From: a virus
Virus record (IMG/VR): IMGVR_UViG_3300010362_000004
Location: 1 to 46,348 of that record
Strand: one strand, 5' to 3'
DNA length: 46,348 nucleotides
Shown here one piece after another: positions 1 to 46,348 of this stretch. A model generated the notes under the pieces. That model had not been told where the DNA came from. It ran no database searches and saw nothing but the letters and a program-made list of their open reading frames with translations. Made by a program: the position numbers and the translations under genes. Positions within the stretch are counted from its first letter, which is position 1, and the number at the start of each line of letters is the position of its first letter.

Positions 1-123
1 CCGTGCAGGCGGGTGCGGTCCCAAACTTCGCGATGGCGCTTATTTCGTATCACATTCACGCGATTTGCTTCCCATGATGCTCGCAGAAGCGGAAGGCAAT
101 GGGCCGGTCGTCACGGACGCCCC
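1..123. repeat. Terminal direct repeat, copy 1 (equals 46226-46348)
   Basis: Read base by base. Bases 1-77 duplicate the 3' end of the tail-fibre gene 45466..46302, including its TGA at 75-77. Confidence 0.9.
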
Positions 124-133
124 GTCGTGAGTC

Positions 134-520
134 GTGGCACAGATCACCACAACGACACCCACGCTCGTCGGTGGCTTCGTCATTCCGTGGGACCAGATTC
201 GCCACCTGCTCCCCGACGAACGGTGGGCCGTCTGGGGGGCCGGCTGGGTGCTCTCCACTGCAGTCGGGGTGACGCTCCAGGTGACCTACCAGAAGGATGA
301 CACGTCGCAGGTGGTGCTCGGGCAAGCGACCGTGCCGGCGGGGGCGACCTATCGGAAGATTGAGATTGGCCCGTATGCGGCGCGTGGTGACCTGGCCCCG
401 AATGTGCCCGGCGAGAATCTGCCGTGTATCAATCTCTCTGCGGCACTCGCGGCAGCGGGGACCGCGGCCACATTGAAGCGCTGGTCCTTGTGGCTCCGGA
501 TGACACCGCGAAACGTATGA
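134..520 (+). CDS. Hypothetical protein (128 aa)
   Basis: GTG start and protein-like composition. Its stop overlaps the next start (ATGA at 517-520). No family recognised. Confidence 0.6.
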   Translation: MAQITTTTPTLVGGFVIPWDQIRHLLPDERWAVWGAGWVLSTAVGVTLQVTYQKDDTSQVVLGQATVPAGATYRKIEIGPYAARGDLAPNVPGENLPCINLSAALAAAGTAATLKRWSLWLRMTPRNV

Positions 521-624
521 CGCTCCCCGATCTCCTCGCAGCCCTGATTGCACTCGTGCTGATTCTCTTCGGGGGCGTCTGGCTGCATCGACAGTGGCGG
601 CAGCGGAAAGGACGGGGGGAATGA
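517..624 (+). CDS. Small single-TM membrane protein, holin/antiholin-like candidate (35 aa)
   Basis: MTLPDLLAALIALVLILFGGVWLHRQWRQRKGRGE has one hydrophobic helix and a basic tail. ATGA overlaps link it to both the upstream ORF and the endolysin. Confidence 0.5.
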   Translation: MTLPDLLAALIALVLILFGGVWLHRQWRQRKGRGE

Positions 625-1220
625 TCCATCGAAAGTGGTTCTTCGATTCAGTGCGGCAATCGCTCTTTGGCGGCTCGCTTGCGCAGTCCCAGGTCGACGG
701 CATGAATGCGCTGCTCGATCGCGCGGACGAGACCCACATGGACTACCGGCAATTCGCCTACGTGCTTGCGACGACCTACCACGAGACCGCGCAGACAATG
801 CAGCCGATTGCCGAATATGGGAAGGGGAAGGGGCAGCCCTATGGCCAGCCCGCGGGCCCGTATGACCAGTGCTACTACGGCCGCGGCTTCGTGCAGCTGA
901 CCTGGTACGACAACTATCAGACCATGCAGGATAGCTGCGGCAGCGGTCCCGCCTGGCTCGGCAAGAACATCGTCGAGTGTGCCGACGATGCGCTCGATCT
1001 GAACGTTGCCACCGACATCATCTTCTACGGCATGGCGAAGGGCTCGTTTACCGGGAAGAAGCTGTCTGATTACATCAATGCCCAGGGCACGGATTGGTAC
1101 TCCGCGCGGAAGATCGTCAATGCGCTTGACTGCGCGAGCACGATTCAGGGCTATGCCGAGAAGTTTCACGACGCCCTGACCTACACGCCGGCCGCGGAGA
1201 CCGGCACGCAAGCCGCCTGA
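621..1220 (+). CDS. Endolysin, glycoside hydrolase family 19 (chitinase-like) type
   Basis: YYGRGFVQLTWYDNY and the TYHETAQTM context match the GH19 lysozyme-like signature. SD GGGGGGA lies directly before ATG 621. The track start at 594 is an alternative. Confidence 0.8.
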   Translation: MIHRKWFFDSVRQSLFGGSLAQSQVDGMNALLDRADETHMDYRQFAYVLATTYHETAQTMQPIAEYGKGKGQPYGQPAGPYDQCYYGRGFVQLTWYDNYQTMQDSCGSGPAWLGKNIVECADDALDLNVATDIIFYGMAKGSFTGKKLSDYINAQGTDWYSARKIVNALDCASTIQGYAEKFHDALTYTPAAETGTQAA

Positions 1221-1234
1221 CAAGGAGGTGGGAG

Positions 1235-1444
1235 ATGCCGCTATTGCAGTTGATCGTGGTCCTAATCGTGATCGGGCTCATCTTGTACCTCGTCGAAACC
1301 CTCCTCCCCCTCGATCCGGTCATCAAACAGGTCATCCGCGTCGTCATCGTCATCGCCGTTATTCTGTGGCTTCTCTCGCTGGTCGGGCTGATTCCCGCGA
1401 AGATCACGTTCCTCGGCCCACCACGTCCGCATCTCCTCGCGTAA
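1235..1444 (+). CDS. Two-TM small membrane protein, holin-like candidate (69 aa)
   Basis: Strong SD AAGGAGGTGGGAG. Two hydrophobic helices are separated by a short polar loop. It lies immediately after the endolysin. Confidence 0.65.
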   Translation: MPLLQLIVVLIVIGLILYLVETLLPLDPVIKQVIRVVIVIAVILWLLSLVGLIPAKITFLGPPRPHLLA

Positions 1445-1460
1445 AAAGGATCACCCGCGC

Positions 1461-1616
1461 ATGACGGACGTCTGGAAGGCGCTCGAAACCACGATTCACG
1501 AGACGATCCCGGCGTTATCGCCCGAGCAGGTGAATCGGCTGTTAAAAGCGATCGAAGAGACGCTCGGGGCGCTCGGGCTGCTCGATGAGGCGCCCATCGA
1601 GATAGACGACGATTGA
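1461..1616 (+). CDS. Small acidic hypothetical protein (51 aa)
   Basis: ATG overlaps an upstream alternative-frame stop. Hand translation gives MTDVWKALETTIHETIPALSPEQVNRLLKAIEETLGALGLLDEAPIEIDDD. It is below the ORF-track size cut-off. Confidence 0.35.
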   Translation: MTDVWKALETTIHETIPALSPEQVNRLLKAIEETLGALGLLDEAPIEIDDD

Positions 1617-1677
1617 CGGATCGGCTATAGCCTGATGGCTAGGCGGCCGGATTTGCTGCCTGCCACCTGCCCCGCGT

Positions 1678-1714
1678 CCGTGCGGCGGCCATGAGTGCCC
1701 GAGCCGCCGCACGG
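1678..1714. terminator. 12-bp GC hairpin between convergent genes
   Basis: CCGTGCGGCGGC, a 13-nt loop, then GCCGCCGCACGG. There is no clear U-tract on either strand. Confidence 0.35.
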
Positions 1715-1747
1715 AACATCCGGTTAGTGCCCGTTGGTGCCCGTTGG

Positions 1748-2017
1748 TCAGTCGTTCATCCAGCGCATCCGCGGCTGCATCGGCTGCTGGCTGGGATTGC
1801 GGAATTCCTGCCAGATTTGCCCGTTCGGTCCGAAGGTCGTCGACCCGCCGGGGCGATCGAAGCGCTGATAGATATCGCCATTCGACCCGAAGGTCGTCGA
1901 CCCGCCTGGGCGATCGAACTGCTGATAGATTTGCCCGTCCGGCCCGAAGATGGTGCCATTGGCGAGCGCCAGCGCGGGCATCATCACGAGCAGTGAGAGA
2001 AAAAGAAACGTTTTCAT
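1748..2017 (-). CDS. Secreted tandem-repeat mini-protein (89 aa)
   Basis: SD AAGGAG lies 7 nt upstream. The signal peptide is MKTFLFLSLLVMMPALALA. It has three ~19-aa repeats, FG-x-x-G-x-I-Y/W-Q-x-F-(D)RPGGSTT. Confidence 0.8.
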   Translation of the reverse strand: MKTFLFLSLLVMMPALALANGTIFGPDGQIYQQFDRPGGSTTFGSNGDIYQRFDRPGGSTTFGPNGQIWQEFRNPSQQPMQPRMRWMND

Positions 2018-2157
2018 GTGAAGCTCCTTTGTGAGTGAAGGTGGCTGGAAACGTACTCTCGGCTCCCCGGGGGGTGCAAGGGGGACTATGCAAAGCCTGA
2101 CGACTGGCTCTATAAGGTGACGGTCCGATTCTGGGCTGATGGGTCAGGGGGGGGTCT

Positions 2158-2406
2158 ATGGGTCAGGGGGGTCTTTCGATGTGGCCACTCGTGGTGCAAT
2201 GGACGGTCGCTGTGATTGGCCTGGGGGTACAGGTGTATTGCATCCATCGCGCGTGGCGGAACTGGCAGCGGAGCGAACGTGAGTGCGAGGAGGCGCAGGC
2301 CCATCTTGCGCAGGCTAGCGCGCTCCACGCCGAGCTAGAGGCGATGCTCTGCGAGGTGCGCAGCTGGGATGAGGAGCCGCCAGCCCCGCGGCCGACGATC
2401 CAGTGA
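2158..2406 (+). CDS. Membrane-anchored hypothetical protein (82 aa; alternative start 2179)
   Basis: An N-terminal hydrophobic helix WPLVVQWTVAVIGLGVQVY is followed by a charged helical tail. G-rich SD-like runs lie upstream. Confidence 0.6.
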   Translation: MGQGGLSMWPLVVQWTVAVIGLGVQVYCIHRAWRNWQRSERECEEAQAHLAQASALHAELEAMLCEVRSWDEEPPAPRPTIQ

Positions 2407-2432
2407 GGATTGCGGCAGCATAGGAGGGGGCG

Positions 2433-2780
2433 ATGAGGGTGATGGACACGTTACTGCTGACGCCGAAGGAAGCGGCAGCGCTGCTCGGGCTCACCCCCGA
2501 CGTCCTCGCGGCCCTGCGGCGTGCGGGCATCGGGCCGCGCTACGGCAGGCTTACACCCCGCAGCCGTCCCGTGTATGTGGTGGCCGATCTGGCCATGTGG
2601 GCGGTCGCGATGGGAGCACGCGGCGCCGGGGCCATCACGGCTCTCTGGGGCGTCGTGCGTGACGGCGAGTCTGATCCCGACGTGCTCACGAGCGTCGCTA
2701 TTGCCGGTTCGGACGGTGCGGTGGCACGGTTCGAGGCGACGATGATCGACGCAGCGGGCATGTCCGAGACGCAGCATTGA
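2433..2780 (+). CDS. Helix-turn-helix DNA-binding protein (excisionase/MerR-like HTH)
   Basis: SD AGGAGGGGG. The N-terminal LLTPKEAAALLGLTPDVLAALRRAG is HTH-like. Confidence 0.65.
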   Translation: MRVMDTLLLTPKEAAALLGLTPDVLAALRRAGIGPRYGRLTPRSRPVYVVADLAMWAVAMGARGAGAITALWGVVRDGESDPDVLTSVAIAGSDGAVARFEATMIDAAGMSETQH

Positions 2781-2869
2781 CCCCAGGGCCGGGGCCAGTC
2801 TTGACCCCCCCAGCCCGAGCCGGTACTTTTCCCGTTGCTCCTCTCAGTAGTGAAGGGAGCGTCCCGGTG

Positions 2870-2912
2870 CCAGTGGGAGTAGCTGGGACCTACTCCCCCC
2901 AGCCCCCACTGG
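2870..2912. terminator. Nested hairpin between convergent genes
   Basis: CCAGTGGG-AGTAG, loop, CTACT, bulge, CCCACTGG. Confidence 0.35.
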
Positions 2913-2964
2913 CTGCCGGGATGTCCAGCTGATAGCATCCGCGGCCTTGGCCTGGTGCCTCCCG

Positions 2965-2996
2965 GTGACGGGGGTCAGTCTCGGGGCTCCCGTCAC
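2965..2996. terminator. 8-bp hairpin between convergent genes
   Basis: GTGACGGG, a 16-nt loop, then CCCGTCAC. Confidence 0.3.
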
Positions 2997-3007
2997 AACC
3001 CTCCCGC

Positions 3008-3289
3008 CTAGCGGTGGCTCGGGTGGAGCGCGCGCTCGATTGCCTCGATGCCGGCCCGTAGACAGCGCCGGTACATATCGGGGATGTCCCGTTCCTCGCG
3101 GACGGCCAGCCGCTCGACTGCTTCGACCATCTGTTCCGTGATCCAGAGGCTCAAGCGGACATTGTAGCGCCGGCTGCCCGGTCCCCGACCCCCCCGTCCG
3201 CCCCCACTGCCAGCCCCACCCGTCCCATAGCCCCGAGCGCTCCGGGGCGCCCCACGTCGGTGATCCATACGTGCTCGCTTCGATGGCAC
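3008..3289 (-). CDS. Ribbon-helix-helix (CopG/Arc-like) DNA-binding protein
   Basis: The C-terminal YNVRLSLWITEQMVEAVERLAVREERDIPDMYRRCLRAGIE fits a strand-helix-helix pattern. The N-tail is Gly/Arg-rich. The start is GTG 3289 or ATG 3268. Confidence 0.6.
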   Translation of the reverse strand: MPSKRARMDHRRGAPRSARGYGTGGAGSGGGRGGRGPGSRRYNVRLSLWITEQMVEAVERLAVREERDIPDMYRRCLRAGIEAIERALHPSHR

Positions 3290-3730
3290 AGTGTACTGGC
3301 TCTGTATAGCCCCAAAACAACCAATTTAGTAGTCAAATCGCGGCCTTTTGGCCCTCCTAGGCCACTTCTACCGCCTCCTGTCACTCATTTTGAGGCATTG
3401 TGCCCCATTCCGAGCCCAATTTCGGCCGAAAAGCGCCCCAAACACCCGTTTTCCCAGTCATTTAGCCCAGAATCGGCTTTTGAGGGCTCAAAGGGCCCAT
3501 TTCCCTCAAAACATGCGTTTTTGACTCCCCGACACCTCAAAATAGCCACCGCAGACTCACTGCCCCCCTTCCCCCGCTCAACCTATATGCTCTCATAAGC
3601 CCAGGTCGTACGGCTGTAATACGCCCTAGAGCCCAAACCTCCTAACACCCGCAAAAACACTCCACTTTCTCCATCACTCTATTACCCCCCCATTCAACAA
3701 TGATTCGCCCACTTTATCCAAGATAAATCA

Positions 3731-3758
3731 TTGACAACAAGAAAAAGGATGATAGTAC
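3731..3758 (+). promoter_or_regulatory. Sigma70-like promoter candidate
   Basis: TTGACA, 16 nt, then TAGTAC preceded by a TGa extended -10. Coordinates are +/-1. Confidence 0.4.
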
Positions 3759-4616
3759 CGCGCTCCGCGCCGCAGCCCAAGGCGGCTCTACCCTTCTCCC
3801 GATAGCCGAGACTGTTACTCCCCTCTCCGGTCCCCTGTCCTCCCTTCCTGAAAGGCTTTAGCCTCTAAGAGTACTGTGGTCATCGACCACCGCGCGGCCC
3901 TCCTCCTGCGCGGCCCGCCCATCGTGGTCGATGACCAGCCCCGCCGGCGAGGCGTTTCAGGGGTCCGGTCTTCCTAGACTTGAAAAGGGCCTCGCCGGAC
4001 CTAGAGGCGCCTGTCTCCCGAGGGGGATTCCCTTTTCCCCAAGGGGGAAACCACTGCCCCATCGCCTAGATAGAACTCTACTGCCCCCCAGAGAGCCCTT
4101 CACTGTCTGGGGAAATACGGGCTGGGGCGAGGGCGGGCCCATGGGTCGATCGGGGTACCAGGCCCCCCCTATGTCGCATGCTGCGGCGTCTGCGCTACGA
4201 CCCTCGCATCTGCTAGCGGATTCCCTAGCGGATATGCGCTCTTAGCGCCCCCGGGTGGGCAAAAGCGTCCTTTCCGCCCCTGCAGATGCCTTGTCGACGA
4301 GGCTTGGCACGCGAACTAATCGAGCGACTGTTCGATTAATCGTCTGGGCGAGCGCGGGTATCTCTACCCATTCCCGGGCGGGATTAGGCTGTCAGGATGC
4401 TGTTGCTTGGCTGTTCGATCGAGCATGAGGCGCGGGTTGGGCGAGTGGGGTAGATGCGAGGCGAGCGGCCTGGCAGCTGGGCTAGAATCGGGCGGCCTGA
4501 TTTCCCTGCGTTTGGTCAGCTGACCCTGGGTTAGTGCGAACGTCCGTTGTCAACCCGTTTTCTGGCGTAGGTTGACAAGGCTGGGCTGGGCGGAATCGGA
4601 CTGCGACACAACCGGC

Positions 4617-4656
4617 TTGACGGCTTCGTCTAGCTTGTAGTACGGTTGTAGTACGG
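4617..4656 (+). promoter_or_regulatory. Promoter candidate plus two phased TTGTAGTACGG repeats
   Basis: TTGACG (4617-4622), 15 nt, then TAGTAC (4638-4643). TTGTAGTACGG occurs at 4635-4645 and 4646-4656. Confidence 0.4.
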
Positions 4657-4955
4657 CGAGCAAAGGGACACTGGTCCCGTGCGGCATGGACGCTGGCGAC
4701 TCGCAATAGAAACTTAGAGCCCGGGCCACCGACTCGCATCGTGGCGCATACCCTCAGAGGCAGGGATGAGTAGAGCGCGATGCTGGCAGTTGAGTGGAAG
4801 GGACCGGAGCACAAAGTGGAGACCGGAGGAAGAACTGACGGTCTGTAGGGAAGTGACATGCTCAGACGGCTGCAGGGATGCGGCCGTCTATTGGATGGCA
4901 CTAAGTTTCATCCTCGCAGCGTAATTGGATGCTGCGGAATTGAAGGGAGTAGAGC

Positions 4956-5225
4956 ATGAATCGACCAATGTGTCGCATTTCGGCGTTTGCCGATACTGGC
5001 GTCTGCCGGTGGGAATCATGCGAGCAGACCGCAGCTGCGGCGCCAGAGACGGCCGAGAATGGCCTGTGGTTTTGCTATCAGCTGCAAGTGTGGATTCGGG
5101 ATAGGATCATTTTGCCATGCGCGCATGCCGAACGCGGGCTAGCGCGGATGGGAATTGCCCAAGCCGGCTGCTACGCATGCGCGCATGCGGGGGAAACGCA
5201 TGCGGCGTGCGCACAGTGTCACTGA
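4956..5225 (+). CDS. Cys/His-rich hypothetical protein (89 aa)
   Basis: AAGGGAGTAGAGC lies directly before the ATG. No family recognised. Confidence 0.7.
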   Translation: MNRPMCRISAFADTGVCRWESCEQTAAAAPETAENGLWFCYQLQVWIRDRIILPCAHAERGLARMGIAQAGCYACAHAGETHAACAQCH

Positions 5226-5239
5226 GAAAGAGGCTCGCA

Positions 5240-5407
5240 ATGAAGCAACACGGTTTGCACCCGCCGGCATGCATCTTGTGTGGGCAGTATCTCTTGCCAT
5301 GCACAGTTGAGCCGAACGGCATCCATCCAGATTACAGAGAGCAAAACGCTGATGACGACGATGGTAGTGTGGGATGGTCTCCAGATATGTACGTTCCGAA
5401 TAGCTAG
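5240..5407 (+). CDS. Small hypothetical protein (55 aa)
   Basis: Internal ATG of track ORF 5117..5407 with SD GAAAGAGG. It has a CxxC motif and an acidic tail. Confidence 0.5.
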   Translation: MKQHGLHPPACILCGQYLLPCTVEPNGIHPDYREQNADDDDGSVGWSPDMYVPNS

Positions 5408-5512
5408 AGTCTAGCTCGTGCGCCCGGCTGCGGTCGGGCGCATCATGGTAGCCTCTGAGTGATGGTCTACCGCGGCTGCAATGTCGCAGTCGCTACAAGG
5501 GAGTAGAGAAGC
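5402..5512 (+). repeat. Intergenic multi-hairpin module, copy A
   Basis: Palindrome AGCTAGAGTCTAGCT contains the upstream stop. Hairpins lie at 5419-5442, 5447-5471 and 5472-5493, followed by AAGGGAGTAGAG and the ATG. Confidence 0.7.
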
Positions 5513-6538
5513 ATGGCACATTTAGTTGAGACGCGGGCATATACGTTTAGCAACACGTTATGGCCCGGTCTGGGAACGTACCTCGGAGAGAACGGACTGG
5601 CACTAGAGGATATGATGGAGAAAGCGCACGTCAACTGGACGGTCGGTCTGCAGCGTGTGTACATCCGTGACATGCGGAATACAGACGAGCGCAGTGCAAT
5701 CGAGGTACCGAGCGCACGAGCGATCGTGCGACTGTCAGACAGCAAGCCGCTCGGCATTGCCACCGACAATTACAAGGAAACGCAGAATATCGAGAAGTTT
5801 GCGACGTTTGAGAAAGCAATCGATGGTCGCGCAGTGTGGCGGTCAATGGGCAGTCTGAAGGAGGGGTCGATGGTGTATGGGCTGGCCGAGATTCCGGGCG
5901 ACTGGAAGATTGCTGATGAAGAGCACAAGCGCTACTTGCTGGCGTTGGGCTATCACGACGGGAAGACGGCCGACCATTTCCTCTGCACAAACGTGCGAGT
6001 GGAATGCAACAATACCGCGTCGTTTGCGGTATCGAGCGCAAAGCACGCAAAGGGCGAATTGGCCAAGGGAATCCGAGTCGTGCATCGCGGCGACGTGCAA
6101 GGGAAGCTAGCGGAAGTGAGCGATACCTTTGAGCGCGCGTTAGGCGACTTCAACGGGTACAAGGAGCGCATGGAAGCGCTGACAGCCGTCAAGATGAGCC
6201 GGGATGAGCAGAGAGAAATCCTAGAGCAGATTCTCGACGGGGATTCGTCGCGCTCTGAGAAAGCGCGAGAGACGATCATGCACCTTGCATATCATGGCAA
6301 GGGGAATGCGCCGGTAGCTGGTACGGCGTATGGGTTACTGCAGGGAACGACCGAGTATGTGGACAATTACCGCATGCTCGACACGACACCAGAGCGGCGG
6401 TTTTTCTATCAGACGGACGGGGCGGGCTCGCGGTTGAAGCAGAGGATGGAAGCAACGTTGACGCGGGAATTAACCGCCGTCAATGACACGAGCGGCGTGG
6501 ACGGAGCCGCGGTGCTGGCCGATTTACTGGCCAGCTAG
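5513..6538 (+). CDS. DUF932-like phage/plasmid protein (341 aa)
   Basis: Size and the LCTNVRVECNNTASFA segment resemble the DUF932 (TIGR03299-type) family. This is recalled from memory and not searched. Confidence 0.6.
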   Translation: MAHLVETRAYTFSNTLWPGLGTYLGENGLALEDMMEKAHVNWTVGLQRVYIRDMRNTDERSAIEVPSARAIVRLSDSKPLGIATDNYKETQNIEKFATFEKAIDGRAVWRSMGSLKEGSMVYGLAEIPGDWKIADEEHKRYLLALGYHDGKTADHFLCTNVRVECNNTASFAVSSAKHAKGELAKGIRVVHRGDVQGKLAEVSDTFERALGDFNGYKERMEALTAVKMSRDEQREILEQILDGDSSRSEKARETIMHLAYHGKGNAPVAGTAYGLLQGTTEYVDNYRMLDTTPERRFFYQTDGAGSRLKQRMEATLTRELTAVNDTSGVDGAAVLADLLAS

Positions 6539-6622
6539 AGGCTAGCTTGTATCCCCGGAGCGTAGGCTCCGGGGATACGCTGGTAGCCTTTCGCTACCGA
6601 ATAAACCAAAAGGGAGTAGAGC
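6533..6622 (+). repeat. Intergenic two-hairpin module, copy B
   Basis: AGCTAGAGGCTAGCT, a 13-bp stem hairpin at 6549-6578, a GGTAGC..GCTACC hairpin at 6582-6598, then AAGGGAGTAGAGC and the ATG. Confidence 0.8.
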
Positions 6623-7189
6623 ATGAAACAGAAACGGAAGGCTGGATTTCCCGTGCCGTCCAAGGGCGTCGCATGTCTGCGTGCAGACATACACTGGAAT
6701 CCTGGTTACGGTGGCGAGCCACGTACCGGGCGATTGACACTGCGCTTCGGGACGGTCGATGGATGGGATGGCGAGTGTGGTTCCGGAGCGTATAACGACC
6801 CGCGAGATTATTTCGCCATTACCGCGTATGTCTGCCCAAAACGCGGTATCTACGGATGGGACTGTGGGTATTTGGAAACGTATTTCATCGATGGCCAGGA
6901 TTGCGAAAAGATGGCGCGCGTTTTCAAAGCAGTGGAGCATAGACTGGAAAAACTGTATGCGCAGTGTGGTCAGCGGCCATCCAGTCTCGGCGCATATGTA
7001 ATGCAGGTTGCTGGTGCCATCCAGTGTCAGCAGGTTGTCATCCGAACGGATGACGAGACATATGCACGAACGGGGGAACGGTGGCGATGCCATGCGGCGG
7101 ACATCCCATATGCGGTCGATAGCTGGGCACTAACCATCTTGGCCAACGAGCGCAAGGTGACAGGCATTAGCGGCGAGAACGCTGCATAA
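6623..7189 (+). CDS. Hypothetical protein (188 aa)
   Basis: Conserved RBS motif and protein-like composition. No family recognised. Confidence 0.8.
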   Translation: MKQKRKAGFPVPSKGVACLRADIHWNPGYGGEPRTGRLTLRFGTVDGWDGECGSGAYNDPRDYFAITAYVCPKRGIYGWDCGYLETYFIDGQDCEKMARVFKAVEHRLEKLYAQCGQRPSSLGAYVMQVAGAIQCQQVVIRTDDETYARTGERWRCHAADIPYAVDSWALTILANERKVTGISGENAA

Positions 7190-7273
7190 AGAGGCTAGCT
7201 TATTCCCCCGGCTGCAAGCCGGGGGAATGCTGGTAGTCTCTGACTACCGAAATTCAACTAGGGAGTAGGAACA
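7190..7273 (+). repeat. Intergenic two-hairpin module, copy C
   Basis: AGAGGCTAGCT, an 11-bp stem hairpin at 7202-7228, a GGTAGTC..GACTACC hairpin at 7232-7248, then TAGGGAGTAGGA and the ATG. Confidence 0.8.
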
Positions 7274-7450
7274 ATGTGGATTCTCATTGTGGTTGCGGTC
7301 GTAATCTGGGCAATCTGGAAAACGATCACGAATTCCGATCCCGGCTACGACTCGGGCCGCGACACGAGCGATCCGCACGGATTCCGTGAGCATCGCGATT
7401 GGATGGAACGGCGCCGCGCGGAGCAGAAACGCGACCCATTCGACCGCTAA
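7274..7450 (+). CDS. Small N-terminally TM-anchored protein (58 aa)
   Basis: Hand translation gives MWILIVVAVVIWAIWKTITNSD followed by a charged tail. It has the conserved RBS motif. It is below the track cut-off. Confidence 0.6.
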   Translation: MWILIVVAVVIWAIWKTITNSDPGYDSGRDTSDPHGFREHRDWMERRRAEQKRDPFDR

Positions 7451-7554
7451 CGACCGTCCTGAGCAAGTATCTGGCGCGCGACACTGGATGCACCTACGCT
7501 GGCGCCAATCGCACGAAGCCGGTAAGCGTCGCGCACGGCCGTGCACGCCGGGCT

Positions 7555-7580
7555 CCGGGGGCCGCATCGCGCGCCCCCGG
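7555..7580. terminator. Hairpin between convergent genes
   Basis: CCGGGGG, a 12-nt loop, then CCCCCGG. Confidence 0.3.
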
Positions 7581-7598
7581 GTAAGTCCCGGCTTCCGG

Positions 7599-7622
7599 TA
7601 ACACCGGACCCTGGTAACACCG
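7599..7622. repeat. Two TAACACCG motif copies (16-bp spacing)
   Basis: Copies at 7599-7606 and 7615-7622. The same octamer occurs at 7932-7939 and four times in 8434-8487. Confidence 0.7.
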
Positions 7623-7631
7623 CGGCCGGGT

Positions 7632-7835
7632 TTATTTCGGCGGCTCCTGTTCCTTCAGAAACTTCTCGAAGTCTGTTTTCCATGCCGAGAGAGTCGTCGG
7701 CTCGGCGTGCTTCTTGTCGACGTGGCCTTGATCCCACATTTCCGCGTAGCTGTTCACGAGTCCGTGCAGGGTCTGAATGAACTGCGGCCGTGCCATTGCG
7801 GGGTCGGTTTTCGCAGTCTCGGTCTTCTCCAACAT
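7632..7835 (-). CDS. Hypothetical protein (67 aa), the only reverse-strand gene in the early array
   Basis: Internal ATG of track ORF 7632..7937 preceded by AAGAAAGGGGGG. The sequence is protein-like (MLEKTETAKTDPAMARPQFIQTLHGLVNSYAEMWDQG...). Confidence 0.5.
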   Translation of the reverse strand: MLEKTETAKTDPAMARPQFIQTLHGLVNSYAEMWDQGHVDKKHAEPTTLSAWKTDFEKFLKEQEPPK

Positions 7836-7901
7836 CGGGGGCCCCCCTTTCTTTGGTGCCAGGATAACAGCAGGGGGCGACAAGGACCAGACGCGCCACA
7901 C

Positions 7902-7928
7902 TTGACCAGCGTCATACGTCTGTAGTAC
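7902..7928 (+). promoter_or_regulatory. Promoter candidate
   Basis: TTGACC, 15 nt, then TAGTAC. TGTAGTAC lies at 7921-7928, 43 nt before ATG 7971. Confidence 0.4.
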
Positions 7929-7970
7929 AGATAACACCGGGGCTGGCTAAGGCCCCAAAGGGAGTAGACA

Positions 7971-8309
7971 ATGGCTCGATTGACAATGGAATGCTTCACG
8001 CCAGCGGAGTGCAGCATGCATCGCTGGAACAATCGCGGCTGCGAGCAGGAGCGGAAGGCGATGCAGGTTGTGGCACGGTCGGGAAAACCGGCGGGCTATT
8101 CCTGGCGCCTCTGGCACGATCCCCGGCCGCGGGTCGCGTCGCGGGCGCCGAGCGGTCCGATCCGTGACTGGCGCTATCCGATGGCCGCCTACCGGAATCA
8201 GACCGCATGGAATGCCGTTGACCGCGCATCCTATGAGCGCTGCATCGAGGAATGGGACCACGGCACGCATCCATGGGCCACGTCTGCGCGGGAACGGGAC
8301 GCCGCATGA
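7971..8309 (+). CDS. Hypothetical protein (112 aa)
   Basis: AAGGGAGTAGAC RBS motif. Its stop overlaps the next start (ATGA). Confidence 0.7.
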   Translation: MARLTMECFTPAECSMHRWNNRGCEQERKAMQVVARSGKPAGYSWRLWHDPRPRVASRAPSGPIRDWRYPMAAYRNQTAWNAVDRASYERCIEEWDHGTHPWATSARERDAA

Positions 8310-8482
8310 AGCGCCAGCCGGATCATGTCTGCCCAGATTGCGGTGCGTATTCTCGCTGCCGGCGGTACGCGAACGAGCCGCCGTGTCCCGTGCCGCTCGC
8401 CATCCGCTGCGGCTCGTGCGGGCTCCGAGCGGCTAACACCGGGGCTGGTAACACCGGGGCCGATAACACCGCAGGGAGCTAA
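8306..8482 (+). CDS. Small zinc-ribbon protein (58 aa) with a repeat-encoded tail
   Basis: CPDCG...CGSCG. The C-terminal NTGAGNTGADNTAGS is encoded by the TAACACCG array. Confidence 0.55.
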   Translation: MKRQPDHVCPDCGAYSRCRRYANEPPCPVPLAIRCGSCGLRAANTGAGNTGADNTAGS

Positions 8483-8487
8483 CACCG
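8434..8487 (+). repeat. Four tandem iteron-like repeats (unit TAACACCGGGGCNGG, 15-16 bp period)
   Basis: TAACACCG at 8434, 8449, 8464 and 8480. The array spans the end of one ORF and the RBS region of the next. Confidence 0.8.
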
Positions 8488-8488
8488 G

Positions 8489-8680
8489 ATGGCCACATTG
8501 GAACACAACATCGACCCGATCAGTGAACGCCTCGGACACCTGGACGGCCGATTAGACGGCATTGAGAAACGTCTCGATCTGTTCGAGCGCATCGTATTCC
8601 GCATGATCGGCGGATTGTACGTACTCGTGACACTCGGCTTCAGCGCCTTGGGCTGGCTGATAGTTCACCGGGGAGGATGA
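8489..8680 (+). CDS. Tail-anchored membrane protein with a coiled-coil N-terminus (63 aa)
   Basis: Heptad-like LDGRLDGIEKRLDLFERI is followed by the C-terminal TM segment IGGLYVLVTLGFSALGWLIV. Confidence 0.65.
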   Translation: MATLEHNIDPISERLGHLDGRLDGIEKRLDLFERIVFRMIGGLYVLVTLGFSALGWLIVHRGG

Positions 8681-9477
8681 GAATGGACATTACGAAAACC
8701 GCTGATGGTGACGAGCCACTCATCGGCATGCGTGTGTATCGCTGCCATCCGCAAGACGGCAGCCGCCGCGCTGGGAAAATACGCGGGCCAGTGCTGCGCA
8801 TCACAAAGCTCGGGGACTACGAGAAAACCGGGAATCCTGTGCAGCCGAATGCCGTTGCCGTTCTCCGCACCGTCAAGAACGACCGGCCCGCGGGCACGGA
8901 ATTCGTCTGGAACCTGAAGCGCACACGCGGCGTGCAGCCGACACTGCGGCCCGATGCGATCCCGAAGAAGCTACCGGATCACGATGCATTCGCAGTCAAG
9001 AAACACACGTACGTCCGCTCCTACCGCGTCGACAACGACATGATGCTGCGGCTCTACCAACGCGGCACGGAGTATTCGACCATCATGCGGCGTGATCTGC
9101 ACCGGCTCTACGATCTGCTCGACGCCAGCCGCGAGCGGCTGCTGTTCCCGCCTGGCACACTCGATCTGCTCATCCTCGCCTGGCGCCGGGCCGCGCCGCC
9201 GCCACCGCACAACCAGCTGAAACCGAGCTGGTTCGTTCCGGTGGTCACGGAAGCGCTCAATCATCTGCGGGCCCCGGAAGTAGACAGCCTGCGGGCATTC
9301 ATGGCCACCTGGACACCTCTCGATGCTCTCGCCGTCCTCGATGCCATCGAGCGCCGGCCACCCGAAGCCGTCACCCTGGCCGCCATCCAGCATGCCGGCC
9401 TGCGGGAAGAGCCCGAGAATGCACCCGCGAGCCCGTCTGAGCCGTCCGAGACGCAGGTAGCCCAAGGAGACGCATAA
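8677..9477 (+). CDS. Hypothetical protein (266 aa)
   Basis: ATGA overlap with the upstream gene. It ends 3 nt before the recombinase gene. No family recognised. Confidence 0.8.
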   Translation: MRMDITKTADGDEPLIGMRVYRCHPQDGSRRAGKIRGPVLRITKLGDYEKTGNPVQPNAVAVLRTVKNDRPAGTEFVWNLKRTRGVQPTLRPDAIPKKLPDHDAFAVKKHTYVRSYRVDNDMMLRLYQRGTEYSTIMRRDLHRLYDLLDASRERLLFPPGTLDLLILAWRRAAPPPPHNQLKPSWFVPVVTEALNHLRAPEVDSLRAFMATWTPLDALAVLDAIERRPPEAVTLAAIQHAGLREEPENAPASPSEPSETQVAQGDA

Positions 9478-9480
9478 CCC

Positions 9481-10455
9481 ATGTCCGAGCCCCAGACCGC
9501 GCCTACGGTGGCAAAACTGGCCATTCCTGTGCCCACTCGCCACCTGCAGCTGGTTCCGGCCCAGTGTGCCGCCACGGCCTACCTGGCCACTTTGGCCCCC
9601 CGGTCTCGCGAGACGCAGGTTGCCGCACTCCGGACGATCTGCCGCCTGATTGTGGGAGCGACAGCCGAGCCGGCAACGTTCCCGTGGGAAGAGATGACCT
9701 ATGCCCATGCGGCAGCGCTGCGACAACGGTTGTCGGAACTGTACGCACCGGCTACGACGAATCGGCTGCTGGCCGCCTGGCGTGGCGTGCTGCGGGCCGC
9801 GTGGCGGCTCGGGCGGATATCGGATACCGTCTATCTGCGTGCGGTCGACGTGAAGGACGTGCGGGGCAGTGATATGCTCCGGGGTCGCGCGCTGCCGGCA
9901 GACGAACGGACTGCCCTGTTTGCCCATACGGCCAGCGATCCGCGTCCAGTGGGCCGCCGGGATGGGGCGATACTCGTTTGCCTGTACGGCTGCGGGCTCA
10001 GGCGTGCGGAAGCCGCCAGCCTGACAGCCGCTGATGTGACGTCGGACGGGCTCCGGGTGCGCGGCAAGGGTGGCAAGGTGCGCGTCGTTCCGATTCCGCC
10101 GAGCTTCGTTCCGGTATTCGAGCACTACGTTTCACTGCTGCCAGGAAACGGTCCGCTCTTGCGGGCGATCGATCCACAATCGGGCATGCTGACCGAACGC
10201 GGGCTGACGGCATCGGGCATCCGGAAAGCGCTCGGGGTGCGGGTGCATGCCTGCCGGCTCGGCACCACGACACCGCACGATCTGCGCCGGAGCTACATCA
10301 CCGATCTACTCGGCCATGGGGTCGACCCCCTGACGGTGGCGTCACTGGCTGGGCATGCGCGGCTCGATACGACGCGGAAGTACGACCACCGACCGCATGC
10401 GGCGCGAGTCGCGGCCGTTGCGGTACTCGGAAAGGAGCCATCAGATGGCGCATAA
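9481..10455 (+). CDS. Tyrosine recombinase, XerC/D-like
   Basis: Catalytic signature present: GLRRAEA (Arg), TPHDLRRSY (H-x-x-R) and GHARLDTTRKYDH (His/Tyr). Confidence 0.9.
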   Translation: MSEPQTAPTVAKLAIPVPTRHLQLVPAQCAATAYLATLAPRSRETQVAALRTICRLIVGATAEPATFPWEEMTYAHAAALRQRLSELYAPATTNRLLAAWRGVLRAAWRLGRISDTVYLRAVDVKDVRGSDMLRGRALPADERTALFAHTASDPRPVGRRDGAILVCLYGCGLRRAEAASLTAADVTSDGLRVRGKGGKVRVVPIPPSFVPVFEHYVSLLPGNGPLLRAIDPQSGMLTERGLTASGIRKALGVRVHACRLGTTTPHDLRRSYITDLLGHGVDPLTVASLAGHARLDTTRKYDHRPHAARVAAVAVLGKEPSDGA

Positions 10456-10584
10456 AATCGTGGCAACAATCAGCTCGGACGGTTCCGTATGCCCATCCAC
10501 GTGATGGGCCTCACAGATTGGCGGGACCGGGCAGGCCGCCGGCATGTCACGGACGTCCCGCAGGTCCTGAAGGAGGGCCAGACG

Positions 10585-10788
10585 ATGACACCGACAGAGA
10601 CCTACGGCAGTGACGATGGGCGCCCGTGCGGCCGATGCGGCGGCACGGTGTATCGCTATGAGATTGCGTGCTGCACGGACCGCATCGTGCAGACCTGGTG
10701 CGTGAGCTGTCATGAGACGGGAACGTTTCTTGCGGCGCGCCGGGTCCAGACGGCCGCGGAGCCGCGAGATGCGGCGCGTCCTCGATGA
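10585..10788 (+). CDS. Small zinc-ribbon protein (67 aa)
   Basis: SD GAAGGAGGG. CGRCGG...CVSCH. Confidence 0.55.
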   Translation: MTPTETYGSDDGRPCGRCGGTVYRYEIACCTDRIVQTWCVSCHETGTFLAARRVQTAAEPRDAARPR

Positions 10789-10800
10789 AGCCGGGAACTG

Positions 10801-11106
10801 ATGTCCCAATCTCAACTAGACCGACTGCGCCGGGAATTGGCAGAGACGCAGGAGGCTCGCGATACATACAAACGCGAGATGACAGAAACCACTGCCGAGA
10901 ACGCCACACTGCGGGGATTGGGCAGAGAACTGAGCAACACCAACCACAAGCTAGCCGCTGAACTCACACGCCTCGAAGCCAAGAACCGAGCGTGCACTGC
11001 AGCACTAAGGGAATGCCTGCGGGCGCTGACCGTGCGCGCCGATGCGAACATCATTGCGACGGCGGTGGCCAGCGCTCGACACGCCCTAGGGGAAGGGAAG
11101 GCATGA
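10801..11106 (+). CDS. Coiled-coil hypothetical protein (101 aa)
   Basis: Heptad-rich and charged (LRRELAETQEARDTYKREM...). Confidence 0.7.
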   Translation: MSQSQLDRLRRELAETQEARDTYKREMTETTAENATLRGLGRELSNTNHKLAAELTRLEAKNRACTAALRECLRALTVRADANIIATAVASARHALGEGKA

Positions 11107-11112
11107 CCCCGC

Positions 11113-11379
11113 TCAGTATTCGTCGTCTCGTTTCGTGAGCCTGGGCGGCACGATGACATCGCCCTGCTCGATCCGTGTCAGCGCCCGGAGTCCCTCAGCA
11201 TAGCCCAGCAAGAAGGACTCCACCGACGCCATGGTGCAGAACGGGACCGTGCGGCCATCGGTAAGCGTGACGATCACCGAGCCGCGCGGGCCGTGGTCCA
11301 CCCGCATCGGCAGCTTCCACTCCGCGAACCGTGCCAGCGTCCAGTTGAGCAGAGACCCTACACGGGGCATAGCATGCAA
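11113..11379 (-). CDS. Hypothetical protein (88 aa)
   Basis: Last gene of the leftward operon. No clear SD. Confidence 0.55.
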   Translation of the reverse strand: MHAMPRVGSLLNWTLARFAEWKLPMRVDHGPRGSVIVTLTDGRTVPFCTMASVESFLLGYAEGLRALTRIEQGDVIVPPRLTKRDDEY

Positions 11380-11422
11380 AGAAATCTAGGAGCCGCGGGA
11401 CGGCGCAGAAAAAAACTGGCCG

Positions 11423-11695
11423 CTAGGATGCAAGCGTCGGGTCCTGGGAGCGCTTGCTCGCCTGGATAATCGCGACTGCGTTCATGTCCATGCGCGTCGC
11501 GACGTAGGCGACGGCCGCACGCAACGACGCCATCGCATGCGGGCAGGTCTCGGTCGTCGCGGAGAATGCATGGTACTCGTCCTGCTCATCGATCAGGACA
11601 CAGACGACGCCGGTCACCTCGCCGTTGCGCACCCGGCTGAGCGCCACCTCTAGCTCGGCAACCAGATATTCCTGCGGGTCGTCGTCCTGGTACAT
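11423..11695 (-). CDS. Hypothetical protein (90 aa)
   Basis: Internal ATG of track ORF 11423..11842, 2 nt after the upstream stop. Acidic N-terminus. Confidence 0.65.
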   Translation of the reverse strand: MYQDDDPQEYLVAELEVALSRVRNGEVTGVVCVLIDEQDEYHAFSATTETCPHAMASLRAAVAYVATRMDMNAVAIIQASKRSQDPTLAS

Positions 11696-11697
11696 GG

Positions 11698-12264
11698 TCA
11701 CTCCAGTGGCGCGATGGCCACGAACGCATCGAGTAAGGTGCGACCCTCGGCATGCGCATCGGCAATGCAGCCGGGGCATGGAATCAAGAGATTCGCCGGT
11801 CCCTTGCGGCGGAAGTTGAGCCAGCCACCACACGCGAGACACTCGCCGCGGGCGACGAATGTCTTGTAGCTCTTCCGCCCCAGTGCATAGACCCGCCGCG
11901 GCAGCCAGTCATTGCGGAGCGCATCGTCCAGTATCTTCGTTGCCGGTACCTTCGTGCGGATGGATGCCTGCAAGCACGCGCGGTACATCGTGCGGTCTAC
12001 ATCCGGATAGCGGTACTCCGGCGGGAACGCATCAGCGAGCGCCGCCAGAACTTTAACGTATTCGATCTTGCAATGCGCCAGCCCCGCCAGCGCATGCAAT
12101 CGGGCTTTCCGTTCTTTGACCGTCAGTGCCCCACTCAGCATGTCGCGTGCGGTGTCGGCGGCAATCCAGTAGCCCGCTCGCTGCTCATCGAGCGCCGCCG
12201 CAAACCGCAGCGCCCGCTCACCCGGCAGCTGCTCAGAAGCCGCGGGAACGCCCATAGACCGCAA
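11698..12264 (-). CDS. Hypothetical protein with a C-terminal zinc ribbon (188 aa)
   Basis: CLACGG...CPGC. Protein-like composition. Confidence 0.7.
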   Translation of the reverse strand: MRSMGVPAASEQLPGERALRFAAALDEQRAGYWIAADTARDMLSGALTVKERKARLHALAGLAHCKIEYVKVLAALADAFPPEYRYPDVDRTMYRACLQASIRTKVPATKILDDALRNDWLPRRVYALGRKSYKTFVARGECLACGGWLNFRRKGPANLLIPCPGCIADAHAEGRTLLDAFVAIAPLE

Positions 12265-12763
12265 TCAGCAGCGCATCGGCACGGCCAGTCTGCGCGCGTG
12301 GCCCCAGATCAACCAGCGGGAATTGCTGCGCGGCACAGACACGGCTCGCGCCCTTCTCGGTGCCAATCAGGCCGGCGTGCCGCTTCCATTCGACGGGCGT
12401 GATCTTCCGCACCGGCAGCCCGAGCCCGGCACAGAGCCCCTCCCACAGTGCCACGCTGCGCCCGGTCATAAAGACACTCTTGACACCCTCATGCGGCATG
12501 GCATGCATGCTCTCCAGCACCACGCACGTATTGCGGGCGTCCCCGAGCGACGTCACCAGCAGCCGGCGCATCGCACTGAGATTGTATTCTCGCCGTTTGC
12601 TTCTGGCGCCGCCACGCATGACGAACTCGGTCGGCGTGTCGTAGCAGGTCGTCGTGCCATCCGGTGCCAGCACCGCCACCGCACCCGTGAGTCCAGGGTC
12701 GATGCCGACGTAGCGCGTGGTGAAGGCGCCACGTTCCAGCTGCGCCTGCAGGGATTCCGTCAT
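12233..12763 (-). CDS. RuvC-like Holliday junction resolvase
   Basis: YVGIDPGLTGAVAVL (first Asp), LESMHAM (Glu) and ADALLIAVYG (Asp) follow the pattern of the RNase H-fold RuvC family. Confidence 0.75.
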   Translation of the reverse strand: MTESLQAQLERGAFTTRYVGIDPGLTGAVAVLAPDGTTTCYDTPTEFVMRGGARSKRREYNLSAMRRLLVTSLGDARNTCVVLESMHAMPHEGVKSVFMTGRSVALWEGLCAGLGLPVRKITPVEWKRHAGLIGTEKGASRVCAAQQFPLVDLGPRAQTGRADALLIAVYGRSRGF

Positions 12764-13296
12764 GTCTTGCCGATGAGCAGCTGGAGCATCTGCTGAACGG
12801 CGGCAGGATTCTGCAGCGCTGATTGCTGCCCGAAGCCACTCGCTAGCTGCTGCGCATAGGCCGCTGCGCCACTCGTGCGATCAGCGACTGTTGCTGCGAG
12901 CTTCGCCGGCCGCTCAACGAACTGTCCGAATCGATGCGCCATGTCGGCGGGAGTGCCACCACCTGCAAACGCTTTGGTGAATCCTCGCTGTTCATTTCCG
13001 CCACCCCATCGTGCGGACTCACCCGTGCGTTCCATGTGGAGCCAATCCATTTGCGCCTCTGGATCGGTCCAGTCTCGACCCGTAGCCGTAGCGAAGCTCT
13101 TGAGTGCCGCCTTTCTGGGGCCCGTCCATTGCACCAGGCCGGTATCCCCGCCGCCTTTATTCACAGCAGCGGGATTGAATCCACTTTCCACATTCACGTT
13201 GCCTGCGGCAGCAAGTGCTTCCTCCGGCGTCCATCCACGAGCGATCATGCCCGAGATGAATTGGCGCGCTCCGAATCCTTCACCCGGCCGCGTCAC
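12760..13296 (-). CDS. Stand-alone lysozyme-like protein (phage tail lysozyme-type domain)
   Basis: GNVNVESGFNP...GLVQWTGPR. By eye, roughly half of the aligned residues are identical to aa ~246-390 of the 812-aa virion protein. GTG start. Confidence 0.7.
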   Translation of the reverse strand: MTRPGEGFGARQFISGMIARGWTPEEALAAAGNVNVESGFNPAAVNKGGGDTGLVQWTGPRKAALKSFATATGRDWTDPEAQMDWLHMERTGESARWGGGNEQRGFTKAFAGGGTPADMAHRFGQFVERPAKLAATVADRTSGAAAYAQQLASGFGQQSALQNPAAVQQMLQLLIGKT

Positions 13297-13433
13297 AGTT
13301 CTAGCTCCACGTTGAGCAGGATCGCCGCCGCCCGGAGCACCCGCCGCCGCGCACTCTCCTGCAGCGGCTGCAGGATGTCGATGATCTGGCGCACGATCGC
13401 ATGCAAGTCCGGCTCGCGCCGCGGCTCATCCAT
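13293..13433 (-). CDS. Small hypothetical protein (46 aa)
   Basis: SD GGGAGGG. Hand translation gives MDEPRREPDLHAIVRQIIDILQPLQESARRRVLRAAAILLNVELEL. Its stop overlaps the downstream GTG. Confidence 0.45.
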   Translation of the reverse strand: MDEPRREPDLHAIVRQIIDILQPLQESARRRVLRAAAILLNVELEL

Positions 13434-13511
13434 CGCGGTCCCTCCCGAACGGTAGCACATACTGATTGCGCTCGCGGATCGCCGCCGCCATCTGCCGGCC
13501 GAGCCGGCGGC

Positions 13512-13682
13512 CTAGAACTTCTTGAGCGTTTGTGCGAGTCGCGCGCGCTGCCCGAGCTTGCCACCGGCCTTGGCTGCCTTGGCCAGCTTTCCAGGCGGTA
13601 TCTTCTCGCCCTGCGCTACGCCGAGCTGCTTGTGCAGGGCCCCCGGATGCTTGATCGCACCCTTGATCCACTTCTCTGCCAT
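13512..13682 (-). CDS. Small basic hypothetical protein (56 aa)
   Basis: SD GGGAGG. Hand translation gives MAEKWIKGAIKHPGALHKQLGVAQGEKIPPGKLAKAAKAGGKLGQRARLAQTLKKF. Confidence 0.55.
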   Translation of the reverse strand: MAEKWIKGAIKHPGALHKQLGVAQGEKIPPGKLAKAAKAGGKLGQRARLAQTLKKF

Positions 13683-13716
13683 CGCGGCCTCCCATCTCTC
13701 CTCCCTGCCACAAAAA

Positions 13717-14178
13717 TCAACTTTGCGAAGGGCTGCTCACCTCTGCCTGCAGCCATTCCTGCCAGCACGCTTCCCGCACCCGGGGATCGACTGGGCCCTT
13801 CCCTTCCGCCCACAGTACCGCCCGCCAGGTCCGCTCGAACACGGGACGCATCGGGCCCTGGCAGGAATGCTCGGCTTCCCAGGCATCGAGTGCCTGATGC
13901 ACGCGATAGAAGATGCGCTGCCGCCCCGGGCCATCCAGCCCCTCGTTCGCGGTGTAGTCTCCGGTCGTGAGCGCTCGCAGGTCTCGTGGGCTGGGCAGCT
14001 TGCCCGTCGGCTCGATCCGCCGGGCCAGCGACTCGATCGCGACCCGCAGTCGGAGCCAGTCGACGTCGTGCAGGACGCGGAAGTATAGCTCGGCAGTCTC
14101 CGCAGGAATGCGGCGCCCCAAGATGCCACCGAGCCCGGAGAGTGCTGCAGCGAACGGCTGGAACTCGGCATCGATCAT
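13717..14178 (-). CDS. Hypothetical protein (153 aa)
   Basis: Internal ATG of the track ORF, with an ATGA overlap with the upstream gene. Confidence 0.7.
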   Translation of the reverse strand: MIDAEFQPFAAALSGLGGILGRRIPAETAELYFRVLHDVDWLRLRVAIESLARRIEPTGKLPSPRDLRALTTGDYTANEGLDGPGRQRIFYRVHQALDAWEAEHSCQGPMRPVFERTWRAVLWAEGKGPVDPRVREACWQEWLQAEVSSPSQS

Positions 14179-14861
14179 TTCTGCCCCCACAGTTCTCGGA
14201 TGCGCTCGTGCGCTCGCTCGCGCTCGCGTTCCTCGCGGCTCCTTCTCGGTGGCGAGGGTCGATCCTCCCATTGCCGCTGCCGGAGAAACGTCGCGGGATT
14301 CTCAAGGAAGCCCTCGCGCCAGGAATCACTCTGCTGCCAGCGCTCGATGCCCGCCAGGATGGCCGGGAGATGGAACGCACCACCGACCCGAATCCATGCC
14401 CGCAGTGCCTCGGGCTTGTGACACGGCTTCGGATAGTGCTTCCAAAATTCCTCAAAGCCGTGCGTGCTTCTCGGGGGCCCTTTTCCGCTGCCCCAATCTG
14501 GCCGCAGGCGGAAAGGCTCCGCTACCGCAGGGGTCGGCTCCAGAATCTGACCGTCAAATTCTGGCTGCAGCACCCCGTTGTGTAGGTGGTCCCGCCAGTC
14601 ATGCACCACCACGCGGCACTGCTGGTCCGGATCGAGCCAGCGAGTCATCAGCAGGGCATCGATCAACTCGCTGGCCGAGCGCTGCCAGCCAATTCCCGCT
14701 GCGATCACCGCGTCGGTATGGCGCCCGATATCCCCCTCCGGGGCATAGAGCGCCGTCCACTGCCAGAGCGATTCGAGGACGCCGACTGCTCCCCAGGCTT
14801 CCAGGCCGAGCGCCTGGGCGAGCGCCCGCATCTTCGGATGCATCGGGGTGCCAGGCTTCAT
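14175..14861 (-). CDS. Putative replication-associated protein (function tentative)
   Basis: 228 aa. The FEEFWKHYPKP...EALRAWIRV motif resembles those seen in phage replication-organizer or DnaD-like proteins. This is memory-based only. Confidence 0.5.
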   Translation of the reverse strand: MKPGTPMHPKMRALAQALGLEAWGAVGVLESLWQWTALYAPEGDIGRHTDAVIAAGIGWQRSASELIDALLMTRWLDPDQQCRVVVHDWRDHLHNGVLQPEFDGQILEPTPAVAEPFRLRPDWGSGKGPPRSTHGFEEFWKHYPKPCHKPEALRAWIRVGGAFHLPAILAGIERWQQSDSWREGFLENPATFLRQRQWEDRPSPPRRSREERERERAHERIRELWGQK

Positions 14862-15289
14862 GGCCGCACCCGGCTCCCGATCTTCTTGATACAGGTGCCG
14901 CCGGTCCGGATATGCAGGGGGGCCTGCGCCGGCCGCCAGTCCTGCTGCACCAGCTGCGTCCGCACGGCATCAGGGTCCAGATCGAACTGTTCGCAGATCG
15001 CGGCAAAGTCCGTGATCCAGTCCGTCGCGTCCGACGAGAACCAGGCGATCAGTTCTTGCCGCGCCCGATGTTGAAAGTAGCCCAGCCGGTCGTGGCACGA
15101 CGGGATACGCGCAACCGGCTTATAGGTCCCCTCTAGGCGCCTCCCCGTACCGAGCCGGTCCAGGTCCCGCAGGGCCTGTTCGAGCACCGCAAGGAGCAGC
15201 TGATGCTCCGGCAGCACCGCCCGCCGCGGCGCTCGCAGCTGCTCCGGCAGGACGAACTCCGGCCCCAGCACCGCATCCACCGTCCCCAT
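14858..15289 (-). CDS. Hypothetical protein (143 aa), first gene of the leftward operon
   Basis: Strong SD GAGGAGGGGG. Confidence 0.75.
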   Translation of the reverse strand: MGTVDAVLGPEFVLPEQLRAPRRAVLPEHQLLLAVLEQALRDLDRLGTGRRLEGTYKPVARIPSCHDRLGYFQHRARQELIAWFSSDATDWITDFAAICEQFDLDPDAVRTQLVQQDWRPAQAPLHIRTGGTCIKKIGSRVRP

Positions 15290-15326
15290 CGCACCCCCTC
15301 CTCTTCGCTACCATCCTAGTCCGCAA

Positions 15327-15362
15327 GTGACGGTCACATTCCGTGGCAGTTTCCTGGGAAAC
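15327..15362. promoter_or_regulatory. Two operator-like palindromes
   Basis: GTGACgGTCAC at 15327-15337 and GTTTCCtgGGAAAC at 15349-15362, just upstream of the leftward operon. Confidence 0.35.
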
Positions 15363-15444
15363 CATGGCTAAGTCCGCGCCGCATCTATAGGAATCCACTG
15401 CCTACGAAACGGGCGCAGTTAGATGGACTTGTCAACGGAAATAC

Positions 15445-15488
15445 CCCCTCTGTCCGCATCTTGTCCGCATCTCCATGCGGACAGGGGG
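15445..15488. promoter_or_regulatory. Hairpin built from three TGTCCGCA(T) repeats (attP arm or terminator)
   Basis: Direct copies at 15451-15459 and 15462-15470, with an inverted copy at 15475-15483. The outer stem is CCCCCT..AGGGGG. Confidence 0.5.
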
Positions 15489-15566
15489 TAAAAACCGCGT
15501 TTTCCGGGGTACGCAGACGCTGTAGCGTTTGGTCGCTAGGTCCGCGAAGTCACTGCAAAATCTGAG

Positions 15567-15608
15567 TGCGCCCAGGCTGATTCGAACAGCCGACCTTCTG
15601 ATTCGTAG
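15567..15608 (-). other. attP core candidate: 3' half of a tRNA-Arg(ACG)-like gene
   Basis: The minus strand reads CTACGAA-TCAGA-AGGTC-GGCTGTTCGAATCAGCC-TGGGCGC-A. That is anticodon loop, stem 3' strand, variable loop, T-arm, acceptor 3' strand and discriminator. The 5' sequence does not pair, so the tRNA is partial. Confidence 0.65.
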
Positions 15609-15660
15609 TTGTAAGGGAACGCGGCGAAAAGTACCTAGAGAATCGCGTAGTTGCGAAGTA

Positions 15661-16842
15661 TCAACGCGCGCTGTCCGCACGGCTGTCCGCAGCCAAGCGC
15701 TCCAAGTAGTCCGCTGCTTTAGGATTCCGCAAGCGGACGGTGGCCCCGTAGGTGTCGACCGTGACCTTGATCGAGGAGTGGCCGAGTTGCTGCTGCACCC
15801 ACTGGATGACGTCACGCTCCATGGTCTGCAGGTGAAGTGTCGCGAACGTGTGCCGGAGCGAGTGCATCGTGAAGCCGTGTCCATCAAGCTTCGCCTGCGT
15901 GAGCACGCGAGCGAATTCCCGCTGCACATTGCGGCTCCCGAGTGGCGTCCCGTTGCGGCTCACGAAGAGCCATGGCGGCACCGGCCGCCAGCCCCGCGCC
16001 ACGGCCAGCTGCGAGCGGCCCTGGATGATCTCCCCGAGCACGCGGATCAACCGGTCGGTCAGGTCCACGATGCGATCACGGCCCGTCTTCGTCTGCCGTA
16101 GCAAAGGCGCGCGGCTGCACTCCTGGGCCAGTGAGACCGTGACGAGCCCCTCGCGGGTCTCCAGCTGGACGTGGGGAATCTGCCAGGCTCGCAGTTCACT
16201 GACCCGCATCCCGGTATCGATGCCGGCCAGGAACAACGCCTGCAGCCCAGACGCCCGAGCCGCCTTCTCGAACCGACCGAGCTGCTCACTCGTCATCGCC
16301 GGCCGGACGACGTTGCTCCGAGAAATGAGCTTCCGGATTGTCTTGCTCGGATCGGACAGTGGATTGAGCGCCAGCACCTCATCCTCGGTCGCCTCGCTCA
16401 GCATGGCCCGCAGCGCCGCGAACATGAGCCGGACGGTATCGGGTGCGAAGCCGGCGTTTCGCTTGGCCACGACGAGCGCCTTGGCGTGCGCCTTCGAGAC
16501 GGCCGACAAGCGCATGGTGCCGATTTTCTGCGATCCGATTTGGAACGGCAGGACGTGCTGCTGCAGCAGGTCGTTGTAGGACCGCCAGGTCTTCGGGGCC
16601 CAGACGTCTCGATTGCTCGTGAGCCAGTGCGCGGCATAGGCTGCCACGTTCTCGGACGCATCGGGCGGTAGGCTCGGCTCCAAGGTGATCGCCGCCTGCT
16701 CCTGCAGCCGGGCAGCGTGACGATTGGCCGCCTCTTCCGTCTCGAAATACTTTGAGCGGCGCACGCCATAGGGGTCGCGCCACTCCACGAGATAACGCAC
16801 CTCACCCCGCACGCGGCAGCGGGTGACTTTGCCGAACGCCAT
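15661..16842 (-). CDS. int: Tyrosine integrase
   Basis: TGMRVSELR (Arg), HSLRHTF (H-x-x-R) and LGHSSIKVTVDTYG (His/Tyr). It is adjacent to the tRNA-like attP core. Confidence 0.92.
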   Translation of the reverse strand: MAFGKVTRCRVRGEVRYLVEWRDPYGVRRSKYFETEEAANRHAARLQEQAAITLEPSLPPDASENVAAYAAHWLTSNRDVWAPKTWRSYNDLLQQHVLPFQIGSQKIGTMRLSAVSKAHAKALVVAKRNAGFAPDTVRLMFAALRAMLSEATEDEVLALNPLSDPSKTIRKLISRSNVVRPAMTSEQLGRFEKAARASGLQALFLAGIDTGMRVSELRAWQIPHVQLETREGLVTVSLAQECSRAPLLRQTKTGRDRIVDLTDRLIRVLGEIIQGRSQLAVARGWRPVPPWLFVSRNGTPLGSRNVQREFARVLTQAKLDGHGFTMHSLRHTFATLHLQTMERDVIQWVQQQLGHSSIKVTVDTYGATVRLRNPKAADYLERLAADSRADSAR

Positions 16843-16845
16843 GGT

Positions 16846-17220
16846 CTACTCCCTTTTGACCCATGCCTTCGCTGGTCGCCCCCGATGTCGTGGGGGCGCG
16901 GCGATGGGTCCGTTGGGAGGAACATACCCGGGCACCAGTGGGACGACAACCTGGCTCCGTCCGCCCACTTCCATCATCCGGCGCTGCCAATCCAGGTACT
17001 CTCCGACCGTCGTCCGCTTGTCCTTGCCGTTGCCGAACGTGCGGAGCCGACGCGGATCGCTCGGATGCAGGCGGGCGTACTTCTGCACCTGGCGTAGGTC
17101 CCAGCCGAGCAGCAGAGCGACATCATCGAGGGCCAGGACGTGACGCGGGTTAGTCAGCTGCGCTTCGAGGAACGTGAGACGGTCGCCCGTCTCAACAGCT
17201 GCACCCCCGATATCAGCCAT
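16846..17220 (-). CDS. Excisionase-like / recombination directionality factor candidate
   Basis: It lies directly upstream of int on the same strand. VLALDDVALLLGWDLRQVQKYAR is HTH-like. Confidence 0.5.
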   Translation of the reverse strand: MADIGGAAVETGDRLTFLEAQLTNPRHVLALDDVALLLGWDLRQVQKYARLHPSDPRRLRTFGNGKDKRTTVGEYLDWQRRMMEVGGRSQVVVPLVPGYVPPNGPIAAPPRHRGRPAKAWVKRE

Positions 17221-17483
17221 GAGCGGAAGGGTCGCTTATTCTCCCGCACGCTCGTACTGTCAACGGGGAAATGCTTTCCAATGGTTTCTTTCCACCTCCG
17301 GGGGATGGTACTAGATGGCAGCGAAACGTAGCGAAAGGGGTCCGGCTGGCGCTAACTGCTGCCGGGTATCCACTTCCATCCCGTACTTTTTTCTTGACAC
17401 TGGCGGAAAATCGACTACGGGGAAAGAGACCCGTCACGCATCCCCCGGAACATTTCCCGACTCCGACGGGCTGGGGATTGGAC

Positions 17484-17825
17484 ATGGCATCAGCATCCAA
17501 TGCAGCGTGGCCGCGGAATATCGTGCAGCAGTTTTCCCGGCTGGAACGCGCCTACAAGAAACGCCAGCGGAAGCCGACGGCAAAGGCCGCACGGAAGCTC
17601 GCGGACTTGCTCGCTGACGGTGTGTCACCGCGCGGCCACGGCAAGATTCTGACGGTCAAACAGGTCGCGCATGAGCTTCAGATGAGTACCAAGTCGGTCT
17701 ATCAACACGCCCCCGAGTGGCCCTTCATGCACCGAATCCCTGGGTCCACGATATATCGCGGGCATGCGGACGAACTCGATGAATGGATCAGAAAACTCCC
17801 CCCGTCCCATCGCGGACGCGGATGA
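17484..17825 (+). CDS. HTH DNA-binding protein (AlpA/excisionase-family-like)
   Basis: Internal ATG of the track ORF. ILTVKQVAHELQMSTKSVYQH is HTH-like. It is divergent from the xis-int pair. Confidence 0.6.
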   Translation: MASASNAAWPRNIVQQFSRLERAYKKRQRKPTAKAARKLADLLADGVSPRGHGKILTVKQVAHELQMSTKSVYQHAPEWPFMHRIPGSTIYRGHADELDEWIRKLPPSHRGRG

Positions 17826-17967
17826 CCACGAGCTACGAATCAGGGCATGGAAAATCCATCTGTGGGCGATTGCCCTTACGGGAGTCGAATTGCACAACGG
17901 CGACCCCTGGGATGGGCGAGTCGATCTGGAGGGCTACGACCGATGGAAGACGACGCCGCCCGAGTGA
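17764..17967 (+). CDS. Possible small ORF, or the shifted C-terminus of the preceding gene
   Basis: The tail is protein-like (HELRIRAWKIHLWAIALTGVELHNGDPWDGRVDLEGYDRW). The only starts overlap 17484..17825 by at least 47 nt, and a C6 run lies at 17798-17803. Confidence 0.3.
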   Translation: MRTNSMNGSENSPRPIADADDHELRIRAWKIHLWAIALTGVELHNGDPWDGRVDLEGYDRWKTTPPE

Positions 17968-18866
17968 CCGATCTGGTACCCGTGGGAGACGCGCTCTGCA
18001 CCATGGTGAGCGACGTGGCGAGCGCGAAAGCCCGGCTCGCTGAACTGCAGGATTTCGTCAAGCAAGTGATGGTGCCGGGCGAGGACTACGGCGCCATCCC
18101 CGGCACGTCGACGAAGCCGGTGCTCCTCAAACCCGGCGCCGAGAAACTGTGCGAAATCTACGGGCTCGCCCAACTCTGTACCGTGACCCAGCGGGTCGAG
18201 GATTGGGACCGCCCGTTCTTCCACTATGAGGTGCGATGCGATCTGATTTCCAAACGCACAGGCGCGACCATTGGCTCGGGCCTCGGGTCCTGCAATTCGC
18301 ACGAAGGCCGCTATCGCTGGCGGGAAGCGCAGCGCGTGTGTCCGACGTGTGGGCAGCCGGCCATCATCCGGGGCAAGGAGGAATTCGGCGGCGGCTGGGT
18401 CTGCTTCCGCAAACGCGGCGGCTGCGGCGCCAAATTCGGCATCGATGACGTCGACATCACGGCGCAGGAAACCGGCCGCGTCGAGAACGATGACATTGCC
18501 TCGCAGGTGAACACGATCTTGAAGATGGCCAAGAAGCGCGCGGTCGTCGATGCGACGCTTTCCGTCACGCGCTCGTCGGCGCTCTTCACGCAGGACGAGG
18601 ACGTGCTGCCGACGCCCGAGCCACCACCGCGGCCCCGGGGCACCACCGTGGCGAAGCGTGCCGCCATCCGCACACTCAGCGAAGCGCAGCAGCAGATGAT
18701 TCTGCGCCGGGCCCAGGCTGCGGCCATCTCGCCCGCCGTGGTCGATGAATACGTGGCGCGCATGTTCCACTGCGCGAGTCTTGACCACCTACCAATCGAG
18801 CATGCCAATATGGTGCTGGCATGGCTCGACGAGTGCGTGCGTGGGGAGCCTGGGACCAATGGCTGA
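17943..18866 (+). CDS. Putative recombination / ssDNA-annealing-like protein with an embedded zinc ribbon
   Basis: KPVLLKPGAEKLCEIYGL and ILKMAKKRAVVDATL segments, plus CPTCG...GGCG. It lies directly upstream of a PD-(D/E)XK nuclease. The family is not identified. An alternative start is at 18003. Confidence 0.45.
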   Translation: MEDDAARVTDLVPVGDALCTMVSDVASAKARLAELQDFVKQVMVPGEDYGAIPGTSTKPVLLKPGAEKLCEIYGLAQLCTVTQRVEDWDRPFFHYEVRCDLISKRTGATIGSGLGSCNSHEGRYRWREAQRVCPTCGQPAIIRGKEEFGGGWVCFRKRGGCGAKFGIDDVDITAQETGRVENDDIASQVNTILKMAKKRAVVDATLSVTRSSALFTQDEDVLPTPEPPPRPRGTTVAKRAAIRTLSEAQQQMILRRAQAAAISPAVVDEYVARMFHCASLDHLPIEHANMVLAWLDECVRGEPGTNG

Positions 18867-19491
18867 GCACCCGAGCTACGTCCCTGAATTTGATCCCGTC
18901 CTTCACGAGTACCGCTGGAAGGGTCGGATTCTCCCGAGCATCACCACCGTGCTGCAGGCGGCGGGCCTCTACAACCTGCCACCCGTGGAGCAGGATGTGC
19001 TCAATCTGGCCGCGGAACGGAGCCGGCGCGTTCACTGGATCACCGTCCGCATGGACCGCGGCCTGCCAGGCGCTGAGCCGTCGGCGGCTGTCCGTGGCTA
19101 CCTGGACGCCTATCACAACTTCTGTGACGCGCACGTCTTTACGCCGCACGATTCCTTTACCGAGTGCCCGCTCTGTGATCCGCAGCTGGAAATCGCCGGC
19201 ACGCCAGATCGGGCAGGCTACTTGAACGGGGGCGGCGCGGTACTCGATCTGAAAACCTTTCCCCAGCGAGAAGCCGTGACGGGAATCCAGCTGGCTGGCT
19301 ACCGCCATCTGCTCCGAGTCAACGGCTTCCAGGCACCCCGGCGCGTCTCGGTCCATCTGCAGCCGAACGGGAGATTTCAGGTGGAAGAGTACCGCGACTT
19401 TGGCGACGAAGCCGCCTTTCTCGCCGCACTCAATCTCTACCGCTGGCGGATGCGGAATCTCCGAAAGGAACACGATGCCCGAGTTTCCTGA
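18859..19491 (+). CDS. PD-(D/E)XK (Cas4/RecB-like) exonuclease
   Basis: HEY..LPSITTVL N-terminus with GTPD and LDLKT motifs. Confidence 0.7.
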   Translation: MAEHPSYVPEFDPVLHEYRWKGRILPSITTVLQAAGLYNLPPVEQDVLNLAAERSRRVHWITVRMDRGLPGAEPSAAVRGYLDAYHNFCDAHVFTPHDSFTECPLCDPQLEIAGTPDRAGYLNGGGAVLDLKTFPQREAVTGIQLAGYRHLLRVNGFQAPRRVSVHLQPNGRFQVEEYRDFGDEAAFLAALNLYRWRMRNLRKEHDARVS

Positions 19492-20152
19492 ACTGACCGC
19501 GAAGGTGAACACCTGGCCTGAGCAGGTGCGCCAGCTCGTCGTCGACGACCCAGAGAGCTACAACCGGGCGGGCCAGCTACTGACCGGAATCAAAGCACTC
19601 CTGAAGGAAGTCGAGGCGTCTTGCGCGCCGGTCATCAAGGCCGCCCATCTCGCCCACCGTGCCGCCACGGCGCAGCGGAGGGCGCTCGAAACGCCGCTGC
19701 TCGATGCCGAGCGCTTTCTCAAGGGCATGATGGCCGAGTACCTCCGGGCCCAGCAGCGCATCCGCGAGGAAGCCTGGGAGAAGCATCTGGACGCGGAGCT
19801 AGCCAAGCATCGCGCCCAGCGCGAGCAGGAGATAGCCGCCCTCCGGGCAGCCGGCGATACCCAGCTGGCCGATGCCATGGCGGACGCCCCCCTGGGAGCC
19901 TTCCCATCGAGTCCTGACGATATCCCCCCACCGACGGACGGCATCTCGGTGCGGAAGATTTACCGGGCCGAAGTGATCGATTTTGCCATCCTGGTGCGGA
20001 GCGTCCACGAGGGCCGAGTGCCGTTGAAGGTCCTCCTGCCGAATATGGGCGTACTGAACAATCTTGCACGGAACCTCGGCCCGACGTTCAACTGCCCTGG
20101 CGTGGTCGTCCGCGAAGACGTCTCGATCAGCGCACGGGCCCTGGAAAGCTGA
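19475..20152 (+). CDS. Gp157-like / coiled-coil recombination-associated protein (tentative)
   Basis: The pattern AGQLLTGIKALLKEVEA..PVIKAAHLAHRAATAQRRALETPLLDAERFLKGMMAEYL resembles the Siphovirus Gp157-type family. Confidence 0.4.
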   Translation: MPEFPELTAKVNTWPEQVRQLVVDDPESYNRAGQLLTGIKALLKEVEASCAPVIKAAHLAHRAATAQRRALETPLLDAERFLKGMMAEYLRAQQRIREEAWEKHLDAELAKHRAQREQEIAALRAAGDTQLADAMADAPLGAFPSSPDDIPPPTDGISVRKIYRAEVIDFAILVRSVHEGRVPLKVLLPNMGVLNNLARNLGPTFNCPGVVVREDVSISARALES

Positions 20153-20168
20153 CCCCCCCGGGGGGGGG
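20153..20168. other. C7G9 homopolymer palindrome
   Basis: CCCCCCCGGGGGGGGG lies immediately after the TGA at 20150-20152. Confidence 0.8.
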
Positions 20169-20237
20169 TTGACCGCCCGCCCCCCTTCTTGAGAAAACCC
20201 ACGTATCGGCGCGGAAACGCGCGGAAGGGAGTACCGA

Positions 20238-20546
20238 ATGTCATGGTTCGACAATGCAAAGTTTGCTTTCTGTAGGGGGATTGCCAACCACGCTTGGCGC
20301 TTTCCGCCCACCTTCGAGGGCGGCGGGAAGCAATTAGTGATGAAGCTCACCTGTCAGAACTGTTCCACGGTCCGGCGTGATCGGCTGAGCCAAACCTCCG
20401 GGGAAGTCCAGGGCCGGGGCTATCACTATCCGAAGGGCTACCTCCTCGATCTGCAGGGCGAGAAGCGGCCCCCGAAAGATGACCTGCGGCGGGATGGGCT
20501 CAAGCTCTTACTGCCGACGAAACCAAGGGCGGTACACGCAGCATGA
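20238..20546 (+). CDS. Hypothetical protein (102 aa)
   Basis: AAGGGAGTAC RBS motif. Confidence 0.7.
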   Translation: MSWFDNAKFAFCRGIANHAWRFPPTFEGGGKQLVMKLTCQNCSTVRRDRLSQTSGEVQGRGYHYPKGYLLDLQGEKRPPKDDLRRDGLKLLLPTKPRAVHAA

Positions 20547-21175
20547 AAAAAGTCGTTCTCTACTGTGATCGATGCGGCGAAGAGAAGGAGACACCCGCGG
20601 CCAGCATGGCGTGGATTCGGGTCGCCGGCATGGGAAGGGCCCTGCGATACGACCTCTGCAGCGAGCATATCGCTGACTTGGTTGGCATGATGTCGAGCCG
20701 GAACGGGGAACCGTCGCCGCCGAAGAAACTCATGGGCCGTGTGTTGGACGGGCCTGTCCGGCACAGACCTGGGACACTCCGGGCACAAGCCTACGAGCAG
20801 ATTCTCGTGCTGGTGATGAAGCACGGTCGCATAGACACCGATCTGATTGCCAGCCACCTCCCGAAACTCCATTCCCATCTCATCACTGATGCTCTACGGC
20901 GGCTCTGCACGGACGGGAAGCTCAACCGGGTGATGATGGGCATCTACGAGCCGGCGGGCTTCAAGCTCGATCCACTGACCGAGCCGAAAGCGATCGAGCA
21001 GGGCATTCTCGCCATGGTGAAGAAACGTCCCGGCATCCGGTCTGCGTGGCTCCGGCCGCTGCTCAACGTCCCCAACTTTGGTGCCTACAAGCGGGCCCAT
21101 ACGGCGCTGCGCGAGGCCAAGAAGCTCCGGATCAAAGGCACGAAATCGGCCGCGCAGTTCTTTCCGGTCGACTAG
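20543..21175 (+). CDS. Putative DNA-binding protein (N-terminal Cys motif plus winged-helix-like C-terminus)
   Basis: CDRCG...LCSEH. Helical basic C-terminal half. ATGA overlap with the upstream gene. Confidence 0.5.
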   Translation: MKKVVLYCDRCGEEKETPAASMAWIRVAGMGRALRYDLCSEHIADLVGMMSSRNGEPSPPKKLMGRVLDGPVRHRPGTLRAQAYEQILVLVMKHGRIDTDLIASHLPKLHSHLITDALRRLCTDGKLNRVMMGIYEPAGFKLDPLTEPKAIEQGILAMVKKRPGIRSAWLRPLLNVPNFGAYKRAHTALREAKKLRIKGTKSAAQFFPVD

Positions 21176-23238
21176 GGCTGATTCGGCGGGAGCGTAATCG
21201 GCCCCAGCTGCTCCCGTAGCGCCCGGTCATCTCCGGGCCGCACGAGGCTCTGGCCGAGATACTGCCGCACAAGCGCTTGCCGCACGGTGTCTGGATCGAC
21301 GGTGCCGAGCCGGCCGAGTAGCGCACGCCCGGGACCGCTGTATGCTAGCCGCGCCACCACTTCGGGCGCCACGTAGGAGCCGGCGACGCCACCGAGCACG
21401 CCGCCCATCATCGGGCTAGCTCCTAGCTGCGGACCGAGCACCGCCCCACCACCTGCGGCCACACCGCCAGGAATCAGTGATCGGACTGCGCGGGCCACCT
21501 CGACGCCGCGGGCAGTGCCGGACGGATTGCCAGCCATCTGCTCGGCTGTCCCGAGTGCCGGAGTGAACTCGTTAAACTCGCGGAGCCAGCTGGCTGTCTG
21601 GCCTTCGGGGAACATCTCTTCCAGCTGGCCGCTCTGGATGTAGGGCCGCATCTTCGCGCGGAATTGGGCGGGCGATAGCTGCTCGCGGCCCCCGACGCCG
21701 CCGCGAGGGGCGGTCGATTCCACATGCTGCTTGTCGAGCCAGGCATTCGCCGCAGCATCAAAGGTCTCGCGGGGTAGCACCTCGCGGAGAAAGCGGGTGC
21801 GGTCCGGCTTCCCGGGCTGAAACAGACTCGACACAACGTCGGCACCTGAGCCCGTCTGGCTCTGCCGGAGCAGCGGATTCAGGCGGTCCCGAATCCGGTC
21901 CTTCATCTCGCCATAGGCGCGGTCAATCGTGCGGCGGTATTGTGCAACGTCAGGATGGTTAGCTAGGTGAGCTTCCATGTCCTGTGCGAGCGCGCGGTGG
22001 AGCGTTTCCAGCTGCGCGTTGCCCACCTCTCCCGGCTGCGCCCCCTTGCCGCCATAGGCTTTCTCGCCCAGCTGGGCCAGATAGCGGCGGGCATCGGCCC
22101 AATCCAGGTCTCTGACGTCACGGATCGCCGGCAGCGTGATCGGCTGCCCGGTCGGCCCGTAGAGCACCGTCCCTGGCGCCACCTCTTCAGTATGCGTGCC
22201 GGCCACGCGCCGGGCGGGTGCTGGCACGCCGAATGGGGAGCGCTCTTCCTCCCCGATGATGTCCTGAGCAGCCCTAGCAAAATTGGTCGGTCTGAATGTG
22301 CGGTCATTCCCGAGCATGTCCCGCTCGGCGCCGTATGCCTGGTCAGCCGCTCTGCTGAATGCCCGCTTTACGTGGTCGATATCCCGCCCGATGTTCTGCC
22401 CGATATCGGCCGCCTGGCCTGCCGTGCCTCGCGCCCCGATGCGATCGAGCGCGCGATTCAAGGATGCTTCCGTCTGCTGCATCTGCCGCACGCGGAAGTC
22501 GAGCACATGGCGAGCGCCCGTCAGCTGCGACATGGGATACTGCTCGATGCCAGCCGCCGTCCGACTGCCCGAGATATCCGCACCAGATAGCGGGATGTTC
22601 TCCCGGGCCGCGAAGCTCTGCAGCCGTTCCCGCTCGGCTGGGGTCCGCAATGAGGGTGCCACTTCCCGCTGGCGTGAGATACCCGCTTCCGTGGCAACGC
22701 CGCCGGCACCACCGGCAAGGATATCCTCCCCGGTCCGGACCGCCTGGCCACCGAGCGTCTTCGGAGATTCGCCGGTCACTAGGTCCCAGAGGCCGCCCGT
22801 GGCACCACTGGCGAGTCCGCTTGCGAGTAGCCGAGCCGGGAGCGCTGCGGCGCGCACGGGCGGATACATCTGCGCCGCCGTACTGGCGAGCGTCGTTGCC
22901 ACCTGGCGCGGCGTGCCCGGCGCTCCCGTCACGATATCGTAGAGCGCACCGCCGCCCCCGGCACCCATGCTGACACCCGTGGCGATACCGGCTGGATTCA
23001 AGGTCAGCAGTCCCGGCACCGCGCCAGCTGCGCCTCCGATGATCTGGGCTGTCTGGCGGGCCGACGGCTTCATCTGCACGCCACTCGCCCGCGTCGCCTC
23101 TGCCACCTGGCCGGGTGACGCCATGCCTGGCTGCGGCGCCTGCCCGCGGTACGCCGCGACTGCTTGGCGCTTCACATCGTCTGGCACATTCGGATCAGCC
23201 AGGAAATTCTGCAGTCGTGTTTCGGTATCAGTGGCCAT
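21172..23238 (-). CDS. Internal virion / ejection protein candidate (688 aa)
   Basis: Last gene of the late operon. The N-terminal third is Gly/Ala-rich with glycine-zipper-like segments. Large size follows other internal proteins. Confidence 0.6.
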   Translation of the reverse strand: MATDTETRLQNFLADPNVPDDVKRQAVAAYRGQAPQPGMASPGQVAEATRASGVQMKPSARQTAQIIGGAAGAVPGLLTLNPAGIATGVSMGAGGGGALYDIVTGAPGTPRQVATTLASTAAQMYPPVRAAALPARLLASGLASGATGGLWDLVTGESPKTLGGQAVRTGEDILAGGAGGVATEAGISRQREVAPSLRTPAERERLQSFAARENIPLSGADISGSRTAAGIEQYPMSQLTGARHVLDFRVRQMQQTEASLNRALDRIGARGTAGQAADIGQNIGRDIDHVKRAFSRAADQAYGAERDMLGNDRTFRPTNFARAAQDIIGEEERSPFGVPAPARRVAGTHTEEVAPGTVLYGPTGQPITLPAIRDVRDLDWADARRYLAQLGEKAYGGKGAQPGEVGNAQLETLHRALAQDMEAHLANHPDVAQYRRTIDRAYGEMKDRIRDRLNPLLRQSQTGSGADVVSSLFQPGKPDRTRFLREVLPRETFDAAANAWLDKQHVESTAPRGGVGGREQLSPAQFRAKMRPYIQSGQLEEMFPEGQTASWLREFNEFTPALGTAEQMAGNPSGTARGVEVARAVRSLIPGGVAAGGGAVLGPQLGASPMMGGVLGGVAGSYVAPEVVARLAYSGPGRALLGRLGTVDPDTVRQALVRQYLGQSLVRPGDDRALREQLGPITLPPNQP

Positions 23239-25666
23239 ACTGCGTCATCAGCTTGTCTAGATCGCCGCCTGGGCTCGGCGCCGCTGGCGCACCTGGGGCA
23301 CCCGGCGGTCCGCCCGACAATCCCTGCGATTGCCACCAGCGCGGATCATCGCTCAGCCGCGGCGGCGGTGTGCCGCCCGTGCCGGCGACGTTGCCCGCGG
23401 ACGTCTCGCCGTAGCGGATCGCATCGCCCTTCAGCACATTCTGCATCTCCTGCAATCGGCGCCGGCCGAATACGACCTTGTTGACCGCGCTCTCCATCGT
23501 GTCGACACCGGCCTGCGGGATGTAGGCGAGAATCTGCACCGCTTGCTCACGCTCGGATGCGTTCGAGGAATCGCCCGCTGCCTTGACGAACGTCGCCATT
23601 TCACCGATCGCCTGATTGAGCAGTGACGCCGCCTCTGCCGCCCCGGGACCACCAGCCATGCCGAGTCGCTGCGCTTCCACCATGCCGGTCCCCAGAAACG
23701 GCATGCGCGCGAGAATCGGATTCCTGCTCAGGGCGTCGACCGGCCGCAGCGCGGTCCCGGGGCGCTCCGGATTCTGCGCGTAGAGCGGATTGCCATTCTG
23801 GTCGACCTTCTGTTTCGCCGTGTATGGATCGATGACGGGTGTTGGTTGCACGAGCCGCTCCAGCGCCATGTCCGCGAGCTTTGCCCGTGCCAGCTGCCCG
23901 CGCAGACTCGGGTCGCCATGGTAGCGGCGCAGCCGTTCCATGATCCGGTCAGACTGCTCCGGCGTGTAGGGCCCGCGTGGTGGGAGCCCTTCCGAGTACG
24001 CGGCCAGATCGAAGAAGTCCATCTTCTGCCCGCGCATCTTCTCCCAGCGGATCATGTCGGCAACCTTGTTCGCTTGTCCGACGTCCTGCGTATCCGGCGC
24101 GATATTCAGCCGCGTGGCCGCATCGTTCCAGTCCGGCGTATGCTTCAGCTGGTCATAGGTATAGTCGACACCGGCGATATTCACCTTCACCTGTCCGAGC
24201 GGCATGCCTGCCTGTTGCCCGGGAATCCCGCCGCCGGGGCTCGGAGGCTGTGGTGGCGCTCCCGGCTCTGGCTGCGGTGGCGTCATCGGTGCGGCCGTCG
24301 GCCGGGGCTGCGGCGGCGCAGGCAGCTGCGCTCCGGCACCAGCACCGACCGCGGACCCTGGCACCGTCGAGCCGCCTGCAGCCCGATTCTGCTCCTCGCT
24401 CGGAGCCGGCGACGGGAATGCCACGTTGCGGCTCTCCTGGCCGGTATCCGCTTGTGCCAGTTGCATCGTCGGCTGCAGCTTCTCTTCGCCGGGCCCCAGC
24501 GCCGCATACTTGTCCGCCATCGCCCGGCGGGTCGCTGCCGTCGCAGCGGGATTCAATGGCCGCTCCACGAACGCATTGAAGCGGTGCGCGATATCGCCAG
24601 CCGTGCCACCACCACGGAATGCTTTGTCGTAGGCGACACTTTCATTGCTGCCGCCGTAGTCGGCTGACTTCCCCTTCCGCTCCAGATCGATGTAGTCCAT
24701 CTGGACCTCAGGGTCGTGCCAGTCCCGCCCGCCACTCTGGGCAGCGTAGTTAATGAGGCCGCGGAGCCGCGGGCCGTTCCACTGCATGAGCCCGTGGCTA
24801 TTCTCCCCCGGGGCAGTCGATTTGATCCCCGGATTGAATCGACTCTCGACGTGCACGTTGCCCGCCGCGCCGGCCGCCTCATTGAGCGTCCAGCCGCGTT
24901 TCATCATGCCGCGGACGAAGCCCTGCGGAGACATGCCGCCGGGCCCCAGATTCGGCGCCCCTGAGACGTTGCCCGTATCGCCGCCGCTCGACAGATCGAC
25001 GCCAGCCAGATCAGATGGCAGGGGCAACGGCGGCTGGCCGTTCAGCTGCCGACGCTTGTTCTCATCCTGCCATTCCTTGATCCGCTGCTGGACGTCACCG
25101 CGGGCACCGGACGTGATCGCCGCGCCGAGTCCCTGCATCTCCAGTGTGCGCTTGCGGATGAACTGATACCACTCAGGCGAGCGCTGAGTCATGCCTGCAT
25201 CGGTGGCTTCCTGCACCGCCAGCTGGAAAGGCGTCTTGGGTCCGCCGGCACCGCCGTATGCTTCGTCATACTGCCCGAGCCGGATAAGCGCCTTCTTCCG
25301 CGGGTCCGTTTCCATCCCGGCCAGCTGTTCGCGCTGGCCGCGCTGGAACGCGCCGAATTCTTCCGTTGGCGTCACCCGCGGCGGTGCAATCGGAGCGCCC
25401 AGCATGGCCGACATGACCGCACCCGTCTTGCCAACACCCGAGAGAATCTTGCCGGCGAGTCCTGTGCCACCGACCGGTGTCGGCCGATCTTCGCCCGGGG
25501 CGAAGATGTTGATTCTTTCCTCGGGCGTGCCCGCCTCACGGAACATCTCCCGCACGGCGGCTTGCTCGACACGCTGGTTATAGAGCGTCTCGGGCAGAGC
25601 CATGAGATTTGCCAGCAGCCCCGCGCCGGCCAGATCACCCCCACCACCTGCGAGCCGAAACGGCAT
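23228..25666 (-). CDS. Internal virion protein with a lysozyme-like domain (812 aa)
   Basis: Domain at aa ~246-390 (nt ~24497-24931): GNVHVESRFNP...GLMQWNGPR. It is followed by a Pro-rich linker. Confidence 0.7.
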   Translation of the reverse strand: MPFRLAGGGGDLAGAGLLANLMALPETLYNQRVEQAAVREMFREAGTPEERINIFAPGEDRPTPVGGTGLAGKILSGVGKTGAVMSAMLGAPIAPPRVTPTEEFGAFQRGQREQLAGMETDPRKKALIRLGQYDEAYGGAGGPKTPFQLAVQEATDAGMTQRSPEWYQFIRKRTLEMQGLGAAITSGARGDVQQRIKEWQDENKRRQLNGQPPLPLPSDLAGVDLSSGGDTGNVSGAPNLGPGGMSPQGFVRGMMKRGWTLNEAAGAAGNVHVESRFNPGIKSTAPGENSHGLMQWNGPRLRGLINYAAQSGGRDWHDPEVQMDYIDLERKGKSADYGGSNESVAYDKAFRGGGTAGDIAHRFNAFVERPLNPAATAATRRAMADKYAALGPGEEKLQPTMQLAQADTGQESRNVAFPSPAPSEEQNRAAGGSTVPGSAVGAGAGAQLPAPPQPRPTAAPMTPPQPEPGAPPQPPSPGGGIPGQQAGMPLGQVKVNIAGVDYTYDQLKHTPDWNDAATRLNIAPDTQDVGQANKVADMIRWEKMRGQKMDFFDLAAYSEGLPPRGPYTPEQSDRIMERLRRYHGDPSLRGQLARAKLADMALERLVQPTPVIDPYTAKQKVDQNGNPLYAQNPERPGTALRPVDALSRNPILARMPFLGTGMVEAQRLGMAGGPGAAEAASLLNQAIGEMATFVKAAGDSSNASEREQAVQILAYIPQAGVDTMESAVNKVVFGRRRLQEMQNVLKGDAIRYGETSAGNVAGTGGTPPPRLSDDPRWWQSQGLSGGPPGAPGAPAAPSPGGDLDKLMTQYGH

Positions 25667-26509
25667 CTACATCCCAAGGAAGCCGGATTGCGTCTGTTGC
25701 TGCTGCGACGTCTGCGACGTGCCGGAGCCACGGGTGTAGAGCCCGAGAATCGTGGCCAGCAGATTCGCATTCGGAATGCTCTGCTCCATGGCACCGATCT
25801 GGCCAATCACGTTGCCGAGATTGCCCAGCTGATTCGTCGCCTGCAACTGATTCTGTTGCGCGAGCAGATTCTGCTGCCCGGCCCCGAGAAACGCCTGCAG
25901 CGCCGTGGATAGGTCCTGCGCCCGCGCACCGATCCCGCGCTCGGCCAGCACGTCCCCGAGCTTCGTCCCAACGTCGGCTACGGCTTGTCCTTCGGATAGC
26001 GCCTCGCGCGCCGAATTCCCGAAACCCGAACCGGCATACCGTGCGCGCACACCTGCCAGCTGCTCGGCCACCTGGCGATCGGCCAAGTCCTTTGCCGTCT
26101 GCAGCGGATTGCCGCCGTACCAGGATTGCAGTCCGAACGGCTGTCCCTGACCATACTGCGATTCGAGGCCACCCTGAAATGTCGCCGTCTGCGGAGGAGC
26201 AGCGGGGGCCGCCGGGGCAGCCGGAGCAGGGGCCGGAGCCGCCGCGGCCGGCGGCGGCGCAGAGGGCTTCGTCGATCCCGTCGCCGGATTGCCAGTCGGT
26301 GCCGGCGCTCCCGGGGTCGCTGGCGGCGGCCCAATCACTTGCGCCGCGCGACCGTGCCGCCCCGGTTGCCGTGGCTGTGCGGGCTGCCCCGGCCGCGCCG
26401 GCTGCGCGCGACGAGCCGGCTGGGCCGGCACACGGGGCGTATAGCTCAGCTGCCCACGAGCCGCAGCTTCGTTATACGCACGGACCTGCGCTGGTGTGAG
26501 ATTCGGCAT
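25667..26509 (-). CDS. Pro/Ala/Gln-rich internal virion protein candidate (280 aa)
   Basis: Late-operon position and low-complexity composition. Confidence 0.6.
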   Translation of the reverse strand: MPNLTPAQVRAYNEAAARGQLSYTPRVPAQPARRAQPARPGQPAQPRQPGRHGRAAQVIGPPPATPGAPAPTGNPATGSTKPSAPPPAAAAPAPAPAAPAAPAAPPQTATFQGGLESQYGQGQPFGLQSWYGGNPLQTAKDLADRQVAEQLAGVRARYAGSGFGNSAREALSEGQAVADVGTKLGDVLAERGIGARAQDLSTALQAFLGAGQQNLLAQQNQLQATNQLGNLGNVIGQIGAMEQSIPNANLLATILGLYTRGSGTSQTSQQQQTQSGFLGM

Positions 26510-26512
26510 GGC

Positions 26513-27205
26513 TCACCCCTGCATGTTGAACGCCTGCATGATCGCGAGGCGCTGCGCATTCGGGTCCAACTGCGGCACCGCCGGCTGGTCTAGCTGCAAC
26601 GACGATCGGAGTGGTGCTGGCCGCGACAGCGGCTTGTTCAGCCCGAGCATATCCAGCTGGTTCATCATGTTCCCGATCGGTTTGAACAGATCGTCGGAAC
26701 TGGACGTCCCCTTCTGCAGATACTGCCCGAGCTTCGACCAGACACTCGGACCGCCCGCCTCTGCAGCAGGAATCGTCGGCGCAGTGGAGAGGCCGCCCGG
26801 CGTCACGCCGGCCCCGGAGGGTGCCATGCCGGAAAAGCCAGCTGTCTCTCCAGCCGCGCCGGCTGGCGCCGCACCCGAGAAACCGCCCGCGGCTTCTGGG
26901 GCTAGGCTGGCCGCGTAGGTTGGCGCCCCACTCGCGAGTGCATTGGCTGCCGCCGCGGGTGCTGCAGCTGCTGGCGCCGCACCGGCTGCACTGAGCGCAG
27001 CACCCGTGCCAGCGGCCGTCGCTGCCGCGGGGGCAGCACCAGCGGCCGTCGCGGCACCAGCTGCGCCCGCAGCAGCGGCCGGGGCTGCTGCTGCCCCGGC
27101 GGCCCCAGCCGCTGCCGGCGCCGCGGCGGCCAGCGCAGGGGCGGCTGCGGCAGCCCCACCTGCTGCACTTCCTCCGATTCCAGCCAACGCTGCGAGCCAC
27201 GGCAT
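26513..27205 (-). CDS. Extremely Ala/Gly-rich virion protein candidate (230 aa)
   Basis: SD GAGGTGA. About 160 aa of A/G/P low complexity are followed by a normal C-terminal ~70 aa. Confidence 0.55.
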   Translation of the reverse strand: MPWLAALAGIGGSAAGGAAAAAPALAAAAPAAAGAAGAAAAPAAAAGAAGAATAAGAAPAAATAAGTGAALSAAGAAPAAAAPAAAANALASGAPTYAASLAPEAAGGFSGAAPAGAAGETAGFSGMAPSGAGVTPGGLSTAPTIPAAEAGGPSVWSKLGQYLQKGTSSSDDLFKPIGNMMNQLDMLGLNKPLSRPAPLRSSLQLDQPAVPQLDPNAQRLAIMQAFNMQG

Positions 27206-27220
27206 CGTGTCACCTCAGTA

Positions 27221-27835
27221 TTACGTGTTGTTGAGATAGCTCGGGCCCTTCATGGCATTGAGTCGTGCCTGCACGTTCTTGAGCTTCGCTTGCGCCTGCT
27301 CGGAGGGCTTCCCTTGCGCGGTCCGCGTGCTGATGCGTTGCTGCAGTTTTTGCGCCTTCTTGAACTGCGCCTGCGTTTCCTTTCCGCCGCCTGGCCGGAT
27401 CGGCGCGAGGCCGATATCAGCCACTTGCTCGGCGGTCGGCATGAACGTGAAGTAACTCTTCCGCTCCGGTAGCCCCAGCTGCTCCCGCGTCTGCAGGCCC
27501 TGCTGGTTCGCTCCGGGGAGCCACGATGGTGCTCCCGCTCCCCCCGCTCCCGCTGCGCCCGCATACGTCGGCGGCGGTGCCGTCATCCGGCCGATCAGGC
27601 TCCCCGTGTTCTGCATCTGCGGCATCAGCTGCTGCAGCGCCGATATCGCCTGCTGGGTCGGCACCGGAATCGCTGTTTCCGGCGGGCGCACCATCTGCCC
27701 CACGATCCCCCGCTGCAGAAGGTCGAACATCTGCTGCGTCTGCGCTGATGGCGCCCGTACCTGCTGGGTCGCCTCTTTGCCCTTCTGCGTCGTCTGTTCC
27801 GACTTCCCGACCAACAGGTCCGATAGCAGTGACAT
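27221..27835 (-). CDS. Gln-rich virion protein candidate (204 aa)
   Basis: SD GAGGTG lies 5 nt upstream of the ATG. Protein-like composition. Confidence 0.65.
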   Translation of the reverse strand: MSLLSDLLVGKSEQTTQKGKEATQQVRAPSAQTQQMFDLLQRGIVGQMVRPPETAIPVPTQQAISALQQLMPQMQNTGSLIGRMTAPPPTYAGAAGAGGAGAPSWLPGANQQGLQTREQLGLPERKSYFTFMPTAEQVADIGLAPIRPGGGKETQAQFKKAQKLQQRISTRTAQGKPSEQAQAKLKNVQARLNAMKGPSYLNNT

Positions 27836-28298
27836 GCTGCACCTCGTCTAGCCGTTTCTCATACACGACGGTGGCCATCTGATAGCCGTAGCGGCGCATC
27901 AGCCGTGTGAAGGACGTCTGCAGGAACGCGCGGCCAAGATAGGCTGCCTGACACCCGCGCTCGCGGAAGAATGCTTCCGCCGCCTCGATCATCTTCCGTG
28001 ACACCTGGCAGCGTGGCGCTGCCCAGGCCCAGGTAATGCAGCCATTCCGCTTCTTGCCGTCGATGTAGACCTTGCCCGCCAGCCATGCCATCAACACGCC
28101 ATCCTCGATCGCGAGCCAGAGCTTCGCATGCGGCGCAGTCTCGACGTGCTCGACTAGCTCATCCCAGATTTGCTCGGGCGTCCGCTTGTCCTGGCCATGC
28201 TCCCGCGCACCGATCAGAATCGCGGCGATCCCGTCGGCTAGCTCGTCGGCGTAGAGCATCAGCTGGTCGACATTCTGGACGGCGTAGATGCGCTGCAT
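27417..28298 (-). CDS. GNAT-like acetyltransferase-fold protein (fold ends near 27836; the frame stays open to 27417)
   Basis: LWLAIEDGVLMAWLAG...ITWAWAAP...KMIEAAEAFFRERGCQAAYL...RRYGYQMATVVYEKRL has GNAT-like topology. The distal 140 aa are low complexity and overlap the next gene. Confidence 0.45.
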   Translation of the reverse strand: MQRIYAVQNVDQLMLYADELADGIAAILIGAREHGQDKRTPEQIWDELVEHVETAPHAKLWLAIEDGVLMAWLAGKVYIDGKKRNGCITWAWAAPRCQVSRKMIEAAEAFFRERGCQAAYLGRAFLQTSFTRLMRRYGYQMATVVYEKRLDEVQHVTAIGPVGREVGTDDAEGQRGDPAGTGAISADAADVRPSAAGDRGADGAPAGNSDSGADPAGDIGAAAADAADAEHGEPDRPDDGTAADVCGRSGSGGSGSTIVAPRSEPAGPADAGAAGATGAEELLHVHADRRASG

Positions 28299-28300
28299 CG

Positions 28301-28948
28301 TCAGCGGCCCCGTACTTCCTGCTTGGCACCGATGCGGAAGCCTTCATCCCGCTTCGCCGCTGATGCCACAAGATCGGTGTAGACCTGGCCGACCGCGTTC
28401 GCCAGGTCCATCTCGTGCAGATAGAGATAGCACGTCTGCAGCGCGCCCCAGAGCACTGCGCGAGGATGGTAGAGCAGAAATCCCGTCTCATCATTCGGAC
28501 TGAGGGGCATCGGCACGTCACAGTAGTAGTCGATCTGCACGTTGATCGGATCGCTGCCATCCGGCACGACGTACAGATTCATGGCCCAAATGTAGTAGCT
28601 TGAGCCCGCAGGCGACGGTTTCGGGTAGCTCTCATTGCCACTCTGCCGCACGTCTTCCGCCGCCACCGCACGCCGACCACCTTCCACGAGCGCCATCGGC
28701 ACCAGGCCGCCATCGTCCATCTGCTGATAGACCGCGGCTTCCACGACGAAATCCGCCGGCAGCGCCACGGGCGTACTCGGCGGCGCGGGCAGCACCACGC
28801 TCTTGTGCTGGAAACGCCAGTCTGCAGCCTGCTGCATGCGCTCGATCGCGGTCCAGATGAACTCATCGATCTGCGCATCGGACAGATGCGCCATCGGCAG
28901 AATGACGGTGTGCTGCCGAATCTGCGTCCGCAGCTGCTGCAGCGTCAT
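28301..28948 (-). CDS. Head-tail adaptor / head completion protein candidate (215 aa)
   Basis: Called by position after the head genes. No motif recognised. Confidence 0.4.
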   Translation of the reverse strand: MTLQQLRTQIRQHTVILPMAHLSDAQIDEFIWTAIERMQQAADWRFQHKSVVLPAPPSTPVALPADFVVEAAVYQQMDDGGLVPMALVEGGRRAVAAEDVRQSGNESYPKPSPAGSSYYIWAMNLYVVPDGSDPINVQIDYYCDVPMPLSPNDETGFLLYHPRAVLWGALQTCYLYLHEMDLANAVGQVYTDLVASAAKRDEGFRIGAKQEVRGR

Positions 28949-29067
28949 GCCGCCGCTCCGGGGAGGCCGGGGAGGCTCATGGTTTTACCCCACCCCGCAG
29001 GATCACCCGTCCCATGAGCCTGACCCGACTCCCGGTCGCGCCCCATGCTGGCGCGGTACGGGCGTGC

Positions 29068-29253
29068 TTATGTGCGCGAGGAGCTTCCGCCCCCACGCAA
29101 CGGCTTGTTCCGGCTCGCCTCGATCTTCGGGCCACCGCCGCGATTCTTCCCCACGTCATCGGCGTTGCCCTGCGCACGCTTGTCCTGATTGGCCTGCGCA
29201 CCCTGAACCTTCGGCGGCAGGGAGCCCATGCCGGTGCCATCTGTCTTTGGCAT
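29068..29253 (-). CDS. Small Gly-rich basic protein (61 aa)
   Basis: TGATG overlap with the upstream gene. Confidence 0.45.
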   Translation of the reverse strand: MPKTDGTGMGSLPPKVQGAQANQDKRAQGNADDVGKNRGGGPKIEASRNKPLRGGGSSSRT

Positions 29254-29447
29254 CAGTACCCTCCCCCTTTCGGCGGATTGCCGCTCATCAGTTTCGATTT
29301 GAGGCCGCCCTTCATGCCACCTTTGACGGCACCCTTGAACGGCGGCGGCGTCCCACGCTTCGCCTGCTTGGTCATGGTGCTACCTGTGCCCATCGAGCCA
29401 CCGCTCGCGAGATTCCCGAGACTCCGACCGCCGCGTGCTTTGCTCAT
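29253..29447 (-). CDS. Small Gly/Lys-rich basic protein (64 aa)
   Basis: Internal ATG, 2 nt after the upstream stop (TGAGATG). Confidence 0.5.
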   Translation of the reverse strand: MSKARGGRSLGNLASGGSMGTGSTMTKQAKRGTPPPFKGAVKGGMKGGLKSKLMSGNPPKGGGY

Positions 29448-29448
29448 C

Positions 29449-29793
29449 TCAGCCCCCAATGATGGTGACACTCACGTAGTCGTTCGCGGCGATATCGCCC
29501 TGCACGATTTCCACGAGCGCACCCGCTGAGCCTTTGAAGGCACGCAGGCGATTCGTGTCCGGATCGAAGATCAACGCAAAGGGCTTGATCGTCCCATTGG
29601 CGAGCTTCCAGCAGCCGCCGAGTGCATCGACGATCGTTCCCATTGTCAGCGGACGCAGGTCCAGCCCCTCACTGCCGGCCGTCACGCTATAGTCCGTGCC
29701 GGCGCCGACATTGACCTGAATGGTCATAATCTGCAGCCCCTTGACGAAACGATCGCTGTATCGCTCCTTGGTGCTGAGCAGTGAGAGCGCCAT
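29449..29793 (-). CDS. Beta-rich structural protein candidate, possibly head decoration (114 aa)
   Basis: TGATG overlap start. It lies downstream of the capsid gene. Confidence 0.55.
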   Translation of the reverse strand: MALSLLSTKERYSDRFVKGLQIMTIQVNVGAGTDYSVTAGSEGLDLRPLTMGTIVDALGGCWKLANGTIKPFALIFDPDTNRLRAFKGSAGALVEIVQGDIAANDYVSVTIIGG

Positions 29794-29987
29794 CAGCGTG
29801 CCCCCCATCGCGGCATGCCACGTTGGCGGGTCTCCATGCTCGGCGGCGGCATGTCCTTCGCCCGCTTTGACGCCTGCTTCTCCTTGGTCGTCTTCGGTAC
29901 CTTGTCCGCCCGCCGCTCGACTGTATCCGCGATGTCCTGCTCTAGCGACGGCCGACGCCGACCGACTCCATAGTCGTCACGGGCCAT
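29793..29987 (-). CDS. Small basic hypothetical protein (64 aa)
   Basis: It overlaps the capsid gene end by 11 nt. Confidence 0.4.
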   Translation of the reverse strand: MARDDYGVGRRRPSLEQDIADTVERRADKVPKTTKEKQASKRAKDMPPPSMETRQRGMPRWGAR

Positions 29988-31326
29988 AGTCCTTGACGCC
30001 CTTCAGCCGGCCATGGGCGCCTGGGCCCGGTGTCCCAGACAGCCCGCCCGCGGTCGACGGCACTGCTCCCGAGAAGTGCACTTCGAGCCCTAGCTCGGTG
30101 ATGAACTCGTCCTTGTGGCTATCGACCCCGTTCCCCTGGACGTTCTGCTTGAACTCGGTGTCGTCCAGAATCCGGAGCTTCAGGAACTGGACGTCGAGCG
30201 CATAGCCATCCTTCCGGAGCACCGGGTCATGGGAGAGCAACGGATGTTGCTTGAAGAGCAGGTTCCCGAACGGCGTGATGTAGCGCGTCAGCGCCAGGCC
30301 ATACGCTTGATCGGTCGGGACCGCCTCGATGGTGAGCTTCCCCTTCGCCATCTTGTTCCAGGCGTTCAGGAATGTGGAGCCGCAGAGCACCAGCTTCTCG
30401 TCGTTCCCGTAGCGGAATAGCTCCTCGCACCAGGCATCAGCCGTCTTCTCTTGCAGGACGCCTGCGTTGGCGGTCCCGATATCCCAATTGAGCCCCGGCG
30501 TGTTGATATCGGTCGACACCGCCGGCAGCCAATTCAGCATGCCGCGCGTGGTGCGGAGCGGCTTCCCGGTCGATGTCCCGGTCAGGTTGCCCGCAGCGCC
30601 GGCAATCGTGGTGACTTCAGCCCGCTCGCCCAGGAGCAACGCGCGCTCGATATCAATCGAGTGCAGCTGATACGCCTCGCGCTGCGCCTCGGTGTATGGT
30701 CCCTCGGCATCATAGCGGAGCTTCGTCCGCATCGCGGTACGGGTGAATTCCAGGGAGTTGCGGAAAATTTGCGTGAAGTTGTAATGCCTGTAGGGCTGAT
30801 AGGCGACGGCATCCTTCGAGTCCGCACCTTCCGGCGAGCCATTCCCAACGACCAGAATCGCATCGGCAATCGCCGCCGATGCATCCCCGGTCAGCGCCGG
30901 GTTGGTGGCAAACTTGCCACCGTGGTCCCGCCGGACGGCGATCGAGCTATTCGCCGTGCTGGTGGAAATGACGAGCAGGTTCTCTTCCGTGGCCAGGTCC
31001 ATCAGCACCTGACCGGGAGAGAAGATGGAGACGTCGTTGACGAGAAGGTATGCGGTGGCACCATCCGCCTGCCCAGCTGCGATGTCATCTCCGACGGCGG
31101 GCGGATCGGTGACCTTGGCGCCGCGGACTTGATCGCGCTCGTTGGGCAGTCCCTTCTCGAACCAGCGAAAATCCGGGTCGTCGGTCCTCTCATCCGGCAG
31201 CATGGAGAGGATCGCCGTCAACGGCGTATCGCCATTCGGGAAGACGAGATTGATTCCCTGGCGCCAGTTTCTCGGGCGCTCGTCGTCGCTGAACTGGCCC
31301 GAGCCGTACATGCCCAGAATCGCCAT
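29977..31326 (-). CDS. Major capsid protein
   Basis: 449 aa directly after the scaffold gene. The N-terminus (ERPRNWRQGINLVFPNGDTPLTAILSML...DDPDFRWFEK) resembles a known podophage capsid family. SD GAGGGGGTGA. Confidence 0.8.
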   Translation of the reverse strand: MAILGMYGSGQFSDDERPRNWRQGINLVFPNGDTPLTAILSMLPDERTDDPDFRWFEKGLPNERDQVRGAKVTDPPAVGDDIAAGQADGATAYLLVNDVSIFSPGQVLMDLATEENLLVISTSTANSSIAVRRDHGGKFATNPALTGDASAAIADAILVVGNGSPEGADSKDAVAYQPYRHYNFTQIFRNSLEFTRTAMRTKLRYDAEGPYTEAQREAYQLHSIDIERALLLGERAEVTTIAGAAGNLTGTSTGKPLRTTRGMLNWLPAVSTDINTPGLNWDIGTANAGVLQEKTADAWCEELFRYGNDEKLVLCGSTFLNAWNKMAKGKLTIEAVPTDQAYGLALTRYITPFGNLLFKQHPLLSHDPVLRKDGYALDVQFLKLRILDDTEFKQNVQGNGVDSHKDEFITELGLEVHFSGAVPSTAGGLSGTPGPGAHGRLKGVKDYGP

Positions 31327-31337
31327 CGCTCACCCCC

Positions 31338-32180
31338 TCACGCTTGCCGCCGGGCCAGGCGGTAAATGTCCCGCTGGACCTTGGTCATCTGCGGCCGGCT
31401 ACGACCCAGCGAGCTGCCCATTTCGGCCTGGGCGGGCCGGAAGCGCTCGCGGGCACCGTCGATCCCGGTGACACGGGCCCGGCGGCGCGGCGCCTCGTCG
31501 GGCACCGCGATGTTCCACTCTTTCAGCTGGGCCCGGGTGCGGTCGCGAATCTCCGACAGCACCTGCTCGCCCGTGTAGCGGGCGCCCTGCCCGATCTCGT
31601 TCGAGACCTCGGCGGCGAATTGCCGCACCACGCGGTCGTAAGGGAGCAGCCCCTGATTCGCTTCCCAGAAGGAGCGCTTCAGCTGCTCGCCGTCCTGGCG
31701 GATGTTGACCTGATTCAGCCGCTGCTCGACCTGCTGATTCACTTCGCCCATCAGGTGATTGCGGAGCAGGTGCTGGTTCAGGACAAAAATCTTCTGCAGC
31801 GCGTCGGTGGCGACTGCGGAACCGACATTCGGGTCCGCGATCATCTGGTTCCAGGTGTCCGGATCGACGCGGATTTGATCCATCGCCTGCCGCACCGGAT
31901 CGACCGGCGGCTCTGTCGGCTGGCCGCCACCGCGTCGGAGGAACTCTAGTTCCCGCTCGATCGCTTCGCGGCGCCCGACTTCCGCGGCGAACTTCTCGCG
32001 AAGCTCTGCCACCGGATCGACGCGCGATTGCTCTTCTGGTTCCGGCTCATCGTCGGCCGGCGGCGGCACGCCCGGTGCGGGCTCTTCCTCGGGCGACTCG
32101 TCATCCGGGCCGCGCGGGGGCCGCTCGCCACCGATCGTGAGCATGGCAGCGAGCCCACGACGGGGGTCTTGCGTTGGCAT
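31338..32180 (-). CDS. Scaffolding protein candidate
   Basis: Acidic Pro/Glu-rich N-terminus with a helical Gln/Glu-rich body. It lies between the portal and capsid genes. Confidence 0.6.
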   Translation of the reverse strand: MPTQDPRRGLAAMLTIGGERPPRGPDDESPEEEPAPGVPPPADDEPEPEEQSRVDPVAELREKFAAEVGRREAIERELEFLRRGGGQPTEPPVDPVRQAMDQIRVDPDTWNQMIADPNVGSAVATDALQKIFVLNQHLLRNHLMGEVNQQVEQRLNQVNIRQDGEQLKRSFWEANQGLLPYDRVVRQFAAEVSNEIGQGARYTGEQVLSEIRDRTRAQLKEWNIAVPDEAPRRRARVTGIDGARERFRPAQAEMGSSLGRSRPQMTKVQRDIYRLARRQA

Positions 32181-32242
32181 GACGCGCGTGTAGCGCGCAT
32201 GCTACTATCGTGCAAGCAAGCTACAGAAACAGTCTGCTGGCT

Positions 32243-32548
32243 CTAACGTTCTGATTCCGTGAGGGGTTGCTCGTGGCCGAGCGATGAGAGAATGCGGATG
32301 ATTCGGGTGCATTCCTCGATCGCACCTTGCCGTGCCTGGAAGCGGGCGAGCGTATGAACGTCAGCGAGCAATTCGGCGCCCATGGCCATATGGGCGCGCT
32401 CCAGCAGCGTATCGCGGTGGTCGCGCAGGACGTCGATCACGATAGCGAGTGAGCCCTCTTGTGCAAGTCGCCGCAGGACTTGCCGGGCGGTCTCCTCCGG
32501 TACGCGCCGGGGGACCTTAGGCAGCGACCGTGGCTTCAGGCGAACCAT
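32243..32548 (-). CDS. Helical hypothetical protein (101 aa)
   Basis: ATG start. It overlaps the upstream HTH gene by 32 nt. Confidence 0.55.
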   Translation of the reverse strand: MVRLKPRSLPKVPRRVPEETARQVLRRLAQEGSLAIVIDVLRDHRDTLLERAHMAMGAELLADVHTLARFQARQGAIEECTRIIRILSSLGHEQPLTESER

Positions 32549-32807
32549 TTAACTGTCTCACATGGGCGAAGAGCCCTTCACTCGCCTGGACACCGAGTGT
32601 CCGCTGAATGTGAATGACCTGCACGGCAATCTGCATTTCCGTCGGATGGAGCCGGAAGTGGTGCCCGCGACCATAGCGCGGATCGGGCTCGACACGCAGA
32701 AAGCCGCGCTCGATCCACCAGCGCACGCGGCGACGCGGCACGCCGAGAAATCGGGCCACCTGGCCCACATGCAGCGGCTCGTTCAGGTCCAATCGATTCT
32801 CTGTCAT
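32517..32807 (-). CDS. MerR/excisionase-type HTH protein (96 aa)
   Basis: LHVGQVARFLGVPRRRVRWWIERGFL. ATGA overlap with the portal stop. Confidence 0.6.
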   Translation of the reverse strand: MTENRLDLNEPLHVGQVARFLGVPRRRVRWWIERGFLRVEPDPRYGRGHHFRLHPTEMQIAVQVIHIQRTLGVQASEGLFAHVRQLNGSPEATVAA

Positions 32808-34795
32808 GCGCCGACTCCTGCTGGCATCGGCCCAGCCGCGCGGCCGTTCCCTGGTCCCTGACCGACCGGGAAACCGTCCGATCCCTGCGACGGCGGCGGC
32901 GCTTCCGGCCCGGCACCCGACGGGACGATGTTGCCAGCCTGCTGCTGCTGCATGGCCATCTGGTCCGGCACCACCTGGACCGTGACGAAATCCTGTACGT
33001 TCTTGATCCCCAAGACACGCAGCAGCTGCGTGAAGACTTCCAGCAGGTTGATCTGTGCCGCCGCCTGGGCAGCGTACGGGCTCTGCATGCCCAGCTGCAG
33101 AATCTCCCGCAGCACGTTGGCATGGAACGCCTTGTCCGTCGGAATACCAGATTCCAGCAGCGGGATACGGAACTCGCCCTGCAGTAACTCGGGCGTGATC
33201 GTCAGCATCTCTTTCCCGAGCACCTGCTTGTAGGCGTCCAGGGTCGGCATCTGCAGCCGCTCAGAGAGAAACGTCTTCGTGTTCTCCAGCATCATCTCCG
33301 GCCAGTCGGTGATGCCCTGCGCGGCACAGACGACACCGAGCAGCTTCATCCGTCCGCTCGCTAGCGACAGCTGGGCCTGCACTTCGGTAGCGGCCCGGCG
33401 TCCGGTATTGGACAGTCCCTGAATCAGCCGGTTGGCACCCGTCACCGTCTCGATCAGGTCTTGCACCACGCGGGCATCATTCAGGTGGCCCTGGGTCGTA
33501 TCTTGCACCGGCAGCGGGAAGACAGCTTCCCTCGCGGCTCCGGTCGTGTAGTGCTCTTTGTTGATCCGCCAGATGCCGCTCGGATTCGGCTGCGTCCAGT
33601 CGACCGTCTCGATGAGCGACGGATCAACGACAATCTCGTTATTCAGCGTCTTCCGCACCGCTGCCATGCGGGCGTTGAAGAGCCAGGATAGATGATACTG
33701 GAGCCCCGATATCGTCTCGATCATCGACGGGGTGGCCGGCGCGTGCACGTCGTAGTTGATCTGGATGCCGGCAAACGGGAAGCGCCGGCTTGGCAGATTC
33801 GCCGCCTCGGCTCGGATGATCCGCGAGCCATTGGCCAGCGTGAACACCCAGAGCGCCGGCAGATCGTTCGTGCGCGTGGTCGGTAGCCCTAGCTCCTTCG
33901 GCCGCAGGAACCACCACATTTCATGCAGGTCGACATAGCCCGCGTCGTATTGGTCGATCTTGCCGCGGAACCACTCCTGCGAGACGCCGACCGTTTCCCC
34001 GAGCGCGCTCTTCCCGCCCGAGTAGCCCGATTCTCCGGTGTGGCCGCCCGAGCGACTCTGGATGTACTCGACGCCAGTATAGAGCCCTTCGGCCGCCTTC
34101 ACCTGGATTTCCGTCGGGGAGCGTCGCATGCGGTGCGCCACGAATTCGCCACGCTGGAAATCCGCCAGCGAGCGATTCGGGTCAGGGAAGAAATCGAAGG
34201 GCGAGACATTCATCGCCTCGTTCCCCTCGTAGGACACGACGTCCTCTTCCATCAGCATGTCTTCGGTCTGCCCGGAGCCGAATAGGTCGGGCATGAACAT
34301 GCGCTTGATCTGCGGCCATTCGCGGATCGTCCACACGTTCTTAATGACGCCCCAATCGTAGCGGAGCGCATCGAAGAGCCACTGCACCAGGATCAGCAGC
34401 CCGCGGGGGCGCATGCGATCCATCTGGTACTCGATCAGGTGCTCATGCATGATGGCGGCCTTCATGTAGTCCCCGACCGGCTCGACGGGGAAGATAGGCT
34501 TCCGATCCGTGAAGACGGTAATCAGAAACGACAGGACCGACTGCACCTGCGCGTAGCTATACGGGACGACGATTTTCTGGACGCCTTCGGTAAGCGAGCG
34601 CGAGGCGACCTTCTTGTCTTCCTGGTCAGCGTAGCGGAAGGAGCGGAAGAGCCGTTCCGATTCCCGCCAGGTCCGCTGGCGACCGGACCAGCGCTGCTCG
34701 GAGGCCCGGATACGGTTTCGGATCGCGGAGACGAGCCGGTCGTTCAGGGGCGACTGCTCGCGATTCAGCTGGTCAGCGACTTCGCCCTGCATCAT
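32804..34795 (-). CDS. Portal protein
   Basis: 663 aa immediately downstream of the large terminase. SD GAGGGGGA. Confidence 0.8.
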   Translation of the reverse strand: MMQGEVADQLNREQSPLNDRLVSAIRNRIRASEQRWSGRQRTWRESERLFRSFRYADQEDKKVASRSLTEGVQKIVVPYSYAQVQSVLSFLITVFTDRKPIFPVEPVGDYMKAAIMHEHLIEYQMDRMRPRGLLILVQWLFDALRYDWGVIKNVWTIREWPQIKRMFMPDLFGSGQTEDMLMEEDVVSYEGNEAMNVSPFDFFPDPNRSLADFQRGEFVAHRMRRSPTEIQVKAAEGLYTGVEYIQSRSGGHTGESGYSGGKSALGETVGVSQEWFRGKIDQYDAGYVDLHEMWWFLRPKELGLPTTRTNDLPALWVFTLANGSRIIRAEAANLPSRRFPFAGIQINYDVHAPATPSMIETISGLQYHLSWLFNARMAAVRKTLNNEIVVDPSLIETVDWTQPNPSGIWRINKEHYTTGAAREAVFPLPVQDTTQGHLNDARVVQDLIETVTGANRLIQGLSNTGRRAATEVQAQLSLASGRMKLLGVVCAAQGITDWPEMMLENTKTFLSERLQMPTLDAYKQVLGKEMLTITPELLQGEFRIPLLESGIPTDKAFHANVLREILQLGMQSPYAAQAAAQINLLEVFTQLLRVLGIKNVQDFVTVQVVPDQMAMQQQQAGNIVPSGAGPEAPPPSQGSDGFPVGQGPGNGRAAGPMPAGVGA

Positions 34796-34810
34796 CGCCC
34801 CGTCCCCCTC

Positions 34811-36220
34811 TCAGATATCGACGCGCGCCACGCAGGGCCGTTGCGATGGCATCACGGGAGCCAGGCTCACGGGATGGAGAATGTCCGCGAGCGCGTAGCG
34901 GAGCGCATCCACGGCGTGATCGTAGAGCCCGTCCTTCTTCGGTAGCTCGGTGCCGTCCGGACTCACATGGAGCCGGTAGCCGCCGCAGAGTGCCTCACGA
35001 ATCCAGACGCATTCGGCATGCACGCGGAGCAGCGGCACCCCAAGCGACGTGCGGGCAATCAGGTCCCGCAGCGCCTCGATCGTCGGCCAGATTTTGAGCT
35101 TCCGGAATCGCGGTGTGATGTTCGCGCGCCGGAGCACCTGGACACACGAAAAACCCAGGTCGTTCTTCTGGATGCCCGCCGCATCGCAGTAGTCGAGAAT
35201 GGGCAGGTCAGCGAATTTCTCGGTGGTTCGATTCTGCACCAGGCGGGCGAAGGTGTCGATGTCTTCGTTGGTGCCGAGCAGTTCATCGAGAACGTGAACG
35301 TGCCCGGTCGGCAGCGCCTGGACCCAGACGCAGCAAGGGTGCCGGTACCCGAAATCCCAGCCCCGGAAGACGGTGATCCCGGGCTCCGGCTGCAGGACGT
35401 TGACGTGCCGCGACTCCGAGAACTCGGTAAAGACGGGGGTCCCGGTCGCCGTGTAGCCCCACTGCCCCTCTAGAAACCGCCGCCGCTTGTTCTCGGGCAT
35501 GCGGCGCAGTTCCTCGATGTACTCGGGCGGCAGGTTCGAATGGATGACGCCACCGTCTGCCCGCGTGTCATCGACCGGGCGACGGCAGAGTGCCGTCTCG
35601 GGGGTCTCGTACTCTTCGAGCTGCTCGCTGTGCCGCTTGTAGCAGAGAACATAGTTGTCGGTGGTGGCGAAGTGGTGCACCGACATATTCGGCTGCTTGT
35701 TGAGCACGAAGGTGTGATACAGCCAGTGATCCCGATTCGGTGGGTTGGTCGCGAGCACGAGCCGTCGCGGACCGATACGACCGGAGAGCCGGCCCTTCGA
35801 CAGCATCGAGAAGTCGTCCTGCGTGAACTCGTAGGCTTCGTCACCAAAGATGGCATCGAAGGATGACGAGCCGAGCTTCCGCCAATCGTCCAGGCAGCGC
35901 GCCATGACGACGGTCCCGCCCTGCAGCGTCGCTTCCTCGCGGCCTTCCGTGCGCCGCGGCTCATCAGCCAGTAGCTCGTTGGGGCACTCGGCCAAAAAGT
36001 CGCGCCAGGTGGTATCGCGCAGTGCGGGATAGGTCTTGCGAAAGATCGCGAAGCGGGCACCCGGGTTTTCGAGTGCCAGCAGGATACACTCCCAGATCAT
36101 CCCGACTGATTTCCCGGCACGCCAGGCACCAAGCAGCAGCCGGTATTTCGCGGGGTCGGAGTGAAATGCGTTCTGGACGGGTGACGGCGTATACGTCGCC
36201 ACCGAGACGGCCGCGGACAC
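34811..36220 (-). CDS. terL: Terminase large subunit
   Basis: Walker A GAWRAGKS and Walker B AIFGDEA, with a C-terminal nuclease-like half. GTG start. Confidence 0.9.
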   Translation of the reverse strand: MSAAVSVATYTPSPVQNAFHSDPAKYRLLLGAWRAGKSVGMIWECILLALENPGARFAIFRKTYPALRDTTWRDFLAECPNELLADEPRRTEGREEATLQGGTVVMARCLDDWRKLGSSSFDAIFGDEAYEFTQDDFSMLSKGRLSGRIGPRRLVLATNPPNRDHWLYHTFVLNKQPNMSVHHFATTDNYVLCYKRHSEQLEEYETPETALCRRPVDDTRADGGVIHSNLPPEYIEELRRMPENKRRRFLEGQWGYTATGTPVFTEFSESRHVNVLQPEPGITVFRGWDFGYRHPCCVWVQALPTGHVHVLDELLGTNEDIDTFARLVQNRTTEKFADLPILDYCDAAGIQKNDLGFSCVQVLRRANITPRFRKLKIWPTIEALRDLIARTSLGVPLLRVHAECVWIREALCGGYRLHVSPDGTELPKKDGLYDHAVDALRYALADILHPVSLAPVMPSQRPCVARVDI

Positions 36221-36226
36221 CGTGCC

Positions 36227-36367
36227 TTACTTCCGCTTTTTCGGCGGATTCTTGGCGAAATCCCGCAGCTGCTTTTCGCTCATGCCGGTGCGCGTCTTCT
36301 GGCCGGCGCGTTCCCGGGCAAGCTCGGCACCCATGAAGCGCCTCTGCTTCTGCGTGCTAGCTGGCAT
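36227..36367 (-). CDS. Small basic hypothetical protein (46 aa)
   Basis: Hand translation gives MPASTQKQRRFMGAELARERAGQKTRTGMSEKQLRDFAKNPPKKRK. It overlaps the upstream stop. Confidence 0.4.
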   Translation of the reverse strand: MPASTQKQRRFMGAELARERAGQKTRTGMSEKQLRDFAKNPPKKRK

Positions 36368-36920
36368 CGTCGGAGACCTCCTCACTCGCGGCGCCGGGGA
36401 GCTGCGCGCGATAGGATTGCAGTTCGTGCACTAGCTCCGGCAGGCGGGCGATGGCGCGTTTCAGTTCTCGCTGGCAGGCGTGCGCAATCTCACCCGCGTA
36501 GCCGACGCCAACGTAGCGGACGAATTCGTCCGCCGTGTCGAATCCGTGGATCGCATCCCGTTCCTGCAGCCCGAGCTTGCCATCCGCACGGAGCACGATG
36601 GCGTCGTAGGCGCGGCTCACCAGCACGATGAAATCCTCGCCCTTCGGCCGTACCGGGCGGATCGCCTTCATCGTGAGGGTGCAGAGGAAGTTGGCAGCGG
36701 GCGCGAGGGCATCGAGGACGGCGCCCAGGAACTGCCCTTCGTGCGAGGCCGTTTCGGAGCGTACCTCTTCGTAGCTGTCCCGCTGCACGCTCAGCTGCTC
36801 GGCCAGGGTCCGGAGCGCAGCAGGCGCCACCATCTCAGGTGTCTTCGGTGGCCTACCTGGCTTCAAGATTTTGGCCGCCTTCGGCTTCTCCTTCTCCTTG
36901 ACGAGACTGCGACGCAGCAT
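36357..36920 (-). CDS. Hypothetical protein (187 aa)
   Basis: Internal ATG, 2 nt after the upstream stop. Confidence 0.65.
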   Translation of the reverse strand: MLRRSLVKEKEKPKAAKILKPGRPPKTPEMVAPAALRTLAEQLSVQRDSYEEVRSETASHEGQFLGAVLDALAPAANFLCTLTMKAIRPVRPKGEDFIVLVSRAYDAIVLRADGKLGLQERDAIHGFDTADEFVRYVGVGYAGEIAHACQRELKRAIARLPELVHELQSYRAQLPGAASEEVSDDAS

Positions 36921-36921
36921 C

Positions 36922-37389
36922 TCAACGCACCTCCACCACAGTGGTATCCTTCTGCTTCCCGGGCCGCGCGACCAGATTGTTGACGATGATCTGGGTCGGC
37001 TTCGCATCGCCCGTGCCCGGCTTCAGCACCGACACGACACGCTCGATGGCTAGCTCAAACGCCGTGAGCGATATCTTCTCGTTCTTCGAAAGCAGGAGCT
37101 TCCGGAAGCGCCGCAGCAGGCGATTCTGCAGCAGCATCTCGCCCAGGGCACGGGCCGTCGCATCGCGGGCATCTTCGAGCGACGTCGGCTTATGGTTCGC
37201 GAGCGAAACGACGGGCTCGTTCTGCAGGAACTTTGCCCGTTCACTGAGTGCCCGGAGCTTCGCCCGATCTGCCGGGCTGAGCTTCGATGGCCGCGCGATA
37301 GGTAGCGGGCCGAGCGTGCCGGGCTCCTGGGGAATTTCCCGCGGCGGGAGCACGGGCATAGTGCCATCGTGCTCGTCAGAATCCCCCAT
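36922..37389 (-). CDS. First late-operon gene; possible terminase small subunit (position only)
   Basis: 155 aa, upstream of terL. No motif recognised. Confidence 0.35.
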   Translation of the reverse strand: MGDSDEHDGTMPVLPPREIPQEPGTLGPLPIARPSKLSPADRAKLRALSERAKFLQNEPVVSLANHKPTSLEDARDATARALGEMLLQNRLLRRFRKLLLSKNEKISLTAFELAIERVVSVLKPGTGDAKPTQIIVNNLVARPGKQKDTTVVEVR

Positions 37390-37499
37390 GCTGGCGCGCG
37401 TAGCACGCAGGCAGGCAGCAAGAAACCCAGTCTACCGGGTCTCTGTCAGGCGTAGGGGGCTAATAGAGGCGCAACAAAACCCTAATGTTTTCGCAGGGG

Positions 37500-37541
37500 T
37501 TGACTTCAGCTGCCAATGTGGTATACTACAGGTGTACTACA
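37500..37541 (+). promoter_or_regulatory. Strong sigma70-like promoter with two phased GTACTACA-type repeats
   Basis: TTGACT (37500-05), 16 nt, then TGgTATACT (hexamer 37522-27). TACTACA occurs at 37524-30 and 37535-41. Confidence 0.7.
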
Positions 37542-37577
37542 AAGGTCCACAGTAGGACCGAAACGAAGGGAGTAGAC

Positions 37578-37802
37578 ATGCGCAAGAGAGAATGTGCCTA
37601 CAAGGGCATGCGGATCGATCCGCAATGGAAGTCTCCATCGTGTGATGGACCCATCGCGTTCCGCATCCGCGATTACTGGCGTGGTCCCGCACGGAAGAAG
37701 CTCGGGCCGGATATGCTGCTCTGCCGAGCACATGGGGAATGGTATCGGGTCCGATCGATGCCGTTCACTCCGCAGGCAGAGGCAATCAAAGAGCCCGCAT
37801 GA
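37578..37802 (+). CDS. Hypothetical protein (74 aa)
   Basis: AAGGGAGTAGAC directly before the ATG. Confidence 0.7.
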   Translation: MRKRECAYKGMRIDPQWKSPSCDGPIAFRIRDYWRGPARKKLGPDMLLCRAHGEWYRVRSMPFTPQAEAIKEPA

Positions 37803-37990
37803 GCCCCCGGCGGAAGAAGGAACCGCACCCGGCGATTGTCCGGCTGCGGCAGGCAGAGGAGAAAGTCCGCAGCTGGGAGTACCGCCTGAAGTACGCGGCT
37901 GAGAATCTGGAAGTCTGGCGGCGCCGCGTCGAGCAGTATAGGAATCGCGCCCGCACGCTGGCGCCCGATGAACTGGACAACGAAGTATGA
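37799..37990 (+). CDS. Coiled-coil hypothetical protein (63 aa)
   Basis: ATGA overlaps at both ends. Confidence 0.6.
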   Translation: MSPRRKKEPHPAIVRLRQAEEKVRSWEYRLKYAAENLEVWRRRVEQYRNRARTLAPDELDNEV

Positions 37991-38436
37991 CGCGCGCCCA
38001 AGCGGTCGCGCTCGCCGCCCCGTGCTTGTTCGCGTTCGAAACCGCGCACCGCCGCTACGGATGGGTCCTCGGCCCCGGACTCACCCTCATCCTCACCGTG
38101 AACAGCGGCTACGAGTGAATCGAGGAAGGGTACGGCGGGCCGGTCTGGCACGCAAGCATCTGCGGCGCGGCGACACGCCGCCTCGCCCACCGCCTCGCCC
38201 GCAAGGCACTGCGCGGCGTTGGCGATCCCGCCCATGAATGGGAAGAAGACCGCCCGATCGCATTCCACCTGCGCCGCCGGCTCACCCGCGTCGAAGCCGC
38301 GTCGATCGATCCCGTGCGCGATCTGCGCGGCACCGCCGAAGGTCGGGATCGCTACCACCTCATCCGTGACGAACTACCCGCACAGGTTCGGCAGATCGCT
38401 GAGGACGAACTCGCCCTCGCCCCTCAGAGACAGTAG
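37987..38436 (+). CDS. 149-codon reading frame interrupted by an in-frame TGA at 38116-38118
   Basis: The same frame before and after the TGA has high GC3 and protein-like sequence. No ATG or GTG lies within 68 codons after the TGA. Confidence 0.45.
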
Positions 38437-38444
38437 ACTGTCTC
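38427..38444 (+). terminator. 7-bp hairpin enclosing the TAG stop
   Basis: GAGACAG-taga-CTGTCTC. No U-tract. Confidence 0.3.
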
Positions 38445-38491
38445 ACAGTTAGCTTGCCTGCTGCCCCCCTTCATGCCACAGGAGCCGTGGC

Positions 38492-39673
38492 ATGGAGCGG
38501 GCTGCTAGACCGATCCTCATTCCGGTGCTCCTGCTCGCCTCGGCGATCCATGCCCAGACTCTGACGAGTGCGCTGGTCACAGCATCGCGCTGCGCCGGGC
38601 TGCAGGCAAGTCCCATGGTGCGCGTGTGGGCACGGAACTTCGCCAACGTCCTCGCCACCGACCTGAATCAGAATCCCGCCAGCATCGCCGCAGGCGCGGG
38701 CATGATCGACTCCAGCCAGGGCGAGATGGGCCCGATCCTGTTGGAGCACACGCATACGATCGGCCAAGGCCAGATCAACGTGAACGCGCCCGTTCAGCCC
38801 TCGTTGCTGACTGCCGACGACGGCATGGACCTGAGCCATCTCTCCGGGCCAGGCGATATCGTCCTGCAGCCGACAGAGGGGCCTACGGTGGCAGCCCAAC
38901 TGGACTACGATATCGATATCCGGCTCTGGGCAATTGCCCCGTCGATCACCTACGGGGTAACGGATCGGCTCGATCTCAGCGCATTGCTACCGATCGTCCA
39001 TCTCGCCGCCGATATCACGGGCATGAATCGCCCCGTCCAGGCACTCAGCACGACAGGCCAGTTTGAGCCGATCCCACGATCGGAACGGACCACGATCCGG
39101 AGCCGTCAGGTACTCTCCGTGCTCGGAGTTGGGGACCTGAACATCCGGGCCAGGTACCAGATTCATCCCGCGTGGGCCGCGACGTTGGCGGTCCAGTTCC
39201 CGACCGGCAATCCCGACAACGGACTCGGCACGGGAGACTATTGGATGAGTCCCAAACTGGTCGGAACGCTGGGGCTCTTCCACCACCGAGCGGAGGTGAA
39301 CTGGAACATCGGCTTGAACCTCGATCTGAATACAATCGACGCGAGCGAGGTGGCCTATGGCGTCGGGCTCGCGGCACGACTGTGGCCGGATTGGGCTGGT
39401 GTGGTCGAATTCCTCGGCCGCTCGCAGCTGGGCGCGAATGTGTTTGCGCTCGACACGGGGACACTCTACCTGCTCCCGACTGGTGTCCTCGATAGCCGGA
39501 GCTTCCTCGGGATGGAGTTTGGCCGGCGAGACTTCTTCACACTCGCATTTGGACTCCGCGGACGCCTCCCGTTGGGACTCGTTGCTTTCGTCGCAGGTGT
39601 CGTACCGCTGAATGACGCCGGCTTCCAGGCGCGTCCCGTGACGCCCGTCATGGGTATCGGAGCCACCTTTTGA
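38492..39673 (+). CDS. Outer-membrane beta-barrel protein (MetA-pathway/transporter-like OMP family, tentative)
   Basis: Signal peptide [21 protein letters not shown]. The sequence has alternating beta-strand-like segments and ends in a terminal Phe (GIGATF), as in OMPs. Confidence 0.7.
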
Positions 39674-40248
39674 TATGGGTGCTGGGAGTCCTCGTCTTCG
39701 CGGCAACAGTCCATGCCGCATCGGTCTGTCAGAATCCGCCCTTCACGATTCTCCGCTCGAAGCGCCAGCTACGTCTCTGTGCGGTCTGTCCCACGGGACC
39801 GACTGGCCCAACGGGAGCGATCGGACCGATGGGCCCCGGCGGCTCCACGGGCCTTGTGGGTCCATCAGGACCGCCTGGCCTCTCGGGTCCACCGGGGCCT
39901 GCAGGGCTTGCGGGACCGACGGGACCGACTGGCCCCACCGGGCCGACGGGCCCCACAGGGACCACAGGTGCATTCAGCGTCGTGACCCGCTCGGTCTCAT
40001 CGGGCCTCTTGAATCGCCCATCCATGGGCACGGTCGTGAGCATCTCGCTGGCCTGCGATCCTGGCGAGATGATTCTTGCCGGCGGGACAGAGAATTTCAC
40101 CAACGATCCGGACGACCAGACACGCATCCATATGCTCGATTCTGGTCCGGACGATCTGACGGGCTGGCATGCGGACGCCGTGGTCACGCAACAGTTCTCG
40201 AATGGCGGCACGCTGGAAGTGGTGCTGACCATTCTCTGCGTACGGTGA
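39670..40248 (+). CDS. Signal-peptide collagen-like repeat protein (192 aa)
   Basis: The N-terminal [13 protein letters not shown] is signal-like. About 19 G-X-Y triplets span 39796-39969, followed by a ~90-aa globular C-terminus. The start is TTG 39670 or GTG 39679. Confidence 0.7.
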
Positions 40249-40251
40249 CCC

Positions 40252-41988
40252 ATGCCGTTTGAGTGGACACAGGTCGCGACCTTCGGCGGCGGCCTCAACT
40301 TCAACGCGCAGCCCCAGGCCATCGCGGAGAACGAGTGGTCCTGGTGTAACGGGTTCTTCCCCGACGAGCAGAGCGCGGTCCCCCTCCCCTTCTATCAAAA
40401 GCTCATCGACACGTCGGTCTTCGCTGGGAAGGCCCCCGCACAGACCGTCTTCGGCATCCTCCCCAATCCGTTTTCCACGGCGTCGCCCCTCTTGATCCTC
40501 ACCTACGAGACAGCCGGTGGAGACCCAGCACCCGTCCATCTCTATCGGTCTGACGGCTCGCCCAGCGGGAGTGTCGAGATTGCCTGGGATGGCGCCACCG
40601 CGCGCCCGAGTCGCTACACCATCCACCGCACCGCGCCGCAAGGCGCATTCCTCGATGGCTGGCTCGTCATCACCTGCGGCAGCGGCGACGTCGGCTACTC
40701 CATGCTGCGCTGGAACGGGAATCTGACGGCCACATTCTCGACACTCATCCCGAAGGACGCCGCTGGGGCCAATCTGCCAACGTTCCGCTGCGCGCATCTG
40801 GAGAGTTTCGGCGGCTTTTTGATCGGGGCCTGCTGGGGCACGAGCCAGGCAGATATGCGGCGCATCCGGATCAGCGATTCCAATTCCACGACAGTCTGGA
40901 CTCCCGCGATCTCGAATGCCGCCGACGACCTGGTGCTGGACGATTCCATGTCGGGGATCACCGGCCTCGGGCTTCTGAACACGAATGCACTCGGCGTGTT
41001 CACCCGCGTCGGGCTTTATGCGCTCGCACCGACCGGAAATATTCCGCCGTTCACGCGGAGCTATCTCGGCATGTTCCCCGCCGCCGATAGTGGTGTCGTC
41101 GCCGCGAATCAGAGCTTCTATGCACAGAGCCAGCCGCTCGTCGGTCAGACACCAGCTGGGATCGCGCACGTCGGCTACTCAAATCTCTACTTGGGACTGC
41201 AAGACGCGGTTGGGACGAAGGTCTGGCGGTACATCGCCTATCAGGGCGACGATCCGCAGCAGCTACCGTCATCAACACCGCGGATCATCTGGCACCATCG
41301 GCTGCGCACCTTGATCGTGTCGACCGTGGCCCATCGGCCGCCGCAGGATGGTTTTTTCTACTACAACCCACTGGCACAAGGCTGGGGCTGGCAGAATTCA
41401 ACGTATCTCGGACTCGGCCGTGACCAGGGGCTCATCTTCCTCGGGACGGGGAATACGGGACAAGTCACCTGGACACATTTAACCGTCGACAAGGATGGCA
41501 GCATCTGGGGCGAGTTTCCGCCGCTCACGCCCCGGCCAGGCATTTTCGTGGACAGCAAGGATTTCGCCTTGCCTGCGGATCGCTATGTCGATGCGATCAA
41601 GGTGGATTGGGAGCCGCTCTTTCCGAATTCGCGCCTGCGGGTCTCGGTCATCGCCCGCAGCGGCTTGCAGGAAGGCATCCCCGGCCAGCGGTCGATCTAC
41701 GGCACGCCCGGGTTCGAGCAGGATTTGACCGCCGTCTTCGATGCCGTCCCGCCGCAGCAAACGATCGAATTGTCACCCGGGGGCACGGAATCGTCGATGC
41801 GAGCCCGGGGCAAGTATACCCGGTTTCGCTTCCAGGTGACTGCCGGACTGGCACGCATTCGCGGCTTCGCCTTTCGGACGGCACTCGCCAGCGACCGCCT
41901 GACCGACGTGCGACTCTTTGTGACACCACCGAACTATGGGGTTTGGAATCAGATCGGATGGAACATCAGCAACTGGAGCCGGACGTAG
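40252..41988 (+). CDS. Large tail structural protein (578 aa; nozzle or tail-tubular-like, tentative)
   Basis: First large gene of the tail block. No motif recognised. Confidence 0.6.
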
Positions 41989-42009
41989 CGGGGGAGAGGG
42001 ACGAACGCG

Positions 42010-43149
42010 ATGGCAATTCAACGACCCGTCAAGACCTATGGGACGCGGAGCTACGCAACCGAAGTAACCTTAGCACCGGGAAACCAGGACCCCGTCCTCG
42101 CCAATGAGGTGGATGCCGATTTTGACACGATCTACGCGGGGTACAATGCCGGCCCGACTGGTGTAGCCGGCGGGCGACTCGTCGGCTCCTATCCCAATCC
42201 CGGGCTGGCCGCCGACGTCGAGAACGCCGTGGCGGGGAACTACGCCGCGAACAACACGGGAACCGTCCGGGTCAAGGACACGGCGCGGCCACAGGTGCTG
42301 TCGATCTATGTGGACGGCAACGGCGGGAATGTCATCGTCAATCATCCGTGGGGACCGGAGGAACCGGCACGGGCAGGGTGGCTGCATACGTCCTACACCG
42401 ATCCGGCCGTCGATCAGTACGTGATCTTTCACCGGGCAGCGAATGCGGCGACGGGCGGTATTCAAGTCTTCAGTATCGATGGGACAGGGAACATCAAGGC
42501 AGGGGGGGCATATTTGCGACTCCCGCAGGGGGGAATCGTCGCGAACGGGACGGTGACCGATCTCCGGTACAACTGGAGTGATGACACGGGCTATGATGCC
42601 GGGAAAGTCGGCTGGCTGTACCGTCTCGATGGGACCGGCGATGCGGTATCCGCGATCCACCGTGCGGTCGGGGGCGCACAGACCACGCCGTTTGCGCTCA
42701 CGGCGGGGGGCAACCTGACGCTCACCGGGCGGTTGCGGCGGAAAGCGTGGGCCGGCGCACGCGCACAGGGTGGCACCACGTTGACGAATGGGGTCAGCAA
42801 TTTCGTCCCGTATACGGCATGGTTCAATAGCGGCGCGGCGGCATCAGGGGATACCAACATCCTGTTTGCGCCATCCGACTTCAGTGCCTGGGTGGTGCTG
42901 ACCGTCTTTGGACATCTCAGTAGCAATGGCGGATTCGGGACGGCATTCGAAATCCAGTGGTCCAATGATGCGTGGGCCACGCTGGGCGGCACCGTCGCGC
43001 GGTGCACGACGACGACCACCAACATCACTTTCAGTGCCATCTGGCCTGCGGCAGCGAATCAGGCGTACCGCGTCCTCTACTCGAATGCGTCTGGCGCGAA
43101 CCAGACATACGATGGCTATTTCGCACTGGCGGCGAATGGAGAACTGTAG
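42010..43149 (+). CDS. Tail fibre / receptor-binding protein paralogue (379 aa)
   Basis: The GGRLVGSYPNPGLA motif is shared with 45466..46302. Confidence 0.65.
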   Translation: MAIQRPVKTYGTRSYATEVTLAPGNQDPVLANEVDADFDTIYAGYNAGPTGVAGGRLVGSYPNPGLAADVENAVAGNYAANNTGTVRVKDTARPQVLSIYVDGNGGNVIVNHPWGPEEPARAGWLHTSYTDPAVDQYVIFHRAANAATGGIQVFSIDGTGNIKAGGAYLRLPQGGIVANGTVTDLRYNWSDDTGYDAGKVGWLYRLDGTGDAVSAIHRAVGGAQTTPFALTAGGNLTLTGRLRRKAWAGARAQGGTTLTNGVSNFVPYTAWFNSGAAASGDTNILFAPSDFSAWVVLTVFGHLSSNGGFGTAFEIQWSNDAWATLGGTVARCTTTTTNITFSAIWPAAANQAYRVLYSNASGANQTYDGYFALAANGEL

Positions 43150-43394
43150 TGGCGACCCTCTTTGAGACGATTACCCAGTTCATTCTCGTCGCAGGGGATC
43201 GTGCCGTTGTGCAGTGCCCGGATGGCTTCTATGCCATTGCGATCACGATGGGTGGCACGGAGGGGCCGATTCCCTGCACGCATCGTGGGCCATTCGAGAC
43301 TGCCGCCGACGCGATGGCCGCCTTGCCGGATGTACCCACGCCCCCGGCAGAGCCACCCGCGCCGTACCTGCCAGAGCCCGACTCGACGGCATGA
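43149..43394 (+). CDS. Small hypothetical protein (81 aa)
   Basis: GTG start overlapping the upstream TAG. ATGA overlap with the next gene. Confidence 0.45.
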   Translation: MATLFETITQFILVAGDRAVVQCPDGFYAIAITMGGTEGPIPCTHRGPFETAADAMAALPDVPTPPAEPPAPYLPEPDSTA

Positions 43395-44233
43395 ACACGA
43401 TCAAGGTCGCCGGGACGGGTAGCATCGAGCAGCGCCTTCAGGCGCTGGAGCAAGCCATCAACTACGGCGAAGTCGTGCTCCCGTTCACCATCCTCGATGA
43501 AGTCGAGGGGAGTGGCAGTGGCGGCGACCCGGGACCGCCGGGGCCACCGGGACCCACGGGTCCAGCGGGACCGACGGGACCGGCGGGACCAGGGGTGCCT
43601 GCGGGGGGTACCAGCGGACAGGTGCTGGAGAAGGCGTCGGGCACCGATTACGACACCGTGTGGGCCGATCCGCCCGTCTCGCAGGCGGCGTCAGGAACGT
43701 GGAACTGGCGGGTCGCGGACGGGACCACGGACCCCGGCGTCCGCAACCTCTCGCCCGACGTGTCGGCCGCACCGACGATGCTCCGCTTCTCGACGACGAC
43801 GGTCTCCGGGAGCGACGCGCACAATCTCCTCGTCACGACCGCCCCCGGCGATGTGCTGCTCATGCAGACACGGACGGATGCGTCGAAGTGGGCGAAGGTC
43901 CAGGTGAGCGGTCCGGTGGTCGATCACGGGACCTGGTTCGAGGTTCCCATCACCGGCATTTCCCAAGGCGCGGGCGGGGCACCCGCGAACAACCAGGACG
44001 TCATCGTCTCGTTCCAGCGCGCCGGGACCGCCGCGACGCTCGCCTACCGCCATGTGCAGGCAGCGGCGGCAACGACCTGGGCGATCACGCACAACCTGTC
44101 TTTCAGACCCAATGTGACGGCCGTGGACTCCACGGGCCGGGCAATCTGGCCGGGCGCGCTCGACTACACCAGTGCCACGGCAGTGCAGTTGACCTTCTCG
44201 GCGGCGGTCGCGGGCGAGGCGTACCTGAGTTAG
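43391..44233 (+). CDS. Tail fibre protein with a collagen-like segment (280 aa)
   Basis: GDPGPPGPPGPTGPAGPTGPAGPG at about 43508-43607. Confidence 0.7.
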   Translation: MNTIKVAGTGSIEQRLQALEQAINYGEVVLPFTILDEVEGSGSGGDPGPPGPPGPTGPAGPTGPAGPGVPAGGTSGQVLEKASGTDYDTVWADPPVSQAASGTWNWRVADGTTDPGVRNLSPDVSAAPTMLRFSTTTVSGSDAHNLLVTTAPGDVLLMQTRTDASKWAKVQVSGPVVDHGTWFEVPITGISQGAGGAPANNQDVIVSFQRAGTAATLAYRHVQAAAATTWAITHNLSFRPNVTAVDSTGRAIWPGALDYTSATAVQLTFSAAVAGEAYLS

Positions 44234-44242
44234 GGGGCGATC

Positions 44243-45466
44243 ATGCCGACCATTTACGGTGCCGTCGATCTGGTCAAGAACGAGCTACGCAATGCCGTGA
44301 TGCAGAATCTCGGCTCCGCGCCGGCCGCGCCGGTGAAGGGGCTGATGTACTTCAATTCCGCCGACAACACGCTCTACTGGTACGACGGCACAACGTGGCG
44401 CAGCGCAGCCGGGGCAAATCCCGCGACCACAGTGACGACGGAGGCGATTGGTGATGCGGCGGTGGTCGGCACGCTCACCACCTACGCCCGTGAAGATCAC
44501 AAGCACGGGATGCCGACGTTCGGTGCGATCACCACGGAGCAGACGTTCGGGGCTTCCGGGGCAAATGGTGTCGCCGCGACAATCGCCCGCTCCGATCACA
44601 CGCACGGCAACCCGGTCCACAATGCGGCGGCGCATTCGACCATCCCCGTCAGTGCGCTGGCGACGCCGACGGCGGATGTGAGCTGGGGTGGGTTCCGGGT
44701 GACCAACCTGGGTGCGCCACTCGTGGGCTCCGATGCCGCGACCAAAACCTACGTCGATGCCAATATCAACGGGTTGTCGTGGAAAGATACGTGTCGTGTT
44801 GCATCGACAGCGAACGTCACGCTTAGCGGCGTCGCGACTCCGATAGACGGTGTGACATTGAACGTCGGGAATCGGGTGTTGCTGAAGAATCAAACGAATG
44901 CGACGGAAAACGGCATCTGGTCCGCACAATCGGCCGCGTGGAATCGCACGGCGGATGCGACGGACGAAGCCGCTCTCCTCAATGCGGCGGTCTTCATCTC
45001 TGAGGGGACCGTCAATAAGGATACGGCGTGGGTCTGTACGACTGACTCGCCAATCCTGGTCGGCACGACGTCGTTGACTTGGGTGCAGTTCGGGGCGCCC
45101 GCGAGCTATATCGGCGGCGCGGGACTCACGCTCACCGGCAATACCTTCGACGTCGGAGCGGGGACGGGCATCACGGTGGCGGCGGATACCGTCGCCGTGG
45201 ATACCACCGTCATCGCCACGCAAGCCTATGTGAATACCGCCGTCACCGGCGTAACGAAGAAGTTTGCGGCGGCGCTCACCGGCACCGCGAGTCCCGAAAC
45301 CGTGACGCACAATCTGAACACGCGCGACGTGCATGTGCAGGTGCTGAACGGGGCGACCCCCTACACGGCGGTGGAAGTGGACTGGGACGCCACCACCGTG
45401 AACGCGGTGACCATCCGCTACAACCCCAATCTCGGTGCGGGGTATCGCGCCGTGGTGGTCGGCTGA
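44243..45466 (+). CDS. Tail fibre protein (407 aa)
   Basis: The N-terminal VDLVKNELRNAVMQNLGSAPAAPVKGLMYFNSADNTLYWYDGTTW is typical of phage fibre N-termini. Confidence 0.75.
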   Translation: MPTIYGAVDLVKNELRNAVMQNLGSAPAAPVKGLMYFNSADNTLYWYDGTTWRSAAGANPATTVTTEAIGDAAVVGTLTTYAREDHKHGMPTFGAITTEQTFGASGANGVAATIARSDHTHGNPVHNAAAHSTIPVSALATPTADVSWGGFRVTNLGAPLVGSDAATKTYVDANINGLSWKDTCRVASTANVTLSGVATPIDGVTLNVGNRVLLKNQTNATENGIWSAQSAAWNRTADATDEAALLNAAVFISEGTVNKDTAWVCTTDSPILVGTTSLTWVQFGAPASYIGGAGLTLTGNTFDVGAGTGITVAADTVAVDTTVIATQAYVNTAVTGVTKKFAAALTGTASPETVTHNLNTRDVHVQVLNGATPYTAVEVDWDATTVNAVTIRYNPNLGAGYRAVVVG

Positions 45467-46302
45467 TGCGTGCCTACGGCATCACGAACGCGGCCCCGTA
45501 CGCGAACGCGCCAGCGGTCGGCGCATCGGGCGACACGTACTGGAATACCACCGATCAGTCGCTCTATGTCTCGAACGGCACGGCCTGGGTCAAGGCCGGG
45601 CCAGGCGCGGGCGGTCCCCCGTCGGGGACAGCGGGCGGCGACCTCACGGGGAGCTACCCGAATCCGACCATTGCTGCGAATGCGGTCGGCAACGCGGAGA
45701 TTTCCGACGTCGCGTGGGCCAAGGTCACGGGCGCACCGACGAGTCTACCGCCCTCGGGTGCGGCGGGTGGTAGCCTCGCCGGCACGTATCCGAATCCGTC
45801 CATTGCAGCACTGGCCGTGTCGGCAGCTAACCTCGCGGTGCGAACGGCACCGTACGGGTACGCCTTTGGGGGTTCGTTCAATGCACAATGGAACTGGCCC
45901 ATGGACGGGAATTGGTACGCGGCGGCATCGTGCCAACCAACGTTACTCGATACCAACGCGCGGTTAGTGCTCGTGTTGGGTGTGATTATTGCCCATGTGC
46001 AGTGTACATCCCAACCTGCAAGCGCGTTCGGGTTCAATGTCGCAACGCGGCTCTACAAGGGCGGCACCTGGGGACAACCGGACGGGACAACGTTAGCGGA
46101 TACGTTCTCCGCGTTTGGGACGGGATTTGCGCTCAACACAATCAACGGCCTGTACTGGCATTTTACGCACATTCTGCCGTTCTTGGATACGCCGTCTGGC
46201 GGCGGCTCACCGATCTACAAGGTCGCCGTGCAGGCGGGTGCGGTCCCAAACTTCGCGATGGCGCTTATTTCGTATCACATTCACGCGATTTGCTTCCCAT
46301 GA
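45466..46302 (+). CDS. Tail fibre protein paralogue (279 aa)
   Basis: ATGA overlap start. GGDLTGSYPNPTIAANAV and GGSLAGTYPNPSIAALAV repeats. The 3' end lies in the terminal repeat. Confidence 0.75.
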   Translation: MRAYGITNAAPYANAPAVGASGDTYWNTTDQSLYVSNGTAWVKAGPGAGGPPSGTAGGDLTGSYPNPTIAANAVGNAEISDVAWAKVTGAPTSLPPSGAAGGSLAGTYPNPSIAALAVSAANLAVRTAPYGYAFGGSFNAQWNWPMDGNWYAAASCQPTLLDTNARLVLVLGVIIAHVQCTSQPASAFGFNVATRLYKGGTWGQPDGTTLADTFSAFGTGFALNTINGLYWHFTHILPFLDTPSGGGSPIYKVAVQAGAVPNFAMALISYHIHAICFP

Positions 46303-46348
46303 TGCTCGCAGAAGCGGAAGGCAATGGGCCGGTCGTCACGGACGCCCC
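46226..46348. repeat. Terminal direct repeat, copy 2 (equals 1-123)
   Basis: Same 123 nt as the window start. This is an assembly overlap or terminal redundancy. Confidence 0.9.

What the first reader, a model, noticed from the sequence alone, without database searches (positions are those of the whole stretch)
3290..4955. A 1.65-kb stretch with no credible ORF in a tightly packed genome: candidate long ncRNA, origin or immunity control region
Elsewhere genes overlap or are separated by a few nt. Here the only track ORFs (3260..3598, 3931..4245, 4482..4901) are Pro/Ser/Arg-rich and lack an RBS. The left third (about 3300-3760) is lower in GC and strongly C-rich and G-poor on the + strand. One 60-nt stretch near 3660 has about 27 C and 2 G by my count, which is typical of Rho-utilisation-type RNA. 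A promoter-like TTGACA-N16-TGaTAGTAC at 3731-3758 points rightward into about 850 nt of GC-rich sequence full of mutually exclusive inverted repeats. One example is CCGGCGAGGC...GCCTCGCCGG versus GGTCCGG...CCGGACC at about 3943-4010. A second promoter-like site at 4617 precedes a ~310-nt structured leader before the gene at 4956. I could not recognise any known RNA family by eye.
Basis: partly seen in the sequence, partly recalled or inferred. Interest (0 to 1): 0.65.

Follow-up and report, generated by a model that had tools for sequence, protein, structure and literature searches.

The report
Long gene-free control region in phage
A 1.65-kb gene-free stretch in a soil phage genome is real, and a related phage has one in the same place; it looks like the promoter and terminator region in front of a block of accessory genes, with no evidence for a long structured RNA or a replication origin.

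Summary
Window 3290-4955 is the largest gene-free gap of a circular ~46.2-kb temperate phage genome. No frame shows coding potential, and translated searches found nothing. Positions 3480-3760 have the lowest GC and the strongest C-over-G bias in the genome (35 C, 3 G in 78 nt).

The motif TTGAC-N16/17-TAGTAC occurs three times (3731, 4617, 7902), all on the + strand, against 0.00 expected.

One true relative was found (IMG/VR 3300010046_000001). It has a 1155-nt ORF-free stretch at the same position, in front of a different cargo operon that also ends in the shared g264 and Xer-like integrase genes. Two parts are conserved in sequence: a ~230-nt core (4077-4305) and the tandem GTAGTAC boxes at the second promoter.

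My best reading is a composite untranslated control region. It would combine promoters and operators for the accessory operon, a Rho-utilisation-like insulator tract, and a conserved cis element of unknown role.

Other readings fare worse:
- **Long structured RNA:** unproven. Rfam found nothing, stable folding is only local, and two sequences cannot show covariation.
- **Origin, attP, decayed gene:** not supported. The attP (a tRNA-Arg fragment) and the replication initiator gene lie elsewhere.

Moderate-to-low interest.

The parts
3008..3268 (-). Left flank. An 86-aa gene with a weak ribbon-helix-helix (RHH) resemblance and an RGG-rich N-terminus. It is transcribed away from the region, and its promoter must lie inside the region.
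   Evidence: Called gene. Codon score +0.14. Pfam RHH_1 matches the full domain, but at E=0.079, below the cut-off. No relatives among 5.8 billion proteins. A single-sequence AlphaFold2 model gave two helices and is inconclusive. Absent from the related phage.
3290..3760 (+). Low-GC tract, extremely C-rich and G-poor on the + strand, resembling a Rho-utilisation (rut) site.
   Evidence: Genome-wide extremes of GC (48%) and GC skew (-0.60). 78-nt C/G ratio up to 11.7, against a 99th percentile of 2.3. No coding periodicity. The relative has a weaker C-rich tract at the same relative position (max C/G 3.7), with no significant sequence homology (z 0.9).
3388..3542 (.). Cluster of four TTTTGAGG boxes (two on +, two on -) around the 12-bp palindrome TTTCGGCCGAAA (3420-3431). 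Candidate protein-binding sites near the start of the RHH-like gene.
   Evidence: All 4 genomic copies of the 8-mer lie within these 155 nt, against 0.59 expected in the whole window. Palindrome. Binding is inferred, not shown.
3731..3758 (+). P1: TTGACA-N16-TAGTAC, embedded in the most AT-rich 40-mer of the genome. The opposite strand reads TTGGGC-N17-TACTAT, so its direction is ambiguous.
   Evidence: Not found in the relative. The tool's standard sigma-70 scan does not call it, because the -10 hexamer ends in C.
3877..3937 (+). Perfect 14-bp inverted repeat with a 33-nt spacer. It can equally be read as two copies of the palindrome TGGTC-N3-GACCA. It could be an RNA hairpin and pause site just after the C-rich tract, or a pair of operators.
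   Evidence: repeat I5. Fold z -3.9. The only two exact matches to the pattern in the window. Not conserved in the relative.
4077..4305 (+). Conserved core. This is the only long part of the stretch with sequence homology to the related phage. It includes the 35-nt G-run block at 4119-4152, 86% identical to the relative, and an imperfect hairpin centred on TGGGTCGATCG.
   Evidence: nhmmer E=6.8e-7. Local alignment z 9.3 against shuffles. tblastx matches fall in all frames and contain stops, and there is a 1-nt indel inside the block, so it is not coding. Both versions fold into a similar hairpin. RNAalifold gives 32 pairs, 7 of them with both sides changed, but this rests on two sequences only.
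4317..4338 (.). Inverted repeat TAATCGA-N8-TCGATTA, the only two copies of this 7-mer in the genome. Possibly a protein-binding or recombinase-type core site.
   Evidence: Function is inferred only.
4547..4579 (.). Inverted repeat TTGTCAACC-N14-GGTTGACAA, 40 nt upstream of P2. Operator-like.
   Evidence: Fold not significant (z -1.6).
4617..4656 (+). P2: TTGACG-N15-TAGTAC, with an 11-nt tandem repeat TTGTAGTACGG x2.
   Evidence: (repeat D16). TGTAGTAC occurs 4 times against 0.13 expected, always in intergenic DNA. The relative has GTAGTACGGGTGTAGTA at the start of its operon's first ORF, matching 16 of 17 positions; that ORF's first ATG overlaps the second box and a second in-frame ATG lies about 12 nt downstream. 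Local alignment z 4.3.
4657..4955 (+). Untranslated leader of about 300 nt from P2 to the first gene. It holds hairpins at 4864-4887 and 4916-4935, and then the phage's shared ribosome-binding region AAGGGAGTAGAGCATG at 4943.
   Evidence: Fold z -3.5 to -5.2. Shared ribosome-binding region. Not conserved in the relative, where the promoter boxes abut the first gene. The 52-aa ORF at 4766-4924 scores as non-coding (-0.30).
4956..5225 (+). Right flank. The first gene of the accessory operon, an 89-aa Cys-rich product.
   Evidence: Called gene. It shares an identical 18-nt ribosome-binding and start region with the gene at 6623. Coding potential is poor, about 0.
7902..7928 (+). P3: third copy of the TTGAC-N16-TAGTAC promoter-like motif, 43 nt upstream of the gene at 7971. 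It lies outside the finding but belongs to the same signal set.

Best explanation
The stretch is a genuinely untranslated, composite control region. It separates the late and lysis genes (+ strand, ending at 2780) from a rightward accessory operon: g89, g55, the DUF932 gene and further genes, ending in g264 and the Xer-like integrase int324.

**Shown**
- The stretch is ORF-free.
- A related phage has an ORF-free stretch of similar size at the same position.
- Two parts are conserved in sequence: a 230-nt core and the tandem GTAGTAC boxes.

**Inferred mechanism**
1. P2 (4617-4656) is the operon's main promoter. Its TAGTAC element acts as the -10 region, and the 11-nt tandem repeat is the site where a regulator sits.
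2. The extreme C-rich, G-poor tract (about 3480-3875), followed by the strong hairpin at 3877-3937, works as a Rho-dependent terminator. It would stop untranslated + strand transcripts, either read-through from the late operon or transcripts from P1, before they reach the accessory operon.
3. The TTTTGAGG cluster and the palindromes are binding sites for regulators, possibly the adjacent RHH-like protein. That protein's own promoter must lie in the left part of the stretch.
4. The conserved core is a cis element of unknown role, either a regulator platform or a leader-RNA hairpin.
For: **No coding capacity**
- Codon and frame-plot tests are negative.
- Translated searches found nothing.

**Position conserved in a true relative**
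- The relative shares terminase at 76%, portal 75%, major capsid protein 79%, int324 59% and g264 45% amino-acid identity.
- It has a 1155-nt ORF-free stretch in front of an unrelated cargo operon that also ends in g264-int324.
- Core homology: E=6.8e-7 and z 9.3. Tandem boxes: z 4.3.

**Promoter motif is non-random**
- 3 matches against 0.00 expected, all on the + strand and all heading transcription units.
- TAGTAC (6 of 6 copies) and TGTAGTAC (4 of 4 copies) occur only in non-coding DNA.
- A GTAGTAC box is also conserved upstream of the terminase-side operon in both phages.

**Rut criteria of RhoTermPredict (PMC6407284)**
- C/G ratio well above 1 over more than 78 nt.
- A GC-rich hairpin within 150 nt downstream.
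- The RNA is untranslated.
Against: - There is no transcript data, so no promoter or terminator has been shown to work.
- The -10 hexamer TAGTAC lacks the usual final T, and a standard sigma-70 scan finds no site.
- P1, the hairpin at 3877-3937 and the extreme C bias are not conserved in the relative, so they may be incidental or specific to this phage.
- Two hairpins in the convergent gap 2781-3007 could already terminate late transcription (read by eye). That would make a Rho insulator unnecessary.
- The RHH assignment is weak (E=0.079).
- The function of the conserved core is unknown.
- About 860 nt between P1 and P2 is more than a simple promoter-operator region needs.
Confidence: 0.55

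Rival explanations
1. A regulatory non-coding RNA. P1 would drive an untranslated transcript running rightward from about 3765. It could be short, ending at the 3877-3937 hairpin, or long, reaching the conserved core. It would act as a leader or riboregulator of the accessory operon, for example through conditional termination.
For: - P1 carries the same non-random motif as P2 and P3, and no translatable ORF follows it for 1.2 kb.
- The + strand folds better than the - strand over 3760-4620 (z -2.4 against -0.9).
- Mean local z is -1.26 here against -0.35 genome-wide.
- The conserved core folds into a similar hairpin in both phages, with some double changes.
Against: - Rfam found nothing at E<5 in either phage.
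- Significant folding is limited to three spots, and 4300-4700 is at background level.
- P1 and its first 300 nt are not conserved in the relative.
- Evidence from two sequences is circular.
- The idea that the CU-rich 5' part pairs specifically with the operon's ribosome-binding sites was tested. The operon's genes do not stand out.
Confidence: 0.2
2. Mostly functionless spacer. Cargo swapping at this hot spot left non-coding debris between a few functional signals (the P2 boxes and perhaps the core).
For: - The cargo on both sides differs completely between the two phages. RHH and DUF932 are absent from the relative.
- The lengths differ (1666 against 1155 nt), and most of the stretch is not alignable.
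- The neighbouring small genes g89 and g55 also have poor coding statistics.
Against: - No translated similarity to anything was found.
- The compositional bias is the most extreme in the genome and strand-specific, which decayed genes do not explain.
- Phage genomes usually lose useless DNA, yet both phages keep more than 1.1 kb here.
Confidence: 0.12
3. Recombination site or platform for the Xer-like integrase int324. That gene closes the operon and is conserved together with the core. This would make the locus a cassette-exchange or secondary attachment site.
For: - The core, g264 and int324 are the conserved frame around variable cargo.
- Spaced inverted repeats typical of recombinase core sites exist, for example TAATCGA-N8-TCGATTA.
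- Structured elements with conserved outer arms follow several cargo genes in both phages.
Against: - int324 is a generic Xer-like recombinase. It scores 49 bits on the integron-integrase model against a cut-off of 265.
- No tRNA or host-gene fragment lies in the stretch.
- The phage's attP is at 15565-15609, next to int393.
- TAATCGA-N8-TCGATTA lies outside the well-aligned blocks.
Confidence: 0.08
4. Replication origin, either iteron/AT-rich type or primed by an R-loop from a G-rich leftward transcript.
For: - The most AT-rich 40-mer of the genome is at 3711-3755.
- A clustered 8-mer repeat is present.
- A leftward transcript through 3760-3290 would be very G-rich.
Against: - The extremes of cumulative skew lie elsewhere.
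- There are no DnaA boxes and no long direct iterons.
- The initiator-like gene is 10 kb away, and in lambda-like phages the origin lies inside that gene (established knowledge).
- The AT-rich spot and the 8-mer cluster are not conserved in the relative.
Confidence: 0.05

Closest known systems
Early-operon control regions of lambdoid phages (promoter, untranslated leader with a rut site, Rho-dependent terminator such as lambda tR1)
   Same: A promoter is followed by untranslated, C-rich, G-poor RNA and a pause hairpin in front of a block of genes. The region sits between functional modules of a temperate phage.
   Different: No nut/boxA/boxB sequences and no N-like antiterminator were identified. 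The stretch is several times longer. The main immunity switch of this phage is elsewhere (17220-17484). Rho dependence is untested.
Satellite phage P4 immunity leader (CI RNA processed from the leader, pairing with seqA and seqC to cause termination)
   Same: A long untranslated leader at the head of an operon, with internal complementary segments (3823-3835 against 4798-4830).
   Different: The complementarity is only 10-13 nt, which chance would give in 1.7 kb of GC-rich DNA. It is not conserved in the relative. There is no evidence of a processed RNA.
Large phage-associated non-coding RNAs in Rfam (GOLLD, ROOL, HEARO)
   Same: A long ORF-free stretch in a temperate phage genome.
   Different: No covariance-model match at E<5 in either phage. 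Only about 230 nt are conserved. There is no pervasive thermodynamic structure.
Moron or accessory-gene hot spots of temperate phages (such as the lambda b region), each with its own promoter and terminator
   Same: The location between late/lysis genes and an integrase. The cargo is completely different in two related phages. The locus has its own promoter signals.
   Different: Here the cargo is a long operon preceded by more than 1 kb of non-coding DNA with a conserved core, and it is closed by a second, conserved tyrosine recombinase.

Membership tests
Any Rfam RNA family | Covariance-model score at or above the family's gathering threshold | tested here: not met
   No matches at gathering thresholds over the whole window. 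At E<5 over 2900-5300 the only hit is a spurious one inside g89. Nothing credible in the relative's stretch.
Rho-dependent terminator (RhoTermPredict criteria, PMC6407284) | RNA tract of at least 78 nt with C/G ratio above 1 and frequent C | tested here: met
   C/G ratio above 2 continuously over 3483-3875, peaking at 11.7 (35 C, 3 G). This is the top of the genome distribution. Criteria taken.
Rho-dependent terminator (RhoTermPredict criteria, PMC6407284) | Pause hairpin within 150 nt downstream, and RNA free of ribosomes | tested here: met
   Hairpin at 3877-3937, z -3.9. No credible ORF in the tract.
Rho-dependent terminator (RhoTermPredict criteria, PMC6407284) | Transcript 3' ends that depend on Rho | not testable with these tools
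   This needs term-seq with and without bicyclomycin, or in vitro termination. The host is uncultured. The tRNA-Arg attP core matches MAGs labelled Binatia, Limnocylindria and 'delta proteobacterium'.
Sigma-70-type promoter | -35 TTGACA and -10 TATAAT (A at position 2, T at position 6) spaced 16-18 nt apart | tested here: inconclusive
   The -35 element matches 6 of 6 at P1 and 5 of 6 at P2 and P3. The -10 hexamer TAGTAC fails the T6 rule, so the standard scan finds no sites. The composite motif is nevertheless far beyond chance, and the boxes are conserved in the relative, where the second box reads TAGTAT.
Iteron or theta-type replication origin | Several direct repeats of 17-22 bp, DnaA boxes, an AT-rich unwinding element, an adjacent initiator gene and a skew switch | tested here: not met
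   Only an AT-rich 40-mer and an 8-mer cluster are present. There are no DnaA boxes and no long iterons. The initiator-like gene is at 14175-14861. The skew extremes are at 8715 and 41930.
Phage attachment site (attP) of a tyrosine integrase | Core identical to a host sequence, typically the 3' part of a tRNA gene, next to the integrase gene | tested here: not met
   No tRNA-like fragment lies in the stretch. The attP with 45 nt of tRNA-Arg(ACG) is at 15565-15609, beside int393, and matches three MAGs exactly. A site for int324 cannot be excluded.
Protein-coding gene or pseudogene | Open frame with coding statistics, or translated similarity to known proteins, or an intact gene at the same place in relatives | tested here: not met
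   Coding scores are negative. There were no hits to 5.8 billion proteins; sensitivity for very short proteins is uncertain there, because the window's own 45-aa and 52-aa ORFs were not returned. PHROGs and GenBank phages by tblastn also gave nothing. The relative is ORF-free here too, and conserved segments carry stops in every frame.
Integron (platform with intI, attI and Pc, plus cassettes with attC) | Integron-type integrase | tested here: not met
   int324 scores 49 bits on TIGR02249 (cut-off 265) and 32 bits on NF011946 (cut-off 435). It looks like a generic Xer-type recombinase.
Structured long non-coding RNA (generic) | Conserved secondary structure supported by covariation | tested here: inconclusive
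   Only two homologous sequences exist. There are 7 of 32 pairs with double changes, but the structure was derived from the same two sequences.

The most novel reading that the evidence does not exclude
The ORF-free stretch could be the fixed platform of a cassette-like accessory-gene array carried by a group of soil phages. The platform would supply the promoter and a conserved 230-nt core. Variable cargo genes would be inserted between this platform and a conserved Xer-like recombinase (g264-int324). Several cargo genes are followed by a stem-loop element with conserved outer arms and a variable centre, which would act as cassette boundaries. This would be analogous to an integron without being one.
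Probability: 0.05. Interest if true: 0.8.

Novelty: new member of a known kind. Interest (0 to 1): 0.33.

Why it matters
If the reading is right, this is an ordinary kind of thing: a phage regulatory intergenic region with promoter, operator and terminator. It occurs in an almost unsampled phage lineage of uncultured soil bacteria.

It is useful mainly in three ways:
- It is a worked example that a long ORF-free stretch need not be an RNA gene.
- It gives a first view of promoter signals (TTGAC-N16/17-TAGTAC/T) in this lineage.
- It marks a hot spot where accessory genes are exchanged.

The conserved 230-nt core and the intercistronic stem-loop family are the parts that could still hold something new. 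They are worth revisiting when more relatives or metatranscriptomes are available.

Tried and rejected
**Searches for DNA relatives**
1. blastn of the region against GenBank phages and PLSDB plasmids found nothing.
2. Relatives sought through flanking proteins:
   - The DUF932 protein has only three close homologs in 5.8 billion proteins. Their contigs are too short or unrelated upstream.
   - The RHH-like protein matches only itself.
   - The tail-fibre-like p407 gave 46 IMG/VR loci, but blastn of window 2401-5600 against them found nothing at E<=1e-3. One of those loci, L022, later proved to be part of the true relative, whose 35-nt block fell below that threshold.
   - The 188-aa gene gave nothing.
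   - g264 finally gave the one true relative.
3. DNA pattern scans of IMG/VR gave only chance hits or the same relative. The patterns were the tandem box, the intercistronic element and the core block.

**Hypotheses tested and dropped**
4. An anti-Shine-Dalgarno RNA. The CU-rich RNA downstream of P1 does not pair better with the operon's ribosome-binding sites than with those of other genes.
5. Long C-rich upstream regions as a general feature of DUF932 operons. This is not borne out in L006 and L007.
6. An inverted duplication flanking the 2.8-11 kb module. There is no protein or meaningful DNA similarity.
7. A conserved G-quadruplex in the 35-nt block. The window has six G-runs, but the relative needs a 9-nt loop, and such motifs are not rare in this genome, with 9 found. 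I leave this as a weak idea.
8. An integron. The integrase test failed.
9. A copy of the intercistronic stem-loop element inside the finding. There is none.

**Inconclusive**
10. A single-sequence structure model of the RHH-like protein.
Full report
**Context**

The window is a circular genome of about 46.2 kb. Its first 124 nt recur at 46225. It comes from an ENA soil metagenome contig, and an identical copy exists in a second sample.

It is a temperate tailed phage. It has a terminase, an SU10-type portal and an SU10-type major capsid protein. It also has an endolysin, a replication-initiator-like gene at 14175-14861 and two tyrosine recombinases, int324 at 9481-10455 and int393 at 15661-16842.

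The classical lysogeny module lies around int393:
- A 45-nt 3' fragment of tRNA-Arg(ACG) sits at 15565-15609, directly after the int393 stop codon. This is the attP core.
- It matches exactly the tRNA-Arg genes of two MAGs, labelled Binatia and Limnocylindria, and two tRNA-fragment copies in a third MAG labelled 'delta proteobacterium' (no intact tRNA gene was called in that 8-kb locus). The third also carries an int393 homolog beside the repeated att copies.
- The divergent gap at 17220-17484 is the likely main switch.

So the finding lies in a different module. That module holds an RHH-like gene on the minus strand (3008-3268), then the ORF-free stretch, then a rightward operon. The operon runs g89, g55, DUF932/TIGR03299 (5513-6538), further genes, g264 and int324.

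**Check of the observation**

The stretch is the largest gene-free gap in the genome. Gene calls leave 1281 nt empty, against 466 nt for the next gap.

Several tests find no coding capacity:
- A six-frame sliding version finds no positive frame between 3540 and 4500.
- The GC frame plot is flat in the left third.
- A scan for starts with a Shine-Dalgarno sequence finds nothing convincing.

Positions 3480-3760 hold both the lowest-GC windows and the most C-skewed windows of the whole genome. The 78-nt C/G ratio peaks at 11.7, against a 99th percentile of 2.3.

Both promoter-like sites are present. The claim that the GC-rich part is full of inverted repeats is only partly right:
- Against dinucleotide shuffles, significant folding is limited to about 3850-3945, 4200-4345 and 4790-4935.
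- Positions 4300-4700 are at the genome background level.
- Perfect palindromes are not clearly enriched.

**Signals inside the stretch**

The composite motif TTGAC-N16/17-TAGTAC occurs three times in the window, against 0.00 expected. All three copies are on the + strand: 3731 (P1), 4617 (P2) and 7902 (P3).
- P2 heads a 300-nt leader to g89.
- P3 lies 43 nt before the gene at 7971.
- P1 heads 1.2 kb with no translatable frame.

All six TAGTAC hexamers and all four TGTAGTAC octamers of the genome lie in non-coding DNA; 0.13 octamers were expected. These include the main switch region (17308) and the divergent region in front of the terminase-side operon (37534).

At P2 the box is an 11-nt tandem repeat, TTGTAGTACGG x2. 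I read TAGTAC/T as the -10-like element of this phage group's promoters, and the repeat as a likely regulator site. This is an inference. The standard sigma-70 scan rejects these sites because the hexamer ends in C.

Other non-random features:
- All four genomic copies of TTTTGAGG fall within 155 nt next to the RHH-like gene's start.
- The pair TGGTC-N3-GACCA at 3877 and 3925 together forms the strongest hairpin.
- The most AT-rich 40-mer of the genome lies in the P1 spacer.

**Homology searches**

Nucleotide searches of GenBank phages and plasmids found nothing. Translated searches also found nothing:
- the six-frame translation against 5.8 billion proteins (with a caveat on very short proteins);
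- PHROGs;
- tblastn against GenBank phages.

Rfam found nothing at gathering thresholds or at E<5.

The flanking cargo genes are near-orphans. One true relative was found through g264: IMG/VR contig 3300010046_000001, circular, 44.5 kb. It shares these proteins with the window:

| Protein | Amino-acid identity |
|---|---|
| Terminase | 76% |
| Portal | 75% |
| Major capsid protein | 79% |
| int324 | 59% |
| int393 | 48% |
| g264 | 45% |

**What the relative shows**

At the equivalent position the relative has a 1155-nt stretch without credible ORFs. It lies after the lysis-side + strand genes and before a rightward operon that ends in g264-int324. Its cargo is entirely different: small acidic proteins, no RHH and no DUF932.

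Segment-wise local alignment against shuffled controls gives a clear split:
- The central core (window 4077-4305) is homologous: z 9.3, nhmmer E=6.8e-7, with a 35-nt block at 86% identity.
- The segment with the tandem boxes is also homologous: z 4.3, with GTAGTACGGTTGTAGTA against GTAGTACGGGTGTAGTA. In the relative the boxes sit at the very start of the operon's first ORF: its first ATG overlaps the second box, and a second in-frame ATG lies about 12 nt further on.
- The C-rich tract is not homologous in sequence (z 0.9). The relative has only a milder C bias there, with a maximum C/G ratio of 3.7.
- P1, the 3877-3937 hairpin and the 300-nt leader are not conserved.

tblastx matches in the core fall in all frames and contain stops, and the best block has a 1-nt indel. 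The conservation is therefore at the DNA or RNA level.

Both cores fold into a similar imperfect hairpin centred on TGGGTCGATCG. RNAalifold on the two sequences gives 32 pairs, 7 of them with changes on both sides. With two sequences and a structure derived from them, this is not independent evidence.

A GTAGTAC box is also conserved upstream of the terminase-side operon in both phages.

**Interpretation**

The best-supported reading is a composite untranslated control region in front of an exchangeable accessory operon.
- **Shown:** it is ORF-free, its position is conserved, and the core and the promoter boxes are conserved in sequence.
- **Inferred:** P2 is the operon promoter, with a regulator site in the tandem repeat.
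- **Inferred:** the C-rich, G-poor tract plus the downstream hairpin is a Rho-dependent terminator. It meets the published sequence criteria.
- **Inferred:** the clustered boxes and palindromes are regulator sites.

The role of the conserved core is unknown. A structured long RNA remains possible but has little positive support. The origin, attP and pseudogene readings each failed specific tests, as set out in the membership table.

**Verdict**

It is most likely a new example of a known kind of element in a poorly sampled phage lineage.

Interest is moderate to low (0.33). The residual novelty lies in the conserved core, and in the possibility that core, stem-loop elements and Xer-like recombinase together form a cassette-exchange locus. 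I put that possibility at about 5%.

Noticed in passing
window 15565-15609 (- strand), next to int393 at 15661-16842: A 45-nt 3' fragment of tRNA-Arg(ACG) lies in the 372-nt gap after the integrase stop codon. This is the phage attP core. It matches exactly the tRNA-Arg genes of MAGs labelled Binatia and Limnocylindria, and fragment copies in a MAG labelled 'delta proteobacterium', which gives a clue to the host.
   Followed up: yes
L171 2442-4528 (MAG CAWFFN010000007.1): This MAG carries three copies of the att/tRNA-Arg fragment within 1.2 kb, and an int393 homolog (66% nucleotide identity) beside one of them. That suggests tandem or remnant integrations of related elements at this tRNA.
   Followed up: partly
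window 5402-5473, 6533-6606, 7186-7258 (+); L162 120-193 and 1232-1304; L174 3212-3286: A family of intercistronic stem-loop elements lies directly after the stop codons of cargo genes. The outer arms (AGAGGCTAGC / GCTGGTAGCCTCT) are conserved and the GC-rich inner stem is variable. A second small hairpin follows (GGTAGC..GCTACC). Eleven of 21 pairs show compensatory changes across 5 copies. The flanks are about 100% identical in a relative whose coding DNA is 68% identical. A diverged copy follows an unrelated cargo gene in the related phage (E=8e-5).
   Followed up: partly
window 4943, 5497, 6610, 7958, 16845(-), 37566, 20224: A shared, unusually long ribosome-binding region, AAGGGAGTAGA(G/C), precedes the first genes of several transcription units, including int393 and the late operon. 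It is identical over 18 nt at 4943 and 6610.
   Followed up: partly
window 7600-8490: The motif TAACACCG(G) is repeated seven times. Four copies form tandem 15-16-nt repeats at 8434-8490, immediately before the start codon of the gene at 8489. This looks like an iteron or operator array.
   Followed up: no
window 4956-5407: The first two called genes after the finding, g89 and g55, have codon scores near zero. g89 contains two copies of the palindromic 13-mer CATGCGCGCATGC, 60 nt apart (5116 and 5176). The effectively non-coding zone might therefore extend to 5512.
   Followed up: partly
window 37534 (-) and 17308 (-): Further TAGTAC boxes lie in the divergent region between the terminase-side operon and the late operon, and in the main switch region. 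The first is conserved in the related phage (position 1267, minus strand, on my joined sequence of the relative's contig).
   Followed up: partly
window 1802-1954, inside gene 1748-2017 (-): Three tandem 57-nt repeats encode a repeated peptide motif (FGPxGxIYQxFDRPGGSTT) in an 89-aa secreted-looking protein of the lysis region.
   Followed up: no
L007 9540-9720 (upstream of a DUF932 gene in an unrelated phage contig): A 990-nt gene-free region with arrays of short repeats: GAGAGATTAG-like units, and ATGTGGTCGTCAT four times. Long repeat-rich upstream regions may be common for DUF932 operons, but there is no sequence similarity to the window.
   Followed up: partly
window 1-124 and 46225-46348: A terminal direct repeat that comes from the assembly of a circular genome. 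The related IMG/VR contig has a 123-nt terminal overlap as well.
   Followed up: yes

Follow-up and report, generated by a model that had tools for sequence, protein, structure and literature searches.

A repeated two-hairpin module between early genes of an uncultivated phage, read as an intercistronic element of the mRNA

Three spacers between early genes of an uncultivated phage resemble each other, although the genes that they separate do not, which raises the question of whether they are copies of one element, whether this element acts as DNA or as RNA, and what it may do between genes. The DNA analyzed here, called the window, is a stretch of 46,348 nucleotides, and the phage belongs to a high-G+C lineage with SU10-type capsid and portal genes. 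By block-by-block alignment, the spacers at 5406-5515, 6537-6625 and 7190-7276 are indeed copies of one element, as originally predicted, and both shuffled controls and a covariance model confirm this. The element, about 60-110 bases long, is found between early genes of this phage and of a few relatives. Its parts are, in 5' to 3' order, a conserved box (box A, consensus AGAG[G/T]CTAGCT), a first hairpin (hp1), variable in sequence and of very high stability, a second hairpin (hp2) with the stem GGTAGC/GCTACC, a ribosome-binding site (RBS, AAGGGAGTAGA) and the ATG of the next gene. The parts of the three modules are located as follows.

5406..5418, + strand: box A of module 1 (AGAGTCTAGCTCG), overlapping by 2 nt the TAG stop of a 55-aa gene (5240-5407)
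5418..5443, + strand: hp1 of module 1, 11 bp including G.U pairs, loop UGCG
5447..5471, + strand: hp2 of module 1, a long form, GGUAG..CUACC with CC/GG and UC/GA extensions
5472..5493, + strand: third hairpin (hp3) of module 1, 8 bp
5497..5515, + strand: RBS of module 1 (AAGGGAGTAGA) and ATG of the DUF932 gene (5513-6538)
6537..6549, + strand: box A of module 2 (AGAGGCTAGCTTG), overlapping by 2 nt the TAG stop of the DUF932 gene
6549..6578, + strand: hp1 of module 2, 13 perfect bp, loop GUAG
6582..6598, + strand: hp2 of module 2, GGUAGC CUUUC GCUACC, its 5' half also complementary to box A
6610..6625, + strand: RBS of module 2 (AAGGGAGTAGA) and ATG of a 188-aa orphan gene (6623-7189)
7190..7202, + strand: box A of module 3 (AGAGGCTAGCTTA), abutting the TAA stop of the 188-aa gene
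7202..7228, + strand: hp1 of module 3, 12 perfect bp
7232..7248, + strand: hp2 of module 3, GGUAGUC UCU GACUACC, a C-G to U-A change that is compensatory with respect to module 2
7259..7276, + strand: RBS of module 3 (TAGGGAGTAGG) and ATG of a 58-aa membrane-protein gene (7274-7450)

The same layout recurs in four copies from relatives, described below. In all seven copies box A begins 0-2 nt from the upstream stop codon and hp1, with a stem of 11-15 bp, lies at the 5' side of the motif; AAGGGAGTAGA-N3-10-ATG closes each copy, three in the window and four in relatives. The linker between hp1 and hp2 measures only 3 nt and no RNase E-type site is found within it, which counts against the reading preferred below. 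Module 1 departs from the uniform layout originally proposed, as it has no GAA linker, a longer hp2 and the third hairpin at 5472-5493; its hp1, given at first as 8 bp, is in fact an 11-bp stem with two G.U pairs. A third hairpin, of other sequence, is also present in the L146 module upstream of DUF932.

A palindrome at the upstream stop codon had been taken as a defining part of each spacer. It is complete (AGCTAG-AGN-CTAGCT) in copies 1 and 2, while copy 3 keeps only AGAGGCTAGCT. Because the left arm is absent in copy 3, and usually in relatives too, the conserved unit is box A and not the palindrome, which was also rejected as a functional unit, its left arm being coding sequence and missing in four of the seven copies. 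Two features had instead gone unnoticed, namely that box A begins at the stop codon in every copy and that it is complementary to the 5' half of hp2.

Motif counts in the window were judged against dinucleotide-preserving shuffles. AGAGKCTAGCT, with at most one mismatch, is matched five times against 0.63 expected, a count as high as which is found in none of 100 shuffles; TGGTAGYCT-N3-12-CTACCG is matched three times against 0.00, and AGGGAGTAG, with at most one mismatch, 14 times against 5.2. Exact matches to AGGGAGTAG number seven, five of which fall within 4944-7967. The spacers fold into structures far more stable than those of their own shuffles (z = -4.4, -5.5 and -5.1), and only four perfect Watson-Crick stems of at least 9 bp, with a loop of 3-8 nt, are present in the 46 kb, two of them being the hp1 of copies 2 and 3. 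A covariance model trained without copy 1 still recovers copy 1 (E = 1e-9).

The covariance model matches the three copies in the window and four more in two related metagenome fragments, with E values between 1e-22 and 1e-8 for the seven. No fourth copy is detected in the 46-kb window with filters off, the next best match on the + strand scoring 11.9 bits. Beyond the metagenome fragments, the database search proposed with the original prediction was negative: motif scans found no copy in IMG/VR, where loose scans gave only chance matches as judged by eye and by script, nor in 185,579 species genomes. The single match from the genome collection, in an Aquificaceae MAG, was rejected as a chance match in coding sequence, and four loci from the metagenome scan (L147, L148, L150 and L151) were rejected as relatives, being unrelated low-G+C repeats. 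No DNA similarity is present in INPHARED; no Rfam family matched at gathering score, and relaxing the threshold to E values up to 1 brought nothing but hairpin matches to a miRNA model, attributable to chance. The seven copies are not independent, because at most three related genomes supply them.

In an alignment fitted to the covariance model, both sides have changed in 11 of the 11 modelled pairs of hp1, in agreement with the compensatory changes originally reported and with a structure under selection. All of the cells (100%) are paired, a value as high as which is seen in none of 500 shuffles, and controls obtained by sliding are 30-50% paired. The 14 non-Watson-Crick pairs found in the stems are all G.U, and in seven copies out of seven the sense strand folds more stably than the complementary one, by 0.4-11.5 kcal/mol; the fold is therefore one of RNA, formed by the mRNA-sense strand, and selection for pairing in the stems is supported. 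hp2, too, is a real hairpin, featuring one double change (C-G to U-A), lineage-specific stem extensions in both modules upstream of DUF932, and a loop whose length varies from 3 to about 13 nt among copies.

The 5' half of hp2 (box B) can also pair with box A, to form a long interrupted hairpin which competes with hp2. Here a lower A:B stem of 8-9 bp lies beneath hp1 (11-13 bp). The long hairpin is the consensus proposed by RNAalifold and the minimum free energy structure in four of the seven copies, and the two folds differ by 0.6-5.3 kcal/mol in the six copies evaluated for both, L146b having been left out. Box B has changed only once, from C to U in module 3; a G.U pair with box A can still form there, and the 3' arm of hp2 carries the compensating change. 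The lower stem shows no compensatory change and is broken in two of the seven copies; L149b has a degenerate box A, and that of module 1 is mismatched. On these predictions the long hairpin is a credible alternative fold. GGUAG is present in the hp1 loop of L146b as well.

Two mutually exclusive folds next to a stop codon could constitute a bistable, riboswitch-like coupling, in which a terminating ribosome would cover box A and leave hp2 in the ON state, while with no upstream translation box A would pair with box B and the unit would be OFF or cleaved. The stop-codon register of all seven copies and the energy difference reported above speak in its favor, and a three-way pairing would explain why boxes A and B and the 3' arm of hp2 are conserved while hp1 is free to vary; moreover, GUAG, a conserved part of the RBS, is the complement of CUAC in the hp2 3' arm. 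The predicted pairing of this arm with the Shine-Dalgarno (SD) sequence amounts, however, to only 4-5 bp. When box A is masked, the predicted accessibility of the SD rises from 0.24 to 0.77 in one copy, by about 0.05 to 0.23 in five, and falls slightly in one. No covariation is seen between A and B, and the defects of box A in L149b and module 1 also count against such a device, which we judge decidedly unlikely. Sequestration of the SD by this arm, as a simple form of the translational operator first envisaged, is unlikely, the pairing being this short and the in silico effect both weak and inconsistent. An ORF starting from a UUG within box A was also rejected, not being conserved in copies 1 and 3.

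Known DNA elements, too, occupy stop codons. Integron attC sites and the stop-operators of mycobacteriophage L5 lie at or over the stop codons between cassettes or genes; the former fold as stem, spacer, stem and variable hairpin, while the latter are asymmetric boxes, all in one orientation, found in short intergenic gaps and dozens per genome. By analogy, A and B could be inverted half-sites for a phage protein, or part of an attC-type single-stranded site for an Xer-like recombinase. They are mutually inverted repeats (under the model, the loci reach up to 33.6 bits when read on the reverse strand) and, differently from hp1, are conserved in sequence; the module sits at the stop codon, and genes differ between relatives at the modules. 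The A:B stem, the internal loop and the variable hairpin would correspond to the R box, spacer and variable terminal structure of attC, the genome encodes two Xer-like tyrosine recombinases, and CTAG, avoided genome-wide (61 occurrences against about 153 expected), is yet retained in box A. A distance between A and B that ranges from about 29 to 37 bp among copies is, however, unfit for a rigid double-stranded operator. Mismatches restricted to G.U and the energy bias toward the sense strand are unexpected for duplex DNA, and three sites in one operon contrast with the abundance of stop-operators, from which the element also differs in a strand asymmetry that points to RNA. Unlike integron attC, boxes A and B have no RYYYAAC/GTTRRRY cores, and an integron-type integrase is missing, as the two recombinases, with 49 and 36 bits, stay far below the TIGR02249 cut-off of 265. 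In the one informative case, hp1 moves with the downstream gene, whereas attC moves with the upstream one. Taken as a whole, a DNA-level site appears very unlikely.

The position of the modules relative to promoters was considered next to that of simpler versions of the same design, as listed below.

4617..4656, + strand: predicted sigma70-like promoter of the early operon, TTGACG followed by two copies of TGTAGTAC, from reading of the sequence
4914..4958, + strand: reduced version, hairpin CGCAGC../..GCUGCG then GAAUUGAAGGGAGTAGAGCATG, before gene 4956-5225
7902..7931, + strand: predicted promoter, TTGACC-N18-TACAGA plus a TGTAGTAC box, conserved as well in L149 and in L154
7939..7973, + strand: reduced version in a promoter-proximal 5' UTR, GGGGCU../..GGCCCC then AAAGGGAGTAGACAATG, before gene 7971-8309
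37544..37580, + strand: reduced version in a promoter-proximal 5' UTR, GGUCC acagua GGACC GAA acg AAGGGAGTAGAC ATG, before a 74-aa ORF from 37578

Given the predicted promoter at 4617..4656, all three modules would lie inside one transcription unit. The looser combinations of hairpin and RBS previously noted before the ATGs at 4956, 7971, 20238 and 37578 are as described. RNA upstream of genes with a GGGAGTA RBS is more stable than elsewhere (-14.7 vs -11.1 kcal/mol, p = 0.012), and in three of four predicted promoter-proximal 5' UTRs (window 7939, L149 and L154) the hairpin starts about 0-3 nt from the expected start site. Judging from these sequences, the hairpin-plus-RBS design is general in the lineage.

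Promoter-early stem-loop (PeSL) cassettes of T4-like phages are composed of a stem-loop, a sigma70-type promoter (-35, N17, -10), an SD and an ATG (PMC2839356; PMC4122927), and are found at ORF insertions, deletions, replacements and displacements between close relatives (PMC4122927; PMC2839356). Were the modules cassettes of this terminator-promoter type, hp1 would terminate or attenuate transcription and TGGTAGCCT would be an extended -10 (TGnTAnnnT) restarting it. Stem-loop, promoter, SD and ATG follow each other in exactly this order in PeSLs, which also mark gene swaps (PMC4122927); the comparison originally drawn with them fits both the architecture and the association with gene exchange. 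TGnTAnnnT is present in five of the seven copies, and the box coincides at 7 of 9 positions with TGGTATACT (37519-37527), the extended -10 of the best predicted promoter of the genome. As first described, hp1 has no 3' U-tract and is no canonical intrinsic terminator: its 3' tails are GCUGGUAG or CAUGGUAG, and a terminator scan reported no intrinsic terminator at the modules. This absence is weak evidence against termination, because no part of this genome shows an enrichment of canonical U-tract terminators.

Several observations stand against a promoter. A promoter scan of the modules found nothing, and a -35 box is missing, its place being taken up by the variable hp1 3' arm, whereas the recognisable promoters of this phage all carry TTGACN and a TGTAGTAC box. 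In L146a the sequence TAGCGC loses the critical last T, and in L149b CGG replaces TGG, in both cases with hp2 pairing intact. A -10 box would require neither the conservation of the 3' arm, GCTACC, nor its covariation with the 5' arm, and hairpins of unrelated sequence fill the same place before the RBS in true 5' UTRs. The promoter reading is thus, in our opinion, unlikely. A sigma-54 promoter reading of TGGTAG...GC was rejected, its spacing being wrong and copy 3 having no GC, and so was a tRNA-like or tmRNA-like punctuation element. A put-like antitermination RNA, also suggested at first, is unsupported, because Rfam yields no match and the modules lie between every gene of one operon, not just after its promoter.

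Comparison of relatives places the modules at breaks of synteny. Past the module that follows DUF932, DNA homology stops at the RBS or at the ATG, and the downstream gene is the 188-aa one (gp188) in the window, a 51-aa membrane ORF in L149 and a Cys-rich ORF in L146, a contig recovered by DNA scan. The gp188 product is an orphan, without relatives in the protein database; its gene is located elsewhere in L149, with a module whose hp1 top matches that of module 2, and directly behind a promoter in L154. Gene gain or loss, which had been indicated as something to look for in related phages, is therefore found, since other genes, or the same gene in another place, occur exactly at the modules. 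Nearly every junction of the early region differs between relatives, so that the link between modules and breakpoints may be unspecific. L146 and the window have identical boxes A, B/hp2 and RBS core (GGGAGTAGAGCATG), against 68% identity in the adjoining coding DNA, which points to purifying selection or conversion. No module is recognized by the covariance model in L144 and L145, whose DUF932 identities are 52% and 43%: they feature only a generic combination, a G+C-rich hairpin without U-tract directly after the DUF932 stop, then a conserved RBS, which agrees with a hairpin-plus-RBS design shared also by these more distant relatives.

Short, repeated, intergenic sequences with A and B as terminal inverted repeats around a hairpin might also be selfish miniature elements (MITE, or REP/Correia-like), spreading between genes with no function for the phage. 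Such an origin is extremely improbable in view of the fixed stop-codon register, of the location of hp2 and RBS on the other side, in the same orientation in all copies, and of the identity of boxes and RBS core against the 68% of coding DNA. Furthermore, neither a target-site duplication is visible nor a transposase partner found, and no copy occurs in the rest of the genome or in any other collection scanned.

The explanation that we prefer is an intercistronic module of the early operon, working as sense-strand RNA in the mRNA, to which we assign an even chance; RNA processing or stability would be the best reading of its role. hp1 would be a 3' barrier for the upstream cistron, in the sense of a terminator of decay that may also weakly pause or terminate transcription, while hp2 would provide a small hairpin immediately 5' of the invariant strong SD box AAGGGAGUAGA. 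As with the similar hairpins that this phage has at the very 5' end of promoter-proximal mRNAs, its role would be to shield the 5' end and to hold the RBS within an AU-rich linker free of structure. In the alternative fold, the A:B stem stacked under hp1 would make about two helical turns with an internal loop, a geometry typical of single cuts by bacterial RNase III, from which we infer that this enzyme could cleave the long hairpin. The polycistronic RNA would be cut on the 3' side, hp1 would remain on the upstream mRNA, and box B, once released, would refold as hp2, which would then head the downstream mRNA at its new 5' end. In this way every ORF would be turned into a self-sufficient expression cassette. 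With one and the same stretch of 60-90 nt recurring between ORFs that are unrelated, the modules may double as sites of ORF swaps between relatives by homologous recombination, which would be a by-product. Why the sequences of boxes A and B are so strictly conserved is left unexplained by a plain stabiliser model, which would need either dual pairing or an additional protein to account for it.

Bolder versions of the model, either a translation-sensing portable boundary (hp2 ON when box A is masked, OFF or cleavable otherwise) or a single-stranded cassette site for an Xer-like recombinase, are very improbable. The former, if true, would wire the expression and processing of each ORF to its neighbour by a reusable 60-nt device, and the latter would amount to an integron-like system in a phage.

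An intercistronic role has precedents in bacterial operons, whose stoichiometry is shaped by protective structures at 3' and 5' ends (PMC5927463; PMC4423207). In malE-malF, puf, pap and cip-cel, exonucleases are stopped by a hairpin at the 3' end, and after endonucleolytic cleavage the downstream segment is shielded by one at the 5' end (PMC5927463, PMC4423207). Those structures, too, are stable intercistronic hairpins without U-tract inside one operon; they are, however, individual and unrepeated, with no conserved flanking boxes, fixed RBS or link to gene shuffling. Internal loops are known to limit RNase III to a single cut, leaving a protective 3' hairpin (PMC1540722). The RNase III sites of T7 early genes (R1.1 type) resemble the modules in being hairpins repeated between genes of a phage early operon. 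They have about two helical turns with an internal loop, as the predicted long hairpin would, and one cut leaves the upstream mRNA with a protective 3' hairpin; here, in contrast, cleavage is a prediction, the 8-9 bp lower stem competes with hp2, and there is no sequence similarity.

Among phage cassettes, Cluster K mycobacteriophages feature SAS, an invariant 13-bp box containing the RBS (GGGATAGGAGCCC), 3-8 bp before the start codons of some non-structural genes, all in one orientation; about half of the sites are directly preceded by ESAS, imperfect inverted repeats whose 17-bp arms are separated by 4-13 bp (PMC3203893). The modules share with them a box containing the RBS near the start codon and a single orientation of all copies. 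The SAS box itself has only chance-level matches in the window, none of them at a module, and its analogue here is AAGGGAGTAGA, of unrelated sequence; inverted repeats precede this RBS box in three of its seven exact sites, with arms of 6-7 bp (hp2) and 11-13 bp (hp1). Unlike the ESAS arms, 17 bp long and conserved in sequence, these are two to three separate hairpins, one of them conserved in structure only, with a stop-codon box in addition. With PeSLs the element has in common a short composite motif repeated between small early ORFs, the order of stem-loop, conserved box, SD and next start codon, and the location at ORF indels, replacements and displacements between relatives. It differs in having no -35 box, in that the -10-like box of five copies is an arm of the co-varying hp2, in the added stop-codon box and alternative long hairpin, and in its host, a phage unrelated to T4-like ones. 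We thus read the element as PeSL-like without a promoter, akin to the intergenic cassettes of T4-like phages and mycobacteriophages.

Phage early regions are rich in small orphan genes that come and go, and how these are kept expressible is poorly understood. In the region described here, each ORF is provided with the same stop-codon box, barrier hairpin, 5' hairpin and strong RBS, and these shared boundary parts would explain both uniform expression and easy exchange by short homology. The idea of a mobile regulatory cassette, which in T4-like phages is made of a promoter plus a terminator, would thus extend to a promoter-less version, working at the RNA level, in an unrelated high-G+C phage lineage. 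The module is convenient for reporter and probing work, because it is 60-90 nt long, has two predicted competing folds and comes in seven compensated natural variants, and it may prove useful as an insulator part for synthetic operons.

The three intergenic spacers at 5406-5515, 6537-6625 and 7190-7276 of the window (modules 1, 2 and 3) are, as originally predicted, copies of one element: aligned block by block, they share common blocks far beyond chance, and each spacer folds 4.4-5.5 SD better than its shuffles. Box A, of consensus AGAG(G/T)CTAGCT(T/C)(G/A), starts 0-2 nt from the upstream stop codon and is followed by hp1, in the window copies a G+C-rich hairpin of 11-13 bp with a loop of 3-4 nt and a sequence differing from copy to copy, by a linker of 3 nt, and by hp2, GGTAG(C/T)..(G/A)CTACC. 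An AU-rich linker (modules 2 and 3) or a third hairpin (module 1) comes next, and the RBS AAGGGAGTAGA and the ATG close the module. Perfect stems of at least 9 bp with small loops are found only 4 times genome-wide, two of them being hp1 of modules 2 and 3. The palindrome, previously taken as part of each copy, is not conserved: it is complete only where the upstream protein happens to end in Ser-stop (AGC TAG). CTAG is strongly depleted in the whole window (61 observed, about 153 expected from base composition); five CTAGs are retained in the three box A copies despite this depletion.

The modules sit in an early region of lower G+C, 58-59% against 64% overall, which reads as one rightward operon, closed by a hairpin located between convergent genes.

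Features of the window and of the related metagenome fragments L146 and L149
4617-4656, +, predicted sigma70-like promoter, start of the early operon
4766-4924, 4956-5225 and 5240-5407, +, three small ORFs after the promoter
5406-5472, 6537-6599 and 7190-7249, sense, module cores by covariance model
5513-6538, +, DUF932/TIGR03299 gene, between modules 1 and 2
6623-7189, +, gp188, 188-aa orphan, between modules 2 and 3
7274-7450, +, gp58, 58-aa membrane protein, directly after module 3
9481-10455, +, Xer-like tyrosine recombinase 1
15661-16842, -, Xer-like tyrosine recombinase 2
38492-39673, outer-membrane beta-barrel-like protein, 393 aa, matching Phenol_MetA_deg PF13557 (E = 1.4e-7)
Minus strand of the window: SU10-type capsid, SU10-type portal, large terminase, tail lysozyme
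L146, 124-193 and 1237-1297, sense, module copies by covariance model
L149, 511-577 and 1538-1603, sense, module copies by covariance model

Nt 1-123 are identical to 46226-46348 and an independent Logan contig (L143) spans the ends, so that the window represents a whole genome, about 46.2 kb long and circular or circularly permuted. Its sequence is that of metagenome contig ENA ERZ27257142 k141_1109006. No DNA similarity was found to 50,697 deposited phage genomes, and known capsid proteins match its own at no more than 33% identity. The Phenol_MetA_deg-type protein suggests a diderm host and may be a host-surface-modifying moron. Two Xer-like recombinases are carried by this one 46-kb phage, the second preceded by a module-type RBS box, AGGGAGTAG, at 16846-16854 on the minus strand. 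Across 3270-4765, about 1.5 kb, gene calling gives nothing convincing; this stretch starts with a few hundred bases that appear G+C-poor and pyrimidine-rich, and among its features are a perfect inverted repeat of 14 bp (3877-3890 / 3924-3937) and several G/C hairpins. An attP, an origin or a non-coding RNA could lie there.

The genome has only four copies of TGTAGTAC (4636, 4647 and 7921 on the plus strand, 37534 on the minus), each overlapping the -10 region of a predicted TTGACN-type promoter; the motif is kept in the related fragments L149 and L154 and probably serves this phage lineage as its operator or promoter signature. The 8-mer TAACACCG, in the context (G/C)NTAACACCG(G/C), is found seven times, always on the plus strand (7599, 7615, 7932, 8434, 8449, 8464, 8480), clustered around a minus-strand 67-aa gene and the genes after it (7599-8487). 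It is kept in L149 (1035-1075 and 2810-3070) and L154, and its copies resemble iterons or the operator repeats of a DNA-binding protein. The small Cys/His-rich ORF at 4956-5225 has two copies of a 13-nt palindrome, CATGCGCGCATGC, spaced by 60 nt (5116-5128, 5176-5188).

Scanned for the module motifs, IMG/VR and a GTDB set with a single genome for each species returned nothing real, and no Rfam family matches the module. A single metagenome scan yielded two related fragments from one JGI sample, L146 (1.4 kb, with a DUF932 gene at 68% DNA identity to that of the window) and L149 (3.6 kb); L154 (573 nt), which shares its sample with the window, was found by protein search with the neighbouring 67-aa gene. 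A covariance model built on four copies and run with filters off detected exactly seven sense-strand copies (E 1e-22 to 1e-8), including the three left out of model building (E 1e-11 to 1e-8); four of the seven lie outside the window, in L146 and L149. More distant DUF932 relatives, L144 (52%) and L145 (43%), contain no module by this model; both retain a G+C-rich hairpin, with no U-tract, immediately 3' of the stop codon of DUF932, together with a conserved RBS specific to the lineage. To date, knowledge of the module comes from one complete phage genome and three fragments. A low-G+C repeat family in L147, L148, L150 and L151 (JGI Ga0307507/12/15) is unrelated, its match to the module pattern being due to chance; it recurs across several contigs as ..AGAGTCTAGCTTTAAGCTAGAATTATTATAGATTGGTAGACTGAGT.. 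with GCTCTACC-type tandem units after it.

The pairing is under selection. The covariation originally noticed in the stems extends to compensatory double changes in all 11 modelled hp1 pairs, with every cell paired in seven copies, a count inflated by fitting the alignment to the model; each copy folded independently gives these perfect helices again. None of 500 shuffles matched the observed hp1 covariation on any of five measures, and sliding the partner by 1-3 columns left only 30-50% pairing. The 14 non-Watson-Crick hairpin pairs in the seven copies are all G.U and none A.C. A G.U on one strand is an A.C on the other. In 7/7 copies the sense strand folds more stably than the complementary strand, which, together with the G.U-only mismatches, argues for a fold acting as sense RNA, or as single plus strand, and against a duplex-DNA palindrome. 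The same asymmetry makes very unlikely a DNA-level site for a repressor or the Xer-like recombinases; such a site would agree with boxes A and B (box B being the 5' half of hp2) being conserved in sequence, and is also contradicted by variable spacing and by integrase scores. A selfish MITE is extremely improbable, given the fixed register and orientation.

In hp2, four pairs are invariant, one shows a G-C to G.U change and one a C-G to U-A double change; the hairpin is lengthened in both modules upstream of DUF932, by different extra pairs. Its loop varies from 3 to about 13 nt, at odds with an operator of fixed spacing. Box A and the 5' half of hp2 are inverted repeats of each other (AGAGGCUA / UAGCCUYU), and an A:B lower stem stacked beneath hp1 is RNAalifold's own consensus. 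Four copies have the long A:B + hp1 fold as their MFE, two favour the hp2 fold, and one is a near tie. The lower stem is 94% paired with 0 compensatory changes, and is broken in module 1 and in the L149 copy with degenerate box A. The sole box B substitution (C to U, module 3) keeps a G.U with box A and is compensated in the 3' arm of hp2, as a dual-pairing constraint predicts, in a single event. This bistability and the stop-codon register would agree with a translation-coupled switch, a reading that we consider quite unlikely, its predicted effect on SD accessibility being weak.

Window and L146 share DNA homology from the RBS before DUF932, through the gene and module 2, to 5-8 nt past the next ATG; with L149 it ends inside the RBS. 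Behind this module the window carries gp188, L149 a 51-aa membrane ORF and L146 a Cys-rich ORF, all unrelated. On the 5' side of the DUF932 gene and its upstream module, the genes of window and L146 are unrelated as well. The L149 gp188 homologue (53% identity) lies 1 kb further on, after the conserved promoter and a 31-aa ORF, preceded by the module with degenerate box A, which has exactly the hp1 top of window module 2 (CCCCGGAGC/GCUCCGGGG). The gp188 homologue of L154 is directly behind the promoter, with an unrelated 6-bp hairpin and the same RBS between them. Homologues of gp58 and gp112 are unchanged in position. These differences in gene order bear out the expectation that gene content changes at modules, or at a reduced hairpin-RBS form; breakpoint specificity is not demonstrable from three fragments, because almost every junction of the early region is a breakpoint.

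A hairpin directly before an invariant strong SD box recurs as a general design in this phage. RNA upstream of genes with the GGGAGTA box is more stable (p = 0.012; p = 0.052 with the modules, n = 3, excluded), and, as read from sequence, the hairpin of three of the four predicted promoter-proximal leaders starts about 0-3 nt from the expected start of transcription. Such a 5'-terminal stem-loop is known to guard mRNA against 5'-end-dependent decay (Belasco and co-workers). By analogy, hp2 would serve the downstream cistron as its 5' hairpin and hp1 the upstream cistron as its 3' barrier, roles matching operons shaped by differential decay (PMC5927463; PMC4423207). In size and interrupted shape, the long A:B + hp1 hairpin is like the sites at which RNase III makes a single cut and leaves a protective 3' hairpin behind (PMC1540722); cleavage there, after which box B would refold into hp2, would unite both observations. 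We infer cleavage, stabilisation and a causal role in recombination, and give about even chances to an intercistronic mRNA module combining the 3' barrier hp1, the 5' hairpin hp2, cleavage with refolding, and that causal role.

Closest in working is the promoter-early stem-loop (PeSL) cassette of T4-like phages, with identical part order and an identical tie to ORF swaps. A true terminator-promoter cassette of this kind is the main rival, which we regard as unlikely: TGGTAGCCT resembles an extended -10 in 5/7 copies, but the -35 box is absent, two copies lack the key bases while keeping the pairing intact, and the 3' arm of hp2 co-varies. The defining promoter is missing, and the module is thus not a PeSL. 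The SAS/ESAS repeats of Cluster K mycobacteriophages follow a similar logic, but differ in sequence and dimensions. From these comparisons, the module is therefore a promoter-less, RNA-structured intercistronic cassette boundary, whose stop-codon box, two competing folds and natural compensatory variants make it, and the functional roles that we infer for it, unusually testable.
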